Under the pieces are notes generated by a model. That model worked only from the letters and a program-made list of their open reading frames with translations. It did not search any database and had not been told where the DNA came from. Positions 1 to 32,000 of a DNA stretch of 32,000 bases are shown one piece after another; position 1 is the first letter of the stretch; each line of letters begins with the position of its first letter. Both the position numbers and the translations under genes were made by a program. Source of the DNA: Nitrosococcus oceani ATCC 19707 (GTDB lineage: Bacteria; Pseudomonadota; Gammaproteobacteria; Nitrosococcales; Nitrosococcaceae); assembly GCF_000012805.1 (NCBI RefSeq), contig NC_007484.1:540001-572000 (forward strand). Reading direction: 5' to 3'.

Positions 1-706
1 AGAGCGTCCTGAGTTGGCGATGATCGCCGTCCAAGGACCCGAAGCTCGTGCCCAGGTCCACGGCCAGTTACCCGAATCTTTAAAGGAAAAAGTTGTTAAC
101 CTTAAGCGCTTTCAGGCTACCTGGGAGGAGGGGCTTTTTGTTGCCCGTACCGGCTATACGGGGGAGGACGGTTATGAATTACTGTTATCAGGCTCACAAG
201 CCCAAGACTGGTGGCGGCGCTTGCAGGCAGGCGGGGCGAAGCCCTGTGGCCTTGGGGCGAGGGATACCTTAAGGCTAGAAGCAGGAATGTGTCTGTATGG
301 GGCAGATATGGATGAGACCACAACCCCCCTGGAATCAGGTCTTGGATGGACGGTCGCCTGGAAACCCCCGGAGCGGGATTTTATAGGTCGTGCGGTTTTG
401 GAAGCCCAGCAAGCTGCGGGTTGCCCCCATCAACAAGTGGGCTTATTGCTCCAGGGCAAGGGGCTCATGCGCAATGGGCAGACCATCACCACTAACTTGG
501 GGGAAGGCGTGGTGACCAGTGGTGGGTTTTCTCCCAGTTTGGAGCGATCCATCGCCCTTGCCCGGGTGCCAGTCGGCGCTGATGGCCCCTGTGAAGTCCA
601 GATCCGGGGGCGGGCGGTACCAGCCGCTATGGTCAAACCTCCCTTTGTTCGCAATGGCCGAGCCTGTGTACCAGCAGAGCTCATGGAACCCATCGAGGTA
701 AGTTAG
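1..706 (+). CDS. gcvT: Aminomethyltransferase (glycine cleavage system T protein), 3' part; the 5' end lies outside the window
   Basis: The frame is open from the window edge (..[15 protein letters not shown]..). GcvT hallmarks are present: [39 protein letters not shown]. Stop TAG at 704-706. Confidence 0.9.
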
Positions 707-2106
707 GCCAGGGAGTTTAGTTTCTCCCGCCCCCGTTGGATGGCCGCACGCACCTGGGCGGGCGCGGTACCTCCCAGGTGATTTCTTGCCGCCACTGAGC
801 CTTCTAGGGTCAGGACATCAAAGACATCTTCCTCGATAACAGGAGAGAAGTCTTGGAGGGTAGCCAACTTGAGGGCGGCCAGATCTTTGCTTTGTTCGAT
901 GGCAAGGGCCACGGCTTTGCCCACGATTTCGTGGGCATCCCGGAATGAAACGCCTTTGCGTACCAGATAGTCAGCAAGATCGGTTGCGGTCGCATAGCCT
1001 TTAGTTGCTGCTTCCCGCATTTTATCGGGATTGGTTGTGATTGCTGGGATCATATCCGCAAAGGCCCGCAGGCATCCCAAGAGAGTATCAACGGTGTCAA
1101 AGAGCGGTTCTTTGTCTTCCTGGTTATCCTTGTTATAAGCCAGCGGTTGGCCTTTCATCAGGGTGAGAAGACTCACTAAATGACCGTTGACCCGCCCTGT
1201 TTTTCCCCTTACCAATTCTGGTACATCCGGGTTTTTTTTCTGGGGCATAATGGAAGAGCCCGTGCAGAATCGATCCGGCAGGGTGATAAAGTCGAATTGG
1301 GCTGAGGACCAGAGCACCAATTCCTCGGCGAACCGGGACAAATGGGTCATAAGAAGGGCGCCAGCGGCGGTAAACTCAATGGCAAAATCCCGATCAGATA
1401 CGGCATCCAATGAGTTTTCCGCTATACCATCAAAGCCTAGTAGCTCGGCTGTATAGGCCCGATCGATGGGGAAGGTAGTTCCCGCTAATGCCGCTGCTCC
1501 CAAGGGCAAAACATTAACCCGGTGGCGGCAGTCTGCGAGACGCCCGGTATCTCTTAGCAGCATCTCAAACCAGGCCATTAAATGATGGCCAAAAGTGACC
1601 GGTTGCGCTGTTTGTAGGTGAGTAAACCCTGGCATGATGGTGGCTGCTTCCCGCTCGGCTATCGCTAGCAATCCTTCTTGCAAGCGCTGTAGCTGGGCGG
1701 TGATAAGATCAATGGCATCTCGTAGATACAGCCGGATATCGGTGGCGATCTGATCATTTCGGGAGCGGCCGGTATGGAGCTTTTTTCCGACGGGGCCAAT
1801 ACGCTCGGTAAGGGCGGCTTCAATGTTCATATGCACATCTTCAAGGGCTACAGACCAGGAAAATTGCCCTCGGCTGATGTCTTGAGCAATAGTTTCTAGA
1901 CCTTGGATGATGGCATCGCATTCCTCCCTGGAGAGTACGCCCACCTTGGCTAGCATACGAGCGTGGGCGATGGAACCGTGGATATCTTGCCGGTAAAGCC
2001 GGTGGTCAAAGCCGATAGAGGCGGTGAATTCTTCGACAAAGGTATCGGTGGGTTCGTGGAAACGACCGGACCAGGGTTTGCCATGAGTGACATTGTTGTG
2101 ACTCAT
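703..2106 (-). CDS. argH: Argininosuccinate lyase
   Basis: 467-aa ORF. N-terminus [41 protein letters not shown] and the fumarate-lyase signature region [15 protein letters not shown] are typical ArgH. Confidence 0.97.
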
Positions 2107-2358
2107 AAAAGGGACATTCTCCGGATGCTGAAAGTGGAAAAGTTTTTATTATCAAGGTATCTTGCACTAATTTTACGCTAAATTTCTGTGGAAAAGCTGC
2201 AATAGTCGGTCGGATTAATAAAATGTTTGCCTTGATTTTAGCCTAGATTAGTGTCCTGCTCGGCGAAATATTTATTCAAATTTTGCAATTTCGGCACCGG
2301 TCTCATTTCTTCTTTAAACAGCTTTAACTTATCAAATCAATATGAAATGGTGTTTATT

Positions 2359-3291
2359 ATGAGTGCAAAGACCTGTCTTCGCATAGCCACCCGTAAGAGT
2401 CTTCTCGCTTTATGGCAGGCTGAATATGTTGCTGATACCTTGCGTCACCACTATCCTGATTTGAACATAGAGCTGGTCCGCATGAGCACCCAGGGCGATA
2501 AAATTCTGGATACGCCCCTGGCCAAGATAGGTGGCAAAGGATTATTCATTAAGGAGCTAGAACAAGGTCTCTTTAGTGGAGAGGCTGATATTGCCGTTCA
2601 CTCCATGAAAGATGTGCCGGTGGATTTGCCTGAAAATCTCCATATAGCGGTTATTTGCCAGCGAGGCGACCCGCGGGATGCTTTTGTCTCCAATCATTGG
2701 CAGGATTTGGATAGTTTGCCGGAGGGTGCGCGAGTGGGAACTTCAAGTTTACGCCGGCAAAGCCAAGTGCGGGAGCGTCGCCCTGACTTCCAGGTTTTGG
2801 ATCTGCGCGGTAATGTGAATACGCGTCTAGCTAAATTAGATAATAACGAATTTGATGCTATTATTTTGGCCGCTGCGGGCTTAAAACGCTTAGAGTTAAC
2901 CCAACGAATAAGGGAATCGCTGGCTCCCGAAGTCAGTCTTCCTGCTATCGGTCAGGGGGCTATTGGCATTGAATGCCGAAAAGGGGATACCGCTACCGAG
3001 GAACTTATTAAAGTGCTCGAACATCCTCCGACGCGGATTACCATTCGTGCGGAGCGGGCATTAAATGCACGGCTTGCCGGTGGTTGCCAGGTGCCTATTG
3101 CTGGCTATGCTGAGCTAGAGGATGAACGACTGCGGCTGCGTGCGCTGGTGGGACAGCCTGATGGCGGCCGGGTTATCCGAGGAGAAACATGGGGAATGCC
3201 TGGGGAAGCAGAAAGTTTAGGCGCATCGCTAGGTGAGGATTTGCTTCGGCGGGGGGCGGATAAGATCCTGGCAGAGGTTTACAGTGGCTGA
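2359..3291 (+). CDS. hemC: Porphobilinogen deaminase (hydroxymethylbilane synthase)
   Basis: ATG at 2359 gives [24 protein letters not shown].., the canonical HemC N-terminus. Also [15 protein letters not shown] and [10 protein letters not shown]. The ORF-track start at 2251 adds an implausible 36-aa extension. Confidence 0.95.
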
Positions 3292-4081
3292 AAGCGGGTT
3301 TATCCCACAGCAGCGGCTTGCTGGCCGGCGGGTGTTGGTTACCCGGCCGGCAGAGCAAGCCGAAAAATTATCCCAGGCGATTGAACTTGAAGGCGGGCAA
3401 GCCGTGCGCTTTCCGACAGTAGAAATTGGCGACTCGGAAGTACCCGCCGTAGTAGAGGAAATTATTGGCCGCTTGGATGATTTTCATTGGGCCGTGTTTG
3501 TCAGCGCCAATGCGGTACAGCGAGGGGTACCGTGGGTATTTGCCCGCCGTGAGATGCCTGCAAACCTTAAAATTGCGGTGGTAGGGCGGGCTACAGCGCA
3601 AGCGTTGGGGAACTTTGGGCTGTATCCCCGCCTTTGTCCTAGTTATGGCTATAACAGCGAAGCGTTATTGGCCATGGATGAGTTGCAAGATATGAAGGGG
3701 CAGCAGGTTGTCCTCTTTCGGGCTAGTGGAGGACGAGAACTATTAGCAAAGACCCTGACCAAGCGAGGGGCCAAAGTTGAATATGCCGAAGTATACCGCC
3801 GCTGTCTTCCTTCCCCCTCGGTGGCTGCCAATCTCCGACAAGTCCTGGTTAATGTTCCGGTAGATGTGGTGATCACCACCAGTAAAGCTGTTTTGGAAAA
3901 CCTCTGCCACCTTGCCGGGGAGCCTCTGTTAGAAAAACTTCGCAGAACCCCGCTGGTAGTCATCGGTTCCCGGCAAGTCCAGCAAGCAAGAGAGCTTGGG
4001 TTTACCCAGATATGGGTGGCGCAGGAGCCTAGCGATGCCGCTCTCGTCCAGACCATTATTGACCATGAGGATAAATTATGA
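3284..4081 (+). CDS. hemD: Uroporphyrinogen-III synthase
   Basis: GTG at 3284 overlaps the hemC stop by 8 nt. [15 protein letters not shown].., AVFVSANAV and [11 protein letters not shown] fit the HEM4 pattern, and the gene sits between hemC and hemX. The exact start is uncertain because the ORF is open from 3233. Confidence 0.85.
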
Positions 4082-5826
4082 GCGATAAAAAAGAGAACCT
4101 GCCGGGACAGCAAGGCGCGAAAGCAGCACCCTACTATAGTAAAAGGAAAGAAAAGAAAGCCAGATTATCGGAAAAAGCAGGTTTTAAGGGGGCCAGTGGG
4201 GAAGCTGACTCCAAAGCCCCAGAGCCGGAAAAACCAGAGTCTGAGACGCCTGTTGCTGCATCCAGAGTAGTAACAACGGAGCAAGACTCCAAGGAGAGCA
4301 GCATTCCTTTTTCGAAATCGGAAAGTAATACACCAGCTTCCGAAGCACCAGCAGAATCCCCTCCTCCTATAGGGAGTTCCTCCGAAAAATCTTCTGAAGA
4401 TGCTACCTTGTCAAAAACAAAGGAAGCCGAGCTGACTTCGAAAGCCCAGGAGCCGGAAAATCCGGAGGCTGAGAAAAGAACCGGAGCTTCAGAATCGGTG
4501 CCACCAGCTCAGGGCTCCAAAGAGAAAAGTGCCTCTTTCTCGGAGCCCCCCCAAGCAGCCGGAAGTGCGGCTAAGTCGCCCAAAAAAGAGGGGCTTCCTG
4601 CAAGAGATAGTAAACGCTCTATCCGTCGTACTCATCCCTATCAGGTAGAGAAGGCAAGTGGTGGGCCTGGTCGAGGCAAAACCTTGGTAGGGTTTGTGAT
4701 ACTGGCAATTGCCCTAATTTTAGTAGCGCTGGGTAGCGTTTATTACACCCGCTTCTTAGTTGAGAAAGAGCGACAAGCGCGGGAGTCTTTGTCCAAGCAA
4801 GTGGCTGAGCAATTAGAGACTCAATCTCCCCAGATAGATGCCCGCATAGCTGCGCAAGTAGATGAGCAACTTGCCGGAAGAGTCGCCTCTGAGATGGATG
4901 AACGGCTTGCTGGACAAGAAGAATCGCTTCAGCAGGAAGTTACTAATCTAAAGAAAGAAATAGCGGAGAATAAAGGCGATCTCAAGCAGATTCAGCAAGG
5001 AATGGCGACCTTAGAGTCTACTCTGGGGCTTCTTCGTTCCGAAGTAGAAAAGGGGCCGCAGCCGGGCAACTGGGATATCGCGGAAGCGGCTTATCTCATG
5101 CGCATTGCCAATGAGCGATTACAACTAGGACAAAATGTAAGTGTAGCCCTGGTTGCCTTGCAAGCGGCTGACCGGATCCTTCGCGATATGGCTAATCCTG
5201 CGTTTATGCCGGTGCGTGCTAAATTAGCGGAAGAAATTAATTCCCTAAAAGCAGTTCCTGATCCTGATATTGACGGTATGGCCCTGTCTCTCACTAATAT
5301 TATCAATCGAGTAAAAACCCTAGAGCTCAAAGAAACGGTTCTAGCAGAGTCAGTGCCCGCTTCAAAGGCTGAAGGAGAAGCCCCCGAGAAGACTCCGGAG
5401 CCGGAAGGCAATACTTATATTGCGAAAATCAAGGAATTTTTGCGGGTTATTTGGGACGACCTCAAGAGTTTGGTTGTGGTCAAGCACCGGCATGAAGTAG
5501 AAGGTGGCGGTATTCCTACCTTACTGCCGGAAGAGCGTTATTTTCTCTATCAAAATCTGCGGCTTGAATTAAAGACGGCCCGGCTGAATCTTTTACTAAA
5601 AAATGAAGCCGCTTTTCAGCAAAGCCTTGAGTTAGCGCAAAGCTGGTTGCAGACCTATTTCCAAGGTTCTGAGGCTAAAGTGATAAAGGATACGCTCGCT
5701 AAGCTAGAACAGGCGACTATAGAATCTTCTTTGCCAGATATTTCTGGATCGCTGAAAACTTTAAGTCAGGTATTAAGGCACATAAAGCCCCAAGCCGCCA
5801 GAGGCAGTGAAGGAGGCAGGGCATGA
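4078..5826 (+). CDS. hemX: HemX-family membrane protein (databases often label it putative uroporphyrinogen-III C-methyltransferase) with a long low-complexity N-terminal extension
   Basis: ATGA overlap with hemD. One TM helix (LVGFVILAIALILVALGSVYY, ~aa 203-223) is followed by a coiled coil and a HemX-like C-terminal region. Synteny is hemCDXY. Confidence 0.75.
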   Translation: MSDKKENLPGQQGAKAAPYYSKRKEKKARLSEKAGFKGASGEADSKAPEPEKPESETPVAASRVVTTEQDSKESSIPFSKSESNTPASEAPAESPPPIGSSSEKSSEDATLSKTKEAELTSKAQEPENPEAEKRTGASESVPPAQGSKEKSASFSEPPQAAGSAAKSPKKEGLPARDSKRSIRRTHPYQVEKASGGPGRGKTLVGFVILAIALILVALGSVYYTRFLVEKERQARESLSKQVAEQLETQSPQIDARIAAQVDEQLAGRVASEMDERLAGQEESLQQEVTNLKKEIAENKGDLKQIQQGMATLESTLGLLRSEVEKGPQPGNWDIAEAAYLMRIANERLQLGQNVSVALVALQAADRILRDMANPAFMPVRAKLAEEINSLKAVPDPDIDGMALSLTNIINRVKTLELKETVLAESVPASKAEGEAPEKTPEPEGNTYIAKIKEFLRVIWDDLKSLVVVKHRHEVEGGGIPTLLPEERYFLYQNLRLELKTARLNLLLKNEAAFQQSLELAQSWLQTYFQGSEAKVIKDTLAKLEQATIESSLPDISGSLKTLSQVLRHIKPQAARGSEGGRA

Positions 5827-7106
5827 AAGCCGTCATCTTTGGCCTAATTGTTTTGATCCTGGCGATTGGCCTGGAGCTGCTTACCCACGATGATTCTGGT
5901 TATCTTGTTATCGGATACGGTCAATGGATGATAGAAACGACTCTGACATTAGCAGTGATCGTATTAGGATTAATCTTTATCGGTGGATACTTAGCGCTGC
6001 GCTTCGTCTCCCATATAGGGAAAGCTCCCCGGCGACTGGGAGAAAGCCGGCAGCGGCGGCGTAGCTCCCGCGCTAGCAAAATGTTGATTGAAGGTTTAAT
6101 CGACATAGAAGAAGGAAATTGGGACCGGGCCGAGCGAGCCCTGGTTAAAGACATCGCCTATAGTAACACTCCCTTGCTCAATTATATTGCCGCTGCCCGA
6201 TCCGCCCAGAATCAAGGTGCTTACGAGCGACGCGATCACTATTTGCATTTGGCCCGGGAGGCGGTACCCGCCGCTACTTTTGCCATTGAACTGATTCAGG
6301 CGGAACTGCAGGTAAACAGTGGGCAGTTTGAGGAGGCACTGGCGATTCTAAATCATCTACGAACTTTAGACCCAAGGCATCCCCAGCCGCTTAAGCTGCT
6401 AAAATCGCTTTACTTACAACAAAGAGATTGGGATCAGTTGTTGGGTTTGCTCCTTCAATTATGCAAGCGGCGTTTGGTGAGTAAGGAAGAAGCCCATTCA
6501 TTAGAGGTCATGGCCCATGTGGAACTTTTGCAGGAAGCAGCTCAAAGTGAAAGCAACGCTGCTTTGATCGATAGGTGGAAGGCGGTTCCCAACCGTTTCC
6601 GGAAACATCCCAAAATCGTGGCGGCCTATGTTTATGCGCTCATTGATCGGAATGAACACGATCTGGCGGAGCAACTCCTCCAGGATACCCTGAAAGGAAA
6701 CTGGAGCGATGAATTGATCTATTTGTATGGATTGGTTCAGTCATCAGATCTGGTGGCGCAGTTAACGCGGGCAGAAGCTTGGCTTTCTCAGCAGGGAGAT
6801 AATCCTTGGTTACTGCTAACTTTGGGAAGACTAGCCCAGTATAATGGTTTATGGGGCAAAGCTCGGCAATACCTGGAAACCAGTATTGCTTATGCACCAA
6901 GGTCAGAGGCTTATCATGAACTTGGAAAAGTACTGGAGGAGATCGGCGACTCAGAGGCAGCGCTTGAGTGCTACAGTAAAGGATTGTCGATGGCTACCCG
7001 TGGCGCGGTGGAGGAAAGCGTTAAATTTAGCTTGCCAGAAAAGGCTCGGGAGATTTCCCTATCAGGCAGTGATTATACGCCACAATTGACGGGACCCGCT
7101 CCCTAG
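5823..7106 (+). CDS. hemY: HemY-family inner-membrane protein with TPR-like repeats
   Basis: ATGA overlap with hemX. Two N-terminal TM helices precede the HemY_N-like segment (RRSSRASKMLIEGLIDIEEGNWDRAERAL) and TPR-like helices. It is the last gene of hemCDXY. Confidence 0.8.
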   Translation: MKAVIFGLIVLILAIGLELLTHDDSGYLVIGYGQWMIETTLTLAVIVLGLIFIGGYLALRFVSHIGKAPRRLGESRQRRRSSRASKMLIEGLIDIEEGNWDRAERALVKDIAYSNTPLLNYIAAARSAQNQGAYERRDHYLHLAREAVPAATFAIELIQAELQVNSGQFEEALAILNHLRTLDPRHPQPLKLLKSLYLQQRDWDQLLGLLLQLCKRRLVSKEEAHSLEVMAHVELLQEAAQSESNAALIDRWKAVPNRFRKHPKIVAAYVYALIDRNEHDLAEQLLQDTLKGNWSDELIYLYGLVQSSDLVAQLTRAEAWLSQQGDNPWLLLTLGRLAQYNGLWGKARQYLETSIAYAPRSEAYHELGKVLEEIGDSEAALECYSKGLSMATRGAVEESVKFSLPEKAREISLSGSDYTPQLTGPAP

Positions 7107-7310
7107 AGATCCAGAAGGTTTTTTAAAATTCTAGCTCATCTTAGCTGTGTGGTTACCTCTATGGAAGAGTTGGTAGCCACACAAGCGAGATCGCTCCCGA
7201 AGCCGTATGCTTCAAGAGCGCACTCTATGGCGTTGCTTCACCACCAACCAAATACGTGGGCGGCCGCACCATCGAGTCGTTCAAAAAGCAACTCTCCCCC
7301 CGTTGAAGAG

Positions 7311-7601
7311 TTATTGCTTGGAAGAATGACGGGTTTCGGACAGCGGGGGAGAGGCATCGGGCAGTTGAATATTCAAGGCGAGCACGTCCATATCGCCTTC
7401 TTGTTCCATTTGAATTTTGACCTGGTCTTCATCAATTTCTATATATTTGCGGATAACTTCAATAATATCTCCCCGTAATCTGGGCAGATAAGAAGGGCCA
7501 GAGCGATCTATCCGCTCATGAGCAATCACGATCTGCAATCGTTCTTTGGCAGTGCGAGCTGAATTTCCCCTTGTTGCTCTGAAATAATTGAACCAACTCA
7601 T
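7311..7601 (-). CDS. minE: Cell division topological specificity factor MinE
   Basis: ATG at 7601 gives MSWFNYFRATRGNSARTAKERLQIVIAHER.., the canonical MinE N-terminus. It lies 7 nt downstream of the minD stop. The ORF-track start at 7667 overlaps minD and is rejected. Confidence 0.93.
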   Translation of the reverse strand: MSWFNYFRATRGNSARTAKERLQIVIAHERIDRSGPSYLPRLRGDIIEVIRKYIEIDEDQVKIQMEQEGDMDVLALNIQLPDASPPLSETRHSSKQ

Positions 7602-7608
7602 CTTTATA

Positions 7609-8415
7609 TTACCCAAAAAGCCGTTTGAAGAAAGGCTTGCGCTGGTGGATGAACCGATGGGGAACATCCTCGCCTAGAAAGCGGCATACTGAATCCCAAT
7701 AGGCGTGGCCAGCATCGGTGGTTTCATCCAGAATAACCGGTATTCCCGCGTTGGAGGATTGCAGAACTGCCTTAGACTCGGGAATAACGCCTAGCAGAGG
7801 AATTGCCAAGATTTCGAGAATATCATCCACGCTCAACATCTCCCCCCGCTTGACTTGCACGGGGTTATAGCGGCTGATAACTAAATGTTCTTTGATGGAC
7901 TCTTGCTCTCGTTCGGCACGCTGGGATTGGCTTTGTATGATGCCAAGGATTCGATCAGAGTCCCGGACTGCGGCAATCTCAGGATTAGTGACCACCAAGG
8001 CTTCATCCGCAAAGTAAAGGGCCATAAGCGCGCCATGTTCTATCCCCGCCGGTGAGTCACAAACGATATATTCAAACTCCAGTTCTCGCAGTTCCTCTAA
8101 AACCCGCGCTACCCCTTCCTTAGTGAGCGCCTCTTTGTTACGGGTTTGGGAGGCGGGAAGTATATACAATTCCTCAAGACGCTTATCCTTGATAAGCGCT
8201 TGGTTGAGTCGCGCCTCCTGATTTATGACGTTAACGAAGTCATAGACGACCCGCCGTTCACATCCCATAATAAGGTCTAGGTTGCGCAGGCCCACATCAA
8301 AATCAATGACCGCAGTTTTATAGCCTTGCATAGCAAGGCCCGTGGAAAACGCGGCACTCGTCGTTGTTTTGCCCACGCCACCTTTACCGGATGTGACGAC
8401 AATTATCTTGGTCAC
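7609..8415 (-). CDS. minD: Septum site-determining ATPase MinD
   Basis: 268 aa with GTG start. Deviant Walker A SGKGGVGKTT, and a C-terminal amphipathic helix KPFFKRLFG. Confidence 0.97.
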   Translation of the reverse strand: MTKIIVVTSGKGGVGKTTTSAAFSTGLAMQGYKTAVIDFDVGLRNLDLIMGCERRVVYDFVNVINQEARLNQALIKDKRLEELYILPASQTRNKEALTKEGVARVLEELRELEFEYIVCDSPAGIEHGALMALYFADEALVVTNPEIAAVRDSDRILGIIQSQSQRAEREQESIKEHLVISRYNPVQVKRGEMLSVDDILEILAIPLLGVIPESKAVLQSSNAGIPVILDETTDAGHAYWDSVCRFLGEDVPHRFIHQRKPFFKRLFG

Positions 8416-8454
8416 GTGATCGATCCTCCCTAGCCTGTGGATCTGGTTTTTTGA

Positions 8455-9189
8455 TTATAATGGTGAAATCATTAAGTGGTCTTCCCGCAGATAAACCTGG
8501 GCAGGATGTCCCTTGAGCGAATCTTCTGTGTCATCGATCAGTTTGTAATTCCCTGCGATGGCAATCAATTCTGCTTCCAAGCTTTGGCAAAATATCCGTG
8601 CCGTTATATCTCCACGGATTCCCGCTAGCGCACGCCCTCGCAATGAGCCGTAAACATGAATATTACCGTCCGCTAGCAGCTCCGAGCCAGGGCTGGCCTG
8701 GGCCAATACGATAAGATCGCATTCCCGTGCGTAGACTTGTTGTCCTGAACGGACGGGCCGCGTGATCATCAGACTTTTGCGGGGGGGAGGCGCTTCAGAA
8801 TTCCATTGGCGGCGCTGAATCCTGGAGCCATCAGTGTTGGCGGCTGGAGAATGCTCGGCGGGATTATTTCTAAGTAATGCGAAACCGGCTTGGGCCGCTG
8901 CTTCTCGCGCGTTAATTCGAGCATTGCGCACGCCTATGGGTACGAGGCCATGCTTGATGAGCACGATCTTAAGTGCCGTAAAGTCGAGCAAGCGTTCACC
9001 GTCGTCTAGACCCTTAAGGTCAATGACAATCGGCGTATTAGAAAAGAATCCGGGAGCAATTTTGACTTTAGCCGCGAGCTCGCGGGCTATTCGTCCCATA
9101 TCGGTATCTTGCAGCCGCAATACGCTTAGGGCGGATAGTTCGCCTTTAAGTTCAAAAGCGCGTTTTGGGGCAAAGGCCATGGATGACAT
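8455..9189 (-). CDS. minC: Septum site-determining protein MinC
   Basis: 244 aa. The C-terminal beta-helix region (RSGQQVYARECDLIVLAQASPGSELLADGNIHVYGSLRGRALAG) is typical MinC, and the gene is first in the minCDE operon. Confidence 0.9.
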   Translation of the reverse strand: MSSMAFAPKRAFELKGELSALSVLRLQDTDMGRIARELAAKVKIAPGFFSNTPIVIDLKGLDDGERLLDFTALKIVLIKHGLVPIGVRNARINAREAAAQAGFALLRNNPAEHSPAANTDGSRIQRRQWNSEAPPPRKSLMITRPVRSGQQVYARECDLIVLAQASPGSELLADGNIHVYGSLRGRALAGIRGDITARIFCQSLEAELIAIAGNYKLIDDTEDSLKGHPAQVYLREDHLMISPL

Positions 9190-9333
9190 AAAGCGGTAAT
9201 ACGGATGAGATGGGAACGGCTAGTTTTGCTTGGGTTATGTTTAGCGTATCTTTCATTTCCTACAAGGCGAGCTTCCTTTTATACAGGTATGAGTGCTGAA
9301 AGACAAGGAGGGGAAAATAAAATTCCCTATCTT

Positions 9334-10416
9334 TTAATCGCTTAATGCCGCAAGCTGGTCAGCTTGATGTTCTGCTACTAATGGATCGATAATCGCATCG
9401 AGATTGCCTTGGAGGATTTCATCGAGTTTATAAAGTGTTAAATTAATCCGATGGTCGGTCACCCGGCCTTGGGGGAAGTTATAAGTGCGAATTCGCTCCG
9501 AGCGGTCCCCACTACCGATAAGACTACGCCGAGTTGCGGTTTCTTCAGCTACTAGCTTTGCTTCTTCCTCCGATTTTAGCTTAGTCCGTAGCAGGGACAT
9601 TGCCCGAGCCCGATTCTTATGCTGGGAGCGTTCATCTTGGCACTCTACTACGATCCCGCTAGCAAGGTGGGTTATCCGAATAGCTGAGTCAGTTTTATTG
9701 ACATGCTGACCCCCGGCTCCGGAAGCACGAAAAGTATCCACACGCAGATCCGCTGGATTAATGTCAATATCATCGATTTCCTCGGCTTCTGGCATGATAG
9801 CCACAGTGCAAGCGGAGGTGTGAATACGGCCTTGGGATTCGGTTTGAGGAACCCGTTGGACCCGGTGGCCACCCGATTCGAATTTTAAACGTGAATAGGC
9901 GCCTGCACCTACTATTCGGACGATTATTTCTTTATGGCCGCCATGCTCCCCCGGACTATCACCCATGATTTCTGTTCGCCAGCCCCGTTGTTCAGCATAG
10001 CGTAAATACATCCGCAGAAGATCGCTAGCGAATAAGGCTGCTTCATCACCGCCTGTGCCAGCGCGAATCTCCAAAAAGATATTACGTTTATCGTTAGGGT
10101 CGGAAGGCAGGAGCAGCGTATGCAACTCCCGATCGAGCCGTTCGAGCTTTTTTTCCGCGGCAGCGATTTCTTCCTGGGCCAGGACCCGAAGCTCTGGATC
10201 TTGATCTTGGAGAAGCGCCTTACTCTCATTAAGAACGCTTTGGGCTTGTTCAAAGTCCCGAAAACAGCCAATAACGGGTTCAAGCTGGGCATATTCCTGG
10301 GACAGCTCGCGGAATTTTTTTTGTGCGCTTGCTATTTCCGGCTCGGCTAATAGGGCAGTGAGTTCTTGCTGCCGTTCGGCCAGGGTTTCTAGCTTGCTGC
10401 GAATAGAGTCCTTCAT
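9334..10416 (-). CDS. prfA: Peptide chain release factor 1
   Basis: 360 aa with the PxT-type decoding motif region ([17 protein letters not shown]) and the GGQ motif ([14 protein letters not shown]). Confidence 0.97.
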
Positions 10417-10428
10417 GGACAGATCTCT

Positions 10429-11691
10429 TTAAGCTTTGAAGTGGTCAACATCGAAAATTTTAAGGGCTGCTTGTAAAGCGAGCTCATCTCCTGTAGCACC
10501 CAAGCTCCGTAGTTGCCTTGTGGGCACATGCATGAGCTTGTTAGTTAAATTATGGGCCAGCATTGTCAGGACTTCATTCGGGTCATGGCCCTGGGCCAAG
10601 CGGCGGCGGGCTTTTTCTAAAGCTTCCTTGCGTAGTTGATCAGCCTCCTGACGGACAGCGCAGATGACTGGCACGGCATCTTGAGTGCGCACCCAGTCCA
10701 TGAAGTACTCCACCTGGGTATCAATGATTTCCTCGGCTTGTAAAGCTGCCGCCTGGCGGGAGCGGAGGTTCTCCTGGACGACCTCCTGCAAATCATCCAC
10801 ATTATAAAGGTAGATATCCTGTAGTTCCCCCACCTCAGGTTCGATATCCCGGGGAACGGCAATATCTACCATGAAGATAGGACGGTGTTTACGGATCCGC
10901 AAGGCCCGCTCAACGGTGCCTTTGCCGAGGATGGGCAATTGGCTCCCGGTGGAGGAAATCACAATATCCGCCTCTGATAGGTGTTTTGGCATCTCCGCGA
11001 GAGGGATGGCATAGCCATTGAATTGGTTGGCTAGTTGGTAAGCTTTGTCAAGATTACGGTTAGCAACAATAATGTGCCCGACCCCATTGGTGAACAAATG
11101 GCGCGCCGCCAGTTCGATGGTTTCGCCCGCGCCAATGAGAAAAGCCGTGGTGGATTCCAGATCGCCAAAAATTTGTTTTGCTAGACTGACTGCGGCGAAG
11201 GCTACCGATATGGGACTGGTGCCAATTGCTGTATCAGTGCGAACCTGTTTGGCCACATAGAAAGTGTGTTGGAATAAGCGTCCCAATACCCGGCCGATGG
11301 TTCCCGCCTCCAGGCCATAGCTATAAGCAGCTTTGATTTGACCTAGAATCTGGGGCTCGCCAAGGACCATGGAATCCAGTCCGCTTGCCACCCGGAGCAG
11401 GTGCCGCACTGCGGAGTGATCCGGGTGAGTGTAGAGGCAAGTCTCAAGAATTTTAGGCTCCATGCCGTGATATTGGCGCAGCCATTCGATAACGGCTTCC
11501 TGTTGCCCCGGTGCGCAGCCGCAGTAAAGTTCGGTCCGGTTACAAGTGGATAGAATGGCTGCTTCCTTGGCGCCACTGCGATTTACTAGCTCCGTCAACG
11601 CAGAAGGAAGACGTTCCGGGGCGAAGGTGATTTGTTCTCGGATAGCAACCGAGGCGGTTTTATGGTTGACACCAAAGGCAAGCAGTTGCAT
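10429..11691 (-). CDS. hemA: Glutamyl-tRNA reductase
   Basis: 420 aa. GVNHKTASVAIRE, the active-site region ILSTCNRTELY, and the NADPH fold LIGAGETIELAARHL. Classic hemA-prfA arrangement. Confidence 0.97.
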   Translation of the reverse strand: MQLLAFGVNHKTASVAIREQITFAPERLPSALTELVNRSGAKEAAILSTCNRTELYCGCAPGQQEAVIEWLRQYHGMEPKILETCLYTHPDHSAVRHLLRVASGLDSMVLGEPQILGQIKAAYSYGLEAGTIGRVLGRLFQHTFYVAKQVRTDTAIGTSPISVAFAAVSLAKQIFGDLESTTAFLIGAGETIELAARHLFTNGVGHIIVANRNLDKAYQLANQFNGYAIPLAEMPKHLSEADIVISSTGSQLPILGKGTVERALRIRKHRPIFMVDIAVPRDIEPEVGELQDIYLYNVDDLQEVVQENLRSRQAAALQAEEIIDTQVEYFMDWVRTQDAVPVICAVRQEADQLRKEALEKARRRLAQGHDPNEVLTMLAHNLTNKLMHVPTRQLRSLGATGDELALQAALKIFDVDHFKA

Positions 11692-11972
11692 AGGGGCAAA
11701 AAAGAGCCGTACTAGCTTAATAGTTATTGGGTTACTCTTAACAGAGCGAATTTTATCATCTAGGCTGTTCGAAATAATTCCTTAATCTGGAACCCAGCAT
11801 GTCCGCGCTGACTCTCAAACTGAACTAAGTTTAATGGTATTTAGCATTTTTATAGGGGACCTTAAGCTTAAATGTGCGAAAATATCACCCAAGGCGAATT
11901 TATATATTACCAAAATAAGGCATATTATTCGTAATTTACCGGAACAAGTCACTCAGGAGTGATGAGATATAG

Positions 11973-13718
11973 ATGAAACAGGCTCCTTTCCGATTAACCG
12001 CTGGGTTAGTAGTGTTGCTGCTAGCAGGCTGTGCTACGCAGGAAATGCGCCCAGCGGTTGCCGCTAAGGCTGAAGAGAATACCACGGGACCGGCGACAGC
12101 AACGGCAATCCCGGAGACAAGGTATCCAGATGTTGAATTGACCCCTGCCCTGCTGTATCAACTGCTTTCTGCTGACATTGCGGGCCAGCGCGGTCAAATT
12201 GGCTATGCGATGGAGGTTTATTTGCAAGCAGCGGGAGAAACTCGCGATCCGCGCCTCGCGGAGCGGGCAACCCGTATCGCCCTCTTTGCTCGGGATATCA
12301 GCGCGGCTACCCAGGCAGCCAGGTTATGGGTGAGGGCGGACCCGAGCAATGGGGATGCGCGCCAAGCTTTAGTCTCTTTGCTCCTCGGGCAACAGCAATA
12401 CAATGAAGCTGAAAATCACCTAGAGCATTTGGTTGCCCTAAGCCCGGAAAGCGGTGAACGTACTTTTTTAAAGATTGCTACCATGTTGGCTGGGAGCGCA
12501 GACCCAGAAACAGCATTGGCGTTAATGGGCAATCTATCCGCCTTTCAAGCCAACGATCCAGATGCCCTCTATGGGTATGCTTACCTTGCCTTGCAGCTAA
12601 AGCAGTTGGATCTCGCCCTGAGCACGGTAGAGCGGGTAATTATCCAGCGTCCCGAAGCGGATAGGCCCCTGATCATGCGGGCTAGAATTCTCCAGCAGCA
12701 GGGGCGGGAGGAAATGGCCCTCGAATCGCTGGAAACGGTGATTGAAAATGAAGAGGCGAGTATTCCTTTACGTTTAGCCTATGGGCAAATGTTGATGGAA
12801 GCCGGTCAAGTAGCTAAGGCTGAGCGTTTGTTCGAGCAGCTAGAACAAGCGCAGCCCGAGAATCCAGACGTCCTGTTGGCCCAAGGCTTATTAGCTATGG
12901 AACGGTTGGAGTATAAGCCGGCGGAAGACTATTTTCAGCGTTTGCTAAAATTAGGCCAGAATGTAGACCAAGCTCGTTTTTATCTAGGGCGGTTAGCTGA
13001 ACTACAAAGTAATGCTGGTAAGGCCATTGATTGGTATGCCTCAATTACGGGCGGCAGGTTGATGGTGGATGCCCAGGTTCGCCAGGCGGTAGTGACAGCG
13101 CAACAGGGCAATCTACCGGCCGCCCGTCAACATTTGCAATTATTAAGTAGAAAATTCCCCACTCAGGCCGATCGGTTTCAGCTTGCAGAAGGTGAGATTC
13201 TTATCAATGCTGGGCGTTATGAGGAGGCGATGAGCCATTATGATAATGCGCTGCACAGCCGCCCAGATGATACTAATTTGCTCTACGCTCGCGCTTTGGT
13301 GGCAGAAAACCTAGGCCGGCTGGATATTGCTGAACAGGATTTGCAGCGGGTTATAACCTTAGAGCCGAGTAATGCCGAGGCCCTCAATGCGCTTGGCTAT
13401 ACCTTAGCGGATCGAACGAGACGTCTTGAGGAAGCGCTACGCTATATTTCCCGGGCAATGAGGTTAAAGCCTAATAATGCGTTTATTCTTGATAGTATGG
13501 GCTGGGTACATTACCGCTTGGGAAATTACGACAAAGCGGAGAAATATTTGCGGGAGGCGATGGAGCTCCGCAAAGACCCGGAAATCGCGGCCCATTTGGG
13601 TGAAGTGCTGTGGGCAAAGGGTGACAGGGAGGGTGCCCGCCAGGTATGGCAACATACGCTTAAAATGAACCAAGGCAATAAAGTGCTTTTGGAAGTTATG
13701 CAGCGCTTTCAGGAATGA
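11973..13718 (+). CDS. TPR-repeat lipoprotein (conserved partner gene upstream of lolB)
   Basis: Signal peptide with lipobox LLLAGC. Many 34-aa TPR-like repeats. The 3' end overlaps lolB by ATGA. Same position as the TPR protein upstream of lolB/ispE in pseudomonads. Confidence 0.8.
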   Translation: MKQAPFRLTAGLVVLLLAGCATQEMRPAVAAKAEENTTGPATATAIPETRYPDVELTPALLYQLLSADIAGQRGQIGYAMEVYLQAAGETRDPRLAERATRIALFARDISAATQAARLWVRADPSNGDARQALVSLLLGQQQYNEAENHLEHLVALSPESGERTFLKIATMLAGSADPETALALMGNLSAFQANDPDALYGYAYLALQLKQLDLALSTVERVIIQRPEADRPLIMRARILQQQGREEMALESLETVIENEEASIPLRLAYGQMLMEAGQVAKAERLFEQLEQAQPENPDVLLAQGLLAMERLEYKPAEDYFQRLLKLGQNVDQARFYLGRLAELQSNAGKAIDWYASITGGRLMVDAQVRQAVVTAQQGNLPAARQHLQLLSRKFPTQADRFQLAEGEILINAGRYEEAMSHYDNALHSRPDDTNLLYARALVAENLGRLDIAEQDLQRVITLEPSNAEALNALGYTLADRTRRLEEALRYISRAMRLKPNNAFILDSMGWVHYRLGNYDKAEKYLREAMELRKDPEIAAHLGEVLWAKGDREGARQVWQHTLKMNQGNKVLLEVMQRFQE

Positions 13719-14320
13719 AGTGGTGCAGACTTTCGATTATACTAATGAGCCTCATCCTGCTTGCGGGCTGTATGCCCCTTCGCCAACCTTCCCCTTCTGC
13801 CGATCCTCAGCAAACATGGCAGGAGCGCCAGTTTGCCCTGCAAGAAATTGAAGACTGGAATTTGAGTGGGCGCTTAGCAATCAATGCTATCAAAGAGGCT
13901 TGGACGGGTACCTTGCGGTGGACGCAAAGGGGCGATGAATTTAAAATTCTGTGGCTTTTTCCCCTTGGACAGGGGAGTGTGGAGTTGTATGGTAATCCTG
14001 ACAGGGTTACTCTTCGTGCCCCTAAGGAGGAACCAATGATCGCAACCTCCGCAGAAGAACTCCTTGGGACTCGCTTGGGGTGGTCCTTGCCCGTGAGTGG
14101 CCTGCGTTATTGGCTATTGGGATTGCCGGCACCAGGATTACCTGTAGTCAAGTCGTCCTTAGACTCTTTTGGGCGCTTGCTCCGTTTGTCCCAAGGCGGT
14201 TGGCAAATCCGCTATTTGGATTATAAGTGGATTGAAAACTTTGCGCTTCCTGGTAAAATCTTTTTAGAGCATCCAAAACTTCGGTTACGGCTCGTTATCG
14301 ATCACTGGCAGTTAGGGTAA
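13715..14320 (+). CDS. lolB: Outer-membrane lipoprotein LolB
   Basis: 201 aa with lipobox LLAGC. LolB-like core (WNLSGRLAINAIKEAWTGTLRWTQ..). Conserved lolB-ispE synteny. Confidence 0.85.
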   Translation: MKWCRLSIILMSLILLAGCMPLRQPSPSADPQQTWQERQFALQEIEDWNLSGRLAINAIKEAWTGTLRWTQRGDEFKILWLFPLGQGSVELYGNPDRVTLRAPKEEPMIATSAEELLGTRLGWSLPVSGLRYWLLGLPAPGLPVVKSSLDSFGRLLRLSQGGWQIRYLDYKWIENFALPGKIFLEHPKLRLRLVIDHWQLG

Positions 14321-14327
14321 GCATTTC

Positions 14328-15170
14328 GTGTTGCTTTGGCCCGCTCCCGCCAAATTAAATTTATTTCTCCATATCATTGGACGCCGTGAAGATGGTTACC
14401 ATCTGCTCCAAACCGCTTTTCAATTTGTTGATTATTGCGATTGGCTGGAATTTCGGCCTAGTGCAGACGGGCGTATTGAACACTTATCACCCTTACCGGG
14501 GGTGCCGGTAGAACACGATCTGGTGTATCGGGCAGCTTTGCTCTTGCAGCAGAGAACGGCCTGCTCCCAGGGAGTAGAAGTCCGGATTCGTAAGCACCTC
14601 CCCATGGGCGGCGGGTTGGGTGGTGGAAGCTCGGATGCGGCGACTACCCTGGTGGCTTTAAATCATCTCTGGGAAACGGGGTTATCTATCTCCCAATTAG
14701 CTCAATTGGGGTTGGAATTGGGCGCCGATGTGCCGGTATTTATCTATGGCCGCGCGGCTTGGGCGGAAGGGGTGGGAGAGCAGTTGCAGCCCCTTGAGTT
14801 ACCCGAGCCCTGGTATTTGATCGTTACTCCGGCAGTTCAGGTATCCACCCGTGAGGTATTTATCGCTCCAGAATTGACACGGGATTGCAAACCTATGACA
14901 ATATCGGGTCTTCTTGCCGGCGAAGGGGAGAATGTGTGCGAGCCTGTGGTGCGGGGGCTCTACCCCGTGGTTGCTGATGCCCTTGATTGGTTGTCCCAGT
15001 TTTCACCGGCGAGGATGACAGGTACGGGCAGCAGTATATTTGCGGCGTTCGATGGAAAATCCCAAGCCTTAGCGGCATTAGCATGTATGCCTTCCCACTG
15101 GCAAGGTATTGTTGCTAAAGGCTGTAATTATTCGCTATTGTTAGATTGTTTGGAGAAAACGGGCTGCTAA
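14328..15170 (+). CDS. ispE: 4-diphosphocytidyl-2-C-methyl-D-erythritol kinase
   Basis: 280 aa with GTG start. WPAPAKLNLFLHIIGRREDGYH and the GHMP kinase motif PMGGGLGGGSSDAA. Confidence 0.93.
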   Translation: MLLWPAPAKLNLFLHIIGRREDGYHLLQTAFQFVDYCDWLEFRPSADGRIEHLSPLPGVPVEHDLVYRAALLLQQRTACSQGVEVRIRKHLPMGGGLGGGSSDAATTLVALNHLWETGLSISQLAQLGLELGADVPVFIYGRAAWAEGVGEQLQPLELPEPWYLIVTPAVQVSTREVFIAPELTRDCKPMTISGLLAGEGENVCEPVVRGLYPVVADALDWLSQFSPARMTGTGSSIFAAFDGKSQALAALACMPSHWQGIVAKGCNYSLLLDCLEKTGC

Positions 15171-15187
15171 CGGTATTTTAGTATTGT

Positions 15188-15262
15188 TGGGGTGTCGCCA
15201 AGAGGTAAGGCACGGGGTTTTGATCCCCGCATTCCCAGGTTCGAATCCTGGCACCCCAGCCA
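15188..15262 (+). tRNA. tRNA-Gln (anticodon UUG)
   Basis: 75-nt cloverleaf. Acceptor UGGGGUG/CACCCCA, anticodon loop uuUUGau, T-arm GGTTCGAATCC, encoded CCA. A T-run follows. Confidence 0.95.
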
Positions 15263-15312
15263 TTTTTTGAAATGTTCATTAATATTATTTTTTCTCTTCT
15301 CTGAGAGTAACA

Positions 15313-16323
15313 GTGCTAACACGCACAGGAAAATTCCGTACTTACCCTCCAGGAACTCCCGATACTGGATCTGGTTCTTCATCTCGCTTGGTTATTCTTA
15401 GCGGTAATGCCCATGTTCAGCTGTCGAAAGATATTGCTACCTATCTCCATCTTCCCCTGACTAAAGCTCAGGTAAGTCGCTTCAGCGATGGGGAAGTCAT
15501 GGTAGAGCTGATGGAGCATGTGCGCGGCAAGGATGTCTTTATCATTCAGCCTACCTGCGCACCTACTAATGATAATTTAATGGAATTACTGATCCTGGTG
15601 GATGCGGTTCGGCGTTCCTCCGCGGCCCGAATCACCACGGTGATCCCCTATTTTGGTTATTCCCGCCAAGACCGTAGGCCCCGCTCGGCCCGTGTCCCTA
15701 TCAGCGCCAAAGTCGTTGCTAATATGATTACCGTGGTAGGTGCCGACCGGGTACTGACGGTGGATCTCCATGCGGACCAGATTCAGGGATTTTTCGACTT
15801 GCCGGTAGATAATGTCTATGCTTCGCCGGTTCTTCTAGGTGATATTTGGAAGCATGAATATGCTAATTTAATCGTTGTGTCACCTGACGTGGGCGGGGTA
15901 GTGAGGGCCCGTGCCTTGGCAAAGCACTTGGAAGCGGAGTTGGCGATTATCGATAAGCGCCGACCTCACCCTAACGAAGCCAAGGTCATGCATATTATTG
16001 GTGATGTTGAAGAGCGTACCTGCGTGCTGGTGGATGATTTAGTGGATACGGCGGGCACTTTGTGCGAGGCTGCCCGCGCCCTTAAGCAAAAGGGGGCAGC
16101 CAAGGTGATAGCCTATTGCACCCATCCGGTTCTTTCTGGACCAGCGGTAGACAATATCAACAAGTCCATGCTGGATGAGCTGGTGGTAACGGACACCATC
16201 CCACTGCATCAAGAGGCGGCTGCTTGTAGTAAAATCCGTCAGCTAAGTATCGCTGAAATGCTGGCCGAGACCGTATACCGGATTAGCGCTGAGGAGTCGG
16301 TCAGCTCCCTTTTTGTGGAATAA
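15313..16323 (+). CDS. prs: Ribose-phosphate pyrophosphokinase
   Basis: [38 protein letters not shown] and the PRPP loop [13 protein letters not shown]. The GTG at 15313 has a GAGAG upstream. However, alignment to E. coli/Pseudomonas Prs suggests the true start may be TTG 15388 (MVILSGNAH..). Confidence 0.95.
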
Positions 16324-16417
16324 ATGCCCCTTATCGTTGTGCGTTAACCCTGGTCGCGGGGAAGGCGAGAATAACGTATGGGGCGCTTTTGATTCGTCAA
16401 CAGGAGACTAAAAGACA

Positions 16418-17062
16418 ATGGAAAACCTATTTGAACTCCACGCCGATGTCCGCGTTGAGCAGGGAAAAGGTGCGAGCCGCCGCCTGCGTCGCGCCGGCAA
16501 GGTGCCCGCCGTTTTATATGGCGCTGCAAAAGAGCCTATTTCTCTTCTTTTTGATCATAACTTGCTTTTTCGGCATCTAAGCCATGATGCATTTTACTCC
16601 CATATCTTAACTATCCATGCGAATGGCAAGGCGGAAAGGGTGGTCCTTAAAGCCTTGCAACGAGATCCGGTTAATCCCAACAAAGTGCTCCACCTGGATT
16701 TGCAACGAGTTAGCTCTACCCAAAAGCTGACTATCAAGGTGCCTCTACATTTTATTGGCGATGAGATGGCTCCTGGGGTGAAGCAAGAAGGCGGTACGGT
16801 GGCCCGTCTTCTGAACGATATTGAGATTAGTTGCTTGGCTAAAGACTTGCCTGAGTATATCGAAGTTGATTTAGCCGATTTAGGGGTTGGCGAGACGGTC
16901 CATCTATCCGATCTGAAGCTCCCCGGGGGGGTTGAGATTCCAGCATTGAAGCTTGGCGAGGATTACGATCAACCGGTGGTCACTATCCATAAGCCCCGGG
17001 CTGCTGCCGAGGAAGAAGATACAGGCGCTGAAGGCGACGTTGAAGCCGCTGATGCCGAATAG
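16418..17062 (+). CDS. rplY: 50S ribosomal protein L25 (long Ctc-type form)
   Basis: 214 aa with RBS AGGAG. GKGASRRLRRAGKVPAVLYG is the L25/Ctc N-terminus, and the tail is acidic. Conserved prs-rplY-pth order. Confidence 0.93.
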   Translation: MENLFELHADVRVEQGKGASRRLRRAGKVPAVLYGAAKEPISLLFDHNLLFRHLSHDAFYSHILTIHANGKAERVVLKALQRDPVNPNKVLHLDLQRVSSTQKLTIKVPLHFIGDEMAPGVKQEGGTVARLLNDIEISCLAKDLPEYIEVDLADLGVGETVHLSDLKLPGGVEIPALKLGEDYDQPVVTIHKPRAAAEEEDTGAEGDVEAADAE

Positions 17063-17077
17063 GCTGACGTTCGTCCC

Positions 17078-17659
17078 ATGGCTACCACCACTTGGTTATT
17101 AATTGGACTCGGTAATCCGGGGACGGAATATGCCCAGACTCGTCATAATGCCGGATTTTGGTGGCTAGATGCTTTTGCCAGTGAACTAGGTATTAATTTT
17201 AAGCCGGGGGCGAAGTTTTTTGGCGATTATGCCCGTGCCAATTGGCGCGGGCACGATCTCTGGCTGCTTAAGCCAGCGACTTTTATGAACCGAAGTGGCC
17301 AGGCGGTGCTTGCCCTCTTGAATTACTACCAAATCCCTCTTGAGCACTTGCTTATTGCCCATGATGATTTGGATTTACCCCCTGGAGTAGCCAAACTAAA
17401 GCGCGCTGGGGGCCATGGGGGACATAATGGCCTGCGGGATATTATCAACCGTCTTGGCCGGAGGGATTTTCTCAGGTTGCGTTTAGGGGTGGGCCATCCG
17501 GGAAGTGGCCAGGATGTGGTGAGCTACGTGCTAAACCGTCCTTCAAGGGAGGATCGGCAAGCAATTGAAGCGGCCATTGGCGCTGGACTTGAGGTACTGC
17601 CCGAGGTACTGGCGGGCGAAATGGAAAAGGCCATGCACCGATTGCACAGCCAAAGCTAG
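17078..17659 (+). CDS. pth: Peptidyl-tRNA hydrolase
   Basis: 193 aa. [18 protein letters not shown] and [12 protein letters not shown] are Pth signatures. Confidence 0.95.
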
Positions 17660-17672
17660 GAACTCATTATTC

Positions 17673-18761
17673 ATGGGATTTAAATGCGGAATCGTGGGTT
17701 TGCCCAATGTGGGTAAATCTACTTTGTTTAATGCGCTTACCCAGGCGGGTATCGAGGCTCAGAATTACCCCTTTTGCACCATCGATCCTAATGTGGGTAT
17801 GGTGCCCATGCCCGATCCAAGACTGGACAAAATCGCCGCCATTGTCCGTCCTCAACAGGTGCTTCCCACCACCATGATGTTTGTGGATATTGCCGGTCTG
17901 GTTGCGGGTGCTTCCCAGGGAGAAGGGCTTGGTAATCAGTTCCTCGCCCATATCCGCGAGACGGAAGCTATTGCCCATGTGGTGCGCTGTTTTGAAGACC
18001 AAAATGTCATTCATGTAGCCGGGCAGATCGATCCCTTGGGGGATATAGAGGTTATCGACACTGAGCTGGCCCTGGCGGATCTAGAAACGGTAGAAAAGGC
18101 TTTATCCCGTGCAACCCGGGCGGCAAAAGCGGATAAGGACGCCCTTGTCCTCAAAAGTTTGTTGGAGAAGGTGCGGGAGCACCTGAATGAGGGTAAATCA
18201 GTCCGGACCCTGGTGCTTGACCCGGAGGAGTGGAAAGAATTGCAATCCCTGCATTTACTCACCTCCAAGCCCGTCCTTTACATTGCTAATGTGGCTGAGG
18301 ATGGCTTTGAGAACAATCCTTGGCTCAAGGCGCTAGAGGAATTCGCGGCAAGGGAAAGGGCCGAGGTCGTTCCCGTGTGTGCTGCTATTGAAGCGGAGCT
18401 GTCTCAATTGGATGATGCTGAAAGGGAAGAATTTTTGGCGGAGTTGGGCATTGAGGAGCCTGGTTTGAACCGGGTCATTCGTGCCGGTTATAAACTGCTG
18501 GGCTTGCAAACTTTTTTTACCGCTGGCCCGAAAGAAGTTCGTGCTTGGACGGTTCCCATTGGTGCAACAGCCCCCCAGGCTGCTGGAGTTATTCATACTG
18601 ACTTTGAAAAAGGCTTCATTCGGGCGGAGGTTATCTCCTATGAAGACTTTATTGCTTGCCAGGGGGAGCAAGGCGCCAAGGAAGCGGGTAAATGGCGTCT
18701 TGAAGGAAAGGACTACGTAGTTCAGGATGGCGATGTCGTGCATTTTCGCTTCAATGTATAA
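17673..18761 (+). CDS. ychF: Ribosome-binding ATPase YchF (Obg-like GTPase family)
   Basis: ATG at 17673 gives [23 protein letters not shown]. The C-terminal TGS-like end is [10 protein letters not shown]. The ORF-track start at 17565 overlaps pth and is rejected. Confidence 0.96.
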
Positions 18762-18869
18762 TGATTGCTCTTCTGGACAATTTACTGCTAGATAACGTAA
18801 AATATTTTTTTCATCTTGAAGTCGTGTTTTTAGATACGGACGACTCTCATCGCAAATTTCAAAGCTTTT

Positions 18870-18946
18870 TGGCTATGTAGCTCAGTTGGTTAGAGCGCGG
18901 CACTCATAATGCTGAGGTCGGTGGTTCGAATCCACCCATAGCCACC
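18870..18946 (+). tRNA. tRNA-Met, elongator type (anticodon CAU)
   Basis: 77-nt cloverleaf GGCTATGTAGCTCAGTTGGTTAGAGC..CTCATAA..GGTTCGAATCC..CATAGCCACCA. The 5' half is nearly identical to E. coli metT/metU as I recall it. A lysidine-modified tRNA-Ile2 is less likely. Confidence 0.92.
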
Positions 18947-18980
18947 AAATACCCATCCAGGAAAATAGAAAGAAGTCCGG

Positions 18981-19016
18981 AAAGCTATTGTATTTACTAG
19001 CTTTTGGCTTTTTTTA
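18981..19016 (+). terminator. Probable intrinsic terminator after tRNA-Met
   Basis: 7-bp stem AAAGCTA(18981-87)/TAGCTTT(18998-19004), followed by a T-rich tract (..GGCTTTTTTTA). Confidence 0.5.
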
Positions 19017-19583
19017 TTGCCCAAGGCGGTCTTAAGGAGGTTATTGCTATCTCACGGTAACCTTAGCGGTATCCCAACGACCGTCAGAGCGCCAGCATTG
19101 GTGCTCACTGCAAGCGAAATCATAGTGCTTTTGATCTGGTAATTTCCTCCCGAAAGATGCCCACGACAGAATGGCGTAATCAGGGCTTGTTCAAAACGAG
19201 CTAACCCCCCATCCGTGGACGCCTCCAGTCTTGTTGGTATTGAGCGGACAACCATTTCCTGTATTAGCACCTAGTACCCGCGCTTAGGCGCACAATACAG
19301 AGTCTAAGCATGCTATATTATATATGCAAAATACATATTATACGCTTAATGCCAGCGCGTACTTCTATCGGAATCCTGAAGTCACTAGCTGCAAGAGGCC
19401 CATTGCAGCTTACTGAGAGGGGAGATAAAAGAAAATTTCAGTCCTCCAGGCAGGGCAATTAAACGAATTTTACTAGGGGATTATTCCCACAATACGTTAG
19501 CGTAGGTTTTCGCACCTATGCTCCCTAAACTCGAAACTGCATTTTATGCAGCATTCCTGAGTTTAATAACCAGAGGGATTTTT

Positions 19584-21056
19584 ATGATAAAAAAATATTT
19601 AAAAGCTACTCTCCTTTTTTTATTTTCTGGATTGCTGATCATAACTTACAGTACCCCCAAGGCTTCGGAACATAAAGATTTCTTCAGGCAAATTCTGGAA
19701 CAGAAAAAGCTCTTTCTACATGCCCCTGACTCTCTTCCCCTTGAATTCCGATCAACCCATGATCGCCACATCCTCGGCAACATGCGGGTAATGATCTTAG
19801 AGGGCCGGGAAACCTTCCGGTTTGATACCTTCGGCAATGAGCTATTTTGGGGTAAAACCTTAAGGCTTCATGAAGCGATTAAGGGCGCAAGTTTAGGGGG
19901 CGAGGGGCCAGGACTAACCCCTTCTCAAGCACTCGCCCTAGGATTGAAAGTTGATGTAAAGGCCCTCCCGTTTAGTTTTCAAAGAGATTTAAGGCGAGGA
20001 CGTGTTGATCTAGAAGATCCGGTGAATACGGTGGAATTGCTTAGGCTGAATGCCGTGGTAGGTTTGACCGGTTTCTTTGATAGCCAAGAAAATTTGACGG
20101 CTGTGGGAGTTCAGTGCGCTTTATGTCATTCCTTGGTGGATGATTCATTGGCGCCGGGTATTGGGCATCGGCTGGATGGGTGGGCTAACCGGGATCTCAA
20201 TATAGGGCAAATTATTGCCTTAGCACCCAATTTGCAACCCTTTGTCGATCTTTTGCAAATTGTCGATAGCAGTATCGATGCAGACACGGTAAGGGCAGTG
20301 CTAAATTCTTGGGGAGCAGGTAAATTTGATGCCCAACTGTTCCTGGATGGCAAGGCATTCAATCCTGAACGAACTGATCCCAAAACGGGCGAACCAGCAT
20401 CAGCCGCCACCATGCTCCCTTCTGTTTTTGGTCTTGCCGGGGTAAACTTGCACACCTGGACAGGATGGGGATCGGTTCCCCATTGGAATGCCTTTGTCGC
20501 CACTTTAGAGATGCAGGGAAAAGGAAGGTTTTTTGATCCCCGGTTAAATAACCCCGAGCAGTTTCCTATTGCCGCGGCAATGGGCTTTGGAAATTTAAAT
20601 GAGCATATCGATCCGGAAGAAGATCGGATTACCTCAAAACTCCCGGCCCTGCATTTCTATCAACTTTCCCTTCCCGCACCCAAGCCTAATCAAGGCGATT
20701 TCAACTCGGCAGCAGCGGAACGGGGACATGCACTCTTCAAAGTAAATTGCAATCGCTGTCACACTGAACCTCTTTTTACCGAACCGGGCTGGAATATGCA
20801 TCCTCCTCAAGAGATCGGCATTGATGCTTTCCAGGCCAACAGGAGCCCCGATAAGGCTTACCGCACACCCCCCCTCTCGGGCATCTTTGTACGGGAGAAA
20901 GGTCTTTTCATAAAAGACGAAAACAAAGGCCAATTCTTCCATGACGGCCGCTTCTCAACCTTGCTAGAAGTTATCAACCATTACGATAATTTTCTGAGTT
21001 TAGGTCTCAACGAAAATGAAAAGGAAGACTTAGTAGAATACCTAAAATCGCTTTAA
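19584..21056 (+). CDS. Secreted di-haem c-type cytochrome, cytochrome c peroxidase/MauG-like family
   Basis: ATG at 19584 with RBS AGAGGGA gives a signal peptide (MIKKYLKATLLFLFSGLLIITYS). Two CXXCH motifs (CALCH, CNRCH). The C-terminal FFHDGRFSTLLEVINHY...LVEYLKSL resembles CCP/MauG ends. Confidence 0.7.
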   Translation: MIKKYLKATLLFLFSGLLIITYSTPKASEHKDFFRQILEQKKLFLHAPDSLPLEFRSTHDRHILGNMRVMILEGRETFRFDTFGNELFWGKTLRLHEAIKGASLGGEGPGLTPSQALALGLKVDVKALPFSFQRDLRRGRVDLEDPVNTVELLRLNAVVGLTGFFDSQENLTAVGVQCALCHSLVDDSLAPGIGHRLDGWANRDLNIGQIIALAPNLQPFVDLLQIVDSSIDADTVRAVLNSWGAGKFDAQLFLDGKAFNPERTDPKTGEPASAATMLPSVFGLAGVNLHTWTGWGSVPHWNAFVATLEMQGKGRFFDPRLNNPEQFPIAAAMGFGNLNEHIDPEEDRITSKLPALHFYQLSLPAPKPNQGDFNSAAAERGHALFKVNCNRCHTEPLFTEPGWNMHPPQEIGIDAFQANRSPDKAYRTPPLSGIFVREKGLFIKDENKGQFFHDGRFSTLLEVINHYDNFLSLGLNENEKEDLVEYLKSL

Positions 21057-21288
21057 CGCCTGATTTAAAAATAGCAGGCACAAGTGTAGTGACTTACAAA
21101 CTCCAACGAATTAGGGGAGAGGTGTACAATCCGCATGGAGCGCTTACCTTTCCAAGTGGAACGGCAAACGCCCCATGCGGGTTTAGATTTCTATCGATTT
21201 AACTTACCTCGCGGAATTTTCCATCCCTAGCACCATTGCGTAGCTTTGGTGTTTGGGTGGAGATGAATAGCGAAGCGAGCGTTGTTCG

Positions 21289-21648
21289 CTAATCTTTCGC
21301 TCTTTCCTGTTTTTTGATGTATTCCCTCAATACTTCGAGCGGCACTGCTCCAGCGGTTATCAGGCAATAAGCTCTAGTCCATAGAACAGGTTTCCAGTAG
21401 AAGTTGAGTAGATACTCATTGAACTCTTTTCGGATCAACCTACTGGTGACCGTTTCTAGGCTATTGATGAATTTGCTCGGCATTATATTGGGGTGCATAT
21501 CCAGAAGTAGATGAACATGGTCAGCTTCGCCGCCAAACTCATCGAGGGCTATTCCCCACTTGGCACATTGCTCTTGGCATATCACTTCTAACCGCTGAAG
21601 CATGGCTTGCGTAAAACATTGTCGCCTGTATTGAGTCATCAACACCAA
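21289..21648 (-). CDS. tnpA: IS200/IS605 Y1 (HUH) transposase TnpA, apparently N-terminally short
   Basis: YRRQCF, the HUH motif ADHVHLLLD, and the catalytic-Tyr region WTRAYCLITAGAVPLEVLREYIKKQ. A TGA lies immediately upstream of the TTG start, where family members carry ~15-20 more residues (..YHxVWxxKYRR). Confidence 0.8.
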   Translation of the reverse strand: MVLMTQYRRQCFTQAMLQRLEVICQEQCAKWGIALDEFGGEADHVHLLLDMHPNIMPSKFINSLETVTSRLIRKEFNEYLLNFYWKPVLWTRAYCLITAGAVPLEVLREYIKKQERAKD

Positions 21649-21653
21649 TCAGC

Positions 21654-22882
21654 ATGACGATGAGAGCCTACAAGTTCAGGATTTATCCTAATGCTGAGCA
21701 GACAATACTTCTGGCTAAGCACTTCGGGTGTGCTCGATTTGTTTATAACTGGGCTTTATCAGAGAAGAAAAAGCATGACGAAGCGAGCGGGAAAAGTCTC
21801 TCTAAACGAGCCTTTCAGGACGCTTTAGTTGCCAGTAAAAAAGCGGATAAAGGCTGGCTCAATGAAGTCAATAGCCAAAGTCTTTTGGCCTTGCTCAATC
21901 ACTTAGATAAAGCCTTTTCCAATTTTTCCAAAGGATTAGCTAAATTTCCCCGCTTCAAAAGCAAGTAGGCGGGTCGTCAGTCCTTCCAATGCCCGCAACC
22001 TACTCAGGTTGACCATGAAAACGCGATATTCATCTACCTAAACTCAAAGGTATCAAGGCCAAGCTACACCGTAATTTTACGGGCAAGATAAAAACAGTCA
22101 CCGTTACTCGCAGCGCATCCAACAAATACCTTGCAAGCGTACTGATTGATGAGGCTACACAGGTACCTATCCCGGCCACGATTGAAGTCAGTCAAACGCT
22201 GGGGCTTGAGCATCTATTGATTGATAGCGAAGGGCGTAGAGTTGATAACCCACGGTATCACCGACAAGCCTTGAAAAGGCTGGCAATTGAGCAAAGAAAA
22301 TTGGCACGTCAGCAAAAAGGCTCAAGCAATAGAACCCAGCAAAGACGAAGGGTTGCTAGGGTTCATGGGCGGGTAGTCAACCAGAGAAACAATTTCATTC
22401 ACCCAATCACAGCAAGGTTGGTTGGCAAAGGCCAGGCAACTACCTTTGCCGTTGAAGATTTGAATGTCAAAGGCATGGTAAAGAACCGCAAACGATCTAG
22501 GGCTATTCAAGATGTCGGCTGGGGAATGTTTTTGACAACGCTTGAATATAAGTGTCGTTGGAATGGAAAAAATCTTATTCGCATCGCTCGATTCGAGCCT
22601 AGCTCAAAACTTTGTAATCGCTGTGGTTATAAAGCGTCCATTATGCCACTGTCAGTACGTCAGTGGTGCTGTCCTGCGTGTCAATCGGTTAATGGCCGCG
22701 ATATCAACGCAGCAAAAAATATAAGAGATTTCGCTTTAGCTGATGTGCTGGGACACAGCGCTTGTATCAAGAGTTCCCCTGCGACAACACCTATCAGCGT
22801 AGGTATCACAGCGAAAGGTGCCGAACATTTAGCTCGTCACGGGTCGCAAGAAGCCCCTGCTAGAGCCGATAAATCGGCTTAG
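21654..22882 (+). pseudogene. tnpB: tnpB (IS605 OrfB / RNA-guided nuclease family) disrupted by an in-frame TAG and a frameshift
   Basis: N-terminal MRAYKFRIYPNAEQ..FPRFKSK stops at TAG 21966-68. Homology continues in frame 0 (AGRQSFQCPQ..VDHEN), then shifts near the A-run at 22017-22021 to frame 2 (IHLPKLKGIKAKLHR..TVTRSASNKYLASV..). It runs on to the RuvC/Zn-ribbon part (AVEDLNVKGM, CNRCGY..CPACQ, GRDINAAKNI), ending at 22882. Confidence 0.85.
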
Positions 22883-22891
22883 TAGCAGGGG
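22854..22891 (+). repeat. Imperfect palindrome at the tnpB 3' end (candidate IS right-end TnpA-binding hairpin / omega-RNA stem)
   Basis: CCCCTGCTA-G-AGCCGAT-AA-ATCGGCT-TAG-TAGCAGGGG. A 9-bp outer and a 7-bp inner stem straddle the tnpB stop (22880-82). Confidence 0.5.
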
Positions 22892-22993
22892 TATGTCACT
22901 AGCTGCTTCAAGATCGCAGGATAGTAGAGGCGGAGTATGAATTGGGCCTTTTAAAATCTTTGACCTGGCGTGTAACAAAATATTATTTTCTGG

Positions 22994-24808
22994 CTAGCTT
23001 TCAGAGTCATCTGGGCTAAAGCTGATGATGGTATCTCCCGTTTCAGGAGGATTCAAACCAGCAAGGGGATAAAAGGTAAGCTGGCCGTTTTTAGTTACCA
23101 CCGCGATTAATATCAATTCCTGGGGACGATCCTGAAGATAATCCTCATAGGTATACTCTTCCGTGAGTTGTGTGCTGCGAAATTCCCAGCCATGGTAGTA
23201 GTGACGCATGAAATCCTCATATTGAGTATTTTCGTCAAAGGCGATTCTCCCTCGCGCCGAGCGGGCAAAGGTTTTATCCTTTTCGCTGGAATTTGCTATG
23301 GAAGGCAACTGGAAGACATGATTTTGACCTAGTTGCGGCGCGAAGCGGGTACACACAAGGGCATTGTAGGCGTCATTGGCGGTGACGGCCAGCACATAGC
23401 TGATGGCATTGAGTTCAAGAGAAGTTTCCGCAATTTCAGATAATATTTGTCCCCGGTATATCTCCAAATTCGATAGGCGCGCAGCCCGTAAGTGATGCCA
23501 TGAAGTGTCGTTTACAATCACGGGAATGCCTAGTTTTTTAAGCGAGCGGGCTAGATCGACTGACCAGGGAGTAGCGCCTACGATAAGTACCCCGTTGGGA
23601 TTATGAGCGGCGAGACCTAGAAGACGTCCTAGCCCCGCCATGGTGAGACCGTGCAGAATGACGGTAGCGGCGATCAGCGCAAAGACTAACGGCAGGAGTT
23701 GATCGGCGCCTTTAAAACCTTGCTGGATAAGAGGGAAGGCCAGTAAACCCGCCATTGAAGCGGCGACAATGCCTCGGGGAGCAATCCAGGCGATGAGCAA
23801 TCTTTCCCGCCACTTTATCCCCGTTCCTAAAGTGGCAAGATAGACGGAAAGAGGCCGCACGAAAAAGATAGCGATGCCCAGCAAGGCAAGGCTGTGCCAA
23901 TCTAGTCTGGCGAGCGTTTCAAGCTCGATGTTGGCGCTCAACACGATAAAGAGCGTTGAAACAAGGATAAGGGTGATATGTTCCTTGAAACGGCGCAGTT
24001 CTTCAATGTTACGCAGCCGTTGGTTGGCGACGACGACGCCTGCCACGGTAACGGCTAGCAGCCCCGCTTCTTCTTGGACGGCATTGATGGCGACATAGAG
24101 CAAGAGTACGGCGCCAAGCATCACCGGAGATTTCAGGAATTCCGGGACATGCCCCCGGTGAAAGGCCCAACTTAACAAGTAGCCAAAGCCGATACCTGCG
24201 CTGGTAGCAGCGAGCAAGCCTAGGCCAAGGTTGCCTAGCGCCGCAAGTATCCCGTGCTCAGGGGACTCCATTACCCAGTACCACACGGCCCAATACTGGA
24301 AGACTAAAATGGCAAGCAAGGCGCCTAGTGGATCATTAATAATTCCCTCCCATTTAAGCAGCGCCGCCGTACGGCGCTGAAGGCGGGCAAATTTCAACAG
24401 CGGCATAAGCACTGTAGGACCCGTGACTACACTGATGGCGCCGAAGAGGGTAGCTATTGGCCAAGAGAGGCCCGCGATAAAGTGCGCTGCTGCTGTATTG
24501 AGGGTCCAGGTTAAAAATAATCCCAAGCTGACTAAACGCCTTACATCGACGCCAGCTTCTTTGTATTCATGCCACTGAAGGTTAAGTCCGCCTTCGAATA
24601 AAATGATGGCCACGGAGAGAGCTATTAAAGGAGGGAGGATATGGCCGAAAGTTTGCTCCGGATCGAGCCAGCCTAAGACCGGTCCAAGCGCGAAACCAGC
24701 CATTAACAGCAGCACAATAGCCGGGACTTGAAAGCGCCATGCTAGCCACTGGATGCTAACCCCAAGCACGACAATAAACGAAAAAATGAGGATTAGATCA
24801 GATTCCAT
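22994..24808 (-). CDS. Cation:proton antiporter (Na+/H+ exchanger family) with C-terminal cytoplasmic RCK/TrkA-like domain
   Basis: 604 aa. About 11-13 hydrophobic helices with Na_H_exchanger-like features (ILFEGGLNL). The soluble tail has a Rossmann-like GVLIVGATPWSVDLARSLKKLGIPVIVND. Confidence 0.85.
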   Translation of the reverse strand: MESDLILIFSFIVVLGVSIQWLAWRFQVPAIVLLLMAGFALGPVLGWLDPEQTFGHILPPLIALSVAIILFEGGLNLQWHEYKEAGVDVRRLVSLGLFLTWTLNTAAAHFIAGLSWPIATLFGAISVVTGPTVLMPLLKFARLQRRTAALLKWEGIINDPLGALLAILVFQYWAVWYWVMESPEHGILAALGNLGLGLLAATSAGIGFGYLLSWAFHRGHVPEFLKSPVMLGAVLLLYVAINAVQEEAGLLAVTVAGVVVANQRLRNIEELRRFKEHITLILVSTLFIVLSANIELETLARLDWHSLALLGIAIFFVRPLSVYLATLGTGIKWRERLLIAWIAPRGIVAASMAGLLAFPLIQQGFKGADQLLPLVFALIAATVILHGLTMAGLGRLLGLAAHNPNGVLIVGATPWSVDLARSLKKLGIPVIVNDTSWHHLRAARLSNLEIYRGQILSEIAETSLELNAISYVLAVTANDAYNALVCTRFAPQLGQNHVFQLPSIANSSEKDKTFARSARGRIAFDENTQYEDFMRHYYHGWEFRSTQLTEEYTYEDYLQDRPQELILIAVVTKNGQLTFYPLAGLNPPETGDTIISFSPDDSES

Positions 24809-25501
24809 AAAATGTTGTTTGGTAGAAACATAGAGGTAAGGATAGCAGGCTATTGAGTCTTGTCCCTATCCGCGGCGTTAACTATCCTCAAGCTATGAAG
24901 TTTCTCTGGTCGTGTTTTAGATTAGGAGAATTGAGTAGATTGACACTGGGCAAAAGCCTAGCAGTTCATCCAATAAACTCAAGGAAGAAAAAACAGGCGC
25001 TTTCCAGGGCGCTTATTCCTGTGTATTTCACCTGATACACCCTGTTAGGCGAATGGCGCGCCACAGGATGGGCCTCTCCAAAGTCCGCCAATTGGTATGG
25101 TATCGCCATTGGACTGTCTGTTAAACGATAGGGAGCTAGTATGCAGGCGTAAAGTTGTTATCTCAGAGATGGAACACCGCCGTTTCTCTTAGTCCATAAT
25201 GGTTATTAGGATGGAAGCAATTCTTGGGAGGAGACTGGAGAACCAGGGTGGTGACGTGGGCCAGGTACAGGCAATTCCACGGCCGGCCTGCGCACATATA
25301 ATCAGCCGGTGGGGAATGGGGTCAGGGTTGTCCGCTAAGCGATGAAATAGAGGAGGGAATCAATTGTGGGGGCGAGCAGCCAGACTATTTTTACTTAGCC
25401 CATAGGGCAGATAGGCGTGGGGGATATGCCACATACCGGCGGCCGAGCAGAAGTATCTCACGCCGTGGGCGTCGGGCCGATCCTTAGGAGGAGGCGATGC
25501 A

Positions 25502-25873
25502 ATGAGAGGCGTTATTATAACTGCTCTGCTAACATTGATATTTTTATTTTGGCTGGCGGGGGGGCTTTACGGTTTTTTAAAAACCAAAAATAAGTCGCCA
25601 GAGGCCAAGCGAACGGTGGCCTATATTCTTGGATATCCCTTGCTGGCGGTTTATGTGGCGAGTGATGGCTTACCGCCGGCCGCAATCGTCTTCCCTGTTG
25701 GCCTGGGAGGCGTGTTTTGGCTATTGGCTGGTATGCACCTACAGAAAGTTTTAGAAGGTGAGTACCCACCCACGCCTGGGACATTTATTGGACTTTCCAT
25801 AAAGTATTGCCTTGGCGGCGTCCTCGGCGCATTTCTTCTGGGCGCTTTGCTTCAATACGCCGGGCTGTTTTAG
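25502..25873 (+). CDS. Small integral membrane protein (about 4 TM helices), unknown function
   Basis: 123-aa ORF with a strong RBS (AGGAGGAGG, 7 nt upstream of ATG). Four hydrophobic segments. No motif recognised. Confidence 0.55.
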   Translation: MRGVIITALLTLIFLFWLAGGLYGFLKTKNKSPEAKRTVAYILGYPLLAVYVASDGLPPAAIVFPVGLGGVFWLLAGMHLQKVLEGEYPPTPGTFIGLSIKYCLGGVLGAFLLGALLQYAGLF

Positions 25874-26166
25874 GTGCCGTTTGGGGTAAGATAGCAATGC
25901 CCTCCTTTGTGGATTGAACGACCATCATCGGATTGAGTTTATAGTAGGGCTTTAGCGCAAATTTTCGAAAAAGCTCAATAAAGGCAAGTCGATCAGTTTA
26001 GAAATATCAAAATTACTTTGCCTATGATGTGCGTATTTGCTAAAGCTAATGGGGGCTGGCAAAATTAATAATTATTTGATATAGGGATAAAAATAAGTAT
26101 TAGTCAATAGCTGATTGCGTATGATAAGGCGCAGGTTGATCAGTTTATTTTATGTTGGGCGTAAAC

Positions 26167-26517
26167 ATGACGAATACAGCGAACGAAGTGGAGTGCGCTT
26201 ACTGTGGCGCCGTGCTTCCAGATGGACACACGTCGCCTTGCCCCCAGTGCGGAAAGAAGGGACGGAAAATCTCGGTCAGCGTAGCCGAAGAAATCAACGT
26301 TGCCGAGAAGGTGACATGGGAGAAGCGACGAGAGTTTTATGAAAAGCATCCGCTGGCATGGGCGACGGTCATCGCTATAACAATTGGCGCACCATTTCTC
26401 GGTTTATTCTTGGCGGGGTGGGCTGGGGTGATCGCCGGCTTGGCGCTAGGCGGTATCGCATATTGGATTGGTCCGATTGCGGTCACGAAAGTAAGAGAGA
26501 TTGAGCGGGGTGGTTAA
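26167..26517 (+). CDS. Zinc-ribbon protein with two C-terminal TM helices, unknown function (cassette B)
   Basis: CAYC..x13..CPQC Zn-ribbon, then WATVIAITIGAPFLGLFLAGWAGVIAGLALGGIAYWIGPIAV. The ATG lies 6 nt after the GTTGGGC box (alternative ATG at 26152). The stop lies 5 nt before attC1. Confidence 0.55.
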   Translation: MTNTANEVECAYCGAVLPDGHTSPCPQCGKKGRKISVSVAEEINVAEKVTWEKRREFYEKHPLAWATVIAITIGAPFLGLFLAGWAGVIAGLALGGIAYWIGPIAVTKVREIERGG

Positions 26518-26522
26518 TTCTC

Positions 26523-26594
26523 GCCCAACAAGTCGCTCCAGCCGACCGTCAAACCGCTGCGCGGCTCGCCGTCGGCTGAGCTTCGGCGTTGGGC
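26523..26594 (+). other. attC-like recombination site 1 (72 nt)
   Basis: GCCCAAC-AAGTC-GCTCCAGCCGAC...GTCGGCTGAGC-TTCGGC-GTTGGGC. The R boxes are perfectly complementary. The L arms pair over 11 bp with one bulged C. It matches the AACAAnTCGnTCnAGCCGAC pattern of aadA-type 59-base elements as I recall it. Confidence 0.8.
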
Positions 26595-26703
26595 TTTTTG
26601 GCAGCAGTGTTTTCTCTATAACCATTTAATATCCCGAGATTTAAATTAAAAATGAGATTTTTTGATTATGATAAAATGATTACAAAGTTTGGGGTGCATC
26701 GTG

Positions 26704-26982
26704 ATGAGTCAAATTATAAATCTGGAATTAAGTAACAGTACATTTGAAGCTATTCAAAAAAAAGCTAAAGAAGCCGGCCTATCGCCATCCAATTTAATAA
26801 AAGAGCTACTAGAGAAAAAATATCATTCTAAAGTGATGTCTGAAGAGGGTAAGGATAAAGCGCGTTCTAATTTTGAACGCCATTTTGGTGGGTTTGATTT
26901 AGGTTATTCAATGGGAGCGGATAACGAAGATATTGATAAAGAGTTGGCAAATTCGTATATGGATAGTAATGGGGCGGGTTAA
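26704..26982 (+). CDS. Ribbon-helix-helix type antitoxin (VapB-like) (cassette C)
   Basis: MSQIINLELSNSTFEAIQKKAKEAGLSPSNLIKELLEK is an RHH-like beta-alpha-alpha N-terminus. The stop overlaps the toxin start (TAATG at 26980-84). The start could be GTG 26701 or TTG 26689. Confidence 0.6.
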   Translation: MSQIINLELSNSTFEAIQKKAKEAGLSPSNLIKELLEKKYHSKVMSEEGKDKARSNFERHFGGFDLGYSMGADNEDIDKELANSYMDSNGAG

Positions 26983-27455
26983 TGTTACTGGACACTTCTG
27001 GCCTTTACTGTTTACTTCACAAAGCAGAATTTTTTCATAAGCAAGCGTGTGAATTTTACTACTCTGCTCAGAGGCGAGTGACAAATAATTATGTTTTAGA
27101 CGAGTTTATTGCACTGGCTAGTGTGCGCCGACTCCCTCGGGAAAAATCTTTAGCGTTCGTCACCGATTTATTAAACAATCCTGATATTCAGGTGATTTGG
27201 ATAGATGAATCACTAAATAACGAAGCGTTAACTTTGCTGCATGCACGAAAAGATAAAGGTTATTCTTTACGTGATGCCGTCAGTTTTATAATTATGCGCC
27301 AAAAAAACATTGATGAAGCATTGACGACAGACATCACTTTGAACAGGAAGGTTTTCGGCGGCTTCTTATTTAGCGTAATAGTAGCGAAAGGGTACAGCCT
27401 AACAGGGCGCTGTAGAGAACATTTGACAAAGTGCGCCAACCTGCGTTCCGCGTAG
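26982..27455 (+). CDS. vapC: PIN-domain (VapC-like) toxin with a probable 1-nt deletion near the 3' end (cassette C)
   Basis: MLLDTSGL.. (Asp4), ..LDEF.., ..SLRDAVSF.., ..ALTTD. After the fourth acidic residue, the canonical PIN C-terminus HHFEQEGFRRLLI* is readable only in the adjacent frame (27332-27373). The annotated frame runs on into attC2. Confidence 0.8.
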   Translation: MLLDTSGLYCLLHKAEFFHKQACEFYYSAQRRVTNNYVLDEFIALASVRRLPREKSLAFVTDLLNNPDIQVIWIDESLNNEALTLLHARKDKGYSLRDAVSFIIMRQKNIDEALTTDITLNRKVFGGFLFSVIVAKGYSLTGRCREHLTKCANLRSA

Positions 27456-27498
27456 AACAGGCGTGTTTGTCAAATACCGCTGAGCTTGGTCGTTAAGT
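27397..27498 (+). other. attC-like recombination site 2 (102 nt)
   Basis: GCCTAAC-AGGGC-GCT..ATTTGACAAA...TTTGTCAAAT..GAGC-TTGGTC-GTTAAGT. There is a 10-bp perfect inner stem, and the spacer geometry matches site 1. Confidence 0.7.
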
Positions 27499-27514
27499 TT
27501 TTAGGAATTTTGTA

Positions 27515-27910
27515 ATGGCAAAAGATTGGAAAGAATTAACCACTGACGAGCTTCTAAACTTTAACGGACCCGAGACAGCGGAGATAGCTCGGTTTGAGAG
27601 AATTATGCAGCAACGCACTGCGGAGTCTCTCAGAGAATTTCAGTCCGAGCTATCGAATACCGCTAATCATATAAATCAATCCACGGATCGGATAGTCGGA
27701 GTTGGTAATAGGTTGATTAAAACAATTGAAGCACAAGGAGAGGCTCAAAAGAAACATCAGCGATCAATCGTCTGGCTCACAGTTGTAATTGCGGTCGCTA
27801 CTGTGGCTTATGTAATTATCACCTGGTTCTCAGTACAAACGATGCAAGAAGCCAATGATATTCAGCGCAAATCAGCCAACATTGAGCGGTCCGGGAATAC
27901 AAAAACCTAA
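27515..27910 (+). CDS. Coiled-coil protein with a C-terminal TM anchor, unknown function (cassette D)
   Basis: 131 aa with RBS AGGA. A helical N-terminal ~85 aa, then SIVWLTVVIAVATVAYVIITWFSV. The stop TAA lies inside the ACCTAAC box of attC3. Confidence 0.55.
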   Translation: MAKDWKELTTDELLNFNGPETAEIARFERIMQQRTAESLREFQSELSNTANHINQSTDRIVGVGNRLIKTIEAQGEAQKKHQRSIVWLTVVIAVATVAYVIITWFSVQTMQEANDIQRKSANIERSGNTKT

Positions 27911-27985
27911 CAAATCGTTGGAGACGGACGTTTGTTCCGCAGGCTGCGCCCGCTCTAAAAACGCTGCTCAACTCCCCGATTAGTC
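27905..27985 (+). other. attC-like recombination site 3 (81 nt) with a non-canonical 3' core (ATTAGTC)
   Basis: ACCTAAC-AAATC-GTTGGAGACGGAC...GCTGCTCAAC-TCCCCG-ATTAGTC. The L arms pair with a bulged G. At the position fixed by the 6-nt spacer, the core reads A-TT instead of G-TT. Confidence 0.6.
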
Positions 27986-28009
27986 CTTAAGCTGTTTGTA
28001 GGAGCCCAG

Positions 28010-28657
28010 ATGGCCTTCTATGATGAATTGAACGACGAGAGCAACTTCGTTGCTTCATTTACAAGTAATTCGAAGGGAGACTTTGGCGTTTTCGCCAAGG
28101 GATACCGGCTCGGCGCGGAGCGGCTCGCCGAATCTCTTACCAGTGCGCACAGGTTTGCAGACTATGAGGCGTATCCGGTCGTCTTCTTATATCGGCACGC
28201 CCTTGAGCTTTCGCTCAAACATATTATTTACAGCGCTGCCCTGATTAGCGCATTTCAATTCTCCCCTAGTGCAGACGGCCGTCTTAAGAACGATCATCGT
28301 CTCCCGCCCTTAGCATCAGGAGTCGCTCAAGTGTTAGAGCTTCTGTTCCCAAAGGAAGGCTCCCTTGGGCTGCTGATGCGCGAAATCTCTGAAATCTGCG
28401 ATGATTGGCGCAATCTTGATCCGCATTCTTATGCGTACCGCTATCCGATCGACATTCAAGGTAAACCTTCGACGAGGCAACACCAAGTCGTAAATCTTCG
28501 AAGCCTTGCTTTCCGTATGTCTACGGTCCTTGAATCATTGGAGACCGTTCACTTCGGCCTCAACATAGAGACTGATAAGGCACAGGAGATCTATGAGACA
28601 GTTCAGCAGATTATTGTGTCTATATCGCATCCCACTGACACTGAAAGTGAAGGCTAA
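28010..28657 (+). CDS. HEPN-like domain protein, unknown function (cassette E)
   Basis: 215 aa with RBS AGGAG. Three motifs occur in HEPN (PF05168-type) order: FLYRHALELSLKHII (cf. QQAxEKALKALL), RLKNDHRLPPL (Rx4H, cf. THDL) and HSYAYRYPID (cf. YYIxTRYPD). The stop TAA lies inside the GGCTAAC box of attC4. Confidence 0.6.
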   Translation: MAFYDELNDESNFVASFTSNSKGDFGVFAKGYRLGAERLAESLTSAHRFADYEAYPVVFLYRHALELSLKHIIYSAALISAFQFSPSADGRLKNDHRLPPLASGVAQVLELLFPKEGSLGLLMREISEICDDWRNLDPHSYAYRYPIDIQGKPSTRQHQVVNLRSLAFRMSTVLESLETVHFGLNIETDKAQEIYETVQQIIVSISHPTDTESEG

Positions 28658-28739
28658 CAAGGGCATACAGGCGACGGCAAACAGCATCCGCTCGTTCCCC
28701 GCTCCCGCTGTCTGCCATTCCTGGTACTTATCGTTAGGT
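28652..28739 (+). other. attC-like recombination site 4 (88 nt)
   Basis: GGCTAAC...GGCAAACAGC...GCTGTCTGCC...TATC-GTTAGGT. CTAAC/GTTAG are complementary, and the inner 10-bp stem has one mismatch. Confidence 0.6.
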
Positions 28740-28882
28740 TTCTTGGTAACCAAGACTCTTTTTTGAGGGTTGTAATGAGATGATCCAGAACGTAAGGTAG
28801 ATACTGCCAGCCGATATCGTATTCGCATACGACTTCTCTGTATTCTCTCCGGCAATCAAATGACGAATGGCGCTATGCTTTC

Positions 28883-29686
28883 ATGGACGATGACGAGTTT
28901 CGAGAATCGCTGAAAGGAGACCCTGTACAGGCGGCGGAAATCTATTGGAAGGAAATGCTGTATAGGGCGCACATCGTTTGTTTGGTATCAGCGTTCAAAA
29001 CACTGCGTTGGATCGAAGCACTCGATTCAACTTTCGAGAACTACTATGGTTTTTGCACGTCGTTGCGCGGGCTAATTGAATCTTGTTCCGACGCATTCTA
29101 TACCCTGCGGTCAACTCCGCTAACGCTAGCGCGAGACTTCTTTGTGATAAAGGAGCAGATCAACCGACGGTCTGGTGTGATTACGCTTCATGAGAATCTT
29201 GAAGGGCTGTTACTTCATTATATCCAGGCGACAAGACTGAGTCCGTCTCAAAAGAGGCAATATCCTGACTCGTTCAGCGCAAAATCCGTCAGGGACTATT
29301 TGTCCACGATGGATAATGAGAAACTGGATCATTTATATCAATGGCTGTGTGGTATTGCGCACCCCGCATACGAATCCACAAGGATCTTCCTTTTTTGTTA
29401 TGAAGGGCAAACTATTGTATGCAACGATAGTTACGAGATGGAAAGAGTGTTGATCAGGGATATTCTACAAGCCTATGCACCTGCGCTTACAAAAATGATA
29501 CGGACTTACATGAATAACCTGATTTCTATATTTATGTTGCTAAACGAGTTCGAAATCGAAAACATCGTTACCACGGTAGATAATGAGTCAGAGTTCAAGG
29601 AAACAGCGATATGGGCAGAAGTTCAACAATACATATACGAGTCGGAGTTTCTGTATCGACATGGTCACTACGAACAAAAAACATAA
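28883..29686 (+). CDS. All-alpha orphan protein with AbiV/DUF5677-like motif pair, unknown function (cassette F)
   Basis: 267 aa. SLRGLIESCSDAFYTL and LYQWLCGIAHPAYES resemble the two conserved helices of AbiV/DUF5677-type proteins (from memory). The RBS is weak. The stop TAA lies inside the ACATAAC box of attC5. Confidence 0.6.
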   Translation: MDDDEFRESLKGDPVQAAEIYWKEMLYRAHIVCLVSAFKTLRWIEALDSTFENYYGFCTSLRGLIESCSDAFYTLRSTPLTLARDFFVIKEQINRRSGVITLHENLEGLLLHYIQATRLSPSQKRQYPDSFSAKSVRDYLSTMDNEKLDHLYQWLCGIAHPAYESTRIFLFCYEGQTIVCNDSYEMERVLIRDILQAYAPALTKMIRTYMNNLISIFMLLNEFEIENIVTTVDNESEFKETAIWAEVQQYIYESEFLYRHGHYEQKT

Positions 29687-29735
29687 CAATGGGTTCAGTT
29701 CATAATAATGAACTTGTGTGAAGTAGAGGTTGGGT
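29681..29735 (+). other. attC-like recombination site 5 (55 nt, classic 59-be size)
   Basis: ACATAAC-AATGG-GTTC-AGTTCAT-AATA-ATGAACT-TGTGTGAAGTAGAG-GTTGGGT. The next ORF starts 5 nt downstream. Confidence 0.6.
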
Positions 29736-29740
29736 AAACT

Positions 29741-29970
29741 ATGACTGTGAACTACAGAGATAGAATAACATTGGAACCGGGTAAGAGGTCCGGGAAGCCA
29801 TGCGTAAGGGGTCTTCGGATAATGGTTTACGATGTGTTGGGGTCCTCGCCTCAGGAATGAGCGTTGATGAAATCCTTGCTGATTTCCCGGACTTGGAGCG
29901 GGAAGATATACTGGCTTGTTTAGCCTATGCGGCCGATCCGCGCCATAGCATTGTTCCCAAGTCAGCATAG
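29741..29970 (+). pseudogene. DUF433-type antitoxin, frameshifted (cassette G)
   Basis: MTVNYRDRITLEPGKRSGKPCVRGLRIMVYDVLG (29741-) stops at 29858-60. The expected continuation LASGMSVDEILADFPDLEREDILACLAYAAD.. is in the +1 frame and ends at TAG 29968-70. The shift lies near 29838-29845. Confidence 0.7.
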
Positions 29971-30339
29971 AAGATCCTGCTGGATCAAAATTTATCGCCG
30001 AAACTATGCGATAGACTGGCTCCTGATTATGAAGCAATTCACGTCCGTAATATTGGTACGGGTTCAGCGAGTGATGTCGAAATATGGAATTATGCGGCGA
30101 AAAATAACTACTCTATAGTTGCTAAGAATGAAGTTTTTAACGGCTTGTCACAAGTAAAGGGATTTCCTCCGCATGTTATATGGGTGCGATTGGATAATTT
30201 TTCTACAAATAATGTCTTGAATATGTTAAAGAATAATCATTCGGCTATAGTTCAGATAATTGAGAGTGCTGAAGCCAGTATAATAAGGCAAGCGACGGCT
30301 GCCGGGAACAGCCAAGCGAGACTTAGCCGTAAACTCTAA
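29971..30339 (+). pseudogene. DUF5615 / Mut7-C-like PIN-fold toxin partner of DUF433, lacking a start codon (cassette G)
   Basis: The open frame KILLDQNLSPKLCDRL..DVEIWNYAAKNNYSIVAKN..PPHVIWVRLDNFS.. begins directly after the TAG of the upstream gene (..GCATAGAAGATC..). The first ATG/GTG/TTG in frame is at 30145 (codon ~59). Confidence 0.65.
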
Positions 30340-30370
30340 AATGTTTATCTAAAGGAGCCATCTACTCTAT

Positions 30371-30940
30371 ATGCCACAATTCCTGCTAGGTCTCGCGTTA
30401 TTCTTCGGCATGCATTCTATATCCATCGTAGCCTTGCCGCTACGTGATCAATTGGCGGCAAAAAGCGAAATCGGATGGAAAATACTGTATGGCAGTGTCT
30501 CTCTCATTGGGATTATTCTCATATCAAGGGGTTACGTGGACCTAAGACAGGCACCCACTTTACTTTACGTATCACCTATTTGGTTGCATCATGTAGTTAC
30601 CATTCTTTTGCTGCCAACATTCATTCTTTTTCTTGCGCCATACTTTCCTGGGCGAATTAATAACACTGTAAAACATCCGCAGCTTGTCGCTGTGATGATT
30701 TGGGCCGTGGCGCACTTATTGGTAAACGGCACGTTAGCCGACCTATTGTTGTTCGGGTCGTTCTTGCTGTGGGCCATCGTAGATCGTATCTCGATGATGA
30801 ATCGAGCTACCCGCTCAGTACCCAGTGTGCCTCAATCGAAAGCAAACGACATTATCGTGGTTGTGGTTGGCTTGGCTGTATATGCGGCAATCGTTTTCTG
30901 GCTTCATGAAACGCTGCTAGGCGTGAAGCCGCTCATCTAG
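30371..30940 (+). CDS. NnrU-family integral membrane protein
   Basis: 189 aa with RBS AGGAG. About five TM helices. KHPQLVAVMIWAVAHLLVNGTLADLLLFGSFLLWA resembles the NnrU signature. Confidence 0.65.
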   Translation: MPQFLLGLALFFGMHSISIVALPLRDQLAAKSEIGWKILYGSVSLIGIILISRGYVDLRQAPTLLYVSPIWLHHVVTILLLPTFILFLAPYFPGRINNTVKHPQLVAVMIWAVAHLLVNGTLADLLLFGSFLLWAIVDRISMMNRATRSVPSVPQSKANDIIVVVVGLAVYAAIVFWLHETLLGVKPLI

Positions 30941-31040
30941 GTACTTTGCCAAATTGGAACCATTCCGGTCCGGGGTACTACCCAATTTCGACCCGACAGG
31001 CGCGAAAATAGGTTTAGCATTTTTTCTTAAGGAGAAAACA

Positions 31041-31487
31041 ATGTCAGAAACTGTAAGTAATATTCTCATAGAAGCCATTAACGATGAGTACAAGGCACGT
31101 GCAACATATCGCCATGTCATTCGTAAGTTCGGTGAAATACGCCCCTTCATTAATATCGTAGAAGCGGAAAGCCGACATATCGAAGCATTGTTACCTTTGT
31201 TTCATAAATATGGTGTTGCTGTTCCAGGAGATAATTGGGCTTCACGAATTGAAGCGCCTTTATCTGTTCTGGAAGCCTGTCAGATAGGAGTCGAAGCGGA
31301 AATCGAAAACGCAAACATGTACGATAGGTTGCTTGAATCGACAGCAGATTATCCAGACGTTCGGAGGGTGCTCGTCCAATTACAAAGAGCATCAATTGAT
31401 AATCACCTTCCTGCTTTTCGCCGATGCGTTGAAAGAGGCGGAAGTCCGGGGCAAGGTTGGCAACACGGCCATCGCCACGATGCCTGA
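31041..31487 (+). CDS. Ferritin-like (DUF2202-type) four-helix protein
   Basis: ATG at 31041 with RBS AAGGAG. AINDEYKARATY..AESRHIEAL..EAEIENANMYD..ASIDNHLPAF matches paired ExxH-type di-iron helices. The ORF-track start at 30954 is rejected. Confidence 0.65.
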   Translation: MSETVSNILIEAINDEYKARATYRHVIRKFGEIRPFINIVEAESRHIEALLPLFHKYGVAVPGDNWASRIEAPLSVLEACQIGVEAEIENANMYDRLLESTADYPDVRRVLVQLQRASIDNHLPAFRRCVERGGSPGQGWQHGHRHDA

Positions 31488-31844
31488 GGACAACTAAAAA
31501 ATCATCGGCGGTGATGACATGGCATGATAGCTCGGTCCAGTGTCAGTTTATGGCAACCGGCTGCTACTCGCGTCGGAATTTGTCAAAGCAACGCCTATGT
31601 TAGCATTCGATCAACCGAACAGTTCTTTTAACTGGAGGGGTCTTACCTTTGCGATGACAGGCTGGTGGGAGGCTGGGAAGTAATAAGGCGCGCGGAGGTT
31701 GCTACCCAGGTGAGAGTCTTGCGTGCTAAGTCGTGGCTAGCCCGAAGCACTTGTCGGGGGGGAATGGCCGAGGCAATGGCTAGCCTGGAAACGTGGTAGC
31801 AAGCAACCGGTCCAATACTACATTGAAATCAAAAGGAGCTGATC

Positions 31845-32000
31845 ATGTCGTCACATTCCGGGGTTCAGGTAAAGTTAGCGGACGTTCATCTCTGTTGCCA
31901 AGGCTGCGTGGATGCGGTTAATACCGCGCTCATGAGCGTGGATGGCGTAGATTCTGGTTGCGACAGGGAGAAGGGGACCGTGACGTTCACAGCCAACGAC
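31845..32000 (+). CDS. Heavy-metal-associated (HMA) domain protein, 5' part; continues beyond the window
   Basis: RBS AAGGAG. MSSHSGVQVKLADVHLCCQGCVDAVNTALMSVDGV.. shows the beta-loop-helix CxxC metal-binding pattern. Confidence 0.55.
   Translation, partial: MSSHSGVQVKLADVHLCCQGCVDAVNTALMSVDGVDSGCDREKGTVTFTAND

What the first reader, a model, noticed from the sequence alone, without database searches (positions are those of the whole stretch)
26154..30340. Integron-type gene-cassette array with no integrase in sight (CALIN-like)
Five sites share integron attC architecture: 26523-26594, 27397-27498, 27905-27985, 28652-28739 and 29681-29735.
- Each has a 5' RYYYAAC-like box: GCCCAAC, GCCTAAC, ACCTAAC, GGCTAAC, ACATAAC.
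- A ~5-nt spacer follows, then imperfect inverted arms with bulged bases, then a ~6-nt spacer.
- Each ends in a 3' GTTRRRY box: GTTGGGC, GTTAAGT, (A)TTAGTC, GTTAGGT, GTTGGGT.
- Each begins at or within 5 nt of the stop of a + strand ORF. The TAA stop lies inside the 5' box three times.
- The next ORF starts 5-143 nt after the 3' box, and all ORFs are co-oriented.
- Distances between successive G|TT points are 434, 904, 487, 754 and 996 nt, which are typical cassette sizes.
- An extra GTTGGGC half-site (26154-60) sits 6 nt before the first ORF.
The cargo also fits chromosomal cassette arrays: two toxin-antitoxin modules plus orphan proteins. No tyrosine recombinase ORF and no attI is recognisable anywhere in the 32 kb.
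Basis: partly seen in the sequence, partly recalled or inferred. Interest (0 to 1): 0.8.

Follow-up and report, generated by a model that had tools for sequence, protein, structure and literature searches.

The report
Integrase-less integron cassette array (CALIN)
A 4.2-kb stretch of the Nitrosococcus oceani chromosome is a real but decaying array of integron gene cassettes with no integrase nearby, which is a well-described kind of element and so an ordinary finding.

Summary
Site 1 scores E 5e-11 and sites 4, 2 and 3 score E 0.02-0.11. Site 5 scores E 2.2, which is noise level.

Site 1 is 82-86% identical over its full length to the attC of the cmlA cassette. Site 3 is about 80% identical to the attC of blaVIM cassettes. 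Relatives of cassette proteins c4 and c5 sit in attC arrays in other organisms, and homology there starts at the R' box.

No integron integrase or remnant lies within 26 kb upstream or 10 kb downstream. The locus therefore meets the published definition of a CALIN.

The array looks like a relic. One toxin-antitoxin pair is broken, c5 has lost its N-terminus, attC3 lacks the crossover G, attC5 is degenerate and the last cassette has no attC. All N. oceani assemblies fetched carry the identical array.

Verdict: a new member of a known kind, of low interest. Whether the genome encodes IntI elsewhere could not be tested.

The parts
26154..26160 (+). Lone R'-type box GTTGGGC marking the start of cassette 1. 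It is the junction with a lost attI or with a secondary insertion site.
   Evidence: Read from the sequence. No R''/L'' partner lies upstream, and neither CM reports a hit there.
26167..26517 (+). Cassette 1 ORF (116 aa): zinc-ribbon N-terminus plus a hydrophobic C-terminus. Function unknown.
   Evidence: ORF list. Only weak Pfam hits below the cut-off: DUF7129 and Zn_ribbon_NOB1.
26523..26594 (+). attC1, canonical and probably still functional.
   Evidence: CM R1 49.7 bits, E 4.9e-11; R2 55.4 bits. It is 82-86% identical over its full length to the cmlA attC in 1,232 plasmids. The bottom strand folds at -23.5 kcal/mol, z -3.3, with a perfect 7/7 R-box stem and bulged bases in the L'' arm.
26704..26982 (+). 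Cassette 2, antitoxin gene (ribbon-helix-helix / CopG-like).
   Evidence: Weak Pfam hits to RHH_1, CopG_antitoxin and NikA-like. Its stop overlaps the start of the PIN gene.
26982..27455 (+). Cassette 2, PIN-domain (VapC-like) toxin gene. The 3' end probably carries a 1-nt frameshift after codon 117, so the ORF reads into attC2.
   Evidence: Pfam PIN E 3e-7. The alternative frame gives the tail ...TTDHHFEQEGFRRLLI* and a slightly higher PIN score, 35.3 against 31.5 bits. The frameshift is an inference.
27397..27498 (+). attC2 (102 nt), with a long imperfect stem.
   Evidence: CM R1 14.8 bits, E 0.068; R2 18.3 bits, E 0.043. R boxes are GCCTAAC / GTTAAGT. The L box is GCT-G-TAG / CTGAGC with a bulged base. 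No plasmid homologue was found.
27515..27910 (+). Cassette 3 ORF (131 aa), coiled-coil plus one transmembrane segment. Function unknown.
   Evidence: ORF list. No family above cut-off in Pfam, PADLOC or PHROGs. Its stop TAA lies inside the R'' box ACCTAAC.
27905..27992 (+). attC3, a degenerate relative of the blaVIM attC. It ends in two tandem R'-like heptamers, ATTAGTC (27979-85) and CTTAAGC (27986-92), neither with the crossover G.
   Evidence: blastn gave 81-84% identity to blaVIM attC sites in 227 plasmids, E 1e-10; global identity is 79%. CM R1 13.9 bits, E 0.11. The constrained fold is -6.1 kcal/mol, against -19.3 for the VIM-5 attC. The junction was compared with other c4 cassettes.
28010..28657 (+). 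Cassette 4 ORF (215 aa), a member of a widespread all-helical family of unknown function.
   Evidence: 233 homologues. Relatives are followed or flanked by attC sites in L023/L024 (28.1 bits) and L047. AF2 pLDDT 82, with no significant PDB match.
28652..28739 (+). attC4 (88 nt).
   Evidence: CM R1 17.1 bits, E 0.017; R2 19.1 bits, E 0.029. The R'' box GGCTAAC, which contains the stop codon, is conserved in c4 cassettes of two other arrays.
28778..29686 (+). Cassette 5 gene (Noc_0528). The intact ORF is 28883-29686 (267 aa). The ancestral N-terminal 35-49 codons (28778-28882) are disrupted by in-frame stops and a frame change.
   Evidence: Homologues are about 300 aa. tblastn with P0122 aligns through two stops. 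In L029 a relative lies between two attC hits, and homology with the window starts at the R' box GTTAKGT-TTCTTRG.
29681..29735 (+). attC5: a marginal, short or degenerate attC (55 nt).
   Evidence: CM R1 9.0 bits, E 2.2; R2 8.8 bits, E 4.4, both at noise level. R boxes are ACATAAC / GTTGGGT. The bulge is on the wrong (L') arm. Position fits: R'' holds the c5 stop codon, as in c5 relatives that carry real attC sites.
29741..29970 (+). Cassette 6, DUF433 antitoxin-like gene, frameshifted (a pseudogene).
   Evidence: The Pfam DUF433 profile is split: positions 1-26 match frame 29741-29857 and positions 25-56 match frame 29800-29967.
29971..30339 (+). Cassette 6, DUF5615 (PIN-like toxin) gene without an ATG/GTG/TTG start. 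ATAG stands where ATG is expected. No attC follows, and this is the end of the array.
   Evidence: Pfam DUF5615 E 3e-24, matching from the first codon after the in-frame TAG at 29968-70. No CM hit lies between 30340 and the NnrU start at 30371.

Best explanation
The locus is a CALIN (cluster of attC sites lacking an integron integrase) in the chromosome of Nitrosococcus oceani. It holds six co-oriented integron gene cassettes bounded by five attC sites. The array lies between a 123-aa ORF on the left (25502-25873, with a Na+/H+ exchanger gene beyond it) and an NnrU gene on the right.

**Origin (inferred from the established integron mechanism).** Each cassette was once a promoterless circle made of an ORF plus an attC. 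An IntI tyrosine recombinase inserted it after binding the folded bottom strand of the attC and exchanging strands at the G|TT of the R' box. The recipient was either an attI site or a secondary genomic site.

**Present state (shown).** No integrase lies in cis, and the array is the same in every N. oceani assembly fetched. It has started to decay. Only attC1 looks fully competent. attC2 and attC4 are plausible. The attC3 junction has lost its crossover G and most of its stem stability, and attC5 is vestigial. One toxin-antitoxin pair is broken, c5 is N-terminally truncated, and the last cassette has no attC.

**How it works now (inferred).** It is a static remnant. Its genes are expressed, if at all, from local promoters or read-through. 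At most the first two cassettes could still be excised if an integrase were supplied in trans.
For: **Shown by tool results.**
1. An independent CM built from clinical attC sites recovers the five sites, all on the + strand, with no comparable hit elsewhere in 32 kb on both strands. A second CM agrees.
2. attC1 is homologous to the cmlA attC and attC3 to the blaVIM attC. Both lie in the same position and orientation relative to the upstream ORF, downstream of intI1 in the plasmids.
3. The c4 and c5 gene families are cassette-borne elsewhere:
   - L023/L024 have an attC directly after the c4 stop.
   - L047 has attC sites on both sides of c4.
   - L029 has four attC hits, with c5 between two of them.
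   - Window-L029 homology starts at the R' box. The c4 5' end (G)TTAGCC is complementary to its own R'' GGCTAAC.
4. There is no IntI. Pfam on 24 of the larger non-overlapping ORFs outside the array found no tyrosine recombinase. tblastn with IntI1 gave a best E of 0.39 over the window plus L013 plus L001. The called genes 10 kb to the right hold no integrase.
5. The attC sites are heterogeneous, at 39-63% pairwise identity. Cury et al. describe this for CALINs (PMC4889954, abstract).
6. Decay is documented.
7. The array is fixed: 0-5 SNPs and no indels across 14 full-length copies from NCBI assemblies and SRA runs.

**Organism.** The proteins are named Nitrosococcus oceani and Noc_0528 of ATCC 19707.
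Against: - attC5 is not significant with either CM, and its bulge lies on the L' arm rather than the L'' arm.
- Sites 2-4 have only modest E-values (0.02-0.6) from roughly calibrated home-made models. The IntegronFinder attC model itself was not available.
- Recombination activity was not tested.
- The rest of the N. oceani genome could not be searched. An IntI elsewhere, and hence occasional activity in trans, cannot be excluded.
- No empty-site or variant array was found in relatives, so mobility at this locus is inferred from other organisms only.
Confidence: 0.9

Rival explanations
1. The array is one half of a complete chromosomal integron. The intI/attI platform was separated from it by a rearrangement, for example one mediated by an IS, and still exists elsewhere in the N. 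oceani genome. The cassettes would then remain part of an active system working in trans.
For: About half of the CALINs in Cury et al. are in genomes that encode IntI elsewhere, and 38% have a neighbouring IS. An IS200/IS605 element lies 3.3 kb to the left. attC1 is structurally intact.
Against: The array is identical in all assemblies, with no reshuffling. attC3 and attC5 are degenerate, two cassettes are pseudogenised, and there is no terminal attC. No paper found links N. oceani to an integron. The genome itself could not be searched.
Confidence: 0.2
2. The cassettes arrived singly or as a block by IntI-catalysed insertion into a non-att genomic site ('attG'). The integrase was supplied by a transient mobile integron, and the locus never had its own integrase.
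For: Loot et al. show that integrases insert cassettes outside att sites (bioRxiv 10.1101/2022.09.11.507474, abstract). The left boundary is a lone GTTGGGC with no recognisable attI or intI remnant. Most CALINs (95%) have no nearby intI pseudogene.
Against: Nothing distinguishes this from complete deletion of intI and attI. No empty site is available for comparison. This is a variant of the main explanation, differing in origin and not in kind.
Confidence: 0.3
3. The palindromes are REP/BIME-like or terminator-like intergenic hairpins of the host that merely resemble attC sites.
For: They are imperfect intergenic palindromes placed right after stop codons. A Y1 transposase gene is nearby. Sites 2, 3 and 5 do not fold significantly better than shuffles.
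Against: - The sites are only 39-63% alike, so they are not a repeat family.
- No copy exists elsewhere in 52 kb of the genome.
- Two of them are homologous to bona fide attC sites of class 1 integrons.
- The Y1_Tnp gene is paired with a TnpB/OrfB gene, so it is IS200/IS605 and not a RAYT.
- No T-tracts follow the stems.
Confidence: 0.02

Closest known systems
[quoted passage not shown] 2016, IntegronFinder)
   Same: - Two or more attC sites less than 4 kb apart on one strand, with no intI within 4-10 kb.
- Small size: five attC sites is the reported average.
- Heterogeneous attC sites.
- Cassettes mostly of unknown function with no resistance genes.
- An IS in the neighbourhood.
   Different: Nothing essential differs. 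This one shows clear signs of decay (pseudogenised cassettes, degenerate attC3 and attC5, no terminal attC) and is fixed in the species as sampled here.
Class 1 mobile integron cassette arrays (intI1-attI1-cassettes, e.g. with cmlA and blaVIM cassettes)
   Same: - The cassette architecture is the same.
- attC1 is 82-86% identical to the cmlA attC.
- attC3 is about 80% identical to the blaVIM attC.
- The attC sites within the array are heterogeneous.
   Different: It has no intI1, attI1, Pc promoter, 3' conserved segment or Tn402 context. It carries no resistance genes. It is chromosomal, in a marine ammonia oxidiser.
Sedentary chromosomal integrons (e.g. the Vibrio cholerae superintegron)
   Same: - Chromosomal location.
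- Cassettes of unknown function.
- Toxin-antitoxin cassettes. That these are common there and thought to stabilise arrays is from my own knowledge of the integron literature.
   Different: Those have an integrase and tens to hundreds of cassettes. My own knowledge is that their attC sites are highly similar (VCR-type). Here there are five sites of 39-63% identity and no integrase.

Membership tests
Integron attC recombination site | Terminal inverted core sites: R'' RYYYAAC at the 5' end and R' G|TTRRRY at the 3' end, mutually complementary. | tested here: met
   Met for sites 1, 2, 4 and 5, with 5-7 of 7 pairs counting G-T. Site 3 has the R'' box ACCTAAC, but its R' is ATTAGTC or CTTAAGC without the crossover G, so the feature is not met for that site.
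Integron attC recombination site | Internal imperfect inverted repeat L''/L' separated from the R boxes by 5-6 nt unpaired spacers, with extrahelical bases on the L'' arm of the folded bottom strand. | tested here: inconclusive
   - Clear for site 1, which matches the cmlA attC fold.
- Present but looser for sites 2 and 3.
- Site 4 has 9-nt unpaired spacers in the constrained fold.
- Site 5 has its 5-nt bulge on the L' arm.
Integron attC recombination site | Significant match to an attC covariance model. IntegronFinder uses attC_4.cm. | tested here: met
   The IntegronFinder model was not available. Two home-made CMs from independent attC sites gave site 1 at E 5e-11 and sites 4, 2 and 3 at E 0.017-0.56. 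Site 5 scored E 2.2-4.4 and is not met. E-values are rough.
Integron attC recombination site | Recombined by an integron integrase as a folded single (bottom) strand. | not testable with these tools
   This needs a conjugation or recombination assay.
CALIN (Cury et al. 2016) | [quoted passage not shown] | tested here: met
   Four supported sites and one marginal site, all on the + strand, 487-996 nt apart.
CALIN (Cury et al. 2016) | No integron integrase gene near the cluster (4 kb by default, 10 kb in the control analysis). | tested here: met
   None lies within 26 kb upstream or about 10 kb downstream, by Pfam, by the gene tables, and by tblastn with IntI1 (best E 0.39).
Complete integron | An intI gene with an adjacent attI site and Pc promoter upstream of the first cassette. 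| tested here: not met
   No intI or remnant was found. attI sites are integrase-specific and cannot be recognised without the integrase. The promoter scan found fewer sigma-70-like sites than in shuffles.
Sedentary chromosomal integron | A large array whose attC sites are highly similar to each other, together with an integrase. | tested here: not met
   There are five sites of 39-63% pairwise identity and no integrase.
REP/BIME repeats with RAYT | One short palindrome family present in many copies in intergenic regions across the genome, associated with a solitary Y1 (RAYT) transposase. | tested here: not met
   No second copy of any site exists in 52 kb. The sites are dissimilar to each other. 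The nearby Y1_Tnp gene is paired with TnpB, so it is IS200/IS605. The whole genome was not searchable.

The most novel reading that the evidence does not exclude
attC1 and attC3 share recent ancestry with the attC sites of the clinically important cmlA and blaVIM cassettes. The marine gammaproteobacterial cassette pool sampled by N. oceani would then be close to the environmental source from which those resistance cassettes, or at least their attC partners, were recruited. This relic would be a datable chromosomal fossil of that pool.
Probability: 0.08. Interest if true: 0.45.

Novelty: new member of a known kind. Interest (0 to 1): 0.2.

Why it matters
It matters little beyond annotation.

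- It shows that the hypothetical genes around Noc_0528 in N. oceani are horizontally acquired integron cassettes, now frozen and partly decayed. This adds one clean example of a CALIN as an evolutionary end-stage between cassette capture and loss or domestication.
- Two cassette protein families, c4 and c5, are conserved, confidently modelled and without known function or fold match. They may be modestly useful leads for work on cassette cargo.
- The homology of attC1 and attC3 to the cmlA and blaVIM attC sites is a small data point on how widely clinical attC types occur in the environment.

Tried and rejected
- **Rfam at gathering threshold:** only two tRNAs were found, and no attC family matched.
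- **blastn of sites 2, 4 and 5 against plasmids:** only chance hits or none.
- **Synteny and empty-site search:**
  - The genome-contig scan with the Na+/H+ exchanger found no relative.
  - The closest NnrU homologues with long contigs, at 81% and 76% identity, have unrelated neighbourhoods.
  - No presence/absence comparison across species was therefore possible.
- **Strain comparison:** all N. oceani copies are identical or differ by 5 SNPs, so there is no polymorphism.
- **Literature:** no paper links N. oceani with integrons or attC sites. The Cury 2016 supplement is not held, and the IntegronFinder 2.0 supplements do not mention Nitrosococcus.
- **Function of c1, c3, c4 and c5:** nothing significant from Pfam, PADLOC, PHROGs, PDB sequence profiles (c4 and c5 only) or Foldseek against PDB on the AF2 models of c4 and c5.
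- **PIN frameshift:** the corrected frame raises the Pfam score only slightly, so the frameshift remains an inference.
- **Promoter scan:** no enrichment.
- **IntI remnant:** tblastn gave noise only.
- **c4 family as exclusively cassette-borne:** rejected. 18 of the 19 genome loci searched had no attC next to the c4 gene.

Full report
**What is there.** The window is a piece of the Nitrosococcus oceani chromosome. Its proteins are found with 100% identity in N. oceani assemblies, and one of them is named Noc_0528 of strain ATCC 19707.

Positions 1-18.9 kb hold housekeeping genes: gcvT, argH, hemCDXY, minCDE, prfA, hemA, lolB, ispE, prs, rplY, pth, ychF and two tRNAs. Next come a cytochrome-like ORF, an IS200/IS605-type element (Y1_Tnp 21289-21648 and a TnpB remnant 22217-22882), a Na+/H+ exchanger gene (22994-24808, minus strand) and a 123-aa ORF.

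The finding occupies 26154-30340. An NnrU gene follows directly at 30371.

To test them without circularity I took real attC sites from class 1 integrons on plasmids. Twelve sites were used: aadB, smr, qacF, blaVIM-5, dfrA14, dfrA15, qnrVC4, blaOXA-21, cmlA, aac(6')-Ib4, aph(3')-XV and catB2. I aligned them (A1) and imposed the textbook attC structure: a 7-bp R stem, unpaired spacers, and an L stem with two bulges. From this I built covariance model R1.

R1 was run with filters off over all 32 kb on both strands.

| Site | Coordinates | Bits | E-value |
|---|---|---|---|
| 1 | 26523-26594 | 49.7 | 4.9e-11 |
| 4 | 28652-28739 | 17.1 | 0.017 |
| 2 | 27397-27498 | 14.8 | 0.068 |
| 3 | 27905-27992 | 13.9 | 0.11 |
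| 5 | 29681-29735 | 9.0 | 2.2 |

The only other hit better than E 2 is the reverse strand of the near-palindromic site 1. A second model, R2, was built from 25 matches in plasmid and metagenome loci and none from the window. It gives the same ranking, with site 5 again at noise level. About 20 kb of extra N. oceani flank holds no further site. Four sites are therefore supported, and the fifth rests on its position only.

**Direct homology to known attC sites.**
- blastn of site 1 against 72,556 plasmids hit 1,232 records at 82-84% identity over 72-77 nt (E 3e-11).
- In three records inspected, the match is the attC about 20 nt downstream of the cmlA stop codon, in class 1 integron arrays and in the same orientation. 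intI1 is annotated upstream of the array in two of them. Global identity is 86%.
- Site 3 hit 227 plasmids at 81-84% over 67 nt (E 1e-10). The match is the attC of blaVIM-1 and blaVIM-5.
- Sites 2, 4 and 5 have no plasmid relatives.

Within the array the five sites are only 39-63% identical to each other. They are not a repeat family. Heterogeneous attC sites are the hallmark that Cury et al. report for CALINs.

**Evidence that the units are cassettes.**

*c4 (215 aa).* It has 233 homologues.
- In metagenome contigs L023 and L024, a 61%-identical relative is followed at once by an attC hit of 28.1 bits.
- In genome locus L047, a 57%-identical relative is flanked on both sides by attC hits within a five-site array.
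- In both, the cassette begins with (G)TTAGCC, the exact complement of its own R'' box GGCTAAC, which contains the stop codon. The N. oceani copy keeps GGCTAAC and begins with (C)TTAAGC.

*c5 (Noc_0528).* It has 34 homologues.
- In L029, a 66%-identical relative lies between two attC hits in an array of four.
- Homology with the window starts right at the R' box: GTTATGT-TTCTTAG in L029 against GTTAGGT-TTCTTGG in the window. The preceding attC sites are unrelated.

This is the breakpoint pattern expected for integrase-mediated cassette exchange.

- an RHH-PIN pair;
- a DUF433-DUF5615 pair;
- two small membrane-associated orphan proteins.

**No integrase.** Pfam on 24 of the larger non-overlapping ORFs outside the array found no tyrosine recombinase, nor do the gene tables for the rest. 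tblastn with IntI1 against the window and two flanking loci gave nothing better than E 0.39. The called genes for 10 kb to the right include no integrase.

With five co-oriented sites less than 1 kb apart, and no intI within 26 kb on the side where it should be, the locus meets the published CALIN definition. Whether the genome encodes IntI elsewhere could not be tested with the tools at hand.

**State of the array.** It is decaying.
- DUF433 is split over two frames. DUF5615 starts right after an in-frame TAG and has no ATG, GTG or TTG start.
- The c5 gene has lost its ancestral N-terminal 35-49 codons to stop codons and a frame change.
- The PIN gene probably carries a 1-nt frameshift near its end and reads into attC2. 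This is an inference.
- attC3 keeps the L'' arm of its blaVIM relative, but uncompensated changes have collapsed the stem: -6.1 against -19.3 kcal/mol.
- The attC3 junction shows two tandem R'-like heptamers, neither with the crossover G. I cannot explain this junction.
- attC5 is vestigial.
- The last cassette has no attC.

All 14 full-length copies from NCBI assemblies and SRA runs are identical or differ by 5 SNPs. None has an indel or a SNP inside an attC. The array is thus fixed and static in the species as sampled.

**Rivals.**
- *REP- or terminator-like hairpins.* The dissimilarity of the sites, the absence of other copies and the homology to clinical attC sites argue strongly against this reading. 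The nearby Y1 transposase belongs to an IS200/IS605 element, not a RAYT.
- *Split integron.* An integrase elsewhere in the genome remains possible, at about 0.2.
- *Origin by insertion at a non-att genomic site.* This is described by Loot et al. and cannot be told apart from loss of intI and attI.

**Comparison with what is known, and novelty.** This is a textbook CALIN. It is average in size, has heterogeneous attC sites, carries unknown-function and toxin-antitoxin cargo, and has an IS nearby. I found no paper that mentions it, but any IntegronFinder run should report it. It is a new member of a known kind, and interest is low.

The most novel reading left open is that attC1 and attC3 tie this marine cassette pool to the source of the cmlA and blaVIM cassettes. 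Environmental arrays commonly carry attC sites close to clinical types. One example is L029 3177-3236, which is close to the aadB/qacF type. I give this reading a probability below 0.1.

Noticed in passing
window 21289-22882: An IS200/IS605-type element lies 3.3 kb left of the array. It has a Y1_Tnp gene (21289-21648, minus strand) and a TnpB gene (OrfB_IS605 plus Cas12f1-like TNB, 22217-22882) that looks split or truncated. Gene calls for it differ between assemblies.
   Followed up: partly
window 27973-27995: The junction between attC3 and cassette 4 reads TCCCCG-ATTAGTC-CTTAAGC-TG. It holds two tandem degenerate R'-like heptamers. Comparison with c4 cassettes in L047 and L023 puts the start of the cassette at the second one, which leaves 7 extra nt unexplained.
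   Followed up: partly
window 28010-28657 (c4); loci L023, L024, L034-L080: c4 belongs to a conserved family of more than 230 proteins across Chloroflexota, Cyanobacteria, Acidobacteriota, Desulfobacterota and others. The AF2 model is an all-helical bundle (pLDDT 82) with only weak resemblance to HEPN toxins. The family is cassette-borne in three arrays, but lies next to an attC in only 1 of the 19 genome loci searched.
   Followed up: partly
window 28883-29686 (c5, Noc_0528); loci L025, L028, L029: The c5 family has 34 homologues and invariant Cys and His residues. Its AF2 model is confident (pLDDT 87) but has no PDB match at E <= 0.001. One relative (L025) sits in an island with a type I restriction-modification system, a HEPN_LA2681 protein and a P4-type integrase.
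   Followed up: partly
window 25984-26000 and 26131-26147: A 17-nt direct repeat, GCARGTYGATCAGTTTA (88% identity), occurs twice 147 nt apart in the AT-rich non-coding stretch just upstream of the lone R' box at 26154. Its meaning is unknown. It does not have the spacing of the attI1 direct repeats.
   Followed up: no
window 26575-26601 and 27479-27505: The 3' ends of attC1 and attC2 are 78% identical over 27 nt, covering L', the spacer, R' and 7 nt beyond R'. The rest of the two sites is unrelated.
   Followed up: no
window 18871-26150: The stretch from tRNA-Met to the array has lower G+C (about 0.43-0.48, except the exchanger gene) than the housekeeping region to its left (about 0.50-0.55). 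The Na+/H+ exchanger found no relative in the one-genome-per-species collection. The whole stretch may be an older island.
   Followed up: no
L029 3177-6914; L047 5888-8225: These are two further integrase-less attC arrays, one on a metagenome contig and one in a MAG. No IntI1 homologue was found in the locus DNA fetched, about 5-6 kb on either side of the c4 or c5 relative. One attC in L029 is very close to the clinical aadB/qacF attC type.
   Followed up: partly
L076 1733-2677: A Thermoanaerobaculia MAG encodes an IntI1 homologue (52% identity) next to a distant c4 relative (25% identity).
   Followed up: no

What the first reader, a model, noticed from the sequence alone, without database searches (positions are those of the whole stretch)
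27515..28657. Candidate two-gene module: membrane-anchored coiled-coil protein plus a solo HEPN-like protein
The 215-aa protein carries three HEPN-type motifs in the right order and spacing: FLYRHALELSLKHII, RLKNDHRLPPL (Rx4H) and HSYAYRYPID. There is no cognate minimal nucleotidyltransferase antitoxin in the cassette. Its upstream neighbour is a 131-aa helical protein with one C-terminal TM helix, and the two are separated only by the apparently crippled attC3. HEPN RNases are recurrent effectors of abortive infection and toxin systems. A HEPN paired with a small membrane-anchored partner inside an integron cassette matches no named system I know. It could be an undescribed TA or phage-defence pair.
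Basis: inference. Interest (0 to 1): 0.65.

Follow-up and report, generated by a model that had tools for sequence, protein, structure and literature searches.

The report
Two unrelated integron cassettes, one HEPN-like
The two genes are not a partnership but two separate integron gene cassettes joined when the recombination site between them decayed, and the larger one belongs to a big, unnamed protein family that looks like a divergent HEPN (RNase-type) domain without the usual catalytic histidine.

Summary
Both ORFs are real and under purifying selection: 131 aa at 27515-27910 and 215 aa at 28010-28657. The window is Nitrosococcus oceani, and the genes lie in an attC array with no integrase in the window.

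The two-gene module is not supported.
- The 81-nt spacer element is a genuine attC whose crossover GTT has become ATT.
- The closest 215-aa homolog (81% identical) is a clean single-gene cassette with an intact GTTAGCC at that position and no 131-aa gene. DNA homology to the window starts exactly at that core site.
- The 131-aa protein has only four homologs. These are followed by an unrelated 215-aa protein or by a Fic protein.
- None of 43 genomic loci that encode 215-aa relatives carries a 131-aa homolog, a conserved neighbour, or a recurrent upstream membrane-protein ORF.

The HEPN idea is partly supported.
- The 215-aa family is large: 4,693 cluster representatives, with no Pfam, NCBIfam or PADLOC model.
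- It shares with bona fide PF05168 proteins the signature E-x3-K ... H-x-L ... LD-x6-RYP.
- The only Foldseek hits with a target-normalised TM-score above 0.6 are HEPN structures, but all E-values are non-significant.
The true motif arginine is R144, and the motif histidine is missing.
- The best guess is a stand-alone HEPN-type effector of the AbiV/AF0298 kind. Its function is untested.

The parts
27397..27498 (+). attC2. It follows the RHH-PIN cassette. R'' is GCCTAAC and R' is GTTAAGT. The 131-aa cassette begins after the G of GTT, at 27493.
   Evidence: Sequence. Its 3' half, CCGCTGAGCTTGGTCGTTAAGT, aligns with the other attC sites. The fold is weak, z -1.3.
27515..27910 (+). 131-aa single-pass membrane protein (TM at residues 85-107). 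It is a stand-alone integron cassette gene of unknown function.
   Evidence: ORF. Four homologs only. Purifying selection and hydropathy. Its homolog in L046 is bounded by G|TTAGGT and by its own 59-nt attC. No significant Pfam or PADLOC match.
27905..27985 (+). attC3, degenerate. R'' ACCTAAC overlaps the stop codon. The R' position reads ATTAGTC (27979-27985), a G-to-A change at the crossover GTT.
   Evidence: It aligns with the functional L046 attC (ACCTAAC...GTTATGC) and five other attC sites, all of which carry CGTT. The bottom-strand fold is no better than shuffles, z -0.57. The closest 215-aa cassette has GTTAGCC at this place.
28000..28004 (+). Shine-Dalgarno-like AGGAG, 5 nt upstream of the ATG of the 215-aa gene.
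   Evidence: Read from the sequence.
28010..28657 (+). 215-aa soluble all-helical protein. It is a member of a large unannotated family with a divergent HEPN-T-like signature, and it is its own cassette (27980 to about 28733).
   Evidence: Homologs. AF2 models with pLDDT 82.6 and 95.2. DNA homology with the L051 cassette spans window 27980-28693 only. dN/dS 0.23.
28205..28219 (+). E66-x3-K70 motif in helix 2, within the conserved stretch YRHALELSLK.
   Evidence: E66 and K70 are invariant in 66 diverse members. Ex3[KR] in helix 2 is a described HEPN feature (PMC3710099). The same motif is present in 115 of 120 PF05168 proteins.
28295..28297 (+). H96, an invariant histidine at the N-terminus of the helix inserted between core helices 2 and 3. 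It is a candidate 'alternative' catalytic His.
   Evidence: Invariant. It lies just before helix 98-112 in the model. [quoted passage not shown]
28415..28447 (+). L136-D137-x6-R144-Y145-P146. This is the counterpart of LD-x6-RYP(D/N)AH of classical HEPN, with R144 as the motif arginine. The motif histidine is absent.
   Evidence: The [LIVM]D-x6-RYP spacing is found in 236 of 268 family members and 118 of 120 PF05168 proteins. H at R+5 occurs in 108 of 118 HEPN proteins. H at R+5 to R+7 occurs in 6 of 247 family members. hhalign aligns exactly this segment.
28652..28739 (+). attC4, belonging to the 215-aa cassette. R'' GGCTAAC overlaps the stop codon and R' is GTTAGGT.
   Evidence: Sequence. 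Bottom-strand fold z -2.1 with R''/R' paired. Its first ~40 nt lie inside the 84.6%-identical DNA match to the L051 cassette.

Best explanation
The 131-aa and 215-aa genes are two independent single-gene integron cassettes. They sit next to each other in a chromosomal attC array of Nitrosococcus oceani that has no integrase in the window.

They look like a pair only because the attC between them has lost its crossover triplet (GTT to ATT). That loss welds the two cassettes into one non-excisable block.

The 215-aa protein belongs to a very large, unnamed, mostly stand-alone family of about 200 aa. Its fold and conserved residues fit a divergent HEPN-T-like domain.
- It keeps the helix-2 E-x3-K motif.
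- It keeps the arginine of the Rx4-6H motif, within LD-x6-RYP.
- It keeps an invariant histidine in the insert between helices 2 and 3.
- It lacks the canonical motif histidine.

This is the configuration described for AbiV and AF0298-like HEPN domains.

Inferred, not shown: the protein acts as a dimer (tandem-duplicated relatives exist). It is a metal-independent RNase or RNA-binding effector that stays harmless until triggered, for example by phage infection. That would explain why it needs no antitoxin.

The 131-aa protein is a rare small membrane protein of unknown role, with no demonstrable functional link to the 215-aa protein.
For: Independence of the two genes:
- Seven sites from three independent sources (the N. 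oceani window, Logan metagenome contig L046, ENA metagenome contig L051) share one attC architecture (xxCTAAC AAG......GCTGAxCTT...C GTTRRRY). Window attC3 is the only one with ATT in place of GTT.
- The 81%-identical 215-aa homolog on L051 has an intact GTTAGCC 24 nt upstream of its ATG and its own GGCTAAC attC. The only called gene upstream of it is a 29-residue 5' gene fragment on the other strand, and there is no 131-aa gene.
- blastn homology between L051 and the window runs 27980-28693. It starts one base after the crossover position.
- The 77%-identical 131-aa homolog on L046, L047, L048 and L050 is bounded by G|TTAGGT and by its own attC. An unrelated 215-aa protein follows it (BLASTP E 2.7).
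- A Fic protein follows the 38%-identical homolog on L049.
- In 43 genomic loci there is no 131-aa homolog, no conserved neighbour, and no recurrent upstream membrane-protein ORF: only 2 of 43 upstream ORFs have a predicted TM segment.

HEPN-like nature of the 215-aa protein:
- A real PF05168 set and the family share the tripartite signature: 93 of 120 and 216 of 268. Among 2,252 background ORFs the signature matched 32; a looser version matched 40, and all 40 are the family's own gene.
- The hhalign score is 23.2. One hundred column-shuffled decoys gave mean 13.2, sd 2.7, maximum 21.5.
- PF05168 is hit weakly by 4 of 66 members.
- With a pLDDT-95 model, the only Foldseek hits with target-normalised TM above 0.6 are 1wwp (HEPN-T, prob 0.84, TMt 0.61) and the HepT toxin 6m6u_D (TMt 0.64).
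- The model's helix order places E-x3-K, H96 and R144 where PMC3710099 places the corresponding HEPN residues.
- Tandem-duplicated relatives of about 400 aa suggest a dimeric unit.

Context:
- Relatives lie next to Shedu, SMODS with S-4TM, Abi_C, Schlafen/AlbA_2, RM and AbiEii genes.
- They also occur on 227 plasmids.
Against: - No search reaches statistical significance for HEPN. The window protein has no Pfam hit at E<=1.
- PDB profile searches return only designed helical bundles and other non-HEPN chains.
- All Foldseek E-values exceed 0.1.
- hhalign probability is 5.6% over 48 columns. An unrelated neighbour protein gave a comparable single-comparison P of 0.012.
- The shared signature was written after seeing both families, so it is post hoc.
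- The canonical catalytic His is absent. H63 is replaced by Q or N in the tandem-duplicated relatives.
- RNase activity, toxicity and any defence role are inferred, not shown.
- The neighbourhood is heterogeneous. It includes housekeeping genes such as carA and ruvC.
- No relative was found in 50,697 phage genomes.
- Two cassettes fused by attC decay could still have acquired a joint function in N. oceani. That cannot be excluded by sequence alone.
Confidence: 0.72

Rival explanations
1. The membrane-anchored 131-aa protein and the HEPN-like 215-aa protein form one conserved two-gene toxin-antitoxin or phage-defence module carried in one cassette.
For: The genes are adjacent and co-directional, 99 nt apart. 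No terminator-like hairpin (the scan's own 8 hits) and no functional attC lies between them. The arrangement is identical in two N. oceani assemblies.
Against: Each gene is found elsewhere as its own cassette without the other. There is no co-occurrence in 43 loci. The spacer is a decayed attC homologous to a working one. The 131-aa family has 4 homologs, against thousands for the 215-aa family.
Confidence: 0.04
2. A neo-operon. The two cassettes were independent, but after attC3 decayed the fused block acquired a joint function specific to N. oceani. For example, the membrane protein might tether or restrain the HEPN-like protein.
For: Loss of the crossover site freezes the pair together. Both ORFs stay intact and under purifying selection. 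Both have Shine-Dalgarno-like sequences, and the scan found no sigma-70-like promoter in the region, so co-transcription is plausible.
Against: There is no positive evidence of interaction. Intact ORFs are expected for recently fused cassettes anyway. The pair is seen in only one species.
Confidence: 0.05
3. The 215-aa family is not HEPN at all. It is an unrelated helical-bundle protein, for example a metal- or ligand-binding enzyme using H63, E66, H96 and D137, and its short motifs resemble PF05168 by convergence.
For: No significant profile or structure match to HEPN was found. All-alpha bundles give many spurious Foldseek hits. The canonical His is absent. There is an HxxE element, H63-x2-E66.
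Against: Three co-linear motifs have identical internal spacing in both families, and no ORF outside the family among 2,252 background ORFs matched the pattern. hhalign exceeds all 100 decoys. H63 is not conserved in tandem relatives.
Confidence: 0.2
4. The 215-aa protein has a HEPN fold but is non-catalytic. It would be a binding or regulatory subunit, like the substrate-binding HEPN domains of nucleotidyltransferases or of sacsin. It might work with variable upstream partners such as Shedu, DUF6035 or DUF2971 proteins.
For: The motif His is missing. PMC3710099 notes that the motif is lost in substrate-binding HEPN domains. On three plasmids the gene sits 31-34 bp downstream of a different nuclease-type or unknown gene.
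Against: A strongly conserved polar constellation (R62, E66, K70, H96, D137, S140, R144, Y145) fits the alternative active site proposed for AbiV and AF0298. In most loci, including the cassettes, there is no partner gene.
Confidence: 0.2

Closest known systems
Classical HEPN-T domain (Pfam PF05168; structures 1ufb, 1wol, 1o3u, 1wwp)
   Same: - All-helical bundle with the same helix order.
- E-x3-K in helix 2, H-x-L at the start of the insert helix, and LD-x6-RYP at the end of helix 3 with identical internal spacing.
- 1wwp, with the HepT toxin 6m6u, is one of the two structural hits with target-normalised TM-score above 0.6.
   Different: - About 80 residues longer, with wider gaps between the motifs: 25 and 34 residues against 12 and 20.
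- It lacks the His of RYP(D/N)AH.
- No minimal nucleotidyltransferase partner: one MNT-motif ORF among all 43 loci, about 1.5 kb upstream in L008; none in the window's cassette.
- It does not reach the Pfam threshold.
AbiV and AF0298-like HEPN domains (HEPN families with an 'alternative' active site; PMC3710099)
   Same: - The motif arginine is kept and the motif histidine is lost.
- A second, strongly conserved His lies N-terminal to the motif, in the insert between helices 2 and 3.
   Different: - No sequence match to the Pfam HEPN_AbiV or PADLOC AbiV models.
- AF0298 (2hsb) is not retrieved by the family profile in the PDB sequence searches.
- A relationship beyond the shared configuration is unproven.
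'Integron cassette HEPN' family (PDB 3jrt; PMC3710099) and the Esos cassette of the Vibrio cholerae chromosomal integron (bioRxiv 10.1101/2024.07.02.601686)
   Same: - A single HEPN-type gene carried alone in an integron cassette.
- Esos contains only a HEPN-like domain and gives anti-phage protection. The authors list it among four systems whose domains resemble those of growth-arrest or cell-death defences.
   Different: - The 3jrt family keeps Rx4-6H and is gammaproteobacterial. Here the His is lost and the family spans many phyla.
- 3jrt is not retrieved by sequence or by fold.
- Relatedness to Esos could not be tested, because no Esos sequence was at hand.
HepT-MntA (HEPN-MNT) type II/VII toxin-antitoxin systems
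   Same: HepT toxins (6m6u, 7ae6) are among the best fold matches.
   Different: - No MNT gene in the cassette. Across the 43 relatives' loci, a motif scan found one MNT-like ORF, about 1.5 kb upstream in L008.
- No Rx4H-x-Y motif.
- No Pfam HepT-like (DUF86) match among the 66 members scanned.

Membership tests
HEPN superfamily (as defined in PMC3710099) | Four-helix up-and-down bundle with a variable insert between helices 2 and 3. | tested here: inconclusive
   The AF2 models are all-helical and in the right order. The only Foldseek hits with target-normalised TM above 0.6 are the HEPN proteins 1wwp (TMt 0.61, prob 0.84) and 6m6u_D (TMt 0.64), but every E-value is above 0.1.
HEPN superfamily (as defined in PMC3710099) | Conserved Rx4-6H motif at the end of helix 3. 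| tested here: not met
R144 is conserved, but H at R+5 to R+7 occurs in only 6 of 247 members, against 108 of 118 PF05168 controls.
HEPN superfamily (as defined in PMC3710099) | Conserved acidic residue in helix 2, typically as Ex3[KR]. | tested here: met
   E66 and K70 are invariant in 66 diverse members and lie in helix 55-84. The feature is described.
HEPN superfamily (as defined in PMC3710099) | Metal-independent endoribonuclease activity. | not testable with these tools
   This needs purified protein and RNA cleavage assays.
Pfam PF05168 (HEPN) | A profile match above the gathering score. | tested here: not met
   The window protein has no hit at E<=1. Four of 66 members hit, with a best E of 0.016. 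A local HMM built from 120 true members gave a best E of 0.11. hhalign probability is 5.6%.
AbiV / AF0298-type HEPN variant | The motif His is lost, the basic motif residue is kept, and an alternative conserved His comes from the insert between helices 2 and 3. | tested here: met
   R144 is kept and the motif His is absent. H96 is invariant and sits immediately before helix 98-112, between helix 2 (55-84) and helix 117-136. Spatial proximity of H96 and R144 was not checked, because no coordinates were available.
AbiV family proper | Sequence match to AbiV models. | tested here: not met
   No Pfam HEPN_AbiV hit and no PADLOC AbiV hit among the 66 members at E<=1.
HEPN-MNT toxin-antitoxin | An adjacent minimal nucleotidyltransferase gene. 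| tested here: not met
   None in the window's cassette. One MNT-motif ORF was found among all 43 loci, about 1.5 kb away in L008.
Integron gene cassette | An ORF bounded by a 5' TTRRRY core remnant and its own 3' attC, which has R'' RYYYAAC, R' GTTRRRY and an imperfect palindrome. | tested here: met
   - 215-aa cassette: (A)TTAGTC ... GGCTAAC-attC4-GTTAGGT, fold z -2.1.
- 131-aa cassette: G|TTAAGT ... ACCTAAC-attC3, with a mutated R'.
- Both have intact counterparts in L046 and L051.
- The IntegronFinder covariance model was not available.
Complete integron | An intI integrase and attI next to the array. | tested here: not met
   No Phage_integrase hit among the 20 large window ORFs scanned, nor among the genes called within 10 kb upstream on the NCBI contig. 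Several ORFs of 200-400 aa were not scanned. The array is preceded by a Na+/H+ exchanger and an IS200/IS605 element, so it is CALIN-like.
   Zero of 43 loci with a 215-aa relative carry a 131-aa homolog. In the four contigs of the closest 131-aa relatives (L046, L047, L048, L050) an unrelated 215-aa protein follows the 131-aa homolog, and in L049 a Fic protein follows it.

The most novel reading that the evidence does not exclude
The 215-aa protein may represent a very large, so far unmodelled clade of the HEPN superfamily. The clade has at least 4,693 cluster representatives at 50% identity and spans many bacterial phyla. It also includes a 'hypothetical protein' on 227 plasmids, mostly conjugative plasmids of E. 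coli, Klebsiella and Salmonella (IncF in the two examined). It would use a non-canonical active site (E-x3-K, an insert His, and the motif Arg). It would work as a stand-alone, antitoxin-less abortive-infection or plasmid-competition RNase that spreads as single-gene integron cassettes and in defence islands.
Probability: 0.25. Interest if true: 0.55.

Novelty: new member of a known kind. Interest (0 to 1): 0.3.

Why it matters
As proposed, a new membrane-protein plus HEPN defence pair, the finding does not hold. That matters mainly as a caution: adjacency inside an integron array is not evidence of a module, and decayed attC sites can make two cassettes look like one.

What remains of interest is the 215-aa family. 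It has thousands of members, no Pfam, NCBIfam or PADLOC model, and is annotated 'hypothetical' wherever a source names it. It is present on widespread clinical plasmids (IncF in the two examined) and in some integron cassettes. If it is an active HEPN-type effector with an AbiV-like alternative catalytic site, it would add a common, easily testable single-gene candidate to the defence and toxin repertoire.

Tried and rejected
Searches on the 215-aa protein and its family that found nothing:
- Pfam, PADLOC and NCBIfam scans of the window protein and of 66 diverse relatives gave no named family.
- PDB sequence and profile searches returned only designed helical bundles and other non-HEPN chains.
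- Foldseek against BFVD viral structures gave nothing.
- tblastn against 50,697 phage genomes gave no match.
- hhalign against a 3-sequence HEPN alignment was too thin to be useful, with probability 0.3%.
- Global-mode hhalign gave a nonsensical alignment.

Partner hunt:
- BLASTP clustering of all ORFs in the 43 loci, a check for an upstream TM ORF, and Pfam and PADLOC scans of 150 neighbours found no recurrent partner.

Ideas tested and dropped:
- I suspected that the 215-aa protein downstream of the 131-aa homolog in L046 was the same family, because it has the same length. It is unrelated. My first impression that it was TIR-like has no Pfam support.
- I considered whether the family equals the pEK499_p136 HEPN family of IncF plasmids. 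That family keeps Rx4-6H, and no Pfam HEPN-family model other than a weak PF05168 match hit the relatives.
- I tested whether the downstream 267-aa protein (weak DUF5677 hit) is related to the family. It is not.

Other searches with no result:
- Rfam found nothing in 24000-32000.
- A literature search for an N. oceani integron found nothing relevant.
Full report
**What is there**

The window is Nitrosococcus oceani. The 215-aa product is 100% identical to an N. oceani protein, and the region matches contig JPFN01000024.

Both ORFs are at the stated coordinates:
- 27515-27910, 131 aa.
- 28010-28657, 215 aa.

The three quoted peptide strings are present in the 215-aa translation.

Both ORFs are real genes.
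- The 215-aa protein has more than 233 homologs at 45-81% identity. Its dN/dS is about 0.23 against its closest relative.
- The 131-aa protein has only four non-self homologs among 5.8 billion clustered proteins. It is under clear purifying selection: pN 0.15 against pS 0.79.
- It has one strongly hydrophobic helix at residues 85-107, followed by about 24 polar residues.
- Its Pfam and PADLOC matches (Sec20, SLATT-like and others) are all far below threshold. They look like composition matches to helix-plus-TM proteins.

**Context**

The left 22 kb of the window is housekeeping: argH, hemC, hemX, hemY, prfA, hemA, prs and ychF. An IS200/IS605 element and a Na+/H+ exchanger follow.

From about 25.5 kb there is a run of short co-directional ORFs, each followed by an attC-type site.
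- attC1 (26523-26594) is textbook. It reads GCCCAAC...GTTGGGC, and its bottom strand folds with z = -3.0.
- attC2 is 27397-27498, attC3 is 27905-27985 and attC4 is 28652-28739.
- These four share an architecture with three sites from two metagenome contigs: xxCTAAC-AAG... at the 5' end and ...GCTGAxCTT...C-GTTRRRY at the 3' end.
- A 39-nt stretch of attC1 is 90% identical to an attC on metagenome contig L046.

No integrase was found among the 20 large window ORFs scanned or among the genes called within 10 kb upstream. The array is therefore CALIN-like. The simple scan found no sigma-70-like promoter in 26500-29000, where shuffled sequence gives 3.5 on average.

**Are the two genes a module? 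No.**

- The spacer element attC3 is homologous to the working 59-nt attC behind the 77%-identical 131-aa homolog in L046, which reads ACCTAAC...GTTATGC. At the R' position the window reads ATTAGTC. It is the only one of the seven complete aligned sites without CGTT, and its fold is no better than shuffled sequence, z = -0.57.
- In L046, L047, L048 and L050 the 131-aa homolog is a clean single-gene cassette. It has G|TTAGGT upstream and its own attC downstream. The next cassette encodes an unrelated protein that happens also to be 215 aa (BLASTP E = 2.7), and a PIN gene follows.
- In L049 the 38%-identical 131-aa homolog is followed by a DUF4172-Fic protein.
- The closest relative of the 215-aa protein is P0002 (81% identity), on L051. 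It has an intact GTTAGCC 24 nt upstream of its ATG, exactly where the window has ATTAGTC, and its own GGCTAAC attC. The only called gene upstream of it is a 29-residue 5' fragment on the opposite strand, and there is no 131-aa gene.
- DNA homology between L051 and the window covers 27980-28693 only. It begins one base after the crossover position and ends inside attC4. That span is the footprint of one mobile cassette.
- Among 43 genomic loci from many phyla that encode relatives, none has a 131-aa homolog.
- Across those loci no neighbour gene is conserved. Only 2 of 43 upstream ORFs have any predicted TM segment.

The pair is therefore an accident of cassette order, frozen by decay of the attC between them.

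**Is the 215-aa protein HEPN?

The family is large. There are 4,693 representatives of 50% clusters at E <= 1e-3. Most are stand-alone proteins of about 200-220 aa, and a few are tandem duplicates of about 400 aa.

It has no model in Pfam, NCBIfam or PADLOC. It has no sequence relative in the PDB.

In 66 diverse members, E66, L67, K70, H96 and Y145 are invariant. R62, H63, D137, S140, R144 and P146 are at least 90% conserved.

The residue five before H96 is R in only 28 of 216 members.

To build a control set, I used a consensus recalled from memory. It retrieved the HEPN structures 1ufb, 1wol and 1o3u at E of 1e-23 to 1e-14. From these I collected 120 bona fide PF05168 proteins.

The control set and the family share a co-linear signature: E-x2-[LIVMA]-K ... 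H-x-[LIVM]-x2-[LIVMF] ... [LIVM]-D-x6-R-Y-P.
- 93 of 120 controls carry it.
- 216 of 268 family members carry it.
- Among 2,252 background ORFs the signature matched 32; a looser version matched 40, and all 40 are the family's own gene.

The signature was written post hoc, which weakens it. The identical LD-x6-RYP spacing is nevertheless striking.

In the controls the motif continues as RYP(N/D)AH, so RYP carries the arginine of Rx4H. H is present in 108 of 118 controls. In the family the motif continues as RYP(I/V)(D/N)(K/T/R)KG, and H is present in only 6 of 247.

Other evidence is weak but consistent.
- hhalign aligns exactly the RYP segment. The score is 23.2, P = 0.007 and probability 5.6%. 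That is above all 100 column-shuffled decoys, which had mean 13.2, sd 2.7 and maximum 21.5.
- An unrelated neighbour protein gave P = 0.012, so this line of evidence is weak.
- PF05168 is hit by 4 of 66 members, with a best E of 0.016.

Two AlphaFold models were made:
- The window protein: pLDDT 82.6.
- A 182-aa relative: pLDDT 95.2 and pTM 0.91.

Both show five helices in the HEPN order.

Foldseek finds nothing significant. For the better model, however, the only hits with target-normalised TM-score above 0.6 are two HEPN proteins:
- 1wwp, with prob 0.84 and TMt 0.61. PMC3710099 lists it as HEPN-T/PF05168.
- The HepT toxin 6m6u_D, with TMt 0.64.

**Fit to the literature**

Anantharaman et al. 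(PMC3710099) describe three relevant features:
- An Ex3[KR] motif in helix 2.
- The Rx4-6H motif at the end of helix 3.
[quoted passage not shown] They suggest this forms an alternative active site.

The family matches that description point for point.
- E66-x3-K70 lies in helix 55-84.
- H96 lies just before the insert helix 98-112.
- R144 lies in the loop after helix 117-136.

It is not AbiV itself, since no model matches. It is not the already described 'integron cassette HEPN' family of PDB 3jrt, which was not retrieved by sequence or fold.

A solo HEPN-like integron cassette with anti-phage activity has been reported: Esos, from Vibrio cholerae.

**Most likely mechanism**

Shown:
- The protein is soluble.
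- The family is mostly stand-alone.
- It is mobile as a single-gene cassette (L051, and probably L006, L029 and L032).
- It also occurs outside integrons and on 227 plasmids, mostly conjugative plasmids of E. coli, Klebsiella and Salmonella (IncF in the two examined).

Inferred:
- A dimeric HEPN-type RNase or RNA-binding effector with an E/K/H/R site.
- It stays inactive until triggered, so it needs no antitoxin.

Neighbours are heterogeneous but repeatedly defence-flavoured:
- A Shedu SduA_C gene 33 bp upstream.
- DUF6035 and DUF2971 genes 31-34 bp upstream.
- A SMODS plus S-4TM pair.
- Abi_C, Schlafen/AlbA_2, AbiEii, type II and IIG RM, and SAVED-HNH genes.

Housekeeping neighbours such as carA and ruvC also occur.

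I put the HEPN fold at about 0.7-0.75. I put an RNase or defence role at about 0.3.

**Verdict**

The two-gene-module interpretation is not supported, and the HEPN interpretation is partly supported.

The thing itself is ordinary for an integron array: two unrelated cassettes. A residual point of interest is that the larger gene belongs to a big unannotated HEPN-like family.

Noticed in passing
window 25500-30340: There is a cassette array with attC sites at 26523-26594, 27397-27498, 27905-27985 and 28652-28739, and possibly about 29681-29735. No integron integrase was found among the 20 large window ORFs scanned or among the genes called within 10 kb upstream. The array is flanked on the left by a Na+/H+ exchanger (22994-24808, minus strand) and an IS200/IS605 element (21289-22882). 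It looks like a CALIN or the remnant of a chromosomal integron.
   Followed up: partly
window 24809-25501: A 693-nt stretch without a convincing ORF lies between the Na+/H+ exchanger and the first cassette-like ORF. I did not check it for attI or intI remnants.
   Followed up: no
window 26689-27455: An RHH antitoxin-like ORF (97 aa) and a PIN-domain ORF (157 aa) overlap by one base and form a two-gene TA cassette. The PIN ORF extends about 35 residues past the domain into attC2, so its C-terminus is encoded by the recombination site.
   Followed up: partly
window 28883-29686: The next cassette encodes a 267-aa protein with only a weak DUF5677 match (E 0.057). It is unrelated to the 215-aa family by hhalign. 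Its function is unknown.
   Followed up: partly
window 29800-30339: A DUF433-like ORF (56 aa) is followed by a 119-aa DUF5615 ORF (29980-30339, TTG start), which is a PIN-like TA-type pair. The ORF listing reported only the C-terminal 64 aa of the second ORF, although the longer frame is open.
   Followed up: partly
window 28741-28755: A terminator-like hairpin (TCTTGGTAACCAAGA followed by a T-run) lies immediately after attC4, at the start of the following cassette.
   Followed up: no
L046 1176-1214 versus window 26527-26564: An attC in a metagenome contig (SRR25399861) is 90% identical over 39 nt to window attC1. The same attC family, and presumably the same integrase lineage, therefore circulates outside N. 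oceani.
   Followed up: partly
L049 about 335-355 and about 955-975: The 129-aa homolog of the membrane protein is flanked by a direct repeat, CCGGAGGCGTCCTAAA. That suggests a different kind of mobile or repeat unit from the attC-bounded cassette in L046.
   Followed up: no
L052 (pJJ1887-5, IncF), L053, L054, L055, L056: Distant relatives of the 215-aa protein (25-30% identity) are 'hypothetical proteins' on 227 plasmids. On three plasmids the gene lies 31-34 bp downstream of a Shedu SduA_C, DUF6035 or DUF2971 gene. On IncF plasmids it neighbours a SMODS plus S-4TM pair and has a 116-aa gene 70 bp upstream. Possible two-gene arrangements in that branch were not resolved.
   Followed up: partly
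P0214, P0237, P0253 (about 400 aa): These are tandem-duplicated members of the 215-aa family. In P0214 and P0237, whose sequences were inspected, both halves keep R, E-x3-K, H and D-x6-RYP, but H63 is replaced by Q or N. This is consistent with a dimeric functional unit. It argues against H63 being essential.
   Followed up: partly
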